DNA from: an uncultured Candidatus Saccharibacteria bacterium
Lineage (GTDB): Bacteria; Patescibacteriota; Minisyncoccia; UBA6257
Direction of reading: 5' to 3'
DNA length: 64,000 nt
Assembly (NCBI GenBank): GCA_964479005.1
Contig: CAYZJA010000002.1
Coordinates: 161,278 to 225,277 of the forward strand
The notes beneath the pieces were generated by a model. That model worked only from the letters and a program-made list of their open reading frames with translations. It searched no databases and was not told where the DNA came from. The stretch's first letter is position 1. Every line of letters starts with the position of its first letter. The translations under genes and the position numbers were made by a program. Positions 1-64,000 of the stretch are shown piece after piece.

Positions 1-2
1 TT

Positions 3-36
3 AAAAAATACGGAGGTTAGACCTCCGTATTTTTTA
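3..36. terminator. Bidirectional intrinsic terminator: 9-bp GC-rich stem (tacggaggt/acctccgta) flanked by an A-run and a T-run
   Basis: Perfect inverted repeat at 9-29 with AAAAAA upstream and TTTTTT downstream, read directly from the sequence. Confidence 0.6.
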
Positions 37-55
37 ATTATGTTATACTATTTTT

Positions 56-658
56 ATGAAAAGTATTGATGTTTTTGCTTTTATATTTATTTTTGTTATT
101 TCTTGGTTTATTTTTGGTAGGCTTAGTTTATTTTCTAATATTTTTATTCAATGGGGCATCGGAGCAATCCCTTTATTGTGCTTGATCTTTTATCCAATTT
201 TTATTACCTTAAAAAAGAAAAAAAATCTTTCAGAAATAGGATTTACTCTAAAGAATTGGCCATTAGCAATTGGTTGGGGAATAGGTATTGGTTTAATAAT
301 AGTAATTTTAGATCTATGGTTTTTTCGAGATAAACCATTGGCTGTTTTTAATAGCTTGGTTTTTGGGATGGCATATTGGGCCTTTTTAGCGTTTTCTCAA
401 GAGATTTTTTTTAGAGGATATCTTCAGAAGAATTTAGAAAAAGTATATGGTAATTTTTTAGGGTTAATCCTTGCTTCTTTTCTTTTTTCTTTATGGCATA
501 TTACTGTTCGTTTTTATCCGGGATGGGTGACACCCATTTCATTGTTAAAGGTATTTTCGGTTGGTTTACTTTGGGGTTTATCTTTTCAGAAAACAAGAAG
601 CCTGATTGCTCCTTGTTTATCTCATTTTTTGGTTGGAATCTTTCTTAGTAGTTATTAA
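56..658 (+). CDS. CPBP family intramembrane metalloprotease (CAAX protease / Abi-like)
   Basis: Multi-TM 200-aa protein with the three CPBP motifs: EIFFRGY (EExxxR-like), FSLWH (FxxxH) and SHFLVG (HxxxN/D-like). Confidence 0.7.
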   Translation: MKSIDVFAFIFIFVISWFIFGRLSLFSNIFIQWGIGAIPLLCLIFYPIFITLKKKKNLSEIGFTLKNWPLAIGWGIGIGLIIVILDLWFFRDKPLAVFNSLVFGMAYWAFLAFSQEIFFRGYLQKNLEKVYGNFLGLILASFLFSLWHITVRFYPGWVTPISLLKVFSVGLLWGLSFQKTRSLIAPCLSHFLVGIFLSSY

Positions 659-1427
659 CAAACTTTCTTCTGGAATTAATTTTGGAGAGAATTAAAAGGC
701 TTATAGTAATAATGATTAAAGCGGTTAATTGAGCATGAGTAAATGTGAAATACCATATTTTTTCTTGATAAATAAAATCTCTATGATAACGAAAATACTC
801 TGTTATAAATCTGGCGAGAGAATGAAAAATGGTTCCTATAAAAAACAAGGAACCATTTTTTAATTTTATTTTTTTGGAGTAGAAATATAATAATAAAAAA
901 ATTAAAAAATACGAGAAAGCTTCATAAAGCTGAGTTGGATGTCGCAATAAATTATCTCCTAAACTTGGAAATTTTATTGCCCAAGGAACATTTGTGGTAA
1001 TGCCATAGCAACATCCATTCAAAAAACAGCCGATTCGTCCAATAGAATGCCCTATAAGAATTCCCAAAATATAAGAATCACACCACTTTCCCAAATTTTT
1101 TTTATTATTTTTTAATACTAAGAAGAAAGTTATTAAAAAAGCTACGATGAATCCTCCTTGCCAGCTGAATCCATCTTTCCAGAATTGAAATATTTTCAAT
1201 AAATCTTTTTGGTAAGAATTGAAATTTAAGAGAACATAACCAAGCCGAGAACCAATAAACGCGCTAATAATTGTAATAAGGATTAGATTTCTGGCTTTAT
1301 GCGGATTTAAATTTTTACTCCTTGTTTCTAAATAAACAATAATTCCGCCTATAATAAATCCTAAAATCATAAAAACCCAGTACGATTCTATTGAAAAATT
1401 ACCGACTCTAAATAAAATAGGATACAT
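645..1427 (-). CDS. lgt: Prolipoprotein diacylglyceryl transferase
   Basis: 260-aa polytopic membrane protein with the Lgt signature GHSIGRIGCFLNGCCYG and an N-terminal MYPILFRVG...SYWVF. Confidence 0.85.
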   Translation of the reverse strand: MYPILFRVGNFSIESYWVFMILGFIIGGIIVYLETRSKNLNPHKARNLILITIISAFIGSRLGYVLLNFNSYQKDLLKIFQFWKDGFSWQGGFIVAFLITFFLVLKNNKKNLGKWCDSYILGILIGHSIGRIGCFLNGCCYGITTNVPWAIKFPSLGDNLLRHPTQLYEAFSYFLIFLLLYFYSKKIKLKNGSLFFIGTIFHSLARFITEYFRYHRDFIYQEKIWYFTFTHAQLTALIIITISLLILSKINSRRKFVNNY

Positions 1428-1449
1428 AATTATTTAATTATTTGATATG

Positions 1450-1533
1450 TGCCTGGGGTGGGACTCGAACCCACATGACCCAAAGGCCACAGCATTTTGA
1501 GTACTGCGCGTAAACCAATTCCGCCACCCAGGC
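1450..1533 (-). tRNA. tRNA-Leu (anticodon CAA), long variable arm, no encoded CCA
   Basis: Reverse complement folds as acceptor GCCTGGG/CCCAGGC, 3-bp D stem, anticodon stem CAGTA/TGCTG with loop CTCAAAA, 14-nt variable arm, T stem GTGGG/CCCAC with loop TTCGAGT. Confidence 0.85.
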
Positions 1534-1616
1534 ATAAAATCAGTATACATTATTTGATGCATAAAATTCAAGGGCAGAAGTTTATTAAATACCTCAACTT
1601 TGATATAATAATACTA

Positions 1617-2387
1617 ATGGCAGAAATTATTGCGATTTGTAATCAAAAAGGGGGAGTAGGAAAAACTACCACAGCCATGAATTTGGGCGCTTATCTGTCC
1701 GCTCTTGGAAAAAAGACATTGGTGGTTGATTTTGATGCTCAAGCCAATGCTACTTCTGGTTTAGGTTTTGATTATAAAAAATTACAAAAAACAGTTTATA
1801 ACAATTTGATTTCTGATTATTCTCCAAAAGAAACAATTTATAAGACATCAATTTTTGGTTTGAATATTCTTCCTGCTTCGCCAGATCTGATTGGCGCTCA
1901 AGTGGAATTAAATCGTTTTACAAACAAGGAATTCAGATTATATCAAATTCTTTCTTCAATAAAGGAATATTACGATTATATTTTAATAGACTTACCTCCC
2001 TCATTAGGCGTGCTGACAATTAATGGTTTAGTAGCTGCTGATCAAGTTTTAATTCCATTACAAACAGAATATTATGCTTTGGAAGGATTATCTCAGCTTA
2101 TCACAACAATTGATTTGATAAGGAGAAACTTAGAAAAAGATTTAAAAATATTAGGCGCAGTTTTGACTTTATATGATAGAAGGAATAAATTAGATAGAAT
2201 GGTTCTTAAACATATTAGAAGAAATTTTCCAGGATATGTTTTTGATACAATAATTCCAAGGAATGTTAGTTTGGCTGAAGCTCCAAGCTTTGGACAATCT
2301 ATTCTTCAATATAATCCTAATTCTGAAGGAGCCAGAGCTTATAAGCAATTAGCCCAAGAACTAATTAAAAAACTTGAACATTTTTAA
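1617..2387 (+). CDS. parA: Chromosome partitioning ATPase ParA/Soj
   Basis: Deviant Walker A ICNQKGGVGKTT at the N-terminus. The ORF-track start at 1497 is an artefactual extension that overlaps the tRNA-Leu; the true start is the ATG at 1617. Confidence 0.9.
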   Translation: MAEIIAICNQKGGVGKTTTAMNLGAYLSALGKKTLVVDFDAQANATSGLGFDYKKLQKTVYNNLISDYSPKETIYKTSIFGLNILPASPDLIGAQVELNRFTNKEFRLYQILSSIKEYYDYILIDLPPSLGVLTINGLVAADQVLIPLQTEYYALEGLSQLITTIDLIRRNLEKDLKILGAVLTLYDRRNKLDRMVLKHIRRNFPGYVFDTIIPRNVSLAEAPSFGQSILQYNPNSEGARAYKQLAQELIKKLEHF

Positions 2388-2393
2388 TAAACT

Positions 2394-3518
2394 ATGGATG
2401 AACAAAACTCTTTAGGGCAAGGCATTAACGCTTTAATTCCTCCTAAAAATAACCAGCCGCAATATCCATTGACTGATAATATTGATATTGTGGAGCCAAG
2501 CGAGGGCGCTTTGGAAGAAAAGATTAGCGAGAAGATAAAAAAAGACTTTCAAGAGGATTTTCAACAAACGCATACAAAAGAAGATACAATACCAGACAAT
2601 AGATTAGGTTTGCAGGAAACAATACCTGAGATAGTTCAAGACAAGCCTATTCTTGAAGATAAACCTGTTTTGTCTTCTTATCTTTTGGAAGATAAAGTTT
2701 TCTATATTGAAGTGGATAAAATTAAGCCTAATCCCCAACAACCACGAAAGGTTTTCCCTGATGAAACAATAAAAGAATTAGCTGATTCTATTCGGGAGCA
2801 TGGTATTTTAGAGCCTTTAATAGTTATCAGAGAAGAAAAAGAGACAGAACATGGCGCAGATGTTGAGTATCAATTAATTTCAGGAGAGAGAAGATTATTA
2901 GCTTCAAAAATGTTGGGATTACCAACAGTTCCGGTAATTATTAGGAAACCGATGGAAGAACGAAAAAAACTGGAATTATCTTTAATAGAAAATATTCAGC
3001 GTGAAGATTTAACTCCAATATCTAAAGCTAAAGCATTTGCGCGGTTAATCAAAGAATTTGGTCTTACTCAACAGGATTTGGCAGGAAGGATTGGAAAGAG
3101 TAGAGAAGTAATTGCGAATACTTTGCGTTTACTACAATTATCCTATGAAGCTCAAAATGCGTTAGAGCAGGGGAAAATTAATGAAGGTCATGCCCGAGCG
3201 ATTCTTCTTTTTAGTAATCCTGAAAAGAGAAGGTTATTTTTACAGGAGATTTTGTCAAAGAGTCTTTCTGGGAGGGAATCTTTAGAATTAGCACAGCACT
3301 ATTTACAAAATAATCTTAGTAATAATAAAAAAGAAACATTGTCTAGAAGGCGAAATGTTTCTTTGGATCCAGAGGACCTGGAAGTAAAAGAAAAATTGGA
3401 AGATTTTTTACAAACCCCAGTTTTAATCAAGAAAAAAGGCGGACAAGGCGCGATTGAAATCAAGTTTTTCTCACAAGAAGATTTAAGTAAAATTTTAAAT
3501 AGAATCTTTCCCCTTTAG
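2394..3518 (+). CDS. parB: Chromosome partitioning protein ParB with a long acidic N-terminal extension
   Basis: ParB/Srx box (GILEPLIVIR, LISGERRL) and an HTH (LTQQDLAGRIGKSREVIANTLRLL); sits immediately downstream of parA. Confidence 0.85.
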   Translation: MDEQNSLGQGINALIPPKNNQPQYPLTDNIDIVEPSEGALEEKISEKIKKDFQEDFQQTHTKEDTIPDNRLGLQETIPEIVQDKPILEDKPVLSSYLLEDKVFYIEVDKIKPNPQQPRKVFPDETIKELADSIREHGILEPLIVIREEKETEHGADVEYQLISGERRLLASKMLGLPTVPVIIRKPMEERKKLELSLIENIQREDLTPISKAKAFARLIKEFGLTQQDLAGRIGKSREVIANTLRLLQLSYEAQNALEQGKINEGHARAILLFSNPEKRRLFLQEILSKSLSGRESLELAQHYLQNNLSNNKKETLSRRRNVSLDPEDLEVKEKLEDFLQTPVLIKKKGGQGAIEIKFFSQEDLSKILNRIFPL

Positions 3519-4961
3519 CGCGTCTTGAATTTTCTTTCGGGTTTCACTCATTTTAACAAATTCTAACCATGAGGAAGATGGTAACTTTCTTTTTTTAGTT
3601 ATTATTTCTATTACTTCTCCTGATTGTAATTTATAATCTAATGACACCAATTTGTCGTTAACCTTAGCTCCAGCAGCTTGATTGCCCACATCTGTATGGA
3701 TTTGATAGGCAAAATCAATAGTGGTAGCTCCATCAGGAAGATCAATAATATCTCCTTTAGGCGTTAAGACAAAGATTCTGTCTTTGAAAAAATCAACTTT
3801 TAAAGAATTTAGAAATTCTTCGGAACTATAAAATTTCTTTTGCCACTCTCTCAACTGATTTATCCAATAGAAGTTTTTAGGAGGATTGAATTTTTTCCTT
3901 TTTTTATATTTTTTATCATCTTTCTGAGATCCATAAATCCAATGTGCAGCAATACCCCACTCTGCTTCTTCATCCATTTGCGGCGTTCTAATTTGGATTT
4001 CTACTATTTTTCCGTTTTTTGCAAAAACAGTAGTGTGAAGGCTTTGGTATCCATTAGGCTTTGGAAGAGCAATATAATCTTTAAAACGGCCTGGAACAGG
4101 TTTCCACATTTGATGAATAATCCCTAAAGCGCCATAGCATCCTTCTAAATTAGGCATAATAATTCTCATTGCCACCAAATCATAGATTCTTTTAATGTCC
4201 ATATCTTCTTTTTGCAGTTTGCGCCAGATACTATATAGGTGCTTAGTTCGGAATTGTATTTTTTCAGGATTTAAATTATTTTCTTTTAGTTCTTTTTGCA
4301 CCAAGGGAACTAATTCTTGAAGATAATTTTTTAATTCCTCACTTCTTTTTCCTATTATTTTTTTGGTTAACTTATATTCTTCTTCATATACATATGGAAA
4401 AGCCAAATCTTCTAATTGAGCCCCAATATCTGACATTCCCAAACGGTAAGCTAATGGGGCAAGAATTTCCAAAGTTTCTAATGATTTTTTTCTTCTCTTT
4501 TTTGGTTCCAGTGGCCACAAAGTTTTCATATTATCCAATCTGTCAGCTAATTTAATAAGAATAATCCTTAAATCTTTTGCCATGGCCAAAATCATATTCC
4601 TAAAATTTTCTTTTTCTGTGTCGTCGTCTTCTTTGTATTTAATTTTATTAACCTTTGTTAATCCGTTAACTAAAAAGAATACTTCGTCATTAAACTGGGA
4701 TTTAATTTCAGAGAGAGGGATTTCACAATCCTCAACAACATCATGAAGCACACTGGCAATCACAGCGTTGATACCTAATTTCATCTGGCTAATGGTTAGA
4801 GCTACTCGCAAAGGATGATTTACAAATGGTTCTCCTGATTTTCTTTTCTGTTCAGAATGTGATTTTTCAGCAAATTCAAAGGCTTTTTCTAATAAATCTA
4901 TTTCTCTTTCATTTGTAGAATTCTCAAGATTTTGAATTATTTTCTGCTTTAGGGACTTCAT
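3495..4961 (-). CDS. rel: Short bifunctional (p)ppGpp synthetase/hydrolase (RelA/SpoT homologue) with HD, synthetase and TGS domains and no ACT domain
   Basis: HD motif HPLRVA...LHDVVED, synthetase-domain core, and a C-terminal TGS-like segment (PKGDIIDLPDGATTIDFAY). Confidence 0.8.
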   Translation of the reverse strand: MKSLKQKIIQNLENSTNEREIDLLEKAFEFAEKSHSEQKRKSGEPFVNHPLRVALTISQMKLGINAVIASVLHDVVEDCEIPLSEIKSQFNDEVFFLVNGLTKVNKIKYKEDDDTEKENFRNMILAMAKDLRIILIKLADRLDNMKTLWPLEPKKRRKKSLETLEILAPLAYRLGMSDIGAQLEDLAFPYVYEEEYKLTKKIIGKRSEELKNYLQELVPLVQKELKENNLNPEKIQFRTKHLYSIWRKLQKEDMDIKRIYDLVAMRIIMPNLEGCYGALGIIHQMWKPVPGRFKDYIALPKPNGYQSLHTTVFAKNGKIVEIQIRTPQMDEEAEWGIAAHWIYGSQKDDKKYKKRKKFNPPKNFYWINQLREWQKKFYSSEEFLNSLKVDFFKDRIFVLTPKGDIIDLPDGATTIDFAYQIHTDVGNQAAGAKVNDKLVSLDYKLQSGEVIEIITKKRKLPSSSWLEFVKMSETRKKIQDALKGKDSI

Positions 4962-7053
4962 AATTGCAATTACGATTAGAGCATTTTATTTTAGTTTTTG
5001 TTTCCACAAGAGGTTTACTGCATTTAGGACAATTTTTCCCTGTAGGTTTATAAGAAGAAGCAAAATCACATTCAGGCCAATGCGAGCATGCATAAAACAT
5101 TTGTCTTCTTTTATTTCTTTTCATTATTATATTTCCAGTTTTACACTGTGGACATTTCATAGAGAATTCATTATTGATAGATTTAGTAAAGGAGCACTTA
5201 GGCCAATCAGAGCAGGCAAGAAATTTGCCAAATCTTCCCAATTTTAAAACTAGATTATTTCCACACTTTGGGCATTTTTCTTTTGTTTCAACAACTGGCG
5301 ATAGGTCTTCTTTAGAGACTTCTACATATTTTCTTTCTAAGTTATCCTTAAATGGTTTATAAAACTCGCCAACCATATTTACCCAGTCTAATTTTCCTTC
5401 GGCAATATCATCTAATTTTTCCTCAATTTGAGAAGTGAACTTATAATCCACAATATCTGGAAAGTGTTTTACTAAAACATTATTTACCAGAACTCCAATT
5501 TCTGTAGGTATAAAAGATTTGCTTTTGTCTCTCATAACATAACCCCTATATTCTAATACAGATATGATGGGCGTGTAAGTTGAAGGCCGTCCAATGCCAA
5601 AACTTTCCAATATTTTTACTAAAGAAGCGTCATTGTAGCGTGGAGGTGGTTGTGTTAGATGTTCTTTTGGAGTGATTTTTTTAACTTTTAGTTTTTCCTG
5701 AGGATTTAAATGCGGTTTTTTTTGCAGATCTGATGGTTTAGAATAAGGATAAATACGGAAAAATCCATCAAAATCTAAATTGTAAAGATTATTTTTAAAC
5801 AAATATTTATCTTGTTTGCCTTGGCATTCAACAGAAATTGAAGTTTTTTCTAAAATCGCAGAAGGCATTTGGCCTGCTAAGAATCTTGCCCAAATAAGAG
5901 TGTATAAAGACAATTCGTCTTTTGTTAAATATTCTTTTATTTTTTCTGGCGTATAAAACGGATCTGTGCAACGAATGGCTTCATGAGCTTCTTGGGCTAA
6001 ACGGGAACGTTTTTTAAAGATTTGCGCTTGGGGTAAGGTATATTCTTTTCCTAAGTTTATTTCTAAAAAGTCATGGGCGGCTTTGAGCGCTATTGGAGAA
6101 AGATTTGTAGAATCGGTTCTCATATAGGTAATTAACCCCACAGGCCCTTTTCCTAAATTTTTTCCTTCATAAAGCGATTGCGCTAAATACATTGTTTTTT
6201 TAGCGGAAAAGTGAAGTAATTGCCACGAGGATTGTTGTAAAGTGCTTGTAGTAAATGGAGCGGCAGAATGGCGTTTTACTTTTTTTGTTTCTATGTCCAA
6301 AACATAAGCATCTCTTTTTTCTAAATCTTTTTTAATTTTGCGTACTTCTTTTTCTGATTTAATGCCTGGCTTAGGAAGAGGTTTATTGTTAATTTTATGT
6401 AAATCAAATTCAAATTCATTATTGTTTTCTTGTTTTTCTAATATTGCGGAAATACTATAATATTTTTCTTCTTTAAAAGATTCTCTTTCTTTTTCCCTTT
6501 CAACAATTAATCTCAAAGCAGGTGATTGCACTCTGCCGGCAGATAATCCCCTAAATATTTTTTTCCATAAAAACGGTGATAATTCATATCCTACCAAACG
6601 GTCTAATATTCTCCTTGTTTGTTGAGCGTTTACTAAGTCTAAATTAATATTGCGCGGATTTTTAATAGCGTTTTCTATAGCTGGTTTGGTAATTTCATGA
6701 AAAGCAATCCTTTCAAATTTTTTTCCTTCAATCTCAAGGGCTTTGGTTAAGTGAAACGCAATAGCTTCTCCTTCTCTATCTTCATCCGGCGCTAATATTA
6801 TTTGATCGCTTTTTTTAGCGAGTTTCTTGAGCTCATTTACTTTTTTTCTTGCTCTTACCGGAATAATATAATGCGGAGCAAAATTATTTTCTATATCAAT
6901 TCCTAATTTAGATTTAGGAAGATCACGAATATGCCCATAACAAGCAACAACTTTATAACCCTTTCCCAAGAAATGGGAAATATTTTTTGCTTTTGTGGGT
7001 GATTCAACAATAACCAGTTTCATATTATTTGTTTTTAATGTAGTTTCCTCCAT
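4924..7053 (-). CDS. topA: DNA topoisomerase I with C-terminal zinc ribbons
   Basis: Toprim N-terminus (KLVIVESPTKAK...DREGEAIA), the active-site region, and three C4 zinc-ribbon repeats (CPKCGN, CPQC, CPKC). The true start may be the internal ATG near 7023. Confidence 0.9.
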   Translation of the reverse strand: MEETTLKTNNMKLVIVESPTKAKNISHFLGKGYKVVACYGHIRDLPKSKLGIDIENNFAPHYIIPVRARKKVNELKKLAKKSDQIILAPDEDREGEAIAFHLTKALEIEGKKFERIAFHEITKPAIENAIKNPRNINLDLVNAQQTRRILDRLVGYELSPFLWKKIFRGLSAGRVQSPALRLIVEREKERESFKEEKYYSISAILEKQENNNEFEFDLHKINNKPLPKPGIKSEKEVRKIKKDLEKRDAYVLDIETKKVKRHSAAPFTTSTLQQSSWQLLHFSAKKTMYLAQSLYEGKNLGKGPVGLITYMRTDSTNLSPIALKAAHDFLEINLGKEYTLPQAQIFKKRSRLAQEAHEAIRCTDPFYTPEKIKEYLTKDELSLYTLIWARFLAGQMPSAILEKTSISVECQGKQDKYLFKNNLYNLDFDGFFRIYPYSKPSDLQKKPHLNPQEKLKVKKITPKEHLTQPPPRYNDASLVKILESFGIGRPSTYTPIISVLEYRGYVMRDKSKSFIPTEIGVLVNNVLVKHFPDIVDYKFTSQIEEKLDDIAEGKLDWVNMVGEFYKPFKDNLERKYVEVSKEDLSPVVETKEKCPKCGNNLVLKLGRFGKFLACSDWPKCSFTKSINNEFSMKCPQCKTGNIIMKRNKRRQMFYACSHWPECDFASSYKPTGKNCPKCSKPLVETKTKIKCSNRNCNYEVPKAENNSKS

Positions 7054-8074
7054 CTGTATTTTTAATAAACTCTTTTAATTCTAAAGTAGTGAGAATAACA
7101 AGAGTCTCTTTAGGGGAAAGATTAGAGATTTCTATAATTTTGTCAATAGCAAGAGAATTTTCCTTAGGCAGAAGTTGGTAAATTTTTTCTTCTTGTTTAT
7201 TGTCAAATTTTAAGCTTGGAGAGTCTTTTATTATTGGTAAAGTATATTGAATATTTAATTCTTCAAAAATATCTTCAATTTGGGAAACTAACTTTGCCCC
7301 TTGCTTAATCAAATTATTGGTTCCAATAGAGTTCTTATTGAATATTGAGCCGGGAATAGCAAAAACCTCTCTGTTTTGTTCTAATGCAAATTGCGCAGTG
7401 ATTAAAGCACCGCTTTTCTCCGGAGCCTCTATTACCACAGTAGCCAAAGAAAGACCGCTGATTATTCTATTGCGCCAAGGAAAGTAACGCCTTAAAGCAG
7501 GAGCTTCTAAAGGATATTCAGTAATTATCGCGCCATGTTTGGCTATTTCTTTGGATAATCTTTTATTGCTATAAGGATAGATATTGTTTAATCCTGATCC
7601 TAAAACAGCGATTGTTTTTCCTTGGTTTTCTAAAGCAGATTTATGGGCTATAGTATCAACGCCATAAGCTAGACCGCTTACGATAATAAAATTATGACGC
7701 GTTAATTCTTGTACTAATTTTTCTGTAACCAATTTTCCGTACGCGCTTATTTTTCTTGTTCCAACAATGGCTATACGCGGCGCTTCTTCAGGAATTTCTC
7801 CTTTAATATAAAAAGATGAAGGAGAATAAGATATTTCTTTTAATAAGTCCGGATATTTATTATCCGAAGAAATAATAAAACCAATCTTTTGTTCTTCTAT
7901 TTCTTGCCATTCTTTATAAGGATCAATATCTTCTTTTTGGCTAACGCTTAATTTTTCCCAAGCGCTTTTAAAAGTTTGGCTGGAAGATAAAAGAGGAAAT
8001 AACTTAAGGAAGTTATTTTTAAAAGCTACGTTAAGGGCATTCAAATAAATCTTTTCTTCATGGTGGGGCATCAT
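7025..8074 (-). CDS. dprA: DNA processing protein DprA (Smf), natural-transformation ssDNA loader
   Basis: Rossmann-like DprA core: GSGLNNIYPYSNKRL ... ITEYPLEAPALRRYFPWRNRIISGLS. Confidence 0.85.
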   Translation of the reverse strand: MMPHHEEKIYLNALNVAFKNNFLKLFPLLSSSQTFKSAWEKLSVSQKEDIDPYKEWQEIEEQKIGFIISSDNKYPDLLKEISYSPSSFYIKGEIPEEAPRIAIVGTRKISAYGKLVTEKLVQELTRHNFIIVSGLAYGVDTIAHKSALENQGKTIAVLGSGLNNIYPYSNKRLSKEIAKHGAIITEYPLEAPALRRYFPWRNRIISGLSLATVVIEAPEKSGALITAQFALEQNREVFAIPGSIFNKNSIGTNNLIKQGAKLVSQIEDIFEELNIQYTLPIIKDSPSLKFDNKQEEKIYQLLPKENSLAIDKIIEISNLSPKETLVILTTLELKEFIKNTDGGNYIKNK

Positions 8075-8150
8075 ATATAAATTATATCACAGCATTATTA
8101 TTCTGTCATTTTTATTGTTTTTTCCTTAATGTTGAGATATACTAAATCTA

Positions 8151-8684
8151 ATGGGAGATTTCAAAAAGAGATTAATTTTAATTCTAAGCATTTCCCTATC
8201 TATCATTTTAGTCCTTGGTGGATTATTTTATTATTTTTACGATGATGTTTCGAAAAGAGTAGTAAAGATTAATTCCTACAGGCAGGAACTTGCTTCCCGA
8301 GCGTCAATTCTAAACAGGATTTATGTATTAGAACAAGAACATACAAAATCCTTGCCGTATTTTGGAAAATTGACAGAAGCTTTGCCAACTGAAACAGAAA
8401 TGGTTAACCTAGAAGAAGTTTTGAAAAATTTAGCCAGTCAAAATGATCTAAATTTAAGCTTTCGATTCGGACTGTTAAACGAAGCAACTGAACAAGAGCC
8501 AAAGAGTTATAGTTTCAATTTAATTCTTACAGGAGAGAAAAACAATGTTTTAAAATGGATGGATGGTTTGCAGAAATTAAATTATACAATTCGCGTGGAC
8601 CAAATAGAATTAAGCCAAACCAGTTCTGGCGGAGGCAAATTTTATTATAGTGTAAAAATTTTAGGAAGAGTTTATCTTCGTTGA
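8151..8684 (+). CDS. Hypothetical membrane-anchored protein (N-terminal TM, coiled coil, alpha/beta C-terminus). A PilO-like role is possible but unsupported
   Basis: One N-terminal hydrophobic helix and no recognisable catalytic motifs. Position between dprA and the tRNA pair. Confidence 0.4.
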   Translation: MGDFKKRLILILSISLSIILVLGGLFYYFYDDVSKRVVKINSYRQELASRASILNRIYVLEQEHTKSLPYFGKLTEALPTETEMVNLEEVLKNLASQNDLNLSFRFGLLNEATEQEPKSYSFNLILTGEKNNVLKWMDGLQKLNYTIRVDQIELSQTSSGGGKFYYSVKILGRVYLR

Positions 8685-8694
8685 GAATCTAAAT

Positions 8695-8910
8695 ATGTTT
8701 AAAAAGATTTACCAAAACTTAAAAAAGAAAAATTTATTTTTTTTGGCTGGAGGGTTAGTAATTATTATTGCTTGCGGTTTTCTGATAGTTTTTAGTTTGA
8801 CTTTTTTAATAAAAAATATTAATTTTGTATTAAAGCCAATTGCTCCGGAAAACTCTTCAATACATTTTGATATTTCTGAAGCAGAAAGGTTGTTTTTGCA
8901 AGATAAATAG
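8695..8910 (+). CDS. Small single-TM hypothetical protein
   Basis: 71-aa ORF with a central hydrophobic helix, ending 8 nt before tRNA-Ile. Confidence 0.35.
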   Translation: MFKKIYQNLKKKNLFFLAGGLVIIIACGFLIVFSLTFLIKNINFVLKPIAPENSSIHFDISEAERLFLQDK

Positions 8911-8917
8911 TTTTTAC

Positions 8918-8989
8918 GGGCGACTAGCTCAGTGGTAGAGCGCGTCTCTGATAAAGACGAGGTCACAAGTTCGATCCTTGTGTCGCCCA
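8918..8989 (+). tRNA. tRNA-Ile (anticodon GAT)
   Basis: Acceptor GGGCGAC/GTCGCCC, anticodon stem-loop CGTCT-CTGATAA-AGACG, T loop TTCGATC. This is the classical 16S-23S spacer tRNA. Confidence 0.9.
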
Positions 8990-9004
8990 CAATTTTCCTC
9001 CATC

Positions 9005-9080
9005 GGGCCCGTAGCTTAATTGGTAGAGCGCCTGTGTTGCATACAGGAGGTTGTCGGTTCGAGTCCGATCGGGTCCACCA
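9005..9080 (+). tRNA. tRNA-Ala (anticodon TGC) with G3:U70 identity pair and an encoded CCA
   Basis: Acceptor GGGCCCG/CGGGTCC includes the G3-U70 wobble. Anticodon stem-loop CCTGT-GTTGCAT-ACAGG. Ends ...ACCA. Confidence 0.9.
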
Positions 9081-9116
9081 CGTTAGACGTGGTCCACCAC
9101 GTTAAACGTGGTGGAC
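9076..9116 (+). repeat. Tandem palindromic hairpins (CCACG-TTAGA-CGTGG and TCCACCACG-TTAAA-CGTGGTGGA) abutting the tRNA-Ala 3' end; this family recurs at 62068, 62482 and 63473
   Basis: Perfect inverted repeats read directly from the sequence. The first stem includes the tRNA CCA. Confidence 0.7.
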
Positions 9117-9130
9117 TTCAAAATTTCTCC

Positions 9131-9159
9131 TTGCTTGACTAAGCTATATCTTATATAAT
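9131..9159 (+). promoter_or_regulatory. Sigma-70-like promoter (TTGCTT, 17 nt, TATAAT) for the 9212 gene
   Basis: -35 at 9131-9136 and a perfect -10 at 9154-9159, about 50 nt upstream of the start codon. Confidence 0.5.
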
Positions 9160-9211
9160 AGAAGTATAAAAATTAAAGGTCGATAAAACTAAAATTTAAA
9201 ATATAAAAAAT

Positions 9212-9895
9212 ATGTTTAATACTATAGCTCAAGCTAGTTCCACTGCTTTGTTTGATTTATGGAATGGATTCATTTTGTTTTTACCTACTTTAATAGGAGG
9301 GTTTATAGTTTTTATTGTAGGTGTAATAATTGGTAATGGTATTGCCCAATTAGTAGAGAAATTGATTGATCTCTTAAAAATTGATCCAATTTTGGAAAAG
9401 GTTGGATTTAAACAAGTTACTGATAAAGCTGGCATTCGTTTAGACGTAGGATTTTTTGTAGGTCAGATTGTCAAGTGGTTAATTATCCTGTCGTTCTTAG
9501 TGGCTGCTTGCAATATCTGGAATTTGTCAGCTGTTGGTGATTTTATCAGAAGCATAGTTAATTATCTTCCAAATGTTTTAGTCGCGATCTTGATTCTTTT
9601 AGCGGCTATTGTTTTGGGAGAATATTTTGCTAAGTTTGTCCGCGCTTCTGTCGCAGGAGCTGGATTAAAATATCAGCACTTTCTAAGCGGTGTATCCCGT
9701 TGGGTATTTGTTATATTTGGACTCATAGCAGCTTTATCTCAATTACAAGTTGCTCCTTATATTATCAATACCTTCTTTACGGGAATTGTGGCTATGATGG
9801 CAATAGCCGGAGGTTTGTCATTCGGTTTAGGAGGAAAAGATTTAGCACGTGAATTATTGGCAAAGTTGAAAGGAGATTTAGAAGGAGGAGAGTAA
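9212..9895 (+). CDS. Polytopic membrane protein with internally duplicated TM-helix repeats (MscS N-terminal 'conserved TM helix'-like). Inserted between the spacer tRNAs and the 23S
   Basis: 227 aa. Two homologous halves, each with GxxxG-rich hydrophobic helices (…LIGGFIVFIVGVIIGNGIAQLVEKLIDLL… and …LVAILILLAAIVLGEYFAKFVRASV…). Confidence 0.5.
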   Translation: MFNTIAQASSTALFDLWNGFILFLPTLIGGFIVFIVGVIIGNGIAQLVEKLIDLLKIDPILEKVGFKQVTDKAGIRLDVGFFVGQIVKWLIILSFLVAACNIWNLSAVGDFIRSIVNYLPNVLVAILILLAAIVLGEYFAKFVRASVAGAGLKYQHFLSGVSRWVFVIFGLIAALSQLQVAPYIINTFFTGIVAMMAIAGGLSFGLGGKDLARELLAKLKGDLEGGE

Positions 9896-9898
9896 GAC

Positions 9899-9926
9899 TT
9901 GACAAATTATTTTTCTTTGCTATAAT
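9899..9926 (+). promoter_or_regulatory. rRNA promoter P1 (TTGACA, 16 nt, TATAAT)
   Basis: Consensus hexamers read directly, about 400 nt upstream of the 23S. Confidence 0.6.
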
Positions 9927-9947
9927 GGAAGTGCTGTTGTCTTGAGG

Positions 9948-9965
9948 TATATAGCTTGCTATATA
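9948..9965. promoter_or_regulatory. Perfect 8-bp inverted repeat TATATAGC-TT-GCTATATA between rRNA promoters P1 and P2 (candidate operator)
   Basis: Exact palindrome read directly from the sequence. Confidence 0.35.
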
Positions 9966-10010
9966 TTAAAGGGCAGCAGCATTTTTTTATACACAAAACT
10001 CAATAAGGGG

Positions 10011-10038
10011 TTGACTTTTAAAAAATATTTACTATAAT
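10011..10038 (+). promoter_or_regulatory. rRNA promoter P2 (TTGACT, 16 nt, TATAAT)
   Basis: Consensus hexamers. Followed by the conserved leader box TTTTAATTGCAACGTTCTT (10053-10070), which also lies downstream of the 16S promoter. Confidence 0.6.
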
Positions 10039-10183
10039 TAAAATACTTCTATTTTAATTGCAACGTTCTTGATTTATAATCAGAAAGTTGCAATAATAAG
10101 AAGGCTGAATAAAATATGAAAATCTTTAAAGAAAACTCTCAGAAACAAAGAAGTTGGTAGGTGTATTACACACGTATTTTAAC

Positions 10184-10208
10184 GCCACCACTTCATGGTG
10201 GCTTTTTT
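10184..10208 (+). promoter_or_regulatory. Terminator-like hairpin in the 23S leader (GCCACCA-CTTCA-TGGTGGC plus T6), presumably bypassed by antitermination
   Basis: 7-bp GC-rich stem plus a U tract, inside the leader. A boxA-like AAATCTTTAAAGAAAA lies upstream at 10119-10135. Confidence 0.4.
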
Positions 10209-10852
10209 AATCCAAGATTTTCTGACAGAGAGTTCACAAGAGATGACTGAACTTTGAAAACGACTGTCTTTAGTTTGTCTTTTCACTAAAGATGGGAAAG
10301 TTGTATTAAGGGCAGATGGTGGATGCCTTGACACAGTAAGGCGATGAAGGACGCGGCGTAGCTGCGATAAGCCTCGGGAAGGTGCGTAGTAACCTTTGAT
10401 CCGGGGATTTCCGAATGGGGCAACCCATTCCGATTAATATCGGAATATCCTGATTTTAATAATTAGGAGGCGTACCTGGGGAAGTGAAACATCTCAGTAC
10501 CCAGAGGAAAAGAAAACAATAAAATACATTTTACTACTGTTGTTTAGTACTGAATAGTAGCTAAATGTATTTGTGATTCCTTGAGTAGCGGCGAGTGAAA
10601 GAGGAGAAGCCTAAACCAAGCATTCAATTTATTGAGTATTTGGGGTTATAAGGTGGATGCGCGGAAGCTTCGGCTTTCAAAATTTAAATCATAATTAATT
10701 AAATTATCTGGAAAGATAAACCACAGAGGGTGAAAGTCCCGTAGATGAAAATTATTATTGAATTTAGTATCTTTTCTTAATTACCTCGGGGACAGATAAC
10801 CTTGAGGGAAGGATCCGGAACTATACCGGAAAGGCTAAATACTTACTGTGAT

Positions 10853-10898
<46 letters not shown>

Positions 10899-12456
10899 GA
10901 GGGGAGTGAAATAGAACCTGAAACCATTTTGCCTACAAGCAATCGAAGTCGAGCACTCAGTTTTCTGAGTGCTGGATAACGGTGTGCCTATTGAAGAATG
11001 AGCCGACGAGTTTATATCTACTGCTTAGATTAATTTCGTAAATCGAAAGTAGTCATAGGGAAACCGAGTGTTAATAGCGCGTCATTAATTCTTCTTTTTA
11101 TCTCGGTTTTCGGGATAAAAAGATTAATTAAAATGTAGTGGATATGAGACCCGAAGCCAGGCGAGCTTGCCATGACCAGGATGAACCCCATAGAAATATG
11201 GGTGGAGGTCCGAACCCGTGAGCCGTTCAATACTCTGGGATGAGTTGTGGTAAGGAGTGAAAAGCTAATCGAGCCTGGGAATAGCTGGTTCTCCCCGAAA
11301 TAGCTTTAGGGCTAGCGGGCTATTTATCCTTATGGGGGTAGAGCACTGGATGGTGTGTATAGGGCGAAAGCTCAGCTCACCAATCAAACTCCGAATACCA
11401 TTAAGGTTATGATAGCCTAGTTAGACTATGGGGGCGAAGCTCCATGGTCAAAAGGCAACGAATCCAGATCGCAGTTTAAGGTCCCTAAATTTTGGTTAAG
11501 TGCTGTCAAAGGTAGTAATTTACCATAGACAATTAGTAGGTTGGCTTAGAGGTAGCCATCCTTTAAAGAGTGTGTAACAACTCACTATTCGATCTTGATC
11601 TTCGGATCAAGGTGGTAAATTGCGCCGAAAATGTATCGGGGCTAAAACCAAATACCGAAAACGCGAATTTATCCCAACTAAGGTTGGGGTGAGTGGTAGG
11701 GGAGCGTTTCTTAAGCATTGAAGTTCATAACGTGAGTTTGGATGGAGCTTAAGGAAGTGAGAATGTCGGCATGAGTAACCACAATCCTGATGAGAATTCA
11801 GGACTCCGTAAACCTAAGGTTTCTTTGGCAATGACAATCAGCCAAAGGTTAGGCGGTCCTAAGGCAATGGCGAAAGCTGCAGCCGATGGACAGCCGGTTA
11901 ATATTCCGGCCCTTCCATTTTTTTCGATGGGATGACGGAGTGTAGTAGATCGAGCATCTTAGTGGTCTGATGTCTTCGACCGAGAGTGTGTGTCAGGCAA
12001 ATCCGGCGCATGGTCCCGATTTATCGGGACAACTTTCAGGGTAGAAGCGAATTAAGGTTTTTCCTTAATAAGTTGATCGAGCGCACTTCCAAGAAAAATC
12101 TCTAAGAATAGGAAAATGGAATCCGTACCGTAAACCAACACAGGTAGGTGAGGCGAGTAGCCTCAGGAGAACGAGTGATTCCTCGTTAAGGAACTCGGCA
12201 AAAAAGCGGGCGTAACTTCGGGATAAGCCCTTCCTACCTAAATTTTGCTTGCAAAGTTTAGGCAGGGCGCAGCGAAAGTTTCCCTGGCGACTGTTTACCA
12301 AAAACACAGGTCCCTGCGAAACCGTAAGGTGATGTATAGGGGCTGATGCCTGTCCGATGCCAGAAGGTTAAGAGCGTCGGTCATTTCGATTTATCGGAAT
12401 GGCTAAGTGCTTGAAGCCCTGGTCAATGACAGCGATAACTATAATCGTTCTAAGGT

Positions 12457-13172
12457 GGGATACTGCCTTAGTAAAATTCGGCTATATGCTGGAACATCTG
12501 GTGTATCCAAGACTACTATGGTATAATATGACCATAAAAATATGAGTTATAATATACCAAGTAACAATGTTTTTGGCGCAGACAATCAGCAGGAAAGACT
12601 CAGAATTGCTTATTGGATTTTAGGCTTTACTGATGGTGAAGGATGTTTTTCAATTGCTGTGATAGAGAACAAAACTACTAAATTTGGGAAACAGATTTTT
12701 CCTGAATTTGTAATTACACAAGGAGAAAAAAGTTTAACTGCATTAAAGAAAATTAAAAAATTCTTTGGTTGCGGAAACATTTTTATCAACAAACGATATG
12801 ATAATCATAATGAGAACTTATATCGTTATTGTGTACGTTCTTTACATGACTTAGATAAGAAAATAATTCCGTTTTTTGAAAAATATCAACTCCAAACGTA
12901 TAAGCAAAATGATTTTTTAATTTTTAAAAAAGTCATAAAATTCATGATAAAGAAAGAACATTTAACTGAAAAAGGCAGAAAGAAAATTCTTGTCCTCCTC
13001 AGTAAAATGAACCATAGAAAAAAGCGATTTTGAGAATCCTCAGAGACTATATGCCGAACTCCAATATTATATTGGAGAAGATATAGTCCGAACTGCATAG
13101 CGATATGCAGAAATAAGCAGAAATGTTTATTCGACCTTTAGATTGATTTTCTAGAGGTTAGTAACAAAATTG
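12457..13172 (+). mobile_element. Group I intron in 23S at the L1931-equivalent site (between CCUAAGGU and AGCGUAAUUCC, helix 69/70 region)
   Basis: Exon homology breaks after ...CGTTCTAAGGT and resumes at AGCGTAATTCCTTGTCGGGTAA. The upstream exon ends in U and the intron ends in G. Encloses a LAGLIDADG ORF. Confidence 0.8.
12542..13033 (+). CDS. LAGLIDADG homing endonuclease (single-motif, homodimer type), encoded in intron 1
   Basis: 163 aa with motif LGFTDGEGCF near the N-terminus. Lies inside a 23S intron. Confidence 0.8.
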   Translation: MSYNIPSNNVFGADNQQERLRIAYWILGFTDGEGCFSIAVIENKTTKFGKQIFPEFVITQGEKSLTALKKIKKFFGCGNIFINKRYDNHNENLYRYCVRSLHDLDKKIIPFFEKYQLQTYKQNDFLIFKKVIKFMIKKEHLTEKGRKKILVLLSKMNHRKKRF

Positions 13173-13833
13173 AGCGTAATTCCTTGTCGGGTAATTTCCG
13201 ACGTGCATGAAAGGTATAACGACTGGGGAACTGTCTCAACGAGGAGCTCGGTGAAAATGCGTGTCCAGCGAAGACGCTGGGTACCCGCAGCAAGACGAAA
13301 AGACCCTAGAAGCTTTACTACAGCTTGGTATTGAATTTAGTTTTAATCTGCGTAGCGTAGCGGGGAGACTTTGAAGTTTCGCTTTCGGGCGAGATGGAGT
13401 CGCCAATGAAACACCCGTCTTTTTGAAGCTATGTTCTAATCCCGACGGCAAAAACGTCGTGAGACAGTGCCTGGTGGGTAGTTTTCGTGGGGCGCGATCC
13501 TCCTAAAGAGTAACGGAGGAGCCTACTAAGGTTGGCTATCTGCCAATGGAAACGGCAGAGGTAGTGTAAAGGCAAAAGCCAGCTTTATAGTGAGGGAGAC
13601 ATCCCAAACTATTGCGAAAGCAGAGCTTAGTGACCCGATACGTCATTGTAGAATGCGTAGAGACGTCGGATAAAAGCTACTCTAGGGATAACAGGCTGGT
13701 GGAGCCCGAAAGTTCATATCGACGGCTCCGCTCGGCACCTCGATGTCGGCTCATCTTATCCTGGGGCTGAAGAAGGTCCCAAGGGTTTGGCTGTTCGCCA
13801 ATTAAAAAGATACGCGAGCTGGGTTCAGACCGT

Positions 13834-14561
13834 CGATTTGGCGGCCTAGAAGAGTAATCTTCTATGGAAAAAGTTGACTCATATAGATGAAACCCTATTA
13901 CATAAATTGTATTTTAACCTGTCGTGTGGTAGGATAATATCTAGGGAAGTTTAACTTTTTTAAACGTGAAACATCTTTCAAAGACTCAATGTGCTTATAT
14001 CGCTGGGTTTTTAGATGGTGACGGAAGTCTTTATATTAGGATTAAACCTAATAAGGATTATCGGTTTAACTATCAAATAGCCCCCAATATAGTATTTTAT
14101 CAATCCCAAAAAGGATGGTTATTTCTTCAGAAAATTAAAAAAATGATTAGCGCTGGTTATATGAGAAAAAGAAATGACGGGATTGCAGAATATATTATTG
14201 GTGATGTAGCAACAATGTCTTCTTTGTTGAAGCAAATATCTTCATTTCTGATATTTAAAAAGAAACAAGCACAATTGTTTCTAAGAATTCTTCAAAAGAA
14301 AACAAAGGTAAAAACAAAAGAAGATTTTATAGCTTTAGCTATAATGATTGATAAATTGGAAAAATTAAATTATTCCAAAAAAAGGCGCATTACTTCGCAA
14401 GTTGTTATCAACACGTTAAAAAAGTTGTAACCCCTTAGAGACTTGTTCTGGTTTTTACCAGAACGGAATAGAGATTTTTAATCTCTATTAATACGTCAAC
14501 CTCCTAATAAAATATTAGGATGATGGTATAGTCCATACATAAAGTAATTTATGATTATATG
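13834..14561 (+). mobile_element. Group I intron in 23S at the L2593-equivalent site (I-CreI target: ...GACCGU^CGUGAGACAG, in the peptidyl-transferase loop)
   Basis: Exon ...GGGTTCAGACCGT | intron | CGTGAGACAGGTCGG. The junction U/G rule is satisfied with the intron ending ...ATATG. Encloses a LAGLIDADG ORF. Confidence 0.8.
13966..14430 (+). CDS. LAGLIDADG homing endonuclease (I-CreI-like size), encoded in intron 2
   Basis: 154 aa with motif IAGFLDGDGS at residues 11-20. Lies inside a 23S intron at the I-CreI homing site. Confidence 0.8.
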   Translation: MKHLSKTQCAYIAGFLDGDGSLYIRIKPNKDYRFNYQIAPNIVFYQSQKGWLFLQKIKKMISAGYMRKRNDGIAEYIIGDVATMSSLLKQISSFLIFKKKQAQLFLRILQKKTKVKTKEDFIALAIMIDKLEKLNYSKKRRITSQVVINTLKKL

Positions 14562-14703
14562 CGTGAGACAGGTCGGCCTCTATCTGCTGTGGGCGTTCGA
14601 TACTTGAGGAGAGCTGATCGCAGTACGAGAGGACCCGATTGGACGAACCTCTGGTCTACCGGTTGTCCTGCCAAGGGCATCGCCGGGTAGCTATGTTCGG
14701 AAG

Positions 14704-14736
<33 letters not shown>

Positions 14737-14898
14737 CACTCCAAGATTAGGTATCGTTTCCCATTTATGGGAGTGAGATTCCTGGAAGATGACCAGGTTG
14801 ATAGGCTCTAGGTGGAAGTCCAGTAATGGATTAAGCCGAGGAGTACTAATTATCAAAGCAACTTTCCTATCTTTAGTGAAAAGAAATATTTTAAAATT

Positions 14899-15008
14899 CC
14901 GCTGGTGTTTTACTTAATTATGGTCCACCTCTTCCCATTCCGAACAGAGAAGTGAAAGTAATTAAGCCCGATGATACTCTTTTGGGGAAAGTAGGGTATG
15001 CCAGCGGT
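14899..15008 (+). rRNA. rrf: 5S ribosomal RNA
   Basis: Helix I CCGCTGGTG...GCCAGCGG, loop motifs CCGAACAGAGAAGTGAAAG and GGGAAAGTAGGGTATGCC. Sits 38 nt after the 23S 3' end. Confidence 0.85.
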
Positions 15009-15019
15009 TTTTTATTTTT

Positions 15020-15149
15020 AAATAAGTATTTCCCCCTTCTCTCCTGCATTCCAGCAGAGACAAACAATATTCACTCGCTCTGGAAGCCTTCCGGAATTTG
15101 TTTGTATCTCTGCTTCCATTAATGTCGTTCAGGAGCAAATACTTATTTA
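15020..15149. other. About 130-nt extended imperfect hairpin directly after the 5S: outer arms AAATAAGTATTT/AAATACTTATTT, then CTCCTG/CAGGAG, then AGCAGAGACAAACAA/TTGTTTGTATCTCTGCT
   Basis: Nested inverted repeats read directly. Followed at 15194-15212 by a second copy of the 5S 3' tail plus U-tract (ACCAGCGGTTTTTTTATTT). Confidence 0.5.
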
Positions 15150-15245
15150 TCTTAATATGTTATTGGTTTAAAAATTAAAAATTGGAAATTTAAAATTATA
15201 CCAGCGGTTTTTTTATTTGTATTTCTTATGATATAATAGCTAACA

Positions 15246-16598
15246 ATGGACAAACGATTAAGAAAACAAATTGTTATTGCTTTGGTATTTTTAGGCATTT
15301 TTTCGCTTATTGGCGGGGGAATTTATTTAACTCATCGTTCAGCTCCAACTTGTTTTGATAATAAGCGCAATCAAGGAGAAGAAGACGTAGATTGCGGAGG
15401 TCCTTGTATCTTGTGTGAATTAAAATACAATCCTCCACTTTCTTTAGCTGACTCTCCTGTTTTATTAGTTAATCAAGAAAATAAAGTTGACATCCTTTTT
15501 AAAATTACTAATTTAAGCCAGGAATGGGGAGCTCAAGAATTTTTTTACAAAGTGATTCTTATAGGATCTAACCAAGAGAAACAAGAATTTATTAAATCTG
15601 GATTTATTTTTCCTCACGAGATTAGATATTTTATAGTTCCTAACATTGCGGTAGCATTTGAACCTTCAGAAGCTGATATAGAAATTTTGACAGAAACAAT
15701 TGTATGGAATAAGCCATTATCAGGCATAGATCTTAATTTAGGAGATCCTTTTATTGTTACAAATACTAAAATAATAAAACCCCAGCCTATTCCCGGGGTT
15801 GATTATAATGTTTATACTTTTACAAAAACTCTTGTATTGGGAATGAAAGATGCAGAAGTTTTTAACCTTCAGAAGGTTCTTCGCCTGGACCCCGCTATTT
15901 ATCCTGAAGGTGAAGTAACTGGATATTTTGGAAAATTAACAGAAGCTGCGGTAAAAAGATTTCAGAAAAAATATGGTATCAGGACTACTGGTCAAGTTGG
16001 TCCTCAGACAAGAGCAAAACTTCATGAACTCTATGGACCTAGTGATATGGGGCCATTTAGCTATATTTTTACTTTAACTTTAAAAAAAGGGAATCGAGGT
16101 AATGAAGTGCTTAACTTACAAAGGGCGTTAATGTTGGATTCAACAGTTAGTCCTTTAGGCTCTATTACAGGTTATTTTGGGGAAATTACTGAAAAAGCAG
16201 TAAAAGATTTTCAGAGAAAATATGGTATTAGAATTACTGGTCAAGTTGGTCCATTAACAAGGGATAAATTAAATGAACTTTTTAGTGAACCTCCTGAGAC
16301 GATAACTGGTTTACCAGGAGAACAATTAGAACCTTTTGAAGCCACTTTGGAAGTTAAAGGTGATGTTTATAATAGCACTTCATATAATTGGCGAAATGGA
16401 AATATAGCTATAATTCTTTGTGATGATAAAAGAAAACCTGTTTCTGTAGGGACGACAGTTTTAGAAGATATTTATTCTGGCAAATCTTCTCAATTTGTTA
16501 TTCAATGGCACCAGAAATTACCTGATGATATTACTATTTGTGAGAAAATTACAAATATTAATATTTTAGATGCGGAAAATGTTTTCTTAACTCCTTAG
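15246..16598 (+). CDS. Membrane-anchored protein with two peptidoglycan-binding (PG_binding_1-type) repeats
   Basis: N-terminal TM segment. Two homologous repeats ...VFNLQKVLRLDPAIYPEGEVTGYFGKLTEAAVKRFQKKYGIRTTGQVGPQT... and ...VLNLQRALMLDSTVSPLGSITGYFGEITEKAVKDFQRKYGIRITGQVGPLT... Confidence 0.7.
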   Translation: MDKRLRKQIVIALVFLGIFSLIGGGIYLTHRSAPTCFDNKRNQGEEDVDCGGPCILCELKYNPPLSLADSPVLLVNQENKVDILFKITNLSQEWGAQEFFYKVILIGSNQEKQEFIKSGFIFPHEIRYFIVPNIAVAFEPSEADIEILTETIVWNKPLSGIDLNLGDPFIVTNTKIIKPQPIPGVDYNVYTFTKTLVLGMKDAEVFNLQKVLRLDPAIYPEGEVTGYFGKLTEAAVKRFQKKYGIRTTGQVGPQTRAKLHELYGPSDMGPFSYIFTLTLKKGNRGNEVLNLQRALMLDSTVSPLGSITGYFGEITEKAVKDFQRKYGIRITGQVGPLTRDKLNELFSEPPETITGLPGEQLEPFEATLEVKGDVYNSTSYNWRNGNIAIILCDDKRKPVSVGTTVLEDIYSGKSSQFVIQWHQKLPDDITICEKITNINILDAENVFLTP

Positions 16599-16614
16599 CT
16601 TGCGCAAATAAATT

Positions 16615-17691
16615 ATGTTTAAGACTGACTCTCTTTTGTTTTTCTCTCTCTTTATTTTGATTGCCCTAGGTTTATTAGTGTTATGGAGCATATCTTCTCA
16701 AGATGCTGCTCCTTTTTTTTCTTTTAAAAAACAACTGGTTCTTTTAGCAATAAGCATTTGCGCGTTTTTTGTTTTTTCCTTTTTGGATTGGCGAATTTTT
16801 AATTCTTCCCAATTAATTCTGATTTTATATCTTTCATCCTTAGTTTTATTAGTTGTTGTATTGTTTTTTGGAGACAAGAGCAGTGGGGTGGCTGGTTGGT
16901 TTAATTTTGGATCATTTAGTTTTCAGCCAATAGAAATAGCAAAACTTTCTTTAATTATAATATTAGCTAAATATTTATCATCTCGGCATTTGGAAATTTG
17001 GCGGTTCCGTCATCTATTAACCTCTGGGTTTTTTACTTTTACTCCAATGGCTTTAATTGCCGCCCAGCCTGATTTAGGCGGCGCAATGATATTTGGAGCA
17101 ATTTGGCTTGGTTTGGTATTTATAAGTGGAATCAGATTTAAACAAATCATTCTTTTAATTATTATTTTTGGCTTAGTAGCGGGTTTGTCCTGGAGTTTTC
17201 TTTTAAAACCTTATCAGCAATCCCGAATTCTTAGCTTTATATATCCGCAAGAGGATCCTTTAGGGGTTGGATATCATAGAGAACAGGCATTGATTGCCAT
17301 TGGCTCTGGCAGAATCTTTGGCAGAGATTTGGGTTGGGGCTCTCAAACAAATTTGCGTTTTTTACCATTAGCCAAGACTGATTTTATTTTTGCCTCTTTA
17401 GCTGAATCATTGGGTCTGTTTGGCGTTTCTGTGTTATTAGTCTGTTTTTTATTTATTTTTTATCGGTTGGTTATTTGGGCTAATACATTTTCTTATAATT
17501 TTTGCAAACTTTTTACTATTGGATTTACCATTAAATTGTTAATTGGGGTTTTTGTTAATATTGGAATGAATTTGGGACTGCTTCCTATTGTGGGAATAGC
17601 CCTACCTTTTATTTCCGCAGGAGGTTCTCATCTTTTAATAGATTTTATTGGCCTGGGGATAATAAACAGTATGATAATCCACCGTGCCTAA
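16615..17691 (+). CDS. ftsW: SEDS family peptidoglycan glycosyltransferase (FtsW/RodA)
   Basis: 10-TM protein with conserved ...LPLAKTDFIFASLAESLGLFG... and ...LPFISAGGSHLL... Confidence 0.85.
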   Translation: MFKTDSLLFFSLFILIALGLLVLWSISSQDAAPFFSFKKQLVLLAISICAFFVFSFLDWRIFNSSQLILILYLSSLVLLVVVLFFGDKSSGVAGWFNFGSFSFQPIEIAKLSLIIILAKYLSSRHLEIWRFRHLLTSGFFTFTPMALIAAQPDLGGAMIFGAIWLGLVFISGIRFKQIILLIIIFGLVAGLSWSFLLKPYQQSRILSFIYPQEDPLGVGYHREQALIAIGSGRIFGRDLGWGSQTNLRFLPLAKTDFIFASLAESLGLFGVSVLLVCFLFIFYRLVIWANTFSYNFCKLFTIGFTIKLLIGVFVNIGMNLGLLPIVGIALPFISAGGSHLLIDFIGLGIINSMIIHRA

Positions 17692-17730
17692 CTTTAAACT
17701 CTTAAACTTTTACACATTAAACGTTATATA

Positions 17731-18741
17731 ATGAAACAAGTGCAATTTATCAAAATCTCATTATTCATCATTGTTTGCGTATTAGTGCTATTTTTTTATA
17801 TATTAGTTAATTTTTCATTAACTTGTCAGGGAGAGTGTAATTTTTCAATAGAGAAAGGAGAAAACTTAAAAAGTATTGCCGATCGTTTAAGAAATCAAAA
17901 ATTTGTTTCTTCATCTATGTTGTTTCAATTTTACGTAAAAATAAAAGGTCAGGAAAAAAACATCAAAGCAGGAGATTATTCATTTATTTCACCTTTAACG
18001 ATTACTAACATAACCGAGATTATTACTAATGGAAAATTAACTAATAATAGTTTCCTCATAGCAGAAGGGGAGACAATGTTAGAGATAGAGGAAAATCTAA
18101 GAGAAAAAGGTCTAATTGATGCATTTTCATCATTAAAAGAATGGAAAACAGGGGATTTTCTTGAAAAAAAATATTTTGATATTTTTTCTGAAATTCCTAC
18201 CGATGTTTCATTAGAAGGGTATTTATTTCCTGATTCTTATCATTTACCCCAGGGATTAGAAGAAGAAGAAATTCTTTCAATGTTTATAGATAATTTTGTC
18301 GCAAAAACTGAAAATGATTTATTTTTTGAGATAAAAGAGCAAAAAAGAAGTTTTTATGAAATTTTAACAATGGCTTCTTTGTTGGAAAAAGAAGTTCGCG
18401 AAGAAACAGACAAAAGAATGGTAGCAGATATTCTTTGGAGGAGATTGGATACGAATTTTCTTCTTCAAGTTGACGCAACAATTTGTTATGCTGAATTTCA
18501 ATCATTTAAAAAATGTTCTCTTACCCGTGAATTATTTAAATTAGATTCTCCTTATAACACTTATCTTTATAAAGGATTACCGCCTACACCTATTAATAAT
18601 CCTGGAATAGAATCAATACAAGCAGCTTTAAATCCATTAGTAAATGATTATTGGTATTATATGACTGACAGAGAAACAGGAAAAACTATTTTTTCTGAAA
18701 CATTTGATGAACACTTAGAATCCCGCGGGAAATATCTATAG
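17731..18741 (+). CDS. mltG: Endolytic murein transglycosylase MltG (YceG family), full length
   Basis: N-terminal TM, KAGDYSF, LTMASLLEKE, LQVDATICYA, SPYNTYLYKGLPPTPINNPG. Confidence 0.85.
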   Translation: MKQVQFIKISLFIIVCVLVLFFYILVNFSLTCQGECNFSIEKGENLKSIADRLRNQKFVSSSMLFQFYVKIKGQEKNIKAGDYSFISPLTITNITEIITNGKLTNNSFLIAEGETMLEIEENLREKGLIDAFSSLKEWKTGDFLEKKYFDIFSEIPTDVSLEGYLFPDSYHLPQGLEEEEILSMFIDNFVAKTENDLFFEIKEQKRSFYEILTMASLLEKEVREETDKRMVADILWRRLDTNFLLQVDATICYAEFQSFKKCSLTRELFKLDSPYNTYLYKGLPPTPINNPGIESIQAALNPLVNDYWYYMTDRETGKTIFSETFDEHLESRGKYL

Positions 18742-18997
18742 GAATTTTTATTTGATTTAAATAGTTTGCTATGATATATTTCAGTTGAGGGACAATATCG
18801 TCCCCTAACTGAAATAACTATTTAATTAAAAATGGCTAAAAAAACAGAAAAGTTAAATATTACTAAGATCCAAGAAAAGATTACTCGGGCTAATTTGAAA
18901 TTATTTACTTCTTTGGATTATCAAAGAATACTTAATTTAGATTATCAGGCGGCAAAGAGAAGCATTACTCGCTACATTCACGCAGGGTTTTTAGTAA

Positions 18998-19483
18998 AAG
19001 CCAGAAAAGCTTATCCCATTGATTATTAAAAATATCTTGGAAGGGAAAAGTTTGCCAGTGTATGGAGATGGAAAGAATGTTAGAGATTGGATTTATGTTG
19101 AAGATCATTGCAAGGCAATAGATTTGGTTTTGGATAAAGGTAAATTAAGTGAAGTATATAATATAGGTGGATGTGATGAAAAACAAAATATAGAAATAGT
19201 TAAAATTCTTATAGACACAATCAAAGATTTGATAAAGAAAAATTCGGAATATCAGTTTATTTTAAAAACTGATTTATCTAATATTAATTATAATTTAATA
19301 GAATATGTAAAAGACAGAAAGGGTCATGATAAAAGATATGCTATAGATTCTACAAAAATAAAAAATGAACTCGGGTGGTTTCCCGAAACAAAATTTGGAG
19401 ATGGTATAGTTAAAACAATTAAATGGTATTTTGAAAATCAAGATTGGGTAGAAAACAAGCACGAGCTCTTCAAAAATATATAA
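18998..19483 (+). pseudogene. 3' fragment (about 160 codons) of a dTDP-glucose 4,6-dehydratase (rfbB) paralogue; a remnant with no N-terminal half
   Basis: The open frame begins right after a stop codon with ...[38 protein letters not shown]..., collinear with residues from about 190 onward of the intact RfbB at 30482-31501 ([38 protein letters not shown]). Apparent TTG start. Confidence 0.7.
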
Positions 19484-19595
19484 ATAATAAAGATACAGTG
19501 GCTGACCTTAGTTGTGGTATTGGAAGAGCACTAACTTTTCTTAAAGTTAAAAAAATTGTCGATTATTATAAAAATTTTAAGGAGGCAAAGAATTT

Positions 19596-20744
19596 ATGAA
19601 AATAGGAATATTAACATTTAATTGGGCACTTAATTATGGAGCTGTATTACAAATGTATACATTATATAAGTATTTGAGTAAAAACAATGAGGTTTTTGTT
19701 ATAAATTATGTTCCAGATTACTTAGCTAATCTATATAGTACAAAGATTTTTGATAAACCCTTGAGAATTAAATCAGTAATGGAAAAAATGCTGCAAAAAC
19801 TAATAAAACATAAACAATATAAAAAATTCAAGGAATTTATTGATAAAGATATTACTTTAACAGAAAAGGCTAAAAATAGTGCTGAGTTATTAAAAATAAT
19901 AAACAAACTTGATTTAGTTGCAGTAGGAAGTGACCAAGTTTGGAATTATGATATAACAAAAGACCATTTAAAGGATTATCTTTTAAGTAATATAAATTGT
20001 AACAAGATAAGTTATGCTGCTAGTCTTGGTAAAAATGAAATTAAAAGTGAAGTTGTAGGTTTATTTAAAAAATCTCTAAAAAATTTTGATTTTGTTTCTT
20101 TAAGGGAAGAAGCATCAATAAGTTATCTTAATAAAATTTGTAAAAGAAAAAATTACAAATTGTGTATTGATCCTGTTTTCTTGTTTAAAAAGGAGGAATG
20201 GGAAATCATTGCCGAAAAAAGTTATTGTAAATTGCCGAATAAAGAATATATACTTGTATATATGTTAGAATATAATGCTAATTTAATCAAAGTGGCTAAA
20301 TATTTATCTAAAATATATAATATATCTGTGGTTAGTATAGAAATTCCTTTTTTAACACTTGAAAGAATAACAAAAATGAAAAAAATTAAAAAACTACATG
20401 ATGTAGGGCCAATAGACTTTGTTAAATTATTTTCAAATGCAAAATATATTTTAACAAATTCTTTTCATGGGACAGCTTTTTCATTAATTTTTAATAAGCA
20501 GTTTATTTCGTTTGCTCATTCAACTGTAAATTTAAGGATGGAAAATCTTTTGAAGCTGTATGGTTTAGAAAATAATCAAATAGCTAATTCGTTTAAGGAT
20601 ATTGAAGTTGTTAAAAAAATTTTAGAAAAGAGTAAACAAGCATATAATAACCAAAATAAAGAAATAGATAATGTTATTGAAGTTTCAAAAAAATATTTAG
20701 ATGATGTTGTAAAAGAAATTACAAATAAGAAGGGAAAATTATGA
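19596..20744 (+). CDS. Polysaccharide pyruvyl transferase family protein (CsaB/WcaK-like)
   Basis: N-terminus MKIGILTFNWALNYGAVLQMYTLYKYL is typical of the family (…HxxNYGAxLQxYAL…). 382 aa. Confidence 0.55.
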   Translation: MKIGILTFNWALNYGAVLQMYTLYKYLSKNNEVFVINYVPDYLANLYSTKIFDKPLRIKSVMEKMLQKLIKHKQYKKFKEFIDKDITLTEKAKNSAELLKIINKLDLVAVGSDQVWNYDITKDHLKDYLLSNINCNKISYAASLGKNEIKSEVVGLFKKSLKNFDFVSLREEASISYLNKICKRKNYKLCIDPVFLFKKEEWEIIAEKSYCKLPNKEYILVYMLEYNANLIKVAKYLSKIYNISVVSIEIPFLTLERITKMKKIKKLHDVGPIDFVKLFSNAKYILTNSFHGTAFSLIFNKQFISFAHSTVNLRMENLLKLYGLENNQIANSFKDIEVVKKILEKSKQAYNNQNKEIDNVIEVSKKYLDDVVKEITNKKGKL

Positions 20745-20828
20745 AAAATAATGTTTTTAAAAAAATTAAGCTAAGTTATTTTATATATTACAATTATTTT
20801 TGTCGTAATACTACATGGGGGAAGAATT

Positions 20829-21092
20829 ATGTTATACTGTTATAATAATACAATTTGCGATATAAGTTCTACTGCTAAAATTATATTAAATGGAAATTTA
20901 ATTCTCAATTCCTATAAGCTAAAAAAATCAAAGGCTGAAATGTTACTTAGAATGAAAGAAAATACAAAATTAGTTGTAAATGGAAATTTTTCTTTTTACT
21001 ACAATTGTGATATTAATATTTTTGACGGTGGAAGATTAACAATAGGTTCAGGATATGCTAATTGTGGTACACATTGCCTCTTACCCCATTGA
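20829..21092 (+). pseudogene. Short hexapeptide-repeat (left-handed beta-helix acyltransferase-like) fragment, possibly frameshift-disrupted
   Basis: 87-aa ORF with an isoleucine/glycine hexad pattern (NGNLILNS…VVNGNFSF…GGRLTIGSG). An out-of-frame continuation (PIEEKGLAENKHWNLMK) follows the stop. Confidence 0.3.
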
Positions 21093-21261
21093 GGAAAAAG
21101 GTCTTGCAGAAAACAAGCATTGGAATTTGATGAAGTAGAATACACTCTCAGCTAGCTGGTTAAACCAGACGGAGTAATTGAATATGTGAAAAATACGTTA
21201 TAGTACTCTTTGTTAATTTGGTAAATGAAATAAAATATAATTATGTAATGGTGGTGATATT

Positions 21262-22326
21262 ATGAAAATAATACTTTTAGGTGGTACAGGTGCTATAGGA
21301 AGTCATTTGACAAACCTTTTATCTGATAGAAAAGATAAGGTTGTAGTAACTTCTCGAAGCCGTAATGAATCGAAAGAATTAGTTGAATATCGACAAGGAA
21401 ATGCTAAAAACATAGATTTTTTGAGTGATGTTTTACGGGAACAATGGGATGCAATCGTTGATTTTATGGTCTATTCTGAAGATGAATTTCGTGAACGGGT
21501 AGATTTATTGCTGAGTTCTACATCTCAATATGTTTTCTTAAGTTCAGCTAGAGTTTATAATGAAAGTCAAGAGGCTATAACAGAGGAATCTGCAAGACTA
21601 TTAGATTCTTCTTCTGATTATGATTTTTTAGCTACAAGCGAATATTCTCTTTCAAAAGCTCGACAAGAAAATATGTTACGTTCATCAAATAAGAAAAACT
21701 GGACTATTGTACGTCCGTATATTACGTACAGCGAAAAGCGTTTGCAACTTGGAACTCTAGAAAAAGAAAATTGGCTTTATAGAGCATTACAAGGAAGATC
21801 CATAGTATTTTCTGAAGATATTAGGAACCACTTAACTACTCTAACCTATGGTTTAGATGTGGCAACTGGAATTGCAAGTCTTATCAATAATCCAAAATCT
21901 TTTGGGGAAACATATCATATTACAAACGAATGTGCATGCAAATGGAGCGATATTTTAAACATATATTTAGATGTATTAGAGAATAAATTAGGAAATCGAC
22001 CTAAAGTAATCTACCAAAATTTACCTGATTTTCTAGTGTGGAATCCAGGAAAATACCCAATTATTTATGATCGGCTTTTTGATAGAAAATTTGATAATAC
22101 AAAAATCAATAAATTAATAAACGCAAAAGAATTTGTACAAGTTCAGAATGGATTGAGAAAGAGTTTAAATACGTTTTTAATAAGCCCAGAATTTAGTAGT
22201 ATAAGCTGGAAAAATGAAGCGATAAAAGACAGATACGCTAAAGAAAGAACTCCATTAAAAGAAATCAGTGGCTTTAAGCAAAAAGTTAAATATTTGGCTT
22301 TTAGATATTTCATTAAAATTAAATAG
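21262..22326 (+). CDS. NAD(P)-dependent epimerase/dehydratase (SDR/NmrA-like) family protein
   Basis: N-terminal Rossmann GxxGxxG (MKIILLGGTGAIGSHL). 354 aa. Glycan-cluster context. Confidence 0.55.
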   Translation: MKIILLGGTGAIGSHLTNLLSDRKDKVVVTSRSRNESKELVEYRQGNAKNIDFLSDVLREQWDAIVDFMVYSEDEFRERVDLLLSSTSQYVFLSSARVYNESQEAITEESARLLDSSSDYDFLATSEYSLSKARQENMLRSSNKKNWTIVRPYITYSEKRLQLGTLEKENWLYRALQGRSIVFSEDIRNHLTTLTYGLDVATGIASLINNPKSFGETYHITNECACKWSDILNIYLDVLENKLGNRPKVIYQNLPDFLVWNPGKYPIIYDRLFDRKFDNTKINKLINAKEFVQVQNGLRKSLNTFLISPEFSSISWKNEAIKDRYAKERTPLKEISGFKQKVKYLAFRYFIKIK

Positions 22327-22356
22327 TACAAAATATAAATTTAGAGAGGTAATAAA

Positions 22357-24099
22357 ATGAAAACATATTATACAGACGAAAAAAATATACAGATTTTGAT
22401 TGCATTACTTAAAGGACATGGAATTAGAAAAGTAGTCGCATCTCCTGGAACAGCAAATATGACTTTTGTTAGAAGCCTGCAAAATGATTCTTTTTTTGAA
22501 ATATACTCATCTATTGACGAGCATTCAGCAGCTTATATGGCTTGCGGATTGGCAGCTGAATCAGGAGAACCTGTAGTTTTAAGTTGTACTGGTGCAACTG
22601 CATCAAGAAACTATATGCCGGGATTGACAGAAGCTTACTATCGTAAATTACCAATACTTTCTGTTACAGCTACTCAAGAAATTGCAAAAGTTGGTCATCA
22701 CATTCCTCAGGTTTTAGATCGTAGCTCTATGCCTAATGATGTTGTAAAACACAGTGTTCAACTGCCATTAGTTAAAGATGATACTGATTGGTGGAGTTGT
22801 GAGGTTAAGGTAAATAATGCCCTATTAGAATTAAGTCGGCATGGAGGCGGACCTGTGCACATTAATTTAAGTATGGATTGTAGATTTTCGTTCAAAACTG
22901 TAGAATTACCAAAAGTTCGTGTAATTAAGCGCATTAAAACACAATCAAGTGAGTATCCTTCTATGCCTGAAGGTAAAGTTGCGGTATTTGTTGGATCGCA
23001 TGCAGAAATGACTAAAGATCAAATAAGTGCACTTGAACATTTTTGTGAATCCAATAATGCAGTAGTGTTCTGTGACCACACAAGTGGATACAAAGGGAAA
23101 TATTGTGTTGTTCATTCGCTTAGTTCTTCTCAAAGACTATCGGACTTTGATGGATTACGCCCTGATTTGTTAATTCATATTGGAGAAATTACCGGAGACT
23201 ATTCTGTTAGTAGTATAGTTGGAAAACAGATTTGGAGAGTTAGCGAAGATGGCGAGTTACGAGATACTTATCGTAAACTTCAGTATGTTTTTGAAATGCC
23301 CGAACAAGTTTTTTTTAAACATTATACTAAAAACGATATAAATAGTGGACTTTATTTACAAGTATGTCGTGATTATCTTGAACAATTGCTCAATAAAATA
23401 CCAGAACTTCCATTCTCTAATCTTTGGATAGCAAAAAAAATACATAAGCTAATTCCAGAAAATTCTACTATTCATTTCGCAATTTTAAATAGTCTTCGTT
23501 CATGGAATTTTTTTGAATTACCAAAAACAGTTGAATCTAATTCCAATGTTGGAGGATTCGGAATCGATGGTTGTCTTTCTTCTTTAGTAGGAGCTTCGTT
23601 GGCAAAAAAAGATAGATTATATTTCGGTATCATCGGTGACTTAGCATTCTTTTATGATATAAATTCTATAGGTAATCGTCATGTAGGAAATAATTTACGA
23701 ATTCTTCTAGTCAATAACGGAAAAGGCACAGAATTTAGAAATTTCAATCAGCCAGCGGCACAATTTGGAGAATCAGCAGATGAATTTATAGCAGCCGGAG
23801 GCCATTTTGGAAACAAGTCACAAACCCTAGTAAAAAATTATAGCGAGAGTCTTGGTTTTGAATATTTATCTGCATCAAATAAAGCAGAGTTTGAGCAAGT
23901 CTATGAAAGATTTCTAACTGACCAGATGCTCGATAAACCTATATTATTAGAGGTATTTACAAATAGTGTAGATGAAAGTAAGGCTTTGGAAATGATAACA
24001 TCAATTAGTACAACAGTTAAAATGAAAACGAAAGATGTTATAAGAAATGTTGTAGGTAAGAATAATATTAGAAAAATCAAAAAATTTATTAAAGGTTAA
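22357..24099 (+). CDS. Thiamine-pyrophosphate-dependent enzyme of the acetolactate-synthase/2-ketoacid decarboxylase superfamily (candidate sugar-branching or acyloin-forming enzyme)
   Basis: 580 aa. N-terminal Pyr domain (…SPGTANMTF…EHSAAYMACGLA…) and C-terminal TPP-binding motif IIGDLAFFYDINSIG…NLRILLVNNGKG (GDG…NN). Confidence 0.65.
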   Translation: MKTYYTDEKNIQILIALLKGHGIRKVVASPGTANMTFVRSLQNDSFFEIYSSIDEHSAAYMACGLAAESGEPVVLSCTGATASRNYMPGLTEAYYRKLPILSVTATQEIAKVGHHIPQVLDRSSMPNDVVKHSVQLPLVKDDTDWWSCEVKVNNALLELSRHGGGPVHINLSMDCRFSFKTVELPKVRVIKRIKTQSSEYPSMPEGKVAVFVGSHAEMTKDQISALEHFCESNNAVVFCDHTSGYKGKYCVVHSLSSSQRLSDFDGLRPDLLIHIGEITGDYSVSSIVGKQIWRVSEDGELRDTYRKLQYVFEMPEQVFFKHYTKNDINSGLYLQVCRDYLEQLLNKIPELPFSNLWIAKKIHKLIPENSTIHFAILNSLRSWNFFELPKTVESNSNVGGFGIDGCLSSLVGASLAKKDRLYFGIIGDLAFFYDINSIGNRHVGNNLRILLVNNGKGTEFRNFNQPAAQFGESADEFIAAGGHFGNKSQTLVKNYSESLGFEYLSASNKAEFEQVYERFLTDQMLDKPILLEVFTNSVDESKALEMITSISTTVKMKTKDVIRNVVGKNNIRKIKKFIKG

Positions 24100-24113
24100 T
24101 ATAAAATTAAAAT

Positions 24114-24431
24114 ATGAAAATACTTACCAAAATTAAATCTATAGGAAAGCACTTGCCTAAACCAATTAAGCATATTATTAGACCTTTCTACATTAAAGTA
24201 AAAGGGAAAGAAAGAATAATAGTATACAAAGAATTACTACAAGATACAGCTGAATTTCACAATAGAATTGATGATTCTAGAATTAATTATCAAGAGCTCG
24301 ATAAAATTGATAGAATACTTAAACAATTAAATCCTTTAGATGTGAGAAATTATATGTATTTAATAGTTTCTCTTTTTGGTTCGAAATGTTATTATAGATT
24401 AAGTAAGTTGAAACATAGTCTAAATAATTAA
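24114..24431 (+). CDS. Hypothetical basic 105-aa protein
   Basis: ORF only; no recognisable motif. Confidence 0.3.
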   Translation: MKILTKIKSIGKHLPKPIKHIIRPFYIKVKGKERIIVYKELLQDTAEFHNRIDDSRINYQELDKIDRILKQLNPLDVRNYMYLIVSLFGSKCYYRLSKLKHSLNN

Positions 24432-24526
24432 TTCACTTTATCCCTATGTTTTAAATAAGGTGAGAGAAGCTTTTTGTAATTATTGTATTCTTATTGTTTC
24501 TCTTAAACTAATGTTGATAAAAAACT

Positions 24527-24730
24527 ATGAATCCACAGCAATTGTACCATAAACAGTATGCCGAGCATGCCTTAATAATTAATCATGAATCTTTTTTCAA
24601 GAAAACCTTTCATAAGTTTAATGTCCATAGAAGAAATGTAGCAATTTCTTTACTAGAGAGAGGAAATAATTTACTTGATATTGGTTGTGGAGAAGGGTCA
24701 CTTTTATTAAAGGCAAGAAATAAATATTAA
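24527..24730 (+). pseudogene. 5' fragment of a class I SAM-dependent methyltransferase, cut off at the mltG-duplication junction
   Basis: 67-aa ORF ending …LLDIGCGEGSLLLKARNKY* (motif I only), abutting the duplicated mltG 3' segment. Confidence 0.5.
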
Positions 24731-25532
24731 AGCGGGGGATTATCGATTTATTTCGCCGCTAACAATTGCCAAAATAACCGAGGCTATTACTAATGGAAAA
24801 TTAAGCAATAATCATAGTTTTCTCATAACAGAAGGGGAAACAATGCTGGAGATAGAGGAAAATTTAAAAGAGAAAGGTTTAATTGACAAATCTGCCTCAT
24901 TAAAAGAATGGAAAATAGGAGATTTTCTTGAGAAAAAACATTTTGATATTTTTTCTCAAATTCCTTCAGATGCTTCATTAGAGGGCTTTTTATTTCCTGA
25001 TTCTTATCATTTACCCCAAGGATTGGAAGAAAAAGAAATTCTTTCAATACTTATTGATAATTTTGTCGCAAAAGCCCGTGGTGAGTTTAGTCAAACCACT
25101 AAAAATGATTTATTTTTTGATATTAAGGAGCAAAAAAGAAGTTTTTATGAAATTTTAATAATAGCTTCTTTGTTGGAAAAAGAAGTTCGTGTAGAGACAG
25201 ATAAAAGAATGGTGGCAGATATTCTTTGGAGGAGATTGGATACAAATTTTCCTCTTCAGGTAGATGCAACAATATGCTATGCAAAATATGAATCATTTAA
25301 AAATTGTTCTCTTACCCGTGAATTATTTAAATTAGATTCTCCGTACAATACTTATATTTATAAAGGATTGCCTCCTACGCCTATTAATAATCCCGGAATA
25401 GAATCAATACAAGCGGCTTTAAATCCATTGGCAAATGATCATTGGTATTATATGACTGACAGAAAAACAGGAAGAACAGTCTTTTCTGAAACATTTGACG
25501 AGCATTTAGAATTTCGCGGAAAATATCTATAA
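24729..25532 (+). pseudogene. 5'-truncated second copy of the mltG 3' portion (about residue 80 to the C-terminus) with no N-terminal TM or start context
   Basis: In-frame translation from 24729 (KAGDYRFISPLTIAKITEAITNGKLSNNHSFLITEGETMLEIEE…SPYNTYIYKGLPPTPINNPG…) is collinear with MltG 17968-18741, with near-identical stretches at the nucleotide level. Confidence 0.7.
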
Positions 25533-25553
25533 AAACCAAAAACAGAGAATATT

Positions 25554-26639
25554 ATGAAAATTTTTATAATTTTAGGTACTCGTCCAGAGATTATTAAAAT
25601 GTCTCCTGTTATAAGGGAATGTATTAAAAAAAGGCTGAATTTTTCGATTTTGCATACAAATCAGCATTACTCGGAAAATTTGGATAAGGTATTTTTTAAA
25701 GAATTAAATTTACCTCGACCAAAATATAATCTGAATGTTGGTTCTGGAACTCATGCTGAGCAAACAGCGAAAATTCTTGTTGGAGTGGAAAAGATTTTAC
25801 TAAAAGAAAGGCCAGATATTGTTTTAGTTGAGGGCGATACTAATACAGTATTAGCAGGCGCTTTAGCAGCTGCTAAACTTCATATTAAAGTAGGGCATAT
25901 TGAAGCGGGATTGAGGTCTTATTATAGGGAAATGCCAGAAGAAATTAATAGAATTTTAGTTGATCATTGTTCTGATTTGCTTTTTACTCCAACAAAAGAA
26001 ACGAAAGACATACTCTTAAATGAAGGGATTCCTCGTAATAAAATATTTGTTACAGGCAATACTATAATTGACGCTGTTTTTCAGAATCTTAAATTAGCTG
26101 AGAAAAAATCAAAAATATTGGAAAAACTTAATTTATCAAAAAGAGGATATTTTTTAATGACTGCCCATCGCGCAGAGAATGTTGATAATGAAAGTAGGCT
26201 AAGAGGTATTTTAAAAGGTGTTGAGATGACTTCTGAAAAATTTTCTTTGCCTGTAATTTATCCCATTCATCCGAGAACAAGAAAGATGATGAAAAAATTT
26301 AAACTTAAGGTTTCAAATAAGGTTAGATTACTCGAACCAATAGGCTATTTGGATTTTTTAAAACTTGAAAATAGTGCTAAACTAATACTTACTGATTCAG
26401 GGGGAATACAAGAAGAAGCTTGCGCAATGCGAGTTCCTTGCGTAACTTTGAGAGATAATACTGAAAGGCCAGAAACAATAGATGTAGGTAGTAATCTGTT
26501 GTCAGGTGCTAATCCTTTAAGAATCTTAAAATCTGTTTCAAAAATGATGAATAAAAACAGAAAATGGAAAAATCCATTTGGTTCTGGCAAAACAGCGGAA
26601 AAAATAATCAAAATTATCCAGAAAAATGAAAAAGCATAA
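25554..26639 (+). CDS. wecB: UDP-N-acetylglucosamine 2-epimerase (non-hydrolysing)
   Basis: MKIFIILGTRPEIIKMSPV…HTNQHYS…GDTNTVLAGALAA…HIEAGLRS…. Confidence 0.9.
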   Translation: MKIFIILGTRPEIIKMSPVIRECIKKRLNFSILHTNQHYSENLDKVFFKELNLPRPKYNLNVGSGTHAEQTAKILVGVEKILLKERPDIVLVEGDTNTVLAGALAAAKLHIKVGHIEAGLRSYYREMPEEINRILVDHCSDLLFTPTKETKDILLNEGIPRNKIFVTGNTIIDAVFQNLKLAEKKSKILEKLNLSKRGYFLMTAHRAENVDNESRLRGILKGVEMTSEKFSLPVIYPIHPRTRKMMKKFKLKVSNKVRLLEPIGYLDFLKLENSAKLILTDSGGIQEEACAMRVPCVTLRDNTERPETIDVGSNLLSGANPLRILKSVSKMMNKNRKWKNPFGSGKTAEKIIKIIQKNEKA

Positions 26640-26790
26640 GGCAATATGTGTAATAGGCCTTGGTTATATTGGTTTGCCAACTGGCTGTTGTTTAGCTAAA
26701 GCTGGTTATGAAGTAATCGGCTTTTATTTAAATGAAGAGAAAATTAAGACTCTAAAATCGAAATTAAAAATTAACCAAGATGGATCTTAA
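26626..26790 (+). pseudogene. N-terminal remnant (54 codons) of a UDP-ManNAc/UDP-sugar dehydrogenase (wecC-like), truncated where the flippase gene begins
   Basis: MKKHKAICVIGLGYIGLPTGCCLAKAGYEVIGFYLNEEKIKTLKSKLKINQDGS*, the dinucleotide-binding N-terminus of WecC/Ugd. Overlaps the wecB stop and the wzx start. Confidence 0.65.
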
Positions 26791-28261
26791 AGATACAATC
26801 AAAAATATTGTTTTAAACCCAAGCGCTTTTTTTCTTAAAAACTCAGGAACTAAGCAGACTATTGCTAAAAACACTTTTTGGTTGGCAATAGCGGAAGGTA
26901 TATCCAAGTTTTTAAAATTAATTTTAATTATTTATATTGCCCGAATTTTAGGGGCTACTGAATACGGAAAATTCACTTTTGCTTTAGCTTTTGTTTCTTT
27001 ATTTGCCATTTTTTCTGATTTTGGTGTTTCTTCAATCACTACTCGCGAACTTGCCCGGGAAAAAGAGAAAGAAAAAGAATTTCCCAATATTCTTTCTTTA
27101 AAACTCGTTTTGGGTATAGGAGCTTTATTTTTAATTTGTCTTGGTTCTTTTTTTATTACCACTGACCCCTTGATTCGCGCGATAATCTGGATTTTAGGAA
27201 TTTATATTATAGTAAGCAGTTTCTCGGGGATTATTTATGCTTTTCTAAGGGCTTGTCAGCAAATGGAATACGAGGCCTGGACTAAAATTCTACAAGCGAT
27301 GGTTGTAACCGGGGCTGGTTTTTTTGTTCTTTTTAATTTTCCCTCGGTTCAAAGTTTAAGTTTAGCTTATTTGTTTGCCGTCTCAATTGCTTTGATTGCT
27401 ATATTGACTTTTTTTCACTTCAAGATTTATCAACTGAAATTAAGTTTTAATAAAAATATATGGCGAAATGTTTTATTAATGTCTTGGCCTCTGGCTTTAG
27501 CAGGGATATTCGGAACGATTTATAGCCAAACTGATTCGATAATGATGGGTTATTTTGGCCAAATTACCCAAGTTGGTTGGTATAATGCCGCTTATAAAAT
27601 TATCGGAGCAACTTTGATTCCAGTAGGTCTTATCTCCATAAGTTTTTTTCCACTATTTAGTAAATTATTCAAAGAATCAAAAGAAAAACTTCAGAAATCT
27701 TGGGATTATTATATGCAGTTGATGATTTTTTTATCCGTGCCTTTAATAGTAGGAGGTATAGTTTTAGCCCCAAAAATTATTGATTTTGTTTACAATTCAA
27801 GTTATTTTCCATCAATTTTAGCCTTTCAAATTTTACTAATAATGGCAGCACTTTCTTATATTTGCAATCCTTTTGGCCAGGCATTAATTGTTTCAAATCA
27901 GCAAAAAAGACTTTTTTGGATAACTTTATCAGGAGCAATCGTCAATGTTGGGCTAAACTTAATTCTAATTCCAAAATACAGCCTTTATGGAGCAGCTTTC
28001 ACCACAGTTGTTACTTTGTTTTTAATTCTCTTTTTGCTTTACAAATTCACGTCAAAATTTACTCCAATCAAACCATTTAATTTAAAATTTCTTTTTAGTT
28101 TTCTTGGCGCTACTTTTTCTAGTATTCTAATGTATCTTGTAATTTCTCAACCGAATGTTTATAATTTAAATATCTTTCTTTCCATCCTTATAGGAAGTTT
28201 AATCTACTTTTTGTGTTTTTTTCTTCTTAGAAAAATCACAAATTTGCTTAAATTTTTATAA
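26780..28261 (+). CDS. wzx: Wzx-type oligosaccharide flippase (MOP superfamily polysaccharide biosynthesis protein)
   Basis: 493 aa with about 12-14 TM helices. Typical Wzx N-terminal region (…KNTFWLAIAEGISK…ILGATEYGKF…). Confidence 0.75.
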   Translation: MDLKDTIKNIVLNPSAFFLKNSGTKQTIAKNTFWLAIAEGISKFLKLILIIYIARILGATEYGKFTFALAFVSLFAIFSDFGVSSITTRELAREKEKEKEFPNILSLKLVLGIGALFLICLGSFFITTDPLIRAIIWILGIYIIVSSFSGIIYAFLRACQQMEYEAWTKILQAMVVTGAGFFVLFNFPSVQSLSLAYLFAVSIALIAILTFFHFKIYQLKLSFNKNIWRNVLLMSWPLALAGIFGTIYSQTDSIMMGYFGQITQVGWYNAAYKIIGATLIPVGLISISFFPLFSKLFKESKEKLQKSWDYYMQLMIFLSVPLIVGGIVLAPKIIDFVYNSSYFPSILAFQILLIMAALSYICNPFGQALIVSNQQKRLFWITLSGAIVNVGLNLILIPKYSLYGAAFTTVVTLFLILFLLYKFTSKFTPIKPFNLKFLFSFLGATFSSILMYLVISQPNVYNLNIFLSILIGSLIYFLCFFLLRKITNLLKFL

Positions 28262-28326
28262 CATATGAAAAATTTTATATTCAATCAATTTATGGGATAC
28301 CATATAATTATTAATAAAAAAGTAAA

Positions 28327-29064
28327 ATGAAAGGCATAGTTTTAGCAGGTGGCACGGGTTCAAGGTTAAAACCTTTAACAAATGTTACAAACAAGCATCT
28401 TTTACCTGTTGGTAAGTACCCAATGATTTTTTATCCGATTTATCAATTGAAACAATCAGGTATTACGGAAATTCTTATTGTAACTAGTAGAGGACATATG
28501 GGAGACGTTATTGAACTTCTTGGAAGTGGGTATGAATTTGGTGTTCAGTTTACTTTTAAAGTTCAAGATCAAGCAGGAGGAATTGCTCAGGCGCTAGGTT
28601 TAGCAGAGCATTTTGTTGACGGGGATCGTTGCGTTGTTATTCTTGGAGATAATATTTTTGAAAATGATATTACTCCTTTTGTTGAATCATTTGAAAAACA
28701 AGAAAAAGGAGCAAAAATACTTCTAAAAGAAGTTTCAGATCCCCAGAGATTTGGTGTAGCTGAGCTTAGAGATAGAAAAATTATTTTGATTGAAGAAAAA
28801 CCAAAACGACCAAAAAGCAATTTTGCCGTTACTGGTATTTATATGTATGACTCTAAAGTATTTGATATTATTAAAACAATAAAACCTTCGGAAAGAGAGG
28901 AACTTGAAATAACGGATGTAAATAATAATTATATTCAACAAGGCACGTTAACTTATGATATTTTAAAAGGTTGGTGGACTGATGCAGGGACTTCCGAATC
29001 TTTATTTCGAGCAAATGAATTTTGTAAAGATATAATCTTGAATTTTAAAAATGGAAAAGTTTAA
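28327..29064 (+). CDS. rfbA: Glucose-1-phosphate thymidylyltransferase (short form)
   Basis: MKGIVLAGGTGSRLKPLT…KHLLPV…ILGDNIF…. Confidence 0.85.
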   Translation: MKGIVLAGGTGSRLKPLTNVTNKHLLPVGKYPMIFYPIYQLKQSGITEILIVTSRGHMGDVIELLGSGYEFGVQFTFKVQDQAGGIAQALGLAEHFVDGDRCVVILGDNIFENDITPFVESFEKQEKGAKILLKEVSDPQRFGVAELRDRKIILIEEKPKRPKSNFAVTGIYMYDSKVFDIIKTIKPSEREELEITDVNNNYIQQGTLTYDILKGWWTDAGTSESLFRANEFCKDIILNFKNGKV

Positions 29065-29623
29065 AGTAATTAAAACTCCAATTAAAGATCTTGTAATAAT
29101 AGAAACGAAAATATTCAAAGATGATAGGGGATTTTTTATAGAAAGTTATAATTCAAAAGATTTTACTGATATTGGAGTTAATGGTCACTTTGTGCAAGAT
29201 AATCATTCGATGTCAAAAAAAGGAGTTTTGAGAGGGTTACATTTTCAGTTTAAACATTCTCAAGGGAAGCTTGTTCGGGTAATTTCAGGAAAGGTATTTG
29301 ATGTTGCAGTTGATTTAAGGTTAAACTCGTCAACTTTTGGGAAATGGTATGGAGTGGAACTTTCTGGTAATAATGGACTTCAATTTTATATACCTTCTGA
29401 CTTTGCTCACGGTTTTCTTACCCTTCAAGAAAATACACATTTCTTTTATAAATGTACTGATTTTTACTGTCCTGATGATGAATTGGGAATTATATGGGAT
29501 GATAAAGATATAGGTATCCAGTGGCCTTTATCTCAAGTTGAGAAGATTATAATTTCCAAGAAAGACAGTCAGTTACCCCCTTTTAGTGAAGTGAGGAGGA
29601 TATTAGAAAAAGAAAATTCTTGA
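29051..29623 (+). CDS. rfbC: dTDP-4-dehydrorhamnose 3,5-epimerase
   Basis: Cupin fold with RGFFIESYN…RGLHFQ…QGKLVRV…HGF. Confidence 0.9.
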   Translation: MEKFKVIKTPIKDLVIIETKIFKDDRGFFIESYNSKDFTDIGVNGHFVQDNHSMSKKGVLRGLHFQFKHSQGKLVRVISGKVFDVAVDLRLNSSTFGKWYGVELSGNNGLQFYIPSDFAHGFLTLQENTHFFYKCTDFYCPDDELGIIWDDKDIGIQWPLSQVEKIIISKKDSQLPPFSEVRRILEKENS

Positions 29624-30489
29624 AGAAAATTATGAAAGTTTTAATACTTGGTGCAAATGGTCAATTGGGGAGTGAATTTAAGACTTTTTTGAAAGATAAA
29701 GCAGAAGTTTTTGCTTTTAATCATAATGAGCTTGATATCCTTGATTTTAAAGGACTTATCAATAAATTCTTTGAATTATCTCCCGATGTTATCATAAATT
29801 GTGCAGCTTATACTAAAGTTGACCAAGCAGAGGAAGAAGAAAATCTTGCTTATCAAGTAAATGCTGTAGGGGCAAAAAATATTTCCTTTGCTTCTTTTAA
29901 AATCAAGGCAAAAGTTGTTTATTTTAGCACTGATTATGTTTTTGATGGCACTCAAAATTCACCCTATAATGAATTTGACAAGCCCAACCCATTATCTATT
30001 TATGGTAGGTCAAAACTTTTTGGAGAAGAGTTTACAAAACAGTTTAATCCGAACCACTTAATTTTAAGAATTTCCTGGCTTTATGGAATAAATGGTTCAA
30101 ACTTTGTAAAGAGTATTATAAGACTTGCAAAAGAAAAAGGTGAATTAAAAGTTGTGAATGATCAATTTGGGACACCTACCTATACGCTTGATGTAGCAAA
30201 GCAAACTTGGAAACTTATTCAAGATGATAATGTTGGTTTGTATCATTCTTCAAATACTGAGCAAACGACTTGGTTTGAATTTGCAAAAAAGATTGTTGAG
30301 CAACTTAACCTTGATGCAAAAGTCTTTCCGATAAAGACTGATAAGTTTCCAGTATTAGCAAAAAGACCAAGCTTTTCTGTACTGGAGGACTATTTACTTA
30401 AAATTGAAAATAAAAATATAATGCGTTCTTGGGAAGAAGCGTTTAACGATTTCGTAAACAAATATAAAAAGAAACTTATAAATGAATAA
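29620..30489 (+). CDS. rfbD: dTDP-4-dehydrorhamnose reductase
   Basis: MKVLILGANGQLG…CAAYTKVDQAE…YSTDYVFDG…. Confidence 0.9.
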   Translation: MKKIMKVLILGANGQLGSEFKTFLKDKAEVFAFNHNELDILDFKGLINKFFELSPDVIINCAAYTKVDQAEEEENLAYQVNAVGAKNISFASFKIKAKVVYFSTDYVFDGTQNSPYNEFDKPNPLSIYGRSKLFGEEFTKQFNPNHLILRISWLYGINGSNFVKSIIRLAKEKGELKVVNDQFGTPTYTLDVAKQTWKLIQDDNVGLYHSSNTEQTTWFEFAKKIVEQLNLDAKVFPIKTDKFPVLAKRPSFSVLEDYLLKIENKNIMRSWEEAFNDFVNKYKKKLINE

Positions 30490-31501
30490 AACAATTTTAA
30501 TAACAGGTGGAGCAGGTTTTATTGGCTCAAACTTCATCCATTATTTTGTAAAAGAATATCCTGATTACAGAATCGTAAACCTTGATAAGTTGACTTATGC
30601 AGGAAACCTTGAAAATCTAAAAGAAGTTGATGATAATCCGAATTACCATTTTGTAAAAGGGGATATTGTAAACAGGGAACTTGTTGAGTATATATTTGAA
30701 AAGTTTAATCCTTGTTATGTAGTGAATTTTGCTGCAGAATCACATGTTGATAGAAGCATTGAAGGACCAGAGATATTTATAAAATCAAATGTTTATGGCG
30801 CACAAATTTTGCTTGATGTTGCAAAGGAGTTTTGGTTAAAAAACAAAATGTTTGGAGAAACAAGATTTCTTCAAATAAGCACCGACGAAATTTATGGCTC
30901 TTTGCCTTTGGAAAGCACCGCGAAGTTTACTGAGGAATTATCTCTTAAACCAAACAGTCCTTACTCTGCATCAAAGGCCGCAGCCGATTTATTAGTGAAA
31001 TCCTATCATTCAACATATAATATGCCCATATTAATTACTCGTTCCTCTAATAATTTTGGCCCAAGGCAATATCCAGAAAAACTTATTCCTTTAATGATTA
31101 CCAATGCTTTACAAGGAAAACCTTTGCCAGTTTATGGAGATGGTTTGAACGTGAGAGATTGGATATATGTTGAAGATAACTGCGGAGGTATTGATTTAGT
31201 GCTTCATAAAGGAAAAATTGGAGAAATTTATAATATTGGAGGCGGTAATGAAAGGAAAAACATTGACCTTGTAAACTTGATTTGCGAGATGCTTGCCGAA
31301 GTTACAGGAAAACCTGTTGAAGAATATAAAAAATTGATAATTTTCGTGAAAGATAGACCCGGACATGACAGAAGGTATGCATTGAGTATTGAAAAAATGA
31401 AAAGAGAACTGGGATGGAGCCCAACTACAGATTTCAAGAAAGGAATGGAAGAAACCGTTAAGTGGTTTATTGATAAATTTTCAATTGAAAGTAATAATTA
31501 A
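30482..31501 (+). CDS. rfbB: dTDP-glucose 4,6-dehydratase
   Basis: [14 protein letters not shown]…TDEIYGS…YSASKAAAD…[18 protein letters not shown]…. Confidence 0.9.
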   Translation: [339 protein letters not shown]

Positions 31502-31521
31502 TAAAAATTTACAACTTAAAC

Positions 31522-32535
31522 ATGATTTCAGTAGTCGTTGTTTATAACAATCAACGAACTTTAAACGAGATTTTATTAAAGAGCTTAAAAAATCAGACAG
31601 TTAAATATGAACTTATTGCTCTTGATAATACTAAAGGACAGTTTAAATCAGCGGCTGAAGCATTAAATTTTGGTGGGGAAAAAGCAACTGGAAAATATAT
31701 AATGTTTGTCCATCAGGACGTAGAGTTAGGTTCTGATTCATGGTTAGAAAAAGTTGAAAAGCTCTTGGATAATATACCTGATCTTGGAATTGCTGGTGTA
31801 GCGGGAATGAGTGAAAAAGGAAAAAGTAACAAGGAAAGGGGAAGGGGGTATATTAGTGATTCTGGCGAAATATGGCAATGGAGCAACTCTGTACAAAAGC
31901 CAGAAGAAGTCCAAACTTTAGATGAGTGTCTTCTAATAGTGCCAAAGGCTGTATTTGATAATATAAAATTTGATGAAAAAATATTTGATAATTGGCACTG
32001 TTATGGTGCCGATTATTCTTTATGCGTTAGAGAAAAAGGATTAAAAGCCTATGTAATCCCAGCTTTTATTTATCATAGGTCTTTAAGAGTAAATATAAAT
32101 GGGTTATTAAAATATCAAAAAATGTTATATAAAAAGTATCAAAAAAATTATAAACACATTTTTTTGACAACTGGTGAAATTTCTTGGGTAAAACTTATGT
32201 TGCGAACCATAGGAGCATTTTTACACCCTTTTTATAAGAAATTTTTTCCGACTTGGATAGAGAAACTAAAAAGAAAGCTTTCCGATTGCAAAACGGTTTT
32301 AGATTTAGGATGTGGTTACAATTCTCCAATTCAATATTGTAAAGTATCTTTTTCAGTTGGAGTTGAATTATTTGAACCTTATTTGCAAGAAAGCAAAAAA
32401 AGGGGCATTCATAACCAATATATAAAAGCAGACATTAGAAAAGTTGAATTCGGATCGAAATCTTTTGATGCTGTTCTATGTTTGGAAATTCTTGAACATT
32501 TACCAAATGATAATTTTATATTTATAAAAAAATGA
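31522..32535 (+). CDS. Two-domain protein: N-terminal GT-A (family 2-like) glycosyltransferase fused to a C-terminal class I SAM methyltransferase domain
   Basis: N-terminus VVVVYNN…LIALDNT…FVHQDVEL (DxD-like). C-terminus VLDLGCGYNSPI…AVLCLEILEHLPND (MTase motifs I and post-II). Confidence 0.55.
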   Translation: MISVVVVYNNQRTLNEILLKSLKNQTVKYELIALDNTKGQFKSAAEALNFGGEKATGKYIMFVHQDVELGSDSWLEKVEKLLDNIPDLGIAGVAGMSEKGKSNKERGRGYISDSGEIWQWSNSVQKPEEVQTLDECLLIVPKAVFDNIKFDEKIFDNWHCYGADYSLCVREKGLKAYVIPAFIYHRSLRVNINGLLKYQKMLYKKYQKNYKHIFLTTGEISWVKLMLRTIGAFLHPFYKKFFPTWIEKLKRKLSDCKTVLDLGCGYNSPIQYCKVSFSVGVELFEPYLQESKKRGIHNQYIKADIRKVEFGSKSFDAVLCLEILEHLPNDNFIFIKK

Positions 32536-33674
32536 AAATTTTATTCGTATCGCATTCCTCTAATTTATACGGAGCTGAGAGAGTTTTATTAGATCTAGTA
32601 ATAGGGTTGAGGGGTAAAAAGATAGAATCAATGGTAATACTACCATCTTTTGGTCCTTTATGTGAAAAATTAAAAAAAGAACAAATAAAATACAAAATCA
32701 TTCCTTTTAAAGGATGGGCATCAGGATCATCATCATTTTTTAAAAGAATTTTAAGGATTATCTTTAATATTTTTGCAGTACCTCGTTTTTATTTACTTAT
32801 TCGTAAAGAAAAGCCAGATCTTATTGTTACAAGCTCTGCCGTTACCCCTCCCATAGGAGCAATAGTTGCTTACATTTTTCACATACCTCATTTTTGGTAT
32901 ATCCATGAGCTTGTTGAAAAGAAGCAAGGCCTTAGCTATAATTTAGGTATTAATTTTTCAACTAAGTTAATTAATAAATTTTCTAAGTTAGTTATTGTTA
33001 ATTCCATTGCGGTAAAAAATAAATATAAAAATTATATTCCAGAAGGTAAGTTAAAGTTAATTTATTGCGGAATTGAATTAAAAGAAAAAGAGAGAGGTGA
33101 AATTGGAAACATTATTTTGAACCATTACGAAGATTACTTTCAACTTTGTACTGTTGCTTACATCAGCTCAGGCAAGGGCCAAATGGATGCGGTACGAACC
33201 ATCAACTTATTGGTGAAAGAAGGATATAAAGTTGTTTTGTTCATAGTTGGTGGTGGCGACTCAGACTATATTGCTGAAATAAAACAATTTATCAATATTC
33301 ACCACTTAGAAAATAATATATTTTTAAGCGGTTTTTTGGAAAATCCTAAAAAAATTTATGAAATAAGTGATGTTTCATTGATGTGCTCTCGGATGGAAGC
33401 ATTTGGGAGAGTGACGGTTGAAGCTATGTTGCACAAAAAACCGATTATAGGAGCCCGAAGTGGTGGTACCCTTGAATTAATCAAGGAAGGTTTTAATGGT
33501 TTTTTCTATGAACCAGGTAATTTTACAGAACTCGCAGAAAAGATAAAATATTTAATAAATAATAAAACAGAAAGACTGAAGATGGGTGAAAATGCTTATT
33601 GGTGGGCGAAGGAAAAGTTTTCTCTACAAAAGTTTATAGAAGAGTTTTATAAAATATGCCAAAAGTTTCTATAA
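32532..33674 (+). CDS. Glycosyltransferase family 4 (GT-B, group 1)
   Basis: C-terminal EAFGRVTVEAMLHKKPIIGARSGGTLELIKEGFNGF (E-x7-E region). Confidence 0.8.
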   Translation: MKILFVSHSSNLYGAERVLLDLVIGLRGKKIESMVILPSFGPLCEKLKKEQIKYKIIPFKGWASGSSSFFKRILRIIFNIFAVPRFYLLIRKEKPDLIVTSSAVTPPIGAIVAYIFHIPHFWYIHELVEKKQGLSYNLGINFSTKLINKFSKLVIVNSIAVKNKYKNYIPEGKLKLIYCGIELKEKERGEIGNIILNHYEDYFQLCTVAYISSGKGQMDAVRTINLLVKEGYKVVLFIVGGGDSDYIAEIKQFINIHHLENNIFLSGFLENPKKIYEISDVSLMCSRMEAFGRVTVEAMLHKKPIIGARSGGTLELIKEGFNGFFYEPGNFTELAEKIKYLINNKTERLKMGENAYWWAKEKFSLQKFIEEFYKICQKFL

Positions 33675-33763
33675 TAATTCTTAATTGGAATAGATATAAA
33701 AATAAAGAAATTATGAAAGACTCAAATCAAAACTGGGCTGGTACAGGTATACTATATATATGA
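33656..33763 (+). pseudogene. N-terminal stub (35 codons) of a GT2 glycosyltransferase (MPKVSIIILNWNR…), first of two repeated stubs
   Basis: Shares about 45 bp (CCAAAAGTTTCTATAATAATTCTTAATTGGAAT.GAT) with the second stub at 34641. Overlaps the GT4 stop. Confidence 0.55.
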
Positions 33764-33924
33764 ATATAGCAGTATTAGAATTTTTTTAGATAACTTTAAG
33801 AAGCAAGAATTTGCAAAAATGAAAAATGTCAGAAGATTTTTTTACTCGTTAAGAGAAGTAGGTTTTAAAAAAAACGATATCTAAGCTTATTTTAAAATTT
33901 ATAGAACACAGCGTTTATACGCAA

Positions 33925-34635
33925 ATGAATAATTTTAAAAGCGTTGAAGAATATTTTCAGAATAAAATAGGATTAGAAATAGGCGGACCAAGCAACTTCT
34001 TTACTAAAAATGGTTGCATGCCGATTTATCAGATTGTATCAAGATTAGATGGAGTAAATTTTTCCTCAACGACTGTTTGGACAGGGAGCATTGATTCGTC
34101 AAAAGGGTATTTGGTAGGGGGAAAATGTTTTGGAAAACAGTTTATTTTAGACGCAACTGATTTGTCAAAATTGGATAAAGGAACATATGATTTTGTTTTG
34201 TCTTGCAATAATATTGAGCATGTGGCTAATCCATTAAGGGCTATTGAACAATGGGTGTCTATGTTAAAATCAAATGGGGTTATCGTTATCGTTGCCCTTA
34301 GGAAAGAATCAAATTTTGATCATAATCGCAATATTGTAAAATTTACTCATCTTCTTGAAGATTATAATAATAATATTCAGGAAAACGATCTCGGACATTT
34401 GGAAGAAATATTGAAACTACATGATTTAACATTAGACCCACCGGCTGGCACGATAGAACAGCTTAAAGAAAGAAGTTTGAAAAATTTTGAAAATTGTTGT
34501 TTGCATCAACATATTTTTGATTTAAATGTTTTGTCTGAAATTTATATTTATTTCAAATTGTCAATTGTTGCAAAATTTGAGATTCAGACCGATTATGTGA
34601 TAATTGGCGTGAAAGATATCTTTATTAAAGGATAA
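33925..34635 (+). CDS. Class I SAM-dependent methyltransferase (type 11-like), candidate sugar O-methyltransferase
   Basis: …LEIGGPSNFF…VLSCNNIEHVANPLRAIEQWVSMLKSNGVIVI…. Confidence 0.6.
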   Translation: MNNFKSVEEYFQNKIGLEIGGPSNFFTKNGCMPIYQIVSRLDGVNFSSTTVWTGSIDSSKGYLVGGKCFGKQFILDATDLSKLDKGTYDFVLSCNNIEHVANPLRAIEQWVSMLKSNGVIVIVALRKESNFDHNRNIVKFTHLLEDYNNNIQENDLGHLEEILKLHDLTLDPPAGTIEQLKERSLKNFENCCLHQHIFDLNVLSEIYIYFKLSIVAKFEIQTDYVIIGVKDIFIKG

Positions 34636-34640
34636 AAAAG

Positions 34641-34715
34641 ATGACTCCAAAAGTTTCTATAATAATTCTTAATTGGAATGGATGGAAAGATGATAAATTT
34701 TTTTTTGAAATATAA
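34641..34715 (+). pseudogene. Second GT2 N-terminal stub (MTPKVSIIILNWNGWKDDKFFFEI*), ending in a T9 homopolymer just before the intact GT2 gene
   Basis: Near-identical 45-bp repeat of 33658-33703. Followed by the poly-T tract and the next start codon. Confidence 0.55.
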
Positions 34716-34717
34716 TT

Positions 34718-35623
34718 ATGAATCAATTTAAGGTTACAGCAATCGTAGTGGCTTACTTCCCGGAGAGTCAAATTATTACTGAGACTATACAAAGTATTTA
34801 TAAACAAGTAAGCCAGGTGTTGATTATAGATAATACTCCAAATGGCAGTAATGTGTTTCAAAATCTTAAATTATTAAGAGAAGATAATAACATTAAGCTT
34901 ATTACGCTTAACCAAAATACTGGTATAGCTCATGCTCAAAATGTTGGCATAAAAAAAGCGTTAGAGGATAAAGCTGATTTTGTTTTATTAAGCGATCAAG
35001 ATACTTTTTATCCAAGTGATTATGTGGATGAAATGCTCGAGGCATATTATAAGCTTGCTAATAGAGAAAAAGTAGCTGCCATTGCTCCTAATGTTTCTAA
35101 TGTAAATTGTGAGGGTAGAAAACAAATATTTATACAATTTAACGGTATTTTTAATAAAAGAATATATTTCCAAAATGGTTGCCATGAAATAACTGAAGTT
35201 ATGGCATCTGGCATGATTATTCCATCAAGAGTGTTCAATGATATTGGTTTTATGGATGAAGAGTTATTTATAGATTGGGTTGATTTAGAATGGGGCTGGA
35301 GAGCAAAGGCGAAAGGTTATAAATTAATTGGTTGCAATGACGTTGTTATTAGACACCATTCAGGGGAAGTGGTGATAAAGATTGGACGGCGTTTATATAC
35401 TACCTGGCCTCCGATCAGACATTATTATATAGTCCGTAACATGATTCATTTAGCTTTAAGAAGTAAATATATAACATTCGGGAGGAGATTAAACCTTTTT
35501 ATCAAATCTGTAAAATATATTGTTGGATATACTATTTTGGGTAAGCCCCACTGGAAATACTTTGCATATTCTCTAAAAGGTTTTTATCATGGAATTACAA
35601 AACAGTTAGGCCCTTATAAGTAA
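34718..35623 (+). CDS. Glycosyltransferase family 2 (rhamnosyltransferase-like)
   Basis: VTAIVVAYFPE…IIDNTPNG…LSDQD (DxD)…. Confidence 0.7.
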   Translation: MNQFKVTAIVVAYFPESQIITETIQSIYKQVSQVLIIDNTPNGSNVFQNLKLLREDNNIKLITLNQNTGIAHAQNVGIKKALEDKADFVLLSDQDTFYPSDYVDEMLEAYYKLANREKVAAIAPNVSNVNCEGRKQIFIQFNGIFNKRIYFQNGCHEITEVMASGMIIPSRVFNDIGFMDEELFIDWVDLEWGWRAKAKGYKLIGCNDVVIRHHSGEVVIKIGRRLYTTWPPIRHYYIVRNMIHLALRSKYITFGRRLNLFIKSVKYIVGYTILGKPHWKYFAYSLKGFYHGITKQLGPYK

Positions 35624-35646
35624 TAATTCTATAATTATCCTAAATT

Positions 35647-36678
35647 ATGTCTTATAATTTTTACACATTTTTTGATAAAAATTTCTTTTATAAAGGATTG
35701 ACTTTATACCGTTCTTTACAAAAAACTTGTAGCGATTTTGTTTTATTTGTTTTATGCGGTGACGAAATTACTTTTGATCTTTTGTATAAAATGAATTTGA
35801 ACAATGTTAAATTAATTACTTTACAAGAACTTGAAAAAGAAGATACTGATTTGTTGTTAATTAAAAATACTCGTACCCATATAGAATATTTGTGGACAAC
35901 CAAAGCTTCCCTATCATTATTTCTATTTAAAAAGTATCCTCAATTGGAAACATTATCATATCTAGATGCTGATTTATATTTTTTTAACAATCCTCAAGTT
36001 TTTTTTGATGAATTAAATAATGATTCTATTTTAATAATAAAAAGCGATCTTTCAATAGAGTATGAAAGATTATTATCACAAGCGCCATATAATACTCAAT
36101 TTATTATTTTCAAGAATAATCCAGAGAGTATTAAAGTTTTAGAATGGTGGCGTAAAAAACTTATTGAACGATGTTATGGAAGACCTAGTAGCTTGTTGTT
36201 TTGGAGGAATTATAGAAACAAAAAGATGCAAGGCGCAGATCAAATATATTTAAGTGATTGGACGACAAGATTCAAAGGAATTCACGTTTTACAAAATAAA
36301 AAATTTTGTTTAGGGCCTTGGAATGTAACTAAATACCATATTTTTTTGAAAGATAATATGATTTATGCAGAAGATACAAAATTGATATTTTATCATTTTC
36401 ATAGTTTTGAAATTAATAATGCGAATAGATTCACTTTAGCGGATGGTGCTTATAGAATCAATAAATCAGTGAAAGAATTGATATATCGTCCTTATATCGC
36501 AGAAATTAAATCAATACTCGAAGGTATCAAGAAACTAGATCCTAATTTTCACTATGGTATCATAAAGAAAACTCTCAAAAAGAGAATGAGATTCTTTGCC
36601 AAAAGAATATTCTATGATTATTATCGTTTTTTAAATTTATTTTCGAAAAATATAAATTATAAAAAGATTAATCTTTGA
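35647..36678 (+). CDS. Putative GT-A-fold glycosyltransferase with DxD motif (nucleotide-diphospho-sugar transferase-like)
   Basis: …LSYLDADLYFFNNPQ… (DxD). No TM segment. Glycan-cluster context. Confidence 0.4.
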   Translation: MSYNFYTFFDKNFFYKGLTLYRSLQKTCSDFVLFVLCGDEITFDLLYKMNLNNVKLITLQELEKEDTDLLLIKNTRTHIEYLWTTKASLSLFLFKKYPQLETLSYLDADLYFFNNPQVFFDELNNDSILIIKSDLSIEYERLLSQAPYNTQFIIFKNNPESIKVLEWWRKKLIERCYGRPSSLLFWRNYRNKKMQGADQIYLSDWTTRFKGIHVLQNKKFCLGPWNVTKYHIFLKDNMIYAEDTKLIFYHFHSFEINNANRFTLADGAYRINKSVKELIYRPYIAEIKSILEGIKKLDPNFHYGIIKKTLKKRMRFFAKRIFYDYYRFLNLFSKNINYKKINL

Positions 36679-36717
36679 TTAGTGAGTTCAATAAAAAATT
36701 ATTTTACTTGAATATTT

Positions 36718-38337
36718 ATGAAAATATTAACTGGTAAAAAGTGGCAAAATGGGTTTTTGGATTATTATCGTATAAGGAAAGAATACCGTATCCAGGTTTT
36801 AGCTTGGAAAAATTTGGAAAAAATAGAAGATGCATATTATATTAGGCCAAAAAGCTTAAAAATGGCTCTGAGATATTTACCAATAGTTGGCCCTTATGGA
36901 TTATTTACAAAAGCTTGGTCTCGATGGCGCGAACAAAGACGTAATGACAAATATGTTTCATGTGGCATAGGAAAAATTACCGAAATAGGGAATAATTCAG
37001 AATTTAAAGTTAATGATGTGGTGGCTTTTATTGCACCACTTCATCCTCCTTTAGTGGAACGCTTGACTCTGCCTAAAGAGTTTATTTTTAATATTGACAA
37101 AACAATTTTGCCTCAACTACCGCCTAAAGAAATTCTACTTTATCCCTTAGGGCAAAAAAATAAATCAAATCAATGGTGGGAAGAAGTTATTAGTTGGAGC
37201 ATTTATTCGGGAATAGATGTTTCAGAAGAATTAAGAAAAAAATTAGAGGAAGGTTTGATTAAGGAAATTCAAAATACTAAGTGGAATAATTGCGAAAAGT
37301 TTGATATTGAAACTCCAACAAAAATAAGAGAAATAAAGGGCGAGGTGAAAAAATTGGATCCCCAGAGAAAGACCGGAGTTCTTTTTGGTTTTGGCAATTA
37401 TGCCAAAACGAATATTGTTACTTTCATGAAATCTTTTGTTAATATTACTACTATCCATGAGATTGACCCCACAGAAATTTGGGAAAGAAGCGCCCAAAAA
37501 TGGGATTCAAGCCCTTTTCCTCGGAATAATGAAAAATACGATGTTTATTTTATAGCTAGCTATAATCACACCCATACCCCAATAGCGCTTTATGCCTTAA
37601 AACAGGGAGCATATGCGGTTGTTGAAAAACCAGTAGCAATGGATTATAAGGAATTAGAAGAAATTGAAAAAACATTAAGAGAGGTTGGGCCTAAGATTTT
37701 TATTGGTTTTCATAAAAGATATTCAGTTTTTAATGAATGGGCTTTTGAAGATTTAAATGCAAAACATGGTGAGCCAATTTCTTATCATTCTATTGTTTAT
37801 GAAATAAGCCAGCCTAAATATTTTTGGTATACATGGCCTGTTTCACGAAGTACTTTTCTTGCCAACGGTTGTCATCAGATTGATCATTTCTTGTGCCTTA
37901 ATAATTTTAGCAAACCTAAAGATTTTGATATTAAATTATTACAAGATAATGCAATTGAAGTATGGATAGAATTAGAAAATGGGGCAGTTTTTACCACAAC
38001 CTTTAGTGAAAAAGGTAGTACTAGAGTAGGACCAAGAGATCATGTCGAATTAAAAGTTCCTGGTAGAAATGTAAGAATAACTGATAATATTTTGTATCTT
38101 TCAGAAGATGAATCAAGGATTATTAGAAAAAAGAGAATGTTTAAGACAAACAGTTATCGAAATATGTATTTGAAAATTGGTGCTAAGATAGCTAATAACG
38201 AAGATGGGGATTCAATTGAATCAATTTTAGTTTCTACAAAATTAATGTTGGATTTAGAAGAAAGATTACAGAAAATGAAAGGTTGGGGTGATAGATATAT
38301 AAAGGCTAAAGAAAAATTTTGGGGATACTTTAAATAA
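36718..38337 (+). CDS. Gfo/Idh/MocA-family NAD(P)-dependent sugar oxidoreductase with an uncharacterised N-terminal extension of about 215 aa
   Basis: Rossmann core …GVLFGFGNYAKTN…YDVYFIASYNHTHTPIALYALKQGAYAVVEKPVA… begins near residue 218. The N-terminal part has no recognisable motif. Confidence 0.6.
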   Translation: MKILTGKKWQNGFLDYYRIRKEYRIQVLAWKNLEKIEDAYYIRPKSLKMALRYLPIVGPYGLFTKAWSRWREQRRNDKYVSCGIGKITEIGNNSEFKVNDVVAFIAPLHPPLVERLTLPKEFIFNIDKTILPQLPPKEILLYPLGQKNKSNQWWEEVISWSIYSGIDVSEELRKKLEEGLIKEIQNTKWNNCEKFDIETPTKIREIKGEVKKLDPQRKTGVLFGFGNYAKTNIVTFMKSFVNITTIHEIDPTEIWERSAQKWDSSPFPRNNEKYDVYFIASYNHTHTPIALYALKQGAYAVVEKPVAMDYKELEEIEKTLREVGPKIFIGFHKRYSVFNEWAFEDLNAKHGEPISYHSIVYEISQPKYFWYTWPVSRSTFLANGCHQIDHFLCLNNFSKPKDFDIKLLQDNAIEVWIELENGAVFTTTFSEKGSTRVGPRDHVELKVPGRNVRITDNILYLSEDESRIIRKKRMFKTNSYRNMYLKIGAKIANNEDGDSIESILVSTKLMLDLEERLQKMKGWGDRYIKAKEKFWGYFK

Positions 38338-38354
38338 CTGAATTTATCTTCTTT

Positions 38355-39569
38355 ATGAAGAAAAATATATTAATTATTTCAGATTCTTACCCCCCAGAAA
38401 TTCGTTCAGCAGCACAATTGATGAAAGATTTGGCCGAAGGTCTACGCGGCAAGGGATATAATATTTGGGTTGCTACTTCTTATCCAAAATACAACTTAGT
38501 GGATTCAGGAGATAGTGTTTGGCCTAAAATTGCAGATGAGGATGGAGTAAAGGTGTTACGTATTAAAACCCTATCCCACCACAAGGTAAATTTTATTATT
38601 AGAGGGATAGCTCAGCTTTTGATGCCCTATATTTTTTTTCGCGAGATTAAAAAAAATATTAAAGAAAAAATTGATATTACGATTGTGCACAGTCCGCCTC
38701 TACCATTAACAATTGTTGCTTCTAAAATAAAGAGATTTTATAAGGCAAAATATATCCTTAATCTTCATGATATATTCCCGCAAAATGCGATTGATCTGGG
38801 AATTTTAAGGAATAAATTTCTTATTAAGTTTTTTGAATGGATGGAAAGTAAGGCATATCAAAACCCTGATTTAATTGTTGTCCCTTCAAATGCGCATAAA
38901 AGATTTATTGAGGAAAAGAGAAATGTTCCAAAACAAAAAGTACACGTTATATATCACTGGATAGATATTGGTCCATTTTTGCAATTAAAAAAAACAGGCA
39001 AATTTAGAAAATTATATGATATAGAAGACAAATTTGTATTTTTATTTGGAGGGGTGATTGGACCGTCTCAAGGACTAGATTTATTAATTAGAATAGCAAA
39101 TAGAGTAAAAGAAAATAAAGATATAGTTTTTCTCTTAGTTGGTGATGGTTCGGCTAAAGATAGCTTAGTTAAGATGGCAGAAAAATTGAAGCTTAAAAAT
39201 ATTATTTTCAAGTCATTTGTTTCTTCAGAAGAATATCCAGAATTGGTTAAAGATTGTAATATTGGCGTAGCTTGTCTTACAGATAAAAATACAACGCCAG
39301 CAGTTCCAGCAAAGATTTTAGGATATATGGCGGCTAACATTCCAGTTGTTGGTTTTTTACATAAGGAAAGTGATGGTTTTGAAGTAATTTGGGAAGCCAA
39401 ATGTGGTTATGCCGTAAATGTTGGCGATCTTGATAAAGCAGTAGAAATCGTCAGAAAAATTTACAACGAGAAAGATAAATTAAAAGAATTAGGCAATAAT
39501 GGCTTTCAATATGCCTTAAATAATTTTACAATCGATGTTTGTTTAAATAAATTAGAAAAGCTATTTTAG
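38355..39569 (+). CDS. Glycosyltransferase family 4 (WbuB-like)
   Basis: MKKNILIISDSYPPE… N-terminus and a GT-B C-terminal domain (…FLFGGVIGPSQGLDLLI…VGDGS…). Confidence 0.75.
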   Translation: MKKNILIISDSYPPEIRSAAQLMKDLAEGLRGKGYNIWVATSYPKYNLVDSGDSVWPKIADEDGVKVLRIKTLSHHKVNFIIRGIAQLLMPYIFFREIKKNIKEKIDITIVHSPPLPLTIVASKIKRFYKAKYILNLHDIFPQNAIDLGILRNKFLIKFFEWMESKAYQNPDLIVVPSNAHKRFIEEKRNVPKQKVHVIYHWIDIGPFLQLKKTGKFRKLYDIEDKFVFLFGGVIGPSQGLDLLIRIANRVKENKDIVFLLVGDGSAKDSLVKMAEKLKLKNIIFKSFVSSEEYPELVKDCNIGVACLTDKNTTPAVPAKILGYMAANIPVVGFLHKESDGFEVIWEAKCGYAVNVGDLDKAVEIVRKIYNEKDKLKELGNNGFQYALNNFTIDVCLNKLEKLF

Positions 39570-39676
39570 AGTTTTATGATGTTTTTGTACCTAGAAAAGC
39601 TGAAATTAAAAGTATTTTTGATAGAGTAAATGGATTTTTGAGAAAAAATATCAAAAATAATGTATAATATAATTAT

Positions 39677-40228
39677 ATGAAAACTATTTATTATTTATTT
39701 CAAAGTTTTCGAATAAGGGATTGGATTGGAAATCTTTTTGTTTTTATTCCTTTAATTTTTGCTGGATTAATATTTGATTGTGGGTTTTTTCTCAAGGCAG
39801 CAGAGGCATTCTTCTTATTTAGTTTATCTGCTAGCGCAGTTTCTATTTTGAATGATGTTTTGGATATAGAAAAAGATAAAAAACATCCAGAAAAATCTAA
39901 AAGGCCTATTGCTTCAGGTAAATTAAATTCCGGCATTGCTTTATTTGTTAGCTTGATTTTAATAGTTTTAAGCCTATGGCTTGCCATACAGATTAATTTA
40001 AAGTTTACACTTTTATTTTCTTTATTTATTATCTTAGATATTGTTTATAGTTTATGGCTAGCAAAAGTGCGTTTTGTTAATTCTATTTTCGTGGCATTAA
40101 CTTATGCATTGAGAGTTTATGCAGGTGGGGCCATTATTAATCTATCTTTAAACATTTGGTATTTTATTTTTAGTTTTCTATTTGGTTTATTTCATTTCTT
40201 TTATAAAAAGAAAAAAGAGCATCAATAA
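39677..40228 (+). CDS. UbiA-superfamily prenyl/phosphoribosyl-transferase, N-terminal half only (first Asp-rich motif present, second absent); possibly a truncated gene
   Basis: …ILNDVLDIEKDKKHPEKSKRPIASGKL… is the UbiA NDxxDxxxD…RP(I/L)xSG motif. The protein stops at 183 aa, before the expected second DxxxD motif, and pgpA starts at its stop codon. Confidence 0.5.
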   Translation: MKTIYYLFQSFRIRDWIGNLFVFIPLIFAGLIFDCGFFLKAAEAFFLFSLSASAVSILNDVLDIEKDKKHPEKSKRPIASGKLNSGIALFVSLILIVLSLWLAIQINLKFTLLFSLFIILDIVYSLWLAKVRFVNSIFVALTYALRVYAGGAIINLSLNIWYFIFSFLFGLFHFFYKKKKEHQ

Positions 40229-40698
40229 TGGATTTTAAAAGTAATTACAAAAACTTTTTTGTAAAATTTTTTGCAACATGTTTTGGTCTAGGTTATAGCC
40301 CTATCTTTCCTGGAGCGTTAGGAGTGGCTTTTGGGGCTCTAATCGCGTATTTAGTTCATCCATTACCTTTCTTTATTAAAATTCTAATAACATTATCTTT
40401 AATTGTTTTTGCTGTTCCTTTAAGCACTAAAGCTGAAAAACTTTTTCAGAAAAAAGACTGTAAAAAGATTATTATTGATGAGGTTGTTGGTGTATTAATA
40501 GCTACAATTTGGTTTACAAATCTATCTATAATTATGTTTATTCCCATTTTGTTTATTTATGGCTTATTTGATGCCATAAAAATATATCCCGCTAATGTGA
40601 GTGAAAATCTTTATGGCGGATGGGGGATTGTAATTGATGACATTATCGCAGGTCTTTATACAGCATTAACAGTTTTTATGTTATTAAAATTTGTTTAA
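40228..40698 (+). CDS. pgpA: Phosphatidylglycerophosphatase A family protein
   Basis: GLGYSPIFPGALGVAFGA, DEVVGVLIA and GGWGIVIDDIIAGL match PgpA's conserved GSGLSPxxPGTxGS, DEFxG and GGxGIMxDDxxAG blocks. Confidence 0.75.
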   Translation: MDFKSNYKNFFVKFFATCFGLGYSPIFPGALGVAFGALIAYLVHPLPFFIKILITLSLIVFAVPLSTKAEKLFQKKDCKKIIIDEVVGVLIATIWFTNLSIIMFIPILFIYGLFDAIKIYPANVSENLYGGWGIVIDDIIAGLYTALTVFMLLKFV

Positions 40699-40701
40699 AT
40701 T

Positions 40702-42666
40702 ATGATAACAATTAATTTAGGAAGAATTAAAAAAGCTTTTTTTCATCCAAAAGCGGCTTTTTTGTATTTTAGAGAATATTTAGAAGGCAAGTTTTTAAGA
40801 TTTATATCTAAGAGAAAAATTGATTTAAGAAAAGAATTATCCAAGAGGGTTTATAAACATTTAAGAAAGCATTTTATTAGAAGAAAAGAACCAAGATTTT
40901 TTAATGCAAATTTTTTAGAAGAGTTAGCTAATCAGAATTTTATTATAGATAATGCTGATAGAATTTGTAATCAGGAATTTACTTTTTTAGGTATAAATCC
41001 TAAAATCTTAAAAAACATTAAGTGGAATCAAGACATTAAATCAGGCCATATTTGGCCTAATTTGTTTTATTTAGATTTAAGAAAAAAATTTATTCATTCT
41101 TACAACAGGGGGTGGGAGATAAAAATGGTATGGGAATTATCCCGTTTCCAATATGTAATTCCTTTGGCTTTAGCTTTTTATAAGACTGGAGATGAAAAAT
41201 ATTTAAGAAAATGGCAGGAATTGATTTTAGATTGGATAAAAAAAAACCCTGTTTATTTTGGTCCTAATTGGATTAATGCTATGGAAGTTGCAATAAGAGC
41301 TTGTAACTGGATTTTCAGTTGGGAAATAATAATAGCAAGAAACAAAAAACAAAAAACAAGAAACAAACTGGGGAAGGAATTTATAGAGAAGTTTTTAGGT
41401 TCTTTGGTTGAACATGGAAAGTTTATTTATAGAAATTTGGAATATGCTCCAATTAGGTCAAATCATTATTTGTCTGATATTGTCGGTTTGGTTTATTTAG
41501 GAATAATGTTTCCAGAATTTAAAGAGTCAAAGAAATGGTTGAAGAAAGGTTTGAGGGCTTTAGAAGAAGAAATGAAGTTCCAGGTTTATAATGATGGCGT
41601 GGATTATGAACTTTCAATTGCTTATCATCGTTATGTAACGGAGCTCTTTTTATGGGCAGGGAGGCTATGTAAGGAGAATCCTTCGGCATGCTCAGGATTT
41701 AATTTATCTTTAGAATTTTGGGAAAAATTAGAAAAAATGATGGAATTTTCCAAGCACTATGCAAAGCCTAATGGCTTGGCGCCGCAAATAGGGGACGCAG
41801 ATGACGGGAGGTTGCATATTGTTTGGGAAGATTTTTATAATTGGGAAAAAAGAAATCATTTTGCTTTGTTTGAGCTTTATGAGAGGGTATTTAAATCTAA
41901 TGAAGCCCTTCGACAAGCTCAGGGTATAAATAGTAAATCTTTTTCTAAATCAGGATTTTATATTATGAGGGATAAAGATTTTTATTTAATTACAGGCAGA
42001 AATAAATGCTGTTATGGAAAAGGGGGAAGTCATGTACATAATGATATTTTAAGTTTTGAATTATCAATGCTTGGAAATGATTTTATTATTGATCCAGGTA
42101 CTTATGTTTATACTTCCGATTTTAAAGCAAGGAATAAATTTCGTAAAACAAGAGCTCATAATACAGTTATGATAGATAATGAGGAACAGAATCCTATATC
42201 TGAAGATCCGTTTTATATAGAACAAACAGGGGAATTAACAGTAAACCAATGGGAAACAAAAGGAGAAGGGATTATCTTAGAGGCAGAACATAATTGTTAT
42301 GAAAGATTAAGATGTTCTGTTATTCATAATCGTACATTCTCTTTTAATAAAAAAGAGAGGGCTTTGTATATCAAAGATAAATTTAAAGGTAGAGGTGATC
42401 ATGAATTAGAATGGAATTTTCATCTTTCCCCTAAAATCAAGATTTGGGTTAAAGAAAACAAAGCAGAGTGCAAAGAAGCTATTCTTATTGGGAATAACGG
42501 TTCTTTAATATTTTCTGTTCCTAAGATTTTAAATTGTGTTATTATAGAAGATAGAGTTTCTTTGTCTTATGGAAATAGAATTCCAGCAAAAACTATTCGT
42601 TTTACAGGATTTCTAAAGCAGGGCTTTCCAAGAGAATATAAGTTTAGTTTTAGGCCTTTAAAATAA
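40702..42666 (+). CDS. Heparinase II/III-like protein (alginate-lyase-like N-terminal domain plus Hepar_II_III C-terminal domain)
   Basis: …APIRSNHYLSDIVGLVYLG… and …GGSHVHNDILSFELSMLGNDFIIDPGTYVYT…. Confidence 0.65.
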   Translation: MITINLGRIKKAFFHPKAAFLYFREYLEGKFLRFISKRKIDLRKELSKRVYKHLRKHFIRRKEPRFFNANFLEELANQNFIIDNADRICNQEFTFLGINPKILKNIKWNQDIKSGHIWPNLFYLDLRKKFIHSYNRGWEIKMVWELSRFQYVIPLALAFYKTGDEKYLRKWQELILDWIKKNPVYFGPNWINAMEVAIRACNWIFSWEIIIARNKKQKTRNKLGKEFIEKFLGSLVEHGKFIYRNLEYAPIRSNHYLSDIVGLVYLGIMFPEFKESKKWLKKGLRALEEEMKFQVYNDGVDYELSIAYHRYVTELFLWAGRLCKENPSACSGFNLSLEFWEKLEKMMEFSKHYAKPNGLAPQIGDADDGRLHIVWEDFYNWEKRNHFALFELYERVFKSNEALRQAQGINSKSFSKSGFYIMRDKDFYLITGRNKCCYGKGGSHVHNDILSFELSMLGNDFIIDPGTYVYTSDFKARNKFRKTRAHNTVMIDNEEQNPISEDPFYIEQTGELTVNQWETKGEGIILEAEHNCYERLRCSVIHNRTFSFNKKERALYIKDKFKGRGDHELEWNFHLSPKIKIWVKENKAECKEAILIGNNGSLIFSVPKILNCVIIEDRVSLSYGNRIPAKTIRFTGFLKQGFPREYKFSFRPLK

Positions 42667-42684
42667 TGGAAACAATTTTAGAAA

Positions 42685-43995
42685 ATGTTGCAAAATAAAA
42701 TAAAATCTACATTTTTAATAATAGGGGATTTGCTCGTTTTCTATTTATCTCTGTATCTGGCAATATTATTAAGGCATAGTTTGCCCTTTAATAAAGAGAT
42801 ATTTTTCCAGTGTTTTTTGCCTTTTTCTTTTATTTTCTTAATTTGGATTATTTTATTCTCTATAAGCCATCTTTATGAATTAAGGCACGCAGCTAACAGG
42901 AAAAAGTTTTTTGAAATGGTTTTTAAGCTGTTTAGCTTTGCGGCTATTATTTCCGTTATCTATTTTTATTTATTTGTTCCTTCTTTTGCTCCAAAAAAGG
43001 TTTTGTTTTTAACTCTTACTTTTTCTTTTATCCTTTTTCTAATCTGGAGAATTATTTTCAACCGTATTATAAAAATTCCCAGAATTAATGTTTTAATCAT
43101 TTCTAAAATAAAAGAAGCCAGTGAAATAAATATGTTTTTGAAAAAACATCCTCAGATTGGATATGATGTAATTAAGATTTTGCCTCCAGAAGAAATAAAC
43201 CAAACAGCAAAAGAATTAAAAGAAAGTGATATTGATTTGTTTGTGCTTGATTCTAATTTATTTGATTCTTTGCTTTCTTATGTCCCTGACGCCAGACTCA
43301 AATTAAAAGTCGTTGATATTATTGATTTTTACGAATCTGTTTTACAAAAAACTCCGGTTGATCTTCTTCCATCATCATGGTTTTTGGAAAATTATTACAG
43401 TAAGAATTGGGAGTTATACAAGACATTAAAAAGGGTCTCTGATATTTTCGGTGGCATTATATTATTTATTCTTTCTTTACCGCTTTGGCCGATTATTGCG
43501 TTGTTAGTTAAATTGAATTCAAATGGGCCTGTTTTGCACAAATCTGTACGCATTGGGTCAAAGGACAAAGAGTTTCATATCTATAAATTTAGAACTATGT
43601 TTGATAAAGCAGATAAGATTGGGCCTTCCTGGACATTAGAAAACGATCCTCGTGTAACTCGGATTGGAAAGATTCTTAGATTTTTGCATTTAGACGAGAT
43701 TCCTCAAGTTTTAAATATTATCAAAGGCGATGTTTCTTTTGTTGGTCCTAGGCCAGAGGAAAAGAAATTAGTCGGTTTATTCAAGAAGAAGATTCCATTT
43801 TACCAGTTTCGTCTGTTAATTAAACCAGGAGTGATTGGTTGGGCGCAGATTAATTATCCACACAGCGCTTCAGTAGAGGATGCGCAGGAGAAATTGAAAT
43901 ACGATTTTTATTATTTGAAAAATAGGAATATATTTTTTGATGTTATTATTGCTTTAAAGGCATGGCGGATACCTTTTGAGATTCCTACGCATTAA
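42685..43995 (+). CDS. Polyprenyl-phosphate hexose-1-phosphate transferase (WbaP/CpsE-type 'bacterial sugar transferase'), the priming enzyme
   Basis: N-terminal TM helices. C-terminal …GPVLHKSVRIGSKDKEFHIYKFRTM…RVTRIGKILRFLHLDEIPQVLNIIKGDVSFVGPRP…. Confidence 0.85.
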   Translation: MLQNKIKSTFLIIGDLLVFYLSLYLAILLRHSLPFNKEIFFQCFLPFSFIFLIWIILFSISHLYELRHAANRKKFFEMVFKLFSFAAIISVIYFYLFVPSFAPKKVLFLTLTFSFILFLIWRIIFNRIIKIPRINVLIISKIKEASEINMFLKKHPQIGYDVIKILPPEEINQTAKELKESDIDLFVLDSNLFDSLLSYVPDARLKLKVVDIIDFYESVLQKTPVDLLPSSWFLENYYSKNWELYKTLKRVSDIFGGIILFILSLPLWPIIALLVKLNSNGPVLHKSVRIGSKDKEFHIYKFRTMFDKADKIGPSWTLENDPRVTRIGKILRFLHLDEIPQVLNIIKGDVSFVGPRPEEKKLVGLFKKKIPFYQFRLLIKPGVIGWAQINYPHSASVEDAQEKLKYDFYYLKNRNIFFDVIIALKAWRIPFEIPTH

Positions 43996-44100
43996 GGCTT
44001 GATTTTTGAGGGAAAATGGAGTATAATAAGAATCAAGTGGGTGTTTGTTGTTTTAATAAAAAACTTTGTTTTTCATCAAAACAACCCAACTATTTGTTGC

Positions 44101-44135
44101 ATTTCCGCTCTGTTTACAGAGCGGAAATTTTTTAT
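44101..44135 (+). terminator. Intrinsic terminator after the glycan operon (ATTTCCGCTCTG-TTTA-CAGAGCGGAAAT plus T-tract)
   Basis: 12-bp perfect stem followed by TTTTTTA. Lies inside the spurious ORF 44016-44255. Confidence 0.7.
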
Positions 44136-44251
44136 TCTGTTATTGGGTTGACTTTTGATTTAATATGTTTACACTTTATTTGGGGTCTGGAGGCTGAGCA
44201 CTCACTTATAACAAATAGTATAGGAGTATACCCTTCCAGGCCCCACTTCTT

Positions 44252-45190
44252 ATGAAAACTCCCCGTTGGATAAAAGAAAATATTTCTTTAAAAGAATACA
44301 ACACTTTTCGTATTAACGGAAAGACGAAATATTTTACAAAAATATCTTCAAAAGATAAATTGATAAGAACTTTACATTGGGCAAAAGAGAATTCTTTGCC
44401 TGTTTTTATTTTGGGAAATGGTTCAAACATTTTATTTTCTGATAAAGAATATCAGGGAATAATAATTAAGATAGAAAATAATAAAATAAAAAAGATAAAT
44501 AAAAAAACAATTGTTGTCGGAGCCGGAATGATGTTGATGGAATTATTGCAAAAATTTTTAAATAAAGGGTTTGAAGGTTTAGAATGGGCTAATGGAATTC
44601 CAGCAACAGTTGGCGGAGCAGTTTTTTGTAATGCTGGCGGCTTTGGATATGATTTTGGAAAATTTGTAAAAAAAGTTAGAACTATAGATTTAAAAACATG
44701 TAAAGAAAGAATATATTCACAAAAGGATTGTAAATTTCAATACAGGGGAAGTATCTTTAAGAAGAATCAAGAAATCATCTGGGAAGTTGAAATCTTTATT
44801 AAGAAAGGGGATAAAGCAAAAACAGGCAATATATTAAGGGAAAAAACAAAGAATTATTGGCAGTATAAGCTTAAGATAGGCTTATTTAGATATCCTTCAG
44901 CCGGGAGTATTTTTAAAAATATTTTTGCCAAAGATGTTCCTTCAAAATATAGAAAAGGGGCGACTATAAAAAAAGGAAAGATTTCTACTGGTTGGTTTAT
45001 TCAAAAATGCAATCTAAAAGGGAAAAAATATGGCGGAGCAATGATTTCTGATTTCCATGCTAATGTAATTATTAATATTAAAAACGCAAAAGCAAAAGAT
45101 GTGTTACATTTGATCAATCTTTGCAAGAAAAAAGTTTATAAAAAATTTAAGATTGAATTAAAAGAAGAAATTATTGTTATTGACTATTGA
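44252..45190 (+). CDS. murB: UDP-N-acetylenolpyruvoylglucosamine reductase
   Basis: …FRINGKTKYF…ILGNGSNILFSD… and GGAVFCNAGGFGYDFG. Confidence 0.85.
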   Translation: MKTPRWIKENISLKEYNTFRINGKTKYFTKISSKDKLIRTLHWAKENSLPVFILGNGSNILFSDKEYQGIIIKIENNKIKKINKKTIVVGAGMMLMELLQKFLNKGFEGLEWANGIPATVGGAVFCNAGGFGYDFGKFVKKVRTIDLKTCKERIYSQKDCKFQYRGSIFKKNQEIIWEVEIFIKKGDKAKTGNILREKTKNYWQYKLKIGLFRYPSAGSIFKNIFAKDVPSKYRKGATIKKGKISTGWFIQKCNLKGKKYGGAMISDFHANVIINIKNAKAKDVLHLINLCKKKVYKKFKIELKEEIIVIDY

Positions 45191-45406
45191 CATATTCTTT
45201 TTTAGAGTTAAAATTATAACAGTGGACAACTAACAACTAACAAATAACAATAAATAATAATTATAAATCTTTTTATTAATCGTTTTTTTGTTAATTGTTG
45301 ATTGATTTGGAAATTAAATAATAAAAACAAGCAGTGTCCATTTATGGATAACCTGTTATTACTTCTTAAGGTTGGTCGTCTGCTTGATTTAAAAAAATAA
45401 AAAAAC

Positions 45407-45637
45407 ATGGCCAAAAGAAAAGTTAAAAAAACCAGGAAAGTTAAAAAAGTTGTAAGAAGAAAAGTTAGAAAGGTTGTTAAGAGAAAAGTTGTAAAGAGAA
45501 AAGTTAGAAAGGTTGCAAAGAGAAGAGTTAAGAAAGTTGCTAAAAAGAGAGTAAAAAAGGTTAAAAAACCCGCTAGAAGAAAGAGAAAAGCCACGAAGAA
45601 GGTTAAAAGAACGAAAAGAGCTAAAAGGAGAAGATAG
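45407..45637 (+). CDS. Extremely basic (about 60% Lys/Arg) tandem-repeat protein (RKV/KKV repeats); candidate histone H1-like nucleoid or RNA-binding protein
   Basis: 76 aa, MAKRKVKKTRKVKKVVRRKVRKVVKRKVVKRKVRKVAKRRVKKVAKKRVKKVKK…. The DNA shows tandem 21-24-nt units (gagaaaagtt[a/g]…aaggttg…). Followed by a strong compound hairpin. The opposite-strand ORF is a mirror artefact. Confidence 0.6.
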   Translation: MAKRKVKKTRKVKKVVRRKVRKVVKRKVVKRKVRKVAKRRVKKVAKKRVKKVKKPARRKRKATKKVKRTKRAKRRR

Positions 45638-45641
45638 TTTT

Positions 45642-45713
45642 CACCCCCACACCATAACGAGCACTAAGCACTTTGCGCTAAATACGAAGTATGTGCTCAT
45701 TTGGTGTGGGGGT
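45642..45713 (+). terminator. Compound hairpin (outer CACCCCCACACC/GGTGTGGGGGTG, inner GAGCAC/GTGCTC) downstream of the basic-protein gene
   Basis: 12-bp GC-rich outer stem enclosing a second stem-loop. Weak U tract (TTTGCTTT) after it. Confidence 0.5.
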
Positions 45714-45767
45714 TTGCTTTATAACCTCTTTTTAGGTAAGATTTAGGTGGATATTTATTAAATATTT

Positions 45768-46124
45768 ATGAATATTAAAATCGTACCAAAAGATGTTGAA
45801 TTATTAAACCAACAAAGGGGGAATATAGAACAAAAATTAAAAGATTTAGAAAAAATAGGCCAACGTTATGGAGAAAGGTCTTTATTAACAATCACAATAG
45901 GTAAAATTATTTCTAACCAAGAAACAGGTGAGATTTTCTTTGCTGAGGCTAATTTTGCCATTCCAGGAAAAGATATAATATGTAAAGTGCAGGGAAGTAA
46001 TATTGAAGAAACCATAGATAGATTAAAAGATAAATTAAAAAGTTTAATGATTAAAAGTAAAGAATTAAGAAAAGGTCGTTTCAGAAGATTAGCGCGCGCC
46101 TTGAAAGACAAATTGCATTTTTAA
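45768..46124 (+). CDS. hpf: Ribosome hibernation promoting factor / ribosome-associated inhibitor (YvyD/RaiA family, short form)
   Basis: 118 aa with beta-alpha-beta-beta-beta-alpha layout. N-terminus MNIKIVPKDVELLNQQRGNIEQKLKDLEK resembles HPF. Immediately upstream of secA, as in Bacillus yvyD-secA. Confidence 0.6.
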   Translation: MNIKIVPKDVELLNQQRGNIEQKLKDLEKIGQRYGERSLLTITIGKIISNQETGEIFFAEANFAIPGKDIICKVQGSNIEETIDRLKDKLKSLMIKSKELRKGRFRRLARALKDKLHF

Positions 46125-46163
46125 TTTTATAATTGAAATACACTTATTTCAATTTCAACATAT

Positions 46164-48506
46164 ATGTCTTTATTAGATATTTTTTTTCCTGATTCCAGTA
46201 TTCGTTATCAAAAGCAAAAAGCAAATGTTATTGCTGAGATTAACGAAAAAGAGAAAGAGATTCATCAATTATCTCAAGAAGAATTTTCTAAAAGAATTAA
46301 TGAATTAAAAAAAGAAGTTGAACAAGAAGCTTTTTTAGATAAAATTCTTCCAGAGGTTTTTTCTTTAACACGGGAAGCAAGTTTACGCACTTTAAAGCAA
46401 CGGCATTTTGATGTTCAGCTATTGGGTGGTATTGGATTACATGAAGGAAAGATAATTGAAATGAAAACCGGTGAAGGTAAAACCTTGGCTGCTACTTTGC
46501 CAGTAGTATTAAATGCTATAGAAGACAAGGGTGTGCATGTTGTTACTGTTAATGATTATTTGTCCAAAAGAGATACTGTTTGGATGGGACAGATTTATCA
46601 TTATTTAGGATTAACAGTAGGATGCTTAAGTCATAATACAGCCTATATTTATGATCCTAAATACAAATTAGAAAACCAAAAAGAAAAAGAAGAATTGGAT
46701 CGGAAAAGGGATGAATTAGGTGGATTTAAAGTATTTGAAGAATTTTTGCGCCCTGTGGATAGAAAAGAAGCGTATTTGGCAGATATTACCTATGGAACTA
46801 ATACTGAATTTGGATTTGATTATTTGCGCGATCACCTGGCTTATTCTTTAAAAGAAAGAGTTCAGAGAGGACATCATTATGTTATTATTGATGAAGTTGA
46901 CAGTGTTTTAATTGACGAAGCCAGAACTCCGCTTATTATATCTGTGCCAGACCAACAAGCGGCAAAATTATATCAGGAGTTCACCCAAATAGTCCCAAAG
47001 CTTAAAAAAGATTGGGATTTTATAATAGATAAAAAAGACAAATCAGTAAATTTAACAGAAGAAGGGCTTGATAAAGTAGAAAAGATTTTTGGGTTTAATA
47101 TTTTTGACGAGAAAGGATTATTATATGTGCATCATTTAGAAACAGCTTTGAAGGCTAATTATCTTTTTTTAAAAGACCGTGATTATTTGGTAAAAGATGG
47201 AAAAGTAATGATTATTGATGAATTTACAGGTCGGCTTTTGCCTGGACGAAGATATTCTGGCGGACTTCATCAGGCTTTAGAAGCAAAAGAGAGGGTTCAA
47301 ATAGAAAAAGAAAGTAGGACAGTGGCGACAATTACTTTGCAAAATTATTTTCGTATGTATAAAAAACTATCAGGAATGACTGGAACTGCTTTCACTTCAG
47401 CAGAAGAATTTAAAAAAGTTTATAACGCAGAAGTTATAGTTGTCCCAACTAACAAGCTAATGATAAGAAAAGGCTTGCCTGATAGAATTTATGGCACAGA
47501 AGAAGGCAAATTAAAAGCTATTGCCAGAGAAGTAAAAGAAAGAAATGAAAAAGGTCAGCCAATATTAATCGGAACTCCTTCAGTGGAGAAAAATGAATTA
47601 TTAAGCTTATATTTAAAAAGAGAAGGCGTTTCCCATAATATTTTAAATGCTAAAAACAATGAAAAAGAAGGGGAAATAATTGCTCAAGCTGGTAGATTAA
47701 ATACTGTTACAGTGGCTACTAATATGGCTGGTCGAGGGGTAGATATCGTTTTAGGTGGTAATCCTCCTGACGAGGAACAAAAAGTAAAAGTTTTAGAATT
47801 AGGCGGCCTTTATGTTTTAGCAACTGAACGGCATGAAGCCAGGCGAATTGACAATCAGTTGAGAGGAAGATCTGGCCGACAAGGAGACCCAGGTTCTTCG
47901 CAGTTTTTTATTTCTCTGGAAGATGATTTAATGCGTGTTTTTGCTCCAAAATATTTATCTGGTATGATGAAAAAATTAGGATGGCCAGAAGACGAGCCAA
48001 TTGAACATAAAATGGTTACCAAGGCGATAGAAATGTCCCAATCAAAAATTGAAGGATTTTATTTTGATATTAGAAAACATATCTTGGAATATGATGATGT
48101 TATTAATAAACAACGAGCGGCGTTTTATAAAATAAGAGACGAAGTATTAGAAAAAGCTGAGGGCAACAAATTAAAAGATTATATAATAAATCTTTTCTTG
48201 GAGATAAACGAAAAATTCCCAGAAAGAGATTTTCAAGAAAAAGTGTCTGTTGTTGAAGAAGAAAAACTACAGGAAATATTAAAAGCTGTTTCCTTAAGAT
48301 TGTTAGACACTTTATGGCTGGAACATATTGAGAAAATGGAATTTTTGCGGGACGCTACATCTCTTCGGGCTTATGGGGGGAAAGATTCTTTAGTGGAATA
48401 CAAGAAAGAGAGTTATTATTTTTATAAAGAGTTAGAGCAGAGATTTAAAGCATTACTTGTAAATAATGTTAAAAAGATACTTTCAACAGAGATAAAGGTG
48501 AAGTAA
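46164..48506 (+). CDS. secA: Preprotein translocase ATPase SecA (short form, 780 aa)
   Basis: DEAD motor (…GEGKTLAATLPVVLNA…, …IIDEVDSVLIDEARTPLIIS…), preprotein-binding domain, helical scaffold domain. Confidence 0.95.
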   Translation: MSLLDIFFPDSSIRYQKQKANVIAEINEKEKEIHQLSQEEFSKRINELKKEVEQEAFLDKILPEVFSLTREASLRTLKQRHFDVQLLGGIGLHEGKIIEMKTGEGKTLAATLPVVLNAIEDKGVHVVTVNDYLSKRDTVWMGQIYHYLGLTVGCLSHNTAYIYDPKYKLENQKEKEELDRKRDELGGFKVFEEFLRPVDRKEAYLADITYGTNTEFGFDYLRDHLAYSLKERVQRGHHYVIIDEVDSVLIDEARTPLIISVPDQQAAKLYQEFTQIVPKLKKDWDFIIDKKDKSVNLTEEGLDKVEKIFGFNIFDEKGLLYVHHLETALKANYLFLKDRDYLVKDGKVMIIDEFTGRLLPGRRYSGGLHQALEAKERVQIEKESRTVATITLQNYFRMYKKLSGMTGTAFTSAEEFKKVYNAEVIVVPTNKLMIRKGLPDRIYGTEEGKLKAIAREVKERNEKGQPILIGTPSVEKNELLSLYLKREGVSHNILNAKNNEKEGEIIAQAGRLNTVTVATNMAGRGVDIVLGGNPPDEEQKVKVLELGGLYVLATERHEARRIDNQLRGRSGRQGDPGSSQFFISLEDDLMRVFAPKYLSGMMKKLGWPEDEPIEHKMVTKAIEMSQSKIEGFYFDIRKHILEYDDVINKQRAAFYKIRDEVLEKAEGNKLKDYIINLFLEINEKFPERDFQEKVSVVEEEKLQEILKAVSLRLLDTLWLEHIEKMEFLRDATSLRAYGGKDSLVEYKKESYYFYKELEQRFKALLVNNVKKILSTEIKVK

Positions 48507-48507
48507 T

Positions 48508-49203
48508 ATGTATAATGTTTCTACCCAACAATTTACTGGGCCATTAGACCTTCTTTTGCAATTGGTAGAAAAGAAAAATTTGGAAATTACTGAAATTTCT
48601 TTGGCTCAAGTCACTCAGGATTATATGAATTACGTTGGCGATCAAACATTGGTTCATCCTGAGGAATTAGCGGATTTTTTAGTTATTGCCTCTACGCTTC
48701 TTTTGATAAAATCAAAATCTCTCCTACCAACATTAGAACTGGAAACCGAGGAGCAAGAAGAGATCTTAGATTTAGAAAATCGCCTTCAATTATACAAAGT
48801 ATATAAAGAACAAGGGGTAAAAATGTATGAATTATGGAATAAGCATTCTTATCTTTTTATCCGTCCACCTTGGAAAGACACAGAAGTTAAATTTTCTCCG
48901 TCCAAAAATCTTTCCCTTTCTTCTTTGCCCCAATCTTTTAAAAAGATTTTAGAATCTTTTGAAGAAGAAATTCCTCTTAAAGAAAAGAAAATAGTTAAAA
49001 TAATGACGCTTAAACAAAGAATTAAAGGATTGGTTCAGAAGTTAACTCAAGGAAAAGATTATAGTTTGGAAGAATTAGTGCCTGATAAAAACAAAAGAAT
49101 TGAATTAGTTCTCACATTTTTAGCGGTTCTTTATTTAGTTAAAGAAAATATAGTAAAAATAAAACAAGAGAAAAATTTTGGATCAATATGGATATCAAAT
49201 TAA
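48508..49203 (+). CDS. scpA: Segregation and condensation protein A
   Basis: …FTGPLDLLLQLVEKKNLEITEISLAQVTQDYMNY…. Confidence 0.8.
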   Translation: MYNVSTQQFTGPLDLLLQLVEKKNLEITEISLAQVTQDYMNYVGDQTLVHPEELADFLVIASTLLLIKSKSLLPTLELETEEQEEILDLENRLQLYKVYKEQGVKMYELWNKHSYLFIRPPWKDTEVKFSPSKNLSLSSLPQSFKKILESFEEEIPLKEKKIVKIMTLKQRIKGLVQKLTQGKDYSLEELVPDKNKRIELVLTFLAVLYLVKENIVKIKQEKNFGSIWISN

Positions 49204-49718
49204 CAATAGAAAGTTTGCTTTTTGCTGCTGGGGAACCTCTTTCTGTAAAGAGGTTAAGTAAAATTATTAATGCAAAGGAAGAAAAAATAAAAGAAACCTT
49301 AAACGAATTAAAAGAAGAATTTCAAAATCAAAACAGAGGAATGAGATTGATTAATAAGAAGAGTACTAATAGAAATGAAGAATGGTTGATGGTTACAGCT
49401 CCAGAATCAGCTTCTTTTATTCAAAAATTAAAAAAGGAAGTTATTGAAGGGGATCTTAGTCCAGCCAGTCAGGAAACATTGGCAATTATAGCGTACAGAG
49501 GACCGATAACGCGCGCCAGTATAAATGAAATCAGAGGAGTGGATTCTAGCTACATACTTCATCAACTCCTTTTAAGAGGATTAATTGAACGGTCTATACA
49601 TACTGAAAAATACAAAGCCTATCTTTACAATGTCTCTTTTGAGTTTCTTCAGCATTTAGGAATTAGTAATGTTCAGGAATTATCTCAATATGAAGAATTT
49701 AGTAAGAAAAATAGGTAG
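49188..49718 (+). CDS. scpB: Segregation and condensation protein B
   Basis: …ESLLFAAGEPLSVKRL…ETLAIIAYRGPITRASINEIRGV…. Confidence 0.8.
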   Translation: MDIKLTIESLLFAAGEPLSVKRLSKIINAKEEKIKETLNELKEEFQNQNRGMRLINKKSTNRNEEWLMVTAPESASFIQKLKKEVIEGDLSPASQETLAIIAYRGPITRASINEIRGVDSSYILHQLLLRGLIERSIHTEKYKAYLYNVSFEFLQHLGISNVQELSQYEEFSKKNR

Positions 49719-50601
49719 GATCCATTTTTTTTGGACGATTTTTGCTCTTTGTTTATTTTTAGTGATTTACGGCTTTCTTTTGGAACAGCAAAAAGAGAAT
49801 TTATTAGTCAATGTTCCTTTTGAAATTAATAATCTTCATGATGATATAAGCGCTATCTCTTATCTTATCGGAGATGTTGGCTCAGGCAAATTATTGGCTA
49901 AAAAAAATGGAAACCTTCATTTTTTTTCCGCTTCTCTTAGTAAATTAATGGCGGCAATAATCGCTTTGGAGAATTTTTCTCCAGGTGAAGAAATTCTTAT
50001 TAGTCCTTACGCAGTTAGCATTGAAGGAGAAGAGGGAGGATTGGTTGCTAATGAAAAGATCAGCGCAGGTGATTTATTAAAAATTCTTTTAATTTCTTCT
50101 TCCAATGATGCGGCCATTGCTTTTGAAGAAGCATTGGAGAAAAAAGATGGAAATTTTGTTGGCTTAATGAATCAAAAAGCTCGTGAATTTGGATTATTTA
50201 ACAGCGCATTTTTTGATGCCAGCGGATTGGATAGAAAAGGAAATTTTACCAGTATTGAAGATTTGTTTAAGTTGAGCCGGAAAATTTATCAAGAACATCC
50301 ATATATAGGGGAAATTACGAGAATGGAAGAAGATATTGTTTATTCAATTGATAAAGAAACAATTCATAGCTTAAAAAATACTAATATTCTGGTTGGTGAA
50401 ATTGATAATTTATGGGGCGGAAAAACAGGATCAACCCCTGAAGCGAAAGATTGCCTTTTAACTATTTATGAATTTTCTTTTCCTGAAAAAGATGATAAAA
50501 TGGTTATATCAATTATAGTTTTAAATTCCTCAGATCATTTTGGGGATACAATGAAACTTTACGATTGGGTAAAACAGCAAATAGCAAATGACAAACAATA
50601 A
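49669..50601 (+). CDS. Serine-type D-alanyl-D-alanine carboxypeptidase (PBP5/DacA class, low-molecular-weight PBP)
   Basis: SxxK (SASLSKLM), SxN (SSSND) and KTG (GKTGST) motifs in the correct order. N-terminal signal/TM. The true start may be the internal Met at 49690. Confidence 0.75.
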   Translation: MFRNYLNMKNLVRKIGRIHFFWTIFALCLFLVIYGFLLEQQKENLLVNVPFEINNLHDDISAISYLIGDVGSGKLLAKKNGNLHFFSASLSKLMAAIIALENFSPGEEILISPYAVSIEGEEGGLVANEKISAGDLLKILLISSSNDAAIAFEEALEKKDGNFVGLMNQKAREFGLFNSAFFDASGLDRKGNFTSIEDLFKLSRKIYQEHPYIGEITRMEEDIVYSIDKETIHSLKNTNILVGEIDNLWGGKTGSTPEAKDCLLTIYEFSFPEKDDKMVISIIVLNSSDHFGDTMKLYDWVKQQIANDKQ

Positions 50602-50610
50602 TAAGATTTT

Positions 50611-51669
50611 ATGATTTTTGCTTCTCCGGCTTTTCAAATTATTCGCATTTTATTTTTAGGTGTATTTTCTTCGGTTTTGACTGTTTTTTTAACCCCAATT
50701 CTTTCTCATTTTCTTTATAAATATCATTTAGGAAAACAAATCCGCGAAGACAAAAATACTCCCGTATATACCTCTTTACATAAGAAAAAAGAAGGTACTC
50801 CAACTATGGGAGGTATTCTTATGTGGGGGTGCACATTAGTTGTTGCGTTTTTATTTTTTTGTTTTTCCAAAATAACCAATGGGTTTTTTGGAGCTTTAAA
50901 TTTTCTTTCACGTTCTCAAACATGGCTGCCATTAGGAGCAATGGCTGGGGCTGCTATTGTAGGTTTAGCTGATGATTTGCTGGGGATTTTTCATATCGGG
51001 ATAAAGGGCGGAGGATTAAGGGTGAGAGAAAAAATCATTATTTATACTTCAATTTCTTTAATCGGCGCATGGTGGTTTTGGGCCAAGCTTGGAAGAGATG
51101 CGATATATATCCCTTTTTATGGAGAAGCGAGTTTGGGAGTTTGGTACATTCTTTTTTTTGTTTTTGTTTTAGTAGCTACTACGCTTTCTATGAATGAGAC
51201 AGATGGATTGGATGGTTTGGCAGGCGGGATATCTTTAATCGGGTTTGTTTGTTTATTAATTGTTGCTTTTTCCCAAGGCATGTATAATTTAGCCGCTTTT
51301 CTTGGTGTGCTTATTGGGACTATTGTAGCTTTTCTTTGGTTTAATGTTTACCCAGCTCGTTTTTTTATGGGTGATACTGGCGCTATGGCTCTGGGAATTA
51401 CCATGGGTGTTGTGGCAATGATAACTGATACGGTATTATTTCTTCCATTTTTCGCTTTTATTTTAGTTGTGGAGTCAATATCTGTAATAATTCAAAAAAT
51501 TTACCGAAGGATAAAACATAAAAAACTTTTTCTTTCTTCTCCACTTCATCATCATTTTGAAGCCAAGGGTTGGCCAGAAACCAAAGTAACAATGCGTTTC
51601 TGGCTCATTTCTGGTGTGGTTGCCGCTTTTGGTTTGGCCCTATACTTTCTTGATGTTTTTTTGGTATAA
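50611..51669 (+). CDS. mraY: Phospho-N-acetylmuramoyl-pentapeptide transferase
   Basis: …NETDGLDGLAGG…NVYPARFFMGDTGAMALG…. Confidence 0.9.
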   Translation: MIFASPAFQIIRILFLGVFSSVLTVFLTPILSHFLYKYHLGKQIREDKNTPVYTSLHKKKEGTPTMGGILMWGCTLVVAFLFFCFSKITNGFFGALNFLSRSQTWLPLGAMAGAAIVGLADDLLGIFHIGIKGGGLRVREKIIIYTSISLIGAWWFWAKLGRDAIYIPFYGEASLGVWYILFFVFVLVATTLSMNETDGLDGLAGGISLIGFVCLLIVAFSQGMYNLAAFLGVLIGTIVAFLWFNVYPARFFMGDTGAMALGITMGVVAMITDTVLFLPFFAFILVVESISVIIQKIYRRIKHKKLFLSSPLHHHFEAKGWPETKVTMRFWLISGVVAAFGLALYFLDVFLV

Positions 51670-51846
51670 TATATGGGGATAGCTTGAAAAATTATATATA
51701 AAGAGTTAAAATTGAATTAAATACAAAGGTTCGGAGAATTGTTCAAAAACACGCTAATCGCTACGGTTTTTTCAACAATTCCTCCTCACCTTATTGCTTA
51801 ATAGTTTTAAAAATTAAAAATTGGAAATTAAAAATTATTAAAACGT

Positions 51847-52917
51847 ATGCCCATTGATTATCAAAATAAATTAGCAGAATTAATGATTTTAGCTGCTCAA
51901 CAAGGAGCGTCTGATTTGCATTTAAGTGTAGGCAAACATCCAACTGTAAGAATTGACGGGAACTTAGTGCCAGTTTCCAATGAACCAATTTTAACTCCAG
52001 AAATGACAGCCGGTTTAATCGGAGCTTTATTAACAACAGACCAACAGGAAAATTTGATTACTGAAAAAGAAATTGATTTTGCCTTTTCCTATGAAGACAA
52101 GATTCGTTTTAGGATTAATGTTTATTTCCAAAAAGGGTATCTTTCTGCTGCCTTGAGGTTAATCCCTGTAAACATTAGAACAGTTGAAGAATTAAATTTG
52201 CCTCCAGTGCTTCATGAATTTACTAAATCTCAGCAGGGATTTTTCTTGGCAGTAGGGCCTGCTGGACATGGAAAAACAACTACATTAGCCGCTTTAATAG
52301 ATGAAATCAATCATAAAAGAATGGAACATATTCTTACGATTGAAGATCCAATCGAATATGCCTTTATTCAGGACAGGGCGTTAATTGATCAAAGGGAAGT
52401 TGGGACCGATACATTAAGTTTTCATCGCGGATTGCGTTCAGTGCTTCGTCAGGATCCTGATGTGATTATGATTGGAGAGATGCGCGATCCTGAATCTATA
52501 TCAATTGCTTTAACAGCTGCAGAAACCGGGCATTTAGTTTTTTCTACCTTGCATACTAATTCTGTTAGCCAAACAATAGATCGAATTGTAGATAGTTTTC
52601 CAGGATCCCAGCAAGGGCAAATTCGTTCTCAGTTAGCTACCACCTTGATAGGAATTGTCTCACAAAGGCTTATTCCAAGAATTGCCGGTGGTAGAATTCC
52701 TGCTTGTGAAATAATGTTTGTTAATTCCGCTATAAAAAATCTTATTCGTGAAAAGAAGACTTATCAAATTGATTTAGTTATTGATACAAGCGTCCAAGAG
52801 GGAATGACGTCATTAAATCGTTCTTTGGTAGAGTTGGTTCGCAAAAGAGAAATTTCTTTGGAATCAGCAGAAACTTATTCATTAAATCCTTCAGAATTAA
52901 GGCAACTACTTGGATAA
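51847..52917 (+). CDS. pilT: Type IV pilus retraction ATPase PilT
   Basis: 356 aa. Walker A VGPAGHGKTTTLAA, Asp box (TIEDPIEY), Walker B/His box (…VIMIGEMRD…HLVFSTLHT…). Confidence 0.85.
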   Translation: MPIDYQNKLAELMILAAQQGASDLHLSVGKHPTVRIDGNLVPVSNEPILTPEMTAGLIGALLTTDQQENLITEKEIDFAFSYEDKIRFRINVYFQKGYLSAALRLIPVNIRTVEELNLPPVLHEFTKSQQGFFLAVGPAGHGKTTTLAALIDEINHKRMEHILTIEDPIEYAFIQDRALIDQREVGTDTLSFHRGLRSVLRQDPDVIMIGEMRDPESISIALTAAETGHLVFSTLHTNSVSQTIDRIVDSFPGSQQGQIRSQLATTLIGIVSQRLIPRIAGGRIPACEIMFVNSAIKNLIREKKTYQIDLVIDTSVQEGMTSLNRSLVELVRKREISLESAETYSLNPSELRQLLG

Positions 52918-54127
52918 TATGAAATTTATTTATAGAGCCAAAGACAAACAAGGAAATGTCCGTACGGGAAGAGTTGAAGCCCGTTCTTTAGATACCGCAA
53001 TTGGTATTCTTCAGGGCTATGATTTGATTGTTTTAGAAATTTCACCTGAAAAGAAGGTTACTATTTTTGATGAAATTTTTGGTAGAAAGGCGCGTATTTC
53101 AAAAAAAGATTTGGCGATTTTTATGCGTCAGTTTGCCACTTTATTAGAATCACAAGTTCCTTTGGGAGAAGCCCTAAGAACTCTTTATCTTCAAGCAGCT
53201 ACTCCTGCTATTAAGGATTTGGTTTTTGATTTAGTATCAGATTTAGATTCTGGCTTGCCTCTTTCCAAGTCAATAGAAAAGAAAAGTGATATATTTGGAG
53301 AATTTTATATGCAAATGATAAAATCAGGCGAAATATCCGGTCGATTGGAGGAAGTTTTATCTTATTTAGCTGATTATGCTGAGCATGAATATGATTTAAT
53401 AAATAAAACAAAATCCGCTGCTGCTTATCCAATATTTTTATTTGGAACTTTTTTGTTAGTATCTGTTGTAATTACTGTTGCTTTGGCTCCTCAAATGATT
53501 TCTATTTTTGAAGAATTTGGGGCAACTCCTCCATTAGGGACAAAAATTTTAATTTTTATTGGGGAATTTTTCAGAAGCTGGGGTATTTTAGCAGCAGTTC
53601 TTGTCTTGGGAATGATTTGGTTTTTGATAAATTATTTTCGTTCTACTGAAGGAAGAAGGATTGGTGGCGTGTATATTTTAAAAATTCCTATATTGGGGGA
53701 AATCTATAAAAAGATATTTATTTCTCGTTTTTGTGAGACAGCTGGAACTTTAATCCATGGAGGTATTCCTGTAGTTACCGCTTTTCAAGTTGCTGGGGAT
53801 GCTACTGGTAATTATACTTACCAAAAGATTGGATATAAAGTGGCTGAGGCTGTAAAAGAAGGTAAGAGCATAAGCAGTATTTTAAAAAAATATTATGAAT
53901 ATTTGCCGCCATTAGTTAGCCAAATGGTAGCTGTTGGGGAAGGAACTGGTCGTTTGGATTCAATTTTAAAAAAAGTGGCCGGTTATTTTCAAAAAGAAGT
54001 GGATAGGGCTTTTAGTACGATGATTGATTTATTACAGCCAATTTTAGTGGTAATAATAGGTATCTTGGTGGCATTTCTGGTGTCGGCAGTTTTGCTTCCA
54101 ATATATCAGTTAGCCCAAAGTGTATAA
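52910..54127 (+). CDS. pilC: Type IV pilus platform protein PilC (GspF family)
   Basis: Two GspF repeats with three TM helices. 405 aa. Confidence 0.85.
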   Translation: MDNMKFIYRAKDKQGNVRTGRVEARSLDTAIGILQGYDLIVLEISPEKKVTIFDEIFGRKARISKKDLAIFMRQFATLLESQVPLGEALRTLYLQAATPAIKDLVFDLVSDLDSGLPLSKSIEKKSDIFGEFYMQMIKSGEISGRLEEVLSYLADYAEHEYDLINKTKSAAAYPIFLFGTFLLVSVVITVALAPQMISIFEEFGATPPLGTKILIFIGEFFRSWGILAAVLVLGMIWFLINYFRSTEGRRIGGVYILKIPILGEIYKKIFISRFCETAGTLIHGGIPVVTAFQVAGDATGNYTYQKIGYKVAEAVKEGKSISSILKKYYEYLPPLVSQMVAVGEGTGRLDSILKKVAGYFQKEVDRAFSTMIDLLQPILVVIIGILVAFLVSAVLLPIYQLAQSV

Positions 54128-54162
54128 ATAACAAATAACAATTAATAAATAATAAAAAAACA

Positions 54163-54615
54163 ATGAAAAAATATAGGAAAGGTTTTACTCTAATTGAAAT
54201 GTTAATAGTAATAACTATTATCGCTCTTTTAGCCTCCTTGATTTTAGTAGGAATGGGCGGGGCTAGGGCAAAAACCAGAGATTCAAGGAGGATAGCAGAT
54301 TTGCATAATGTTATGAATGCTTTAGAACTTTATTATGCTAAAGATTATTCTTATCCTGATGCTAGTAACTGGGATGGTTTAATAACTGCTTTAACTACTG
54401 GAGGCATTGGTGTTACACGAGTTCCTAAGGATCCTCTATCACCCAATAAAACTTATGAATATGGAGTATCAGGAGATAATCAAGATTATGTATTAAAGGC
54501 CGCTTTAGAAACAGAAGATCATACTTTAGATGATGATATTGATGGCTCTGTTTATGGATTAGATTGTGGCAGTGGTGGTTCTAGTACTGATGAGTTTTAT
54601 TGTATCCGACCATAA
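54163..54615 (+). CDS. Type IV major pilin (class III signal peptide, C-terminal disulfide loop)
   Basis: MKKYRKG^FTLIEMLIVITIIALLASLIL with the invariant E5. C-terminal Cys pair (…LDCGSGG…FYC). Confidence 0.85.
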   Translation: MKKYRKGFTLIEMLIVITIIALLASLILVGMGGARAKTRDSRRIADLHNVMNALELYYAKDYSYPDASNWDGLITALTTGGIGVTRVPKDPLSPNKTYEYGVSGDNQDYVLKAALETEDHTLDDDIDGSVYGLDCGSGGSSTDEFYCIRP

Positions 54616-54627
54616 TAAATAATATTA

Positions 54628-55524
54628 ATGATATTTCCATTGACCTTTTTGGTTTTTATTTTTGGAACCATAATTGGCAGTTTTTTAAATGTTGTCATTG
54701 ATAGAGCTGATATGAAAGAGTCCCCTGTAAAGGGGCATTCTTTTTGTCCTTATTGTCATAAGATTCTATTTTGGTGGGAATTGATTCCAGTTTTTAGTTT
54801 TTTTGCGCTAAAAGGCAAATGTTTTTCTTGCAAGCATAAACTTTCTTGGCAATACCCTTTAGTGGAAGTGGGAACAGGTTTGTCTTTTGTGTTTCTTTTT
54901 TGGCGTTTTTTCCGTTTTCCATTTGTAAATTTTTCTTTATTGCAAAATATTACTTTTGAGAATTTGTTTATTTTTCTTACTTTCTTTATTTGGTTGTACT
55001 GGATTGCTGTTTTAATTATCATTTCTGTCTATGATTTTAAAAAATATTTGATTTTAAATGAAGTATTAATTCCGGCAATAATTTTTAGTTTTTTTTGGAA
55101 AATAATCTTGGGGTTTTTAATCCAGAAAGAATTTTTTTATTTTATTCCATATCTCACTCATTTTCTAGGTGAAAAAAGTTTTATTTTTGGTTACTATTCA
55201 TATTTTATTTGTATGTTTTTTGGAATCATTTTTGCATGCGGAATTATTTCTTTCTTGGTATGGGCAACTAAAGAGAAAGCTATGGGATGGGGTGATGCTA
55301 TTTTAGCTTTGTTTTTAGGCATTATTTTAGGATGGCCAGAAGTATTAGTAGCATTCATCATTGCTTTTTTATCAGGAGGAGTTGTGGCTTTAACGCTTCT
55401 TTTTTTAAAGAGAAAAACCATGAAAAGCTATCTTCCATTTGCGCCATTTTTATCTTTTGGAGCCCTGACAGTTATGTTTTTTGGTGATATAATAATAGAG
55501 AGGTATTTATCGCTGTTGTTTTAG
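54628..55524 (+). CDS. pilD: Prepilin peptidase / N-methyltransferase PilD
   Basis: Tetracysteine motif (CPYC…CFSC), polytopic membrane domain, conserved Asp in …GWGDAI…. Confidence 0.85.
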   Translation: MIFPLTFLVFIFGTIIGSFLNVVIDRADMKESPVKGHSFCPYCHKILFWWELIPVFSFFALKGKCFSCKHKLSWQYPLVEVGTGLSFVFLFWRFFRFPFVNFSLLQNITFENLFIFLTFFIWLYWIAVLIIISVYDFKKYLILNEVLIPAIIFSFFWKIILGFLIQKEFFYFIPYLTHFLGEKSFIFGYYSYFICMFFGIIFACGIISFLVWATKEKAMGWGDAILALFLGIILGWPEVLVAFIIAFLSGGVVALTLLFLKRKTMKSYLPFAPFLSFGALTVMFFGDIIIERYLSLLF

Positions 55525-55543
55525 CAAGTATTTCCTCTAAATT

Positions 55544-56101
55544 ATGAAATTAAAAATTACAAAACTCAAAAGCAGGGCCTTTACTCTTATTGAAATGTTG
55601 GTAACTTTAGGGATTATTACAGCGTTGTGTTCTATGATTTTGGTTTATTCAAGAAAAAGCGAAACCGTTAGTAATCTTATACGCGAAGGCGACCATGTAG
55701 CATTTGAATTACGAAGAGCTCAAAGTCAGGCAATGTTAGTATTGCAACAAGGTTCTGGTAGTGAGCAAATTTGCGGTTGGGGGATTTATTTAGACCAAAC
55801 AAATCTTCCACAAGAGCAATTCTTATTATTTGCAGATTTATGTTTACCAGATCAATCAATAGGAAATGAAAAATATGATCCAGATGAAGAAGTTGAAATA
55901 ATTTCTCTTTTAAAAGGGGTGGAAATTTTTGAAAGCAATATTTCTTCTATTGCATTTATTCCTCCAGAGCCGAGAATAAAATTTTATCCTGATTTAAATG
56001 ATGGGACTAATGCAAGTATTAAAATTCAATTAAAGAACCAACCTGGAGCATATTACGAAATACAAGTTTCTGAAGCAGGACAAATTTATAAAGAATTATA
56101 A
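55544..56101 (+). CDS. Minor pilin / pseudopilin (GspH/FimT-like)
   Basis: Prepilin signal …RAFTLIEMLVTLGII…. Confidence 0.7.
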   Translation: MKLKITKLKSRAFTLIEMLVTLGIITALCSMILVYSRKSETVSNLIREGDHVAFELRRAQSQAMLVLQQGSGSEQICGWGIYLDQTNLPQEQFLLFADLCLPDQSIGNEKYDPDEEVEIISLLKGVEIFESNISSIAFIPPEPRIKFYPDLNDGTNASIKIQLKNQPGAYYEIQVSEAGQIYKEL

Positions 56102-56106
56102 AGAAT

Positions 56107-56631
56107 ATGATAAAAAAAAGACAAAAAGCTTTCACTCTTATTGAGGTTTTAATTGCTATTACGATTTTGATTATTGGAATTCTTTCCGCGTTTATTCTTG
56201 TTACAAGAGCTCTTTATAACGTTGCTGTTATTAAGGATAGATTAACAGCCAGTTTTTTAGCTCAAGAGGGAATAGAATTAACGCGGCAAATTAGAGACTC
56301 TAATTTTTTACGTATGCTTGGTGAAGAATCTGCAGGCTGGGAAGATGGACTAGAAGATGGTACATATATCATTGAGTCAAAAGTTGATAGCGAAGAGTCT
56401 ATAAAATTAGTTCCTATTGCAGAAGACGAAAATCGTTTTTTCCTTTATAATGATACTCTTAAAATCTATAATTATAGTACTGGAGAACCAACGACTTTTA
56501 ATAGGAAAATAAAAATTACAACTATTAATAATGATGAAATTCGTGTAGAGGCTATAATGCAATGGAAAACCAAAAGAATTGATTTTGATTTAACTGTTGA
56601 AGACCATTTATATAATTGGCTAAAACTGTGA
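56107..56631 (+). CDS. Minor pilin (PilV/PilW-like)
   Basis: Prepilin signal MIKKRQKAFTLIEVLIAITIL. Confidence 0.7.
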   Translation: MIKKRQKAFTLIEVLIAITILIIGILSAFILVTRALYNVAVIKDRLTASFLAQEGIELTRQIRDSNFLRMLGEESAGWEDGLEDGTYIIESKVDSEESIKLVPIAEDENRFFLYNDTLKIYNYSTGEPTTFNRKIKITTINNDEIRVEAIMQWKTKRIDFDLTVEDHLYNWLKL

Positions 56632-56662
56632 ATAACAAACAAATAACAGGAAATAATAAACA

Positions 56663-57181
56663 ATGAATTTCAAAAAAGAGCAAAAAGCTTTCACTCTTGT
56701 GGAAGTATTGGTTTCAATAAGCCTTTTTGTAATGGCTATAACAGTTCTTTCGCAGGTATATATATCAGTTATACGCTCAGAAAGAATTGCTTACGCTCTT
56801 TTAAATAGTGAAAATAACATAAGGAATAGCTTGGAGGTTATGGCGCGTTCAATTAGGATTGGAAAGAATTTTGAGGTTTCACCAAATAACAAAGAATTAT
56901 GTTTTGATTATTATTTAGAAGGAACCTGGGAAAGATGTTGTTATCGTTTTAATGTTGATGATTATATCTTAGAAAAATCGAGCAAGGGTGGTTCTTATAT
57001 GTCCATGTTTGATCCATCGTTAAAAGTTAATTATGGACAATTTTATAATAAAGGAGGTTTGTCTGATTCTCAACCGGTAATGATTATTGTTTTAGAAGTT
57101 TCTACCAGTGTCAGGCAACAGGAATATTTATTTAATTTACAAACCGCTGTAACTCCAAGGTATTTAGGAAAAGAAATATAA
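56663..57181 (+). CDS. Minor pilin
   Basis: Prepilin signal MNFKKEQKAFTLVEVLVSISLF. Confidence 0.7.
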   Translation: MNFKKEQKAFTLVEVLVSISLFVMAITVLSQVYISVIRSERIAYALLNSENNIRNSLEVMARSIRIGKNFEVSPNNKELCFDYYLEGTWERCCYRFNVDDYILEKSSKGGSYMSMFDPSLKVNYGQFYNKGGLSDSQPVMIIVLEVSTSVRQQEYLFNLQTAVTPRYLGKEI

Positions 57182-57183
57182 TT

Positions 57184-57546
57184 ATGAAAAATTCAAATAC
57201 ACAATACACAATACACAATATGAGATACAAACCATCTGGCCAGATATTTTTAATGAGTATTTTAATTTTGGGCGCCGTGATGGCATCTGCTCTATTTTTA
57301 ATGGCTATTTTCATTAAAGATTTTCGTCAATCTGTAGAAACATCAGAGTCTGTTAAAGCATTCTATGCCGCTGATTCAGCTATGGAGTGGCAGATTTACA
57401 ATAGCTTAAATGATCCAGACGCCTCTACGCCGGTGATGATGAATAATACCATCTACAGTTACCAAAATAATTTTGATGAAAGCAAGAATATAAAAACAAT
57501 TGGAGTTTCAAAAAAAGTGAGGCGCGGACTTGAAGTTAACTTCTAA
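57184..57546 (+). CDS. PilX-like pilus-associated protein (N-terminal TM without canonical prepilin cleavage motif)
   Basis: …GQIFLMSILILGAVMASALFLMAI… hydrophobic anchor. Position at the end of the minor-pilin operon. Confidence 0.4.
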   Translation: MKNSNTQYTIHNMRYKPSGQIFLMSILILGAVMASALFLMAIFIKDFRQSVETSESVKAFYAADSAMEWQIYNSLNDPDASTPVMMNNTIYSYQNNFDESKNIKTIGVSKKVRRGLEVNF

Positions 57547-57552
57547 AGGGCT

Positions 57553-59646
57553 ATGAATAAATTGGAAGTTAAAAAGAGGGTTGAGAAGCTTAGGGAGGCA
57601 ATACGAAGATACCGTTATGCTTATCATGTTTTAAACCAATCAATAATTTCAGATGAAGCGTTAGATTCTTTAAAAAAAGAATTATTTGATTTAGAACAGC
57701 AATATCCAGAATTTATTACTCCTGATTCTCCCACTCAAAGAGTAGGTGGAAAGCCATTAAAGAATTTTAAAAAAACGGAACATAAAGTTCCGATGTTTTC
57801 ATTAAATGATGCTTTTAGTGAAGAAGATATGTATGATTGGCATGAAAGGATAAAAAAACTTCTTCCATCTTCAGCTAAAATAGATTTTTATTGCGAGTAT
57901 AAATTTGATGGTTTGGCGATTTCTTTAGAATACAAGGACAGAATTTTAAAAATTGGTTCAACTCGAGGAAATGGGAAGGTAGGTGAGGATGTAACGCAAA
58001 ATCTTAAAACCATTAATGCTATTCCTTTGCGCTTATTAAAAAACGAAGAGATTATTGACAATTTAATTCAAGCAGGAATGGAAAAAATAGCTAAACGCTT
58101 GGAAAAAGATTTTCCTCGCAATTTAGAAGTGAGAGGAGAAGTGCTTTTGGATAAAAAAGAATTTGAGCGAATTAACAAAGAGCGAATAAAACAAGGATTT
58201 TCCCCTTATGCTAATCCTCGTAATGTCGCCGCTGGTTCAATACGGCAGTTAGACGCAAAAATTACATCAAGCCGCCGTTTGGATTCTTATATCTATGAAT
58301 TAGTAACAGATTTAGGTCAGGAAACACATGAACAAGCGCATTTAATTTTAAAAGCATTTGGTTTTAAGACTCATAATGACAATAAAAAAGTTGATTCTTT
58401 AGAAGAGATTTTTTCTATTCATAAACAAATAAAAAAACAAAGGGACAATTTGTCCTATGAAATTGATGGAGTAGTTGTTATAGTAAATAACAATGAGTAT
58501 TTTGAAAAATTAGGAGTAGTTGGCAAAGCTCCACGTGGCGCAATAGCTTATAAATTTCCTTCTAAAGAAGCCATAACAATGATAGAGGATATTATTATTC
58601 AAGTAGGGAGAACAGGTGTTTTAACTCCAGTAGCGATTTTGAAACCAGTTCAAATAAGCGGGGTAACTGTTACTCGCGCTACTCTTCATAATAAAGAAGA
58701 AATAAAAAGATTGGGAATAAAAATAGGCGATACTGTGATAGTAAATCGGGCTGGTGATGTTATTCCCCAGGTTGTGAAAGTTCTAAAGGATTTACGGACT
58801 GGAGAGGAAAAGGGTTTTCAGATGCCTAAAAAATGTCCGGTTTGTGGATATTCTACTAAAGAAGACGATGGTGGAATTTTAGTTCGTTGTCCTAACAAAA
58901 ATTGTTCTGCTCGTTCTCAGAAAAGACTCTATCATTTTATTGGAAAAGGGGCATTTGATATTAAGAGTATTGGTCCAAAATTGATTGATAGATTTTTGGA
59001 TGAAGGGCTAATTCAAGATGCTGCTGATTTATTTGATTTAAAAGAAGGGGATATTGTTCCATTGGAAAGATACGGGGAAAAATCTAGCCAGAATATTATT
59101 TCTGCAATTCAAGCAAATAAAAATATATTATTAAACCGGTTTTTGTTTGCTTTAGGCATTCTTCATATTGGAGAAGAAACAGCATTGCTTTTAGCTAAAT
59201 ATTTTCAAAGAAGACTTCATCCAGGTAAAGTTTCAATCCACAATTTAATCAAAATCGGTTCTAATTTAGAACAAGAAGAATTAGAAAGAATTCCTTCTAT
59301 TGGTCCCAAAGTAGGGCAGGCAGTATATGAGTGGTTTAATAATAAAAAGAATATTAAGTTTCTTAAAAACTTTGAACAAAAAAACATAAAATTGTTACCC
59401 ATAGCTATTCCAAAAGAAAAGAGAAAATTAAAAGATTTGGTTTTTGTAATTACCGGGGTTTTAAAATCAATGTCTCGCGAGCAAGCAAAAGAGAAAATAG
59501 TAGATCAAGGCGGTAAAGTGAACAAAGCTCTTTCCTCAAAGACAGATTATCTAATTGCAGGAGAAAACCCAGGCACTAAGTATGGCAAGGCAAAAAGATT
59601 AGGGATAATGGTTATCAATGAAAAGGAATTTCTAAAAATGATTTAA
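57553..59646 (+). CDS. ligA: NAD-dependent DNA ligase
   Basis: Adenylation motif (CEYKFDGLAIS), OB fold, Cys4 zinc finger (CPVCG…CPNKNC), HhH and BRCT domains. Confidence 0.95.
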   Translation: MNKLEVKKRVEKLREAIRRYRYAYHVLNQSIISDEALDSLKKELFDLEQQYPEFITPDSPTQRVGGKPLKNFKKTEHKVPMFSLNDAFSEEDMYDWHERIKKLLPSSAKIDFYCEYKFDGLAISLEYKDRILKIGSTRGNGKVGEDVTQNLKTINAIPLRLLKNEEIIDNLIQAGMEKIAKRLEKDFPRNLEVRGEVLLDKKEFERINKERIKQGFSPYANPRNVAAGSIRQLDAKITSSRRLDSYIYELVTDLGQETHEQAHLILKAFGFKTHNDNKKVDSLEEIFSIHKQIKKQRDNLSYEIDGVVVIVNNNEYFEKLGVVGKAPRGAIAYKFPSKEAITMIEDIIIQVGRTGVLTPVAILKPVQISGVTVTRATLHNKEEIKRLGIKIGDTVIVNRAGDVIPQVVKVLKDLRTGEEKGFQMPKKCPVCGYSTKEDDGGILVRCPNKNCSARSQKRLYHFIGKGAFDIKSIGPKLIDRFLDEGLIQDAADLFDLKEGDIVPLERYGEKSSQNIISAIQANKNILLNRFLFALGILHIGEETALLLAKYFQRRLHPGKVSIHNLIKIGSNLEQEELERIPSIGPKVGQAVYEWFNNKKNIKFLKNFEQKNIKLLPIAIPKEKRKLKDLVFVITGVLKSMSREQAKEKIVDQGGKVNKALSSKTDYLIAGENPGTKYGKAKRLGIMVINEKEFLKMI

Positions 59647-59760
59647 AATTTTAAAACTTGAAACTTGTAACTTGAAACCCAAGAATTTATTTTTTAAACT
59701 TGCGTTATATCAAACTTCTAGTTTGTTATAAGTTATAAGCTACAGGTTACAAGAATAATT

Positions 59761-60045
59761 ATGGATTTTACAGAAATAGATCATTTACTAAAATTAGCAA
59801 GAATAGAATTATCTTCTCAAGAAAAAGAGAGGATTGCTTTAGACCTTGAGAATATTTTAGATTATGTAAAACAATTGCAAAAAGTAAATACTGATGGTGT
59901 GGAACCAATGACAGGCGGTACTTTACTTGAAAATATTTGTCGCGAAGACAAAATTGATAAACAAAAGCAAGATATAAGTAAAGAATTAAAAAAATCAGCT
60001 CCTTCTTTGAAGGATGATCATTTTAAAATACCACCAATATTTTAA
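59761..60045 (+). CDS. gatC: Glu/Asp-tRNA amidotransferase subunit C
   Basis: …IDHLLKLARIELSSQEKERIALDLENILDYVKQL…. Confidence 0.85.
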   Translation: MDFTEIDHLLKLARIELSSQEKERIALDLENILDYVKQLQKVNTDGVEPMTGGTLLENICREDKIDKQKQDISKELKKSAPSLKDDHFKIPPIF

Positions 60046-60049
60046 AATT

Positions 60050-61465
60050 ATGATTAAAGAACTTCATAACAAGTTAATAAATCGCGAAATTACTGCTGCT
60101 GAATTAATCAGTGGTTATTTTCAAGTAATTAATAAAAAAGACAGTGGGATTAAAGCATTTTTGACTTTGACTAAAGACAAGGCATTACAACAAGCAGAAA
60201 AAATAGATGAGAAGATTAAGAAAGGAAAGAAAATTAATATTTTAGAAGGGATTCCTTACGCAGTTAAAGATAATATGTTGGTTAATGGAATAAAGGCTAC
60301 TGCAGGTTCAAAGATATTAGAAAATTATACAGCTTCTTTTGACGCGACAGTGATAAAAAAATTAAAAGAACAAGGAGCAATTTTATTAGGAAAAACAAAT
60401 ATGGATGAATTTGCTATGGGATCTTCAACAGAAAATTCAGCTTTTTTTACAACAAAAAATCCATGTGATTTAGAAAGAGTTCCTGGCGGGTCTTCAGGAG
60501 GTTCTGCAGCAGCTGTAGCAAGTAAAATGTCTGTTTTTGCCTTGGGGTCAGATACCGGAGGATCAATTAGGCAACCAGCTAGTTTTTGTGGAGTGGTTGG
60601 ATTTAAACCAAGCTATGGTTCAGTTTCTCGTTACGGGCTTATTGCATTGGCTTCGTCCTTGGACATTATAGGTCCATTAACTCAAAGCGTGGAAGATGCG
60701 GAAATAATTTTCAAAACCATTGCTGGTAAAGACCAAATGGATTCCACTTCTCAAGATATTCCTATGCTTTCAAACAAGTTACAAGTTACAAGTTATAAGT
60801 TACAAGGTTTAAAGTTTGGTTTGCCTAAAGAATATTTTCAAAAAGGGCTGGATGGGAAAATTAAAAAAACTATTGAAGAGGTAATTGAAAAAATTAAATC
60901 TCAAGGGGCGGCAATTAAAGAAGTTAGTTTGCCTTCTACTTCTTATGCTTTGTCTTGTTATTATATAATAATGCCTGCTGAAGCAAGTTCTAATGTAGCC
61001 CGTTTTGATGGTATTCGTTATTCCTCAATTAACAATTATCCTAATTTGCATGATTTATATTTTAAAACCCGGGGAGAAGGGTTTGGAGCAGAAGTGCGCA
61101 GAAGAATAGTTTTGGGAACTTATGTTTTATCAAGCGGATATTATGAAGCTTATTATAAAAAAGCTCAGCAGGTAAGGAGATTAATTGCTGAAGAATTTGA
61201 TAAAGTTTTTCAGGAAGTTGATTTTCTCATTACTCCCACTTCCCCAACGTTTCCTTTCAAGATTGGCGAGAAAATTGATAATCCATTATCAATGTATCTT
61301 TCTGATATTTTTACAGTGGGCGCTAATATTGCTGGTGTGCCAGCAATTAATTTGCCTTGCGGGCAAGCAGACAATTTGCCTATAAATATGCAGATTATTG
61401 GACCATATCTTTCCGATTTTTCATTATTAAATATAACAAAAACAATTAAAGATATTATTTCATAA
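60050..61465 (+). CDS. gatA: Glu/Asp-tRNA amidotransferase subunit A (amidase signature enzyme)
   Basis: Amidase signature GGSSGGSAAAVAS…GSDTGGSIRQPASFCGVVG. The start is moved to MIKELHNK (60050), 4 nt after the gatC stop. Contains an in-frame TTACAAG heptamer-repeat tract at 60775-60807. Confidence 0.9.
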   Translation: MIKELHNKLINREITAAELISGYFQVINKKDSGIKAFLTLTKDKALQQAEKIDEKIKKGKKINILEGIPYAVKDNMLVNGIKATAGSKILENYTASFDATVIKKLKEQGAILLGKTNMDEFAMGSSTENSAFFTTKNPCDLERVPGGSSGGSAAAVASKMSVFALGSDTGGSIRQPASFCGVVGFKPSYGSVSRYGLIALASSLDIIGPLTQSVEDAEIIFKTIAGKDQMDSTSQDIPMLSNKLQVTSYKLQGLKFGLPKEYFQKGLDGKIKKTIEEVIEKIKSQGAAIKEVSLPSTSYALSCYYIIMPAEASSNVARFDGIRYSSINNYPNLHDLYFKTRGEGFGAEVRRRIVLGTYVLSSGYYEAYYKKAQQVRRLIAEEFDKVFQEVDFLITPTSPTFPFKIGEKIDNPLSMYLSDIFTVGANIAGVPAINLPCGQADNLPINMQIIGPYLSDFSLLNITKTIKDIIS

Positions 61466-61956
61466 TGACAGAATCTATTATTGTTTATTTCTTTTATTTT
61501 AAATTCTTTTGCCTTGCAATGTGTTGCTGGCTATTGATCGGAATTATTTATTATTTTTGGAAATTACGCCTTTTTACTAAATGGGTAGAAAGATGGCAAA
61601 ATTGGTGGGGGATTGTTCCTGTTTTTTCTTTATCTGGTAAAAGTCGTAAAGAATGGAAAAAAATTGAGGAACTTTTAAAAGAACCATATCAATCTTCATG
61701 GAAATTAGCAGTACTTAAGGCAGAAGCGATAGCGAAAAAAACATTAAATTTTATGGGGTATGCTGGAGATGATTTTACAAAGATTTTAGATGAATTAAAA
61801 TTGAGAGGATATCAAAATTTGGAAGTTTTGTTTCAGCTCCATAATATTAGAGAAAAGATTATTGGAGACAAAAATTTTTCTTTGAGCCAAAATAGGGCAA
61901 AAGAGATAGTACACATATATAAGAAATTTTGGGATGAATTATTAAATACTCTGTGA
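61465..61956 (+). CDS. Hypothetical membrane-anchored protein
   Basis: 163 aa. N-terminal hydrophobic segment, Trp-rich, no recognisable motif. Confidence 0.4.
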   Translation: MTESIIVYFFYFKFFCLAMCCWLLIGIIYYFWKLRLFTKWVERWQNWWGIVPVFSLSGKSRKEWKKIEELLKEPYQSSWKLAVLKAEAIAKKTLNFMGYAGDDFTKILDELKLRGYQNLEVLFQLHNIREKIIGDKNFSLSQNRAKEIVHIYKKFWDELLNTL

Positions 61957-61959
61957 GGG

Positions 61960-61988
61960 TTGCATTTAACCTACTTTTCTTCTATAAT
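61960..61988 (+). promoter_or_regulatory. Consensus sigma-70 promoter (TTGCAT, 17 nt, TATAAT) driving the tRNA-Met/GIY-YIG/tRNA cluster
   Basis: Perfect -10 and near-perfect -35 with 17-nt spacing. The tRNA starts 10 nt downstream. Confidence 0.65.
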
Positions 61989-61997
61989 AATAAAATC

Positions 61998-62071
61998 CGC
62001 GGGGTGGAGAAGTAGTATCTCACGAGGCCCATAACCTCGAGACGCTGGTGCAATTCCAGCCCCCGCAACCA
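61998..62071 (+). tRNA. tRNA-Met (anticodon CAT), probably the initiator tRNA(fMet): C1 x A72 mismatch, encoded CCA, anticodon loop CCCAUAA (C33)
   Basis: Acceptor CGCGGGG/CCCCGCA with position 1 unpaired (C-A). D stem GAGA/TCTC. Anticodon stem-loop CGAGG-CCCATAA-CCTCG. T stem GCTGG/CCAGC. Ends A-CCA. Confidence 0.75.
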
Positions 62072-62105
62072 CGTTAAACGTGGTTAAGGCACGTTTTACG
62101 TGCCA
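62068..62105 (+). repeat. Tandem palindromic hairpins ACCACG-TTAAA-CGTGGT and GGCACG-TTTTA-CGTGCC overlapping the tRNA-Met CCA end
   Basis: Perfect 6-bp stems. Same family as 9076-9116, 62482-62518 and 63473-63495. Confidence 0.7.
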
Positions 62106-62125
62106 ACCATTTAGCCCCATCGTTT

Positions 62126-62395
62126 ATGTTTTATATTTATATTTTGTACAGCGAAAAAGATAAAAAACTTTATACAGGTTTTGCAGGTGATTTACGAAAA
62201 AGAATAACAAAGCACAAAAAAGGATTTGTGAAAAGCACTAAAGATCGTCGACCATTAAATCTGATTCATTACGAAGCATTTATTAATGAAAGTGATGCTA
62301 AGCGAAGAGAAATATTTTTAAAAAGTGGGTATGGGGAAAAAGAAATTGCTATATTGTTACAAAATTATTTTCAATCAAATTATTGGAATAAATAA
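62126..62395 (+). CDS. Small GIY-YIG nuclease superfamily protein (YhbQ/UPF0213-like)
   Basis: MFYIYILYSEKDKKLYTGFAGDLRKRITKHKKG… (GIY…YTG…R…H). 89 aa, embedded in the tRNA cluster. Confidence 0.7.
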   Translation: MFYIYILYSEKDKKLYTGFAGDLRKRITKHKKGFVKSTKDRRPLNLIHYEAFINESDAKRREIFLKSGYGEKEIAILLQNYFQSNYWNK

Positions 62396-62407
62396 TTAAA
62401 AATATTT

Positions 62408-62481
62408 GCCAGGGTAGCTCAGTCGGTTAGAGCATAGCACTCATAAAGCTAAGGTCGTGGGTTCAATTCCCACCCCTGGCA
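62408..62481 (+). tRNA. tRNA with CAT anticodon and a G1-C72 acceptor: elongator tRNA-Met or lysidine-modified tRNA-Ile2; no encoded CCA
   Basis: Acceptor GCCAGGG/CCCTGGC. D arm GCTC-AGTCGGTTA-GAGC. Anticodon stem-loop TAGCA-CTCATAA-AGCTA (A31 x A39). T arm GTGGG-TTCAATT-CCCAC. Confidence 0.8.
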
Positions 62482-62518
62482 CACCGTTAAACGGTGTTGA
62501 GGCACGTTTGACGTGCCA
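62482..62518 (+). repeat. Tandem palindromic hairpins CACCG-TTAAA-CGGTG and GGCACG-TTTGA-CGTGCC directly after the tRNA discriminator base
   Basis: Perfect stems read directly. Confidence 0.7.
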
Positions 62519-62524
62519 CCCAAA

Positions 62525-62600
62525 GCGGGTGTAGTTCAGTCTGGTTTAGAACGCCTGCCTGTCACGCAGGAGGTCGCCGGTTCAAATCCGGTCGCCCGCG
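62525..62600 (+). tRNA. tRNA-Asp (anticodon GTC), discriminator G
   Basis: Acceptor GCGGGTG/CGCCCGC (one G-U). Anticodon stem-loop CCTGC-CTGTCAC-GCAGG. T arm GCCGG-TTCAAAT-CCGGT. Confidence 0.85.
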
Positions 62601-62613
62601 CTTTATTAATTTT

Positions 62614-62688
62614 GCCCTCGTAGTTCAACGGATAGAACAAGGGACTCCTAAGCCCTAGATACAGGTTCGATTCCTGTCGAGGGCACCA
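62614..62688 (+). tRNA. tRNA-Arg (anticodon CCT) with an encoded CCA
   Basis: Acceptor GCCCTCG/CGAGGGC. D arm GTTC-AACGGATA-GAAC. Anticodon stem-loop AGGGA-CTCCTAA-GCCCT (weak 31-39 pair). T arm ACAGG-TTCGATT-CCTGT. Ends A-CCA. Confidence 0.65.
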
Positions 62689-62741
62689 TTTAAAAGATTT
62701 TTATAAGAAACACTTAACTTAAATTTATATATTATTAAATT

Positions 62742-63095
62742 ATGGAGAAAATAGGAGCAGAACAATTACAACCAAAGAATAATGTAGAAAAGAATAATGT
62801 AGAGAAGAAGGAATCTATGGAAAAGAAAGTATGTTTTGTTTGCGGGAATTGTGAATTTTATACAGATAAAATTGAAGATATTCATCAAGAAACATCAAGG
62901 GGTGTATCCCATGAATGTCCTAATTGTGCTAGTAGTCTCAAACAATGCTCTTTCGAAGAAATGGATGAATTACATTGTAAATTAGAGAAATTACATCGTA
63001 AATTAGAGAAAAAGTATAAGCTTGAATTTTTGGATACAAGCTGTACGATAAGAGAAGATTGTGAAAAGTGTCGCGCATTGAAAAAAGATCAATAG
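62742..63095 (+). CDS. Small Cys-rich zinc-ribbon protein with a Lys/Glu-rich N-terminus
   Basis: Two CxxC pairs (CFVCGNC…CPNC) plus further Cys. 117 aa. Confidence 0.4.
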   Translation: MEKIGAEQLQPKNNVEKNNVEKKESMEKKVCFVCGNCEFYTDKIEDIHQETSRGVSHECPNCASSLKQCSFEEMDELHCKLEKLHRKLEKKYKLEFLDTSCTIREDCEKCRALKKDQ

Positions 63096-63216
63096 TAATT
63101 TAGTTGTAGATATGCGTGGTTTAGCTCCCAGAGCTATTAAAAAATCGTCAGCAAGGCGATTTTTTGTTAGAATATAGATAAATATTTAAAAGGTTGCAAA
63201 AATTCATTTTTTTTCT

Positions 63217-63456
63217 ATGGTAAACAACAAATTAAAAATCGGAGTTTGCGGATTAGTTTGTAGCAAATGCCCAAAATATGTAACAAAAGAATGCCCTGGA
63301 TGTCAGCCAAACGAAGTCTGCCCTCTTCCTGCTTGTGCCAAAGAGAAAGGTTTAGATTATTGTTTTGACTGCAAAGAATTTCCTTGCCAAAAGAACTATA
63401 AAAAAGGACCTATAGTTTCTGAACTTTTAGATCATTGGAAAGGGAAAAAGAAATAA
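63217..63456 (+). CDS. Small Cys-rich protein resembling the DUF3795 family (CGL.C..CP.Y…C.GC…C…C…C.DC.EFPC)
   Basis: 79 aa with 12 Cys spaced CGLVCSKCPKY…CPGC…CPLPAC…YCFDCKEFPC. Confidence 0.45.
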   Translation: MVNNKLKIGVCGLVCSKCPKYVTKECPGCQPNEVCPLPACAKEKGLDYCFDCKEFPCQKNYKKGPIVSELLDHWKGKKK

Positions 63457-63472
63457 GATTATAAAATTCGGT

Positions 63473-63495
63473 TGACCACGTTAAACGTGGTTGAC
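63473..63495. repeat. Fourth copy of the CCACG-TTAAA-CGTGG palindrome, overlapping the -35 region of the 16S promoter
   Basis: GACCACG-TTAAA-CGTGGTTGAC. Perfect palindrome core. Confidence 0.65.
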
Positions 63496-63518
63496 AAACA
63501 GAATTTTTCCTTTATAAT
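63491..63518 (+). promoter_or_regulatory. 16S rRNA promoter (TTGACA, 16 nt, TATAAT). Followed by a 15-bp perfect inverted repeat (63521-63555), the conserved leader box TTTTAATTTCAACGTTCTC (63553-63570) and a boxA-like TGCTCTTTGATAATTTA (63619-63635)
   Basis: Consensus hexamers read directly. The leader box is 18 of 19 identical to the one downstream of 23S promoter P2. boxA resembles E. coli TGCTCTTTAACAATTTA. Confidence 0.6.
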
Positions 63519-63679
63519 TAAAACACGTTTATTTTAAGGTAAATAAACGTGTTTTAATTTCAACGTTCTCGAGCGAAGCGAGAGGTTGTTATAATATCTA
63601 TTACCTTACTTTATAAGGTGCTCTTTGATAATTTAATAGTTAATAAGTTCAATCTTTTCTGGTTATTCCAAGATCTTAA

Positions 63680-64000
63680 ATGAGGATTTGATCCTGGTCC
63701 AGGATGAACGCTAGCGGTGTGGATAAGGCATACAAGTCGTACGATTCCGATTTATCGGAATAGTGGCAAACGGGTTAGTAATACCTTGGTAACTTACCGT
63801 CAAGATGGGGATAGTTCGTTGAAAGACGAAGTAATACCCAATAGTTCCCAATTTTCTATGAAGATTGGGATAAAGGAGCAATCCGCTTGATGATAGACCT
63901 AGGTCCTATCAGCTTGTTGGTGAGGTAACTGCTCACCAAGGCTATGACGGGTAGGGGGTGTGAGAGCATGGCCCCCAACAAGGGCACTGAGACACGGGCC
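63680..64000 (+). rRNA. rrs: 16S ribosomal RNA, 5' portion (continues beyond the window); not linked to the 23S-5S unit
   Basis: GGATTTGATCCTGGTCCAGGATGAACGCTAGCGG…, the 5' end of the 16S. Ends …CACTGAGACACGGGCC (the 315-330 region). Confidence 0.9.

Follow-up and report, generated by a model that had tools for sequence, protein, structure and literature searches.

The window analyzed in this study is a stretch of 64,000 nucleotides in which a short, extremely basic gene, here called the KR gene, lies between murB and the hpf-secA pair. The genes and signals of this locus were as follows (L085 is the locus of the nearest relative).

44252-45190, murB, the upstream flank (MurB_C, 2.5e-26; FAD_binding_4, 2.6e-19)
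45177-45185, + strand, degenerate DnaA-box-like element just 5' of the -35 box (TTATTGACT, agreeing with TTATCCACA at 6 of 9 positions)
45187-45214, + strand, promoter of the KR gene (TTGACA, 16 nt, TAAAAT; 11 of 12 consensus positions in a consensus scan)
45328-45386, + strand, 5'UTR hairpin from the minimum-free-energy fold (stem CAAGCAG/CUGCUUG, loop ending GGUCGU)
45387-45406, + strand, A-rich leader without a Shine-Dalgarno sequence, abutting the start codon and conserved with L085
45407-45637, + strand, KR gene, the coding sequence of a polycationic microprotein of 76 aa with an ATG start
45437-45559, + strand, degenerate tandem-repeat tract inside the KR ORF (TRF and a repeat-family search, D1-D3; periods of 15, 24 and 39 nt)
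45643-45713, + strand, compound hairpin, the Rho-independent terminator of the KR gene, with a U-rich tail at 45714-45722 (TTGCTTTAT)
45714-45742, + strand, hpf-secA promoter, read from the sequence (TTGCTT, 17 nt, TAAGAT)
45768-46124, short hpf, the downstream flank (Ribosomal_S30AE, 4.2e-5, just over the Pfam cut-off)
46164-48506, secA, downstream of hpf

The flanking genes agree with the initial annotation, in which the KR gene stood alone between murB and hpf-secA. The 76-aa Lys/Arg/Val-repeat protein described there was recovered with the sequence as quoted. It has 30 Lys and 19 Arg (49 residues, 64%), carries a net charge of +49 and contains neither Asp, Glu nor aromatic residues; the KR ORF is the extreme basic outlier of the window, the runner-up among ORFs of at least 60 aa having 27% Lys plus Arg. 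On the + strand only the coding frame is open at this position (3 stops in the +1 frame and 11 in the +2 frame), and the frame stayed open in only 29 of 20000 composition-preserving shuffles. The identical 76-aa protein was predicted by gene callers on 8 public contigs, and the same allele was present in four sequencing runs according to a look-up that returns identical sequences only. Frame, composition and syntenic relatives all agree with the proposal of a genuine, extremely basic, repeat-built protein gene, and the KR feature is a real protein-coding gene, predicted to be transcribed separately. The AlphaFold model of the 76-aa protein was one featureless helix (residues 2-75), and this long helix was rated uninformative.

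A search of relatives for syntenic KR-repeat ORFs, which had been suggested as a check, led to the identification of 20 further members of 9-62 aa in Paceibacteria/Parcubacteria loci. The member loci were retrieved by way of SecA and MurB, from genomes as well as metagenomes (29-58% GC), and the family counts given here refer to 21 members (the window and these 20). The shared arrangement is murB, KR gene, hpf in some loci, and secA. Among the 18 members with readable flanks, hpf lies directly 3' of the KR gene in 10, and the neighbour of the other 8 is secA or speH-speE, not hpf; the KR gene is directly 5' of speH-speE in L008 and L009, and in L101 hpf apparently lies directly 5' of the KR gene, as read only from the end of the ORF before it. 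Roughly half of the CPR loci inspected have no KR gene at this place, so that the family is non-universal, or located elsewhere in those genomes. What the members have in common is limited to an M-A/V/P-K/R start and a K/R tail, with charges from +7 to +49, and the start layout common to them is ATG-GCN-AAR followed by a purely cationic ORF. The overall composition is 51% K and 16% R, L, F, I, W, Y, M and C together make up 3 of 572 residues, and no member has a hydrophobic segment. The KR genes form a previously unannotated family conserved in Paceibacteria/Parcubacteria (CPR), which occupies the same place in the genomes of many of the ultra-small Paceibacteria. At 9-12 codons, the shortest members are borderline cases of a gene.

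In the coding frame of the 21 members, 572 codons contain no Glu/Asp and no stops, against 68 Glu/Asp and 15 stops in the +1 frame and 150 Glu/Asp and 37 stops in the +2 frame. In all 21 members, AAG makes up a larger part of the Lys codons than in the local genomic background. Because the absence of acidic residues and stops is frame-specific and AAG is enriched throughout, the peptide is under selection. The AAG preference and the short A-runs (the longest in the KR ORFs is at most 9) are what would be expected if a translated message avoids slippery poly(A); alternatively, AAG enrichment could reflect an RNA-level purine motif or high-expression codon bias.

The functional product might instead be the antisense Phe/Leu/Thr-rich ORF (45594-45214, - strand) or a non-coding purine-rich RNA, which we consider extremely improbable. 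Two antisense frames are open by composition, and the marginal status of the shortest KR ORFs also speaks for it. Comparison of the window with L085 gave 39 identical, 14 synonymous and 8 non-synonymous codons (5 of the latter being exchanges between K and R), and antisense frame 1 looked equally 'purified', with 12 synonymous and 8 non-synonymous differences. Since the KR frame and antisense frame 1 have the wobble position in common and gave equal scores, dN/dS between the two loci could not serve as a strand test and was dropped, and the strand was decided by the frame-specific Glu/Asp and stop test and by a survey of antisense ORFs. Conservation of the antisense ORF, together with a lack of expression evidence, had been named in advance as what would speak against the KR gene; the antisense ORF is absent or at most 11 aa long in L015, L101, L107 and L009, and neither its start nor its extent is conserved in the remaining members. 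Furthermore, promoter, start codon and terminator are all oriented along the + strand, an ATG and a stop codon are located ahead of the terminator in all 21 members, and it is the KR frame that is free of Glu/Asp and stops, the other frames having many.

The degenerate tandem repeat of 21-24 nt reported in the initial annotation was only partly upheld: the repeat is real, and its periods are those listed above instead. The best array (45445-45529) has a period of 39, 2.2 copies and 89% matches in TRF, and all repeat spacings in the KR ORF are multiples of 3. Tandem duplication of 24/39-nt (8/13-codon) units inflated the ORF of this genome to 76 aa. The repeat tract is the source of the length expansion, and the window copy is a repeat-expanded allele, the ORF of L085 encoding 62 aa. 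The two differ by a 42-nt in-frame indel (14 aa) on the 5' border of the tract (~45431-45472 in the window) and by two further indels of 3 and 3 nt. Of the length polymorphism that the repeats had been taken to imply, variation between species by gain and loss of repeats was found, in this indel and across the family (9-76 aa). Because most members have only 9-31 aa and fall well below the size of any H1-like nucleoid protein, the 76-aa size and the K-V repeats represent a lineage-specific expansion and no family core. The family was regarded as fold-independent because its length varies 8-fold, acidic and aromatic residues are absent in all members and the modelled helix is featureless; net positive charge, not fold, appears to be under selection.

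The KR promoter overlaps the murB stop codon, and its block is conserved with L085, the flanking intergenic DNA having diverged; the layout TTGACA-N14-TG-(A/T)AAAAT was found in 13 members. To judge from this near-consensus promoter, the KR gene is probably highly expressed. At the position equivalent to the DnaA-box-like element, L085 has TTATCCACT, and L008, L017, L090, L063, L099 and L101 have GTTATCCACA or GTTTTCCACA. Box-like matches with at most one mismatch numbered 69 in the member loci, 10 of which fall within the 1.1% of sequence upstream of KR genes, an enrichment of about 13-fold at KR promoters. Among the relatives, 10 KR promoters match TTATCCACA with at most one mismatch and 4 of them perfectly, the window copy being the degenerate one given above. 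Further TTATCCACA sites (window 43854, L017 234) are located within coding sequence and were regarded as fortuitous. In the layout shared by the family, the DnaA-box-like form that often stands 5' of the promoter is GTTATCCACA.

An upstream leader motif had been thought plausible from the sequence of the window and turned out to be the 5'UTR hairpin, which is conserved in relatives and present in the minimum-free-energy folds of the window and 5 of them. The stems beside GTCG upstream of KR genes have a median of 7 bp, against 4 bp at 577 control GTCG sites (p = 3e-4); of the 96 cells for stem positions 1-6, 93 are paired, and positions 2-6 show 3-4 Watson-Crick pair types. The leader hairpin of the family is characterized by these covarying stems and by a GUCGR loop (NNGUCGR on an 8-bp stem). 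A generic scan for a stem with a GTCG loop was too permissive (488 matches vs about 400 in shuffles) and was replaced by the stem-length test and a covariance model. The covariance model R1, built from 6 similar hairpins, matched KR leaders only in 619 kb and was too narrow for divergent hairpins, even with filters off; a weak R1 match in L142 was discarded, an ordinary non-basic ORF being located downstream. An Rfam search of the hairpin from the window and 8 relatives gave sub-threshold chance matches only. The leader is A-rich in all members, and 41 of 51 long ORFs in the window genome are without any SD-like 4-mer, so that SD-less starts are the rule there. Lambda N-boxB and Tat-TAR likewise combine a short basic peptide with a conserved hairpin bearing a sequence-specific loop on the same transcript, and this analogy suggests that the KR peptide could recognise its own leader hairpin; the analogy is purely conceptual, as the KR loop and stem resemble neither boxB nor TAR.

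The large compound hairpin with a 12-bp GC stem noticed earlier downstream of the gene proved real. It has 71 nt, folds with a dG of -38.5 kcal/mol (z = -5.9; 0 of 200 shuffles fold as well), begins 5 nt past the KR stop codon and is composed of a 12-bp G+C-rich basal stem and two inner stems. A different hairpin sequence is found in the same place in L085, ahead of the same conserved tail, and in at least 19 members out of 21 the stop codon is followed within some 30 nt by a hairpin plus T-run. The hairpin is simply the intrinsic terminator of the KR gene, the structure being kept and the sequence replaced in L085. It was omitted by the consensus scan because its loop exceeds the limit of that scan, and its Rfam search returned sub-threshold chance matches only. 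A mobile or repeated element was also considered and rejected, no second copy being present within the window. The hpf promoter block (GGGGTTTGCTTTATA.C.TCTTTTTAGGTAAGATTTA) has hardly changed between the window and L085, and TATAAT-like boxes stand immediately before hpf or secA in relatives. As hpf-secA has its own promoter, the KR gene is its own transcription unit.

A terminator hairpin 0-30 nt after a short ORF (5 nt past the stop codon in the window) and directly upstream of hpf or secA would also suit a regulatory leader peptide, whose translation senses Lys/Arg-tRNA or stalls and so controls the terminator and hpf/secA, either as an attenuator or as a secA leader functionally analogous to SecM. 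A precedent is given by the arrest peptides known to precede genes of protein localisation (PMC12992588). We regard this explanation as quite improbable and set aside control of hpf/secA by an attenuator or a SecM-like peptide as the main reading: the conserved TTGCTT-17-TAAGAT promoter lies between terminator and hpf, the -10 boxes of relatives immediately precede hpf or secA, and the gene that follows varies with the member (hpf, secA or speH). Neither the window fold nor the inverted-repeat lists showed an alternative antiterminator pairing, and the peptides have no signal peptide and no known arrest motif; an N-terminal signal or TM segment with an arrest motif, as in SecM, MifM and VemP, was not found among members whose hydrophobic residues are as scarce as described above. 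That acidic residues are kept out of this one frame, over as many as 76 codons, also argues for selection on the product, not on the act of translation.

Searches for homologues were blank throughout. The window protein had no Pfam or NCBIfam family at E <= 1, no PDB chain matched the KR peptides at E <= 10, phmmer found 0 matches among 1.84 billion representatives, a sequence search of 5.8 billion clusters returned nothing for the KR protein, none of 205 candidates from a homologous-protein search reached E <= 1e-3, and exact look-up of 10 KR members in the protein collection found none present. This is because composition-bias correction removes all signal. No description of the family was found in literature searches. 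The best NCBIfam match among relatives was hist_H1_lk_Burk (E = 8.1, 6.6 bits vs a cut-off of 80), and the only weak Pfam echo of a protamine was Protamine_3 (E = 4.3, noise). The bS22 models (NF047430 / PF08213) matched 0 of 10 KR peptides and recovered the positive control from Nitrospira (L029 6270-6365; PF08213 3.8e-12, NF047430 5.7e-6), and family models of other tiny ribosomal proteins (bL37, bTHX, eL41, bL34 and bL36) did not match the KR peptides. The resemblance to Hc1/Hc2 and AlgP-type H1-like proteins put forward in the initial annotation was not borne out as detectable homology in Pfam or NCBIfam, and the KR protein does not appear to be a homologue of Hc1/Hc2, AlgP, bS22 or bL37.

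Similarities of other kinds exist. Hc1/Hc2 (HctA/HctB), AlgP/AlgR3, Burkholderia H1-like proteins and mycobacterial PAKKA tails are also Lys-rich, low-complexity and made of short tandem repeats, and Hc2 changes its length by in-frame repeat gain and loss. Lys-rich tandem repeats with in-frame length change (9-76 aa in the 21 KR members), presumed charge-driven nucleic-acid binding and plausible post-transcriptional control are shared with the Hc1/Hc2 and H1-like proteins. In contrast to these, the KR family is 2-20 times shorter, has Val/Ala/Thr spacers and not Ala/Pro repeats, is confined to Paceibacteria of the CPR and comes with a conserved promoter-hairpin-terminator cassette of its own. 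Among eukaryotic proteins, protamines and the tails at the C-terminus of linker histone H1 are likewise small or unstructured acid-free polycations whose function scales with charge and which fold only upon DNA binding; unlike these, the KR peptides are bacterial, Lys-dominated and not Arg-dominated, and without Cys or phosphorylation motifs.

Taken at about even weight for and against, our preferred reading is that the KR peptide is a gene-encoded, fold-independent polycation for nucleic acids, serving either the nucleoid or the ribosome/RNA. The peptide would bind the phosphate backbone without sequence specificity, probably becoming helical only when bound, and would neutralise charge and condense or stabilise chromosomal DNA and/or rRNA. 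It would be expressed from the near-consensus extended -10 promoter, in many relatives with the DnaA-box-like element 5' of it; the 5'UTR hairpin with its GUCGR loop probably gives post-transcriptional, possibly autoregulatory, control, and the transcript would end at the intrinsic terminator, hpf-secA starting from its own promoter. Nucleic-acid binding, the identity of the target and the roles of the leader hairpin and the DnaA-like box are what we infer from these features. The role of major nucleoid-compaction factor, for which the protein had been named a candidate, can likewise only be inferred, as no feature separates a DNA target from an rRNA/RNA target. How strongly oligolysines bind and condense DNA and RNA depends on their length, K8 complexes being less stable than those of K16 or longer (PMC4991294). 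With 9-12 residues (+7 to +9), the smallest members make poor condensing agents unless they are present in large amounts.

The most frequent KR neighbour is hpf, a ribosome hibernation factor. A ribosome-associated microprotein would be a rival explanation, either a lineage-specific tiny ribosomal protein, comparable to bL37, bS22, bTHX and eL41, or a polycationic cofactor for the short HPF, the latter version helping its neighbour to silence or pair ribosomes; we hold this to be unlikely. Tiny polybasic ribosomal proteins do exist: bL37, bS22, bTHX and eL41 have about 24-33 residues, are more than half K/R and are often missed by annotation, and some KR members are alike in this. The explanation is also favoured by the position of hpf (directly downstream in 10 of 18 members and apparently upstream in L101), by a near-consensus promoter as in highly expressed translation genes and by the resemblance of the 5'UTR hairpin to autoregulatory leaders of ribosomal-protein operons. 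However, a ribosomal protein sits in a defined rRNA pocket and is constant in length and sequence, as is the case for bL37, bS22, bTHX and eL41, whereas the KR peptides vary 8-fold in length and have no conserved motif beyond M-A-K. They matched neither ribosomal-protein models nor PDB chains, hpf has its own promoter, and secA or speH-speE takes its place in 8 members.

Export of the cationic peptide against a host or competitors, in an antimicrobial or cell-penetrating role, would fit the episymbiosis of CPR and is judged very improbable. In the copies of the window, L085 and L013, residues recur with the period of a cationic amphipathic helix (hydrophobic moment ~0.7 at 100 degrees), and the structural model is a single long helix; most other members are not amphipathic (0.02-0.45), no signal peptide, leader-cleavage motif, transporter or immunity gene was found nearby, and the neighbours are housekeeping genes.

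CPR/Patescibacteria comprise a large share of bacterial diversity, with minimal genomes and reduced ribosomes; to our knowledge, almost nothing is known of their chromatin and RNA biology and almost no regulation has been described. The KR genes are invisible to homology searches and mostly under annotation size cut-offs, and charge alone is apparently selected over an 8-fold length range. If the peptides bind the nucleoid, they would be among the smallest chromatin proteins known, and if they bind the ribosome, they would be a new kind of ribosome-associated peptide beside hpf. Promoter, DnaA-like box and leader hairpin make up a defined regulatory module for CPR, the cassette offers a synteny-plus-motif signature for genes that profile searches miss, and the function is directly testable with synthetic peptides.

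Polyamines (spermidine, putrescine) likewise neutralise nucleic-acid charge non-specifically, the KR peptide being gene-encoded and no metabolite. As a more far-reaching proposal, which is doubtful at present, the oligo-Lys/Arg peptide of Paceibacteria may be made by the ribosome to replace or supplement polyamines and histone-like proteins, with its dose coupled to replication by way of a DnaA box, feedback through binding of the peptide to the GUCGR hairpin of its own leader and a charge tuned in evolution as repeats expand and contract. In detail, it would be a fold-free counter-ion for DNA and rRNA, driven by a strong promoter, subject to feedback of the arginine-rich-motif type and covering charges from +7 to +49. 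Replacement of polyamine synthesis by the KR peptide was rejected, because L008 and L009 carry both the KR gene and speH-speE. The slot of the KR neighbour is occupied by speH-speE in L006, L008 and L009.

The 76-aa Lys/Arg/Val-type protein of the initial annotation is encoded, with the sequence first quoted, by an ORF on the forward strand (the KR gene), and its setting was also as described, with murB upstream and a short hpf, then secA, downstream. The locus carries the following features.

45328-45386, hairpin in the 5'UTR (leader hairpin)
45407-45637 (+), KR ORF
45643-45713, compound hairpin following the ORF

The protein contains 30 Lys and 19 Arg, the remainder being Val, Ala, Thr and Pro, with no acidic or aromatic residue and a net charge of +49, and is the most basic in the window (64% K+R versus at most 27% in every other ORF of at least 60 aa). 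The coding frame is the sole open forward frame at the gene and was kept open in 29 of 20000 composition-preserving shuffles. The ORF is a degenerate tandem repeat as reported, but with periods of 15, 24 and 39 nt instead of 21-24 nt; the best array consists of 2.2 copies of a 39-nt unit with 89% matches, every repeat spacing is a multiple of three, and expansion of the ORF by repeats is established. An identical 76-aa allele was found in four sequencing runs by a look-up that returns identical sequences only.

The KR protein had no match in Pfam, NCBIfam, PDB sequences or a 5.8-billion-cluster word search, nor in an exhaustive phmmer search over 1.84 billion representatives, as expected for a low-complexity query. 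A bS22 ORF from Nitrospira, met by chance, was recognised and served as positive control for the profile searches (bS22-like, positions 6270-6365 of L029, a locus from a Nitrospira genome, PF08213, 3.8e-12, ~500 nt downstream of secA). Full-text literature searches turned up no account of a KR family of this kind in CPR bacteria.

Loci (numbered L006, L008 and so on) were gathered from genomes via SecA and from metagenomes via MurB alignment and scanned for short K/R-rich ORFs, and the members of L008 and L009 were added by direct reading. The search for syntenic KR-repeat ORFs in relatives, proposed earlier as a check, yielded another 20 members, each positioned behind murB and ahead of hpf and/or secA, with lengths of 62, 59, 56, 37, 31, 31, 29, 28, 25, 22, 19, 19, 16, 16, 13, 12, 12, 11, 10 and 9 aa, in host genomes of 29% to 58% G+C. 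Three examples are listed.

Member of L023: MAKKKRKATKKRKTAKKTKKRKTSKRRR
Member of L063: MAKKKAKKTAKKSAKKRRR
Member of L009: MAKKKKKKR

Every member opens with M-A/V/P/K and then K/R, and acidic and aromatic residues are absent throughout. Among the 18 of 21 members with an assigned downstream gene, this is hpf in 10, secA directly in 6 and speH-speE in 2. Within the fetched loci that define this survey, the KR gene is absent from this position in roughly half of the CPR loci that could be evaluated. In Wildermuthbacteria-like relatives the slot held elsewhere by hpf, between the KR gene and secA, is occupied by ORFs which, by eye from sequence, we take to be S-adenosylmethionine decarboxylase and spermidine synthase (speH, speE), and this adjoining of a polycation peptide gene and polyamine genes may be coincidence.

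L008 2618-3943, speH/speE-like ORFs
L009 1589-3353, speH/speE-like ORFs
L006 163-1023, speH/speE-like ORFs

At L009 1227-1422, a single leader hairpin (GCGGAUAG-auGGUCGg-CUAUUUGC) precedes a tandem pair of mini-ORFs, the 15-aa MVKKKKKTKKSCSCC, whose tail is Cys-rich, and the 9-aa member, and then one terminator.

Across the 21 members the coding frame comprises 572 codons, free of both Glu/Asp and stops, whereas the same DNA gives 68 Glu/Asp and 15 stops in frame +1 and 150 and 37 in frame +2. A purine-rich non-coding RNA is an unlikely source of this pattern, because it would not keep GAA/GAG out of a single frame. In 21/21 members AAG makes up a larger fraction of the Lys codons than in the long ORFs at the same locus (0.83 versus 0.16 in L009), and the longest A-run is at most 9 nt although lysine runs reach 8, as would fit a translated message in which slippery poly(A) is avoided. 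Compared with the KR ORF of L085, the closest relative (MurB 80% identical), 39 codons are unchanged, 14 differ synonymously and 8 non-synonymously (5 of the latter being K<->R exchanges), and three indels (42, 3 and 3 nt) preserve the frame. This comparison does not discriminate between the strands, since antisense frame 1 has the same wobble position and gives a similar score (12 synonymous, 8 non-synonymous). The antisense Phe/Leu/Thr-rich ORF, raised initially as the alternative product, is not conserved, being absent or at most 11 aa in L015, L101, L107 and L009 and varying in its non-ATG start and extent elsewhere. An antisense ORF or non-coding RNA as the functional product is contradicted by this lack of conservation and by Glu/Asp and stop exclusion specific to the KR frame. 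It is established that the KR gene is real and on the + strand, that its product is selected as a pure polycation, and that it is one of a conserved family whose members share a cassette. Seven distant members (L009, L018, L086, L090, L097, L101 and L107) have the same first 14 nt of the ORF, ATGGCAAAGAAAAA, synonymous positions included, a hint that the initiation region may be constrained at the nucleotide level.

Alignment of the window with L085 revealed conserved islands within an otherwise diverged spacer.

KR promoter, TTGACA-16-TAAAAT, overlapping the murB stop codon
5'UTR hairpin, then A-rich leader
Both ends of the KR ORF
Tail TTTGCTTTATA plus the following block

The block after the tail reads as a putative TTGCTT-17-TAAGAT promoter for hpf. 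Across members the KR promoter is near-consensus (TTGACA, N14, TG, (A/T)AAAAT), and in many of them GTTATCCACA or a one-mismatch variant, fitting the DnaA-box consensus, directly precedes it; this 9-mer, TTATCCACA, immediately precedes the -35, and its conservation spans 29% to 58% G+C. In an upstream zone picked after inspecting the data, 10 of the 69 DnaA-like 9-mers of the member loci (at most one mismatch) fell within 1.1% of the sequence, where ~0.8 was expected. The window's own copy is degenerate (6/9 matches). The KR promoter is a candidate DnaA-regulated promoter in CPR bacteria.

Perfect matches at KR promoters: L008 2214, L017 3695, L063 3279, L090 3527
One-mismatch matches: L085 745, L086 2715, L092 1953, L099 1420, L101 1682, L018 1554

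The large compound hairpin noted downstream proved real (-38.5 kcal/mol, z = -5.9). L085 has an unrelated hairpin at the unchanged position, such replacement being the usual mark of a terminator, and a G+C-rich hairpin with a T-run lies within ~30 nt of the stop codon in at least 19/21 members. Because of these features and the hpf promoter block, comparative evidence establishes the hairpin as the terminator of a monocistronic KR gene, with hpf-secA transcribed separately. The A/G-rich 3' end of the ORF (45621-45654) is 71% complementary to a T-rich stretch past the terminator (45702-45735), which could lengthen the stem by ~20 more pairs. An attenuator or SecM-like leader peptide is disfavoured, since a conserved promoter intervenes before hpf, the downstream gene differs among members, the peptides have no hydrophobic segment and selection acts on the product.

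The leader hairpin lies 20-140 nt ahead of the ATG, with a stem often CAAATAG/CUAUUUG and a loop ending in (G)GUCGR. Compensatory stem changes were found in the window (AAGCAG/CUGCUU), L008 (ACAG/CUGU), L090 (CGGUUG/CAAUCG), L063 (UUGGG/CCCAA) and L101 (AUCGG/CCGAU). Several family statistics were computed on zones or registers chosen by eye; in a hand-set register, stem positions 1-6 are paired in 93/96 cells, and positions 2-6 each show 3-4 types of Watson-Crick pair. The stem beside the KR-upstream GTCG has a median length of 7, versus 4 at 577 control GTCG sites (p = 3e-4), and minimum-free-energy folding recovered the hairpin in 6/6 sequences tested. A covariance model from six similar copies, too narrow for divergent ones, matched KR leaders only in 619 kb, and no Rfam family matched the hairpin. 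Loop insertions vary, up to 40 nt, and together with the covariation they speak for a structured RNA rather than a DNA operator. The sequence-specific loop of the hairpin suggests that expression may be controlled after transcription, possibly by the peptide itself, by analogy with arginine-rich RNA-hairpin-binding peptides.

Over an 8-fold length range only charge and the lack of acidic residues are conserved, and for this reason the KR peptide most plausibly would serve nucleic acids as a counter-ion, independently of any fold. Oligolysines are described as binding and condensing nucleic acids with a stability that depends on length (PMC4991294). AlphaFold with single-sequence input predicted one helix for the window protein (pLDDT 89.8), and amphipathic periodicity occurs in the window, L085 and L013 copies; both would fit folding on binding. 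The majority of members are not amphipathic and export signals are none, which speaks against an exported cationic peptide. The target of the proposed counter-ion would be DNA (nucleoid) or rRNA/ribosome, the DnaA-like box leaning to the chromosome and the hpf neighbourhood to the ribosome. The KR gene is near bL37, bS22, bTHX and eL41 in size and composition, but a defined ribosomal protein is disfavoured because length and sequence vary among members. In behaviour its nearest counterparts are protamines, chlamydial Hc2 and further Lys-rich repeat proteins of the nucleoid. It belongs to none of the Hc2-type, protamine or bL37/bS22/bTHX/eL41 groups, every profile-based test of membership having failed, and no homology to the Hc1/Hc2- and AlgP-type H1-like proteins named at first was detected. 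We rate the family as a putative bacterial polycationic nucleic-acid-binding protein type, set apart by its unusually small, length-plastic product and distinctive conserved regulatory cassette.

The source is a low-G+C (~31%) CPR bacterium, whose SecA shares 89% identity with that of a Candidatus Paceibacterota MAG and ~60% with those of Wildermuthbacteria. A Shine-Dalgarno-like 4-mer is absent from 41/51 long ORFs of the whole window, so its absence from the KR ORF is normal here; a TATAAT/TATACT box lies 6-10 nt ahead of the ATG in several long ORFs (e.g. starts 8151, 15246 and 39677), and sequence features of this kind suggest that leaderless or SD-independent initiation may be widespread in this genome. 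The 23S rRNA gene (10296-13864, 3569 nt versus a 2925-nt model) carries an insertion with a 163-aa ORF (12542-13033) matching the LAGLIDADG_1 homing endonuclease family (1.9e-24); this rRNA insertion or intron is of a kind common among CPR bacteria. The rRNA genes are unlinked, with tRNA-Ile, tRNA-Ala, 23S and 5S grouped at 8918-15007 without a 16S gene, which begins at 63676 (63676-64000 in the window), ~49 kb downstream of the 23S/5S group.
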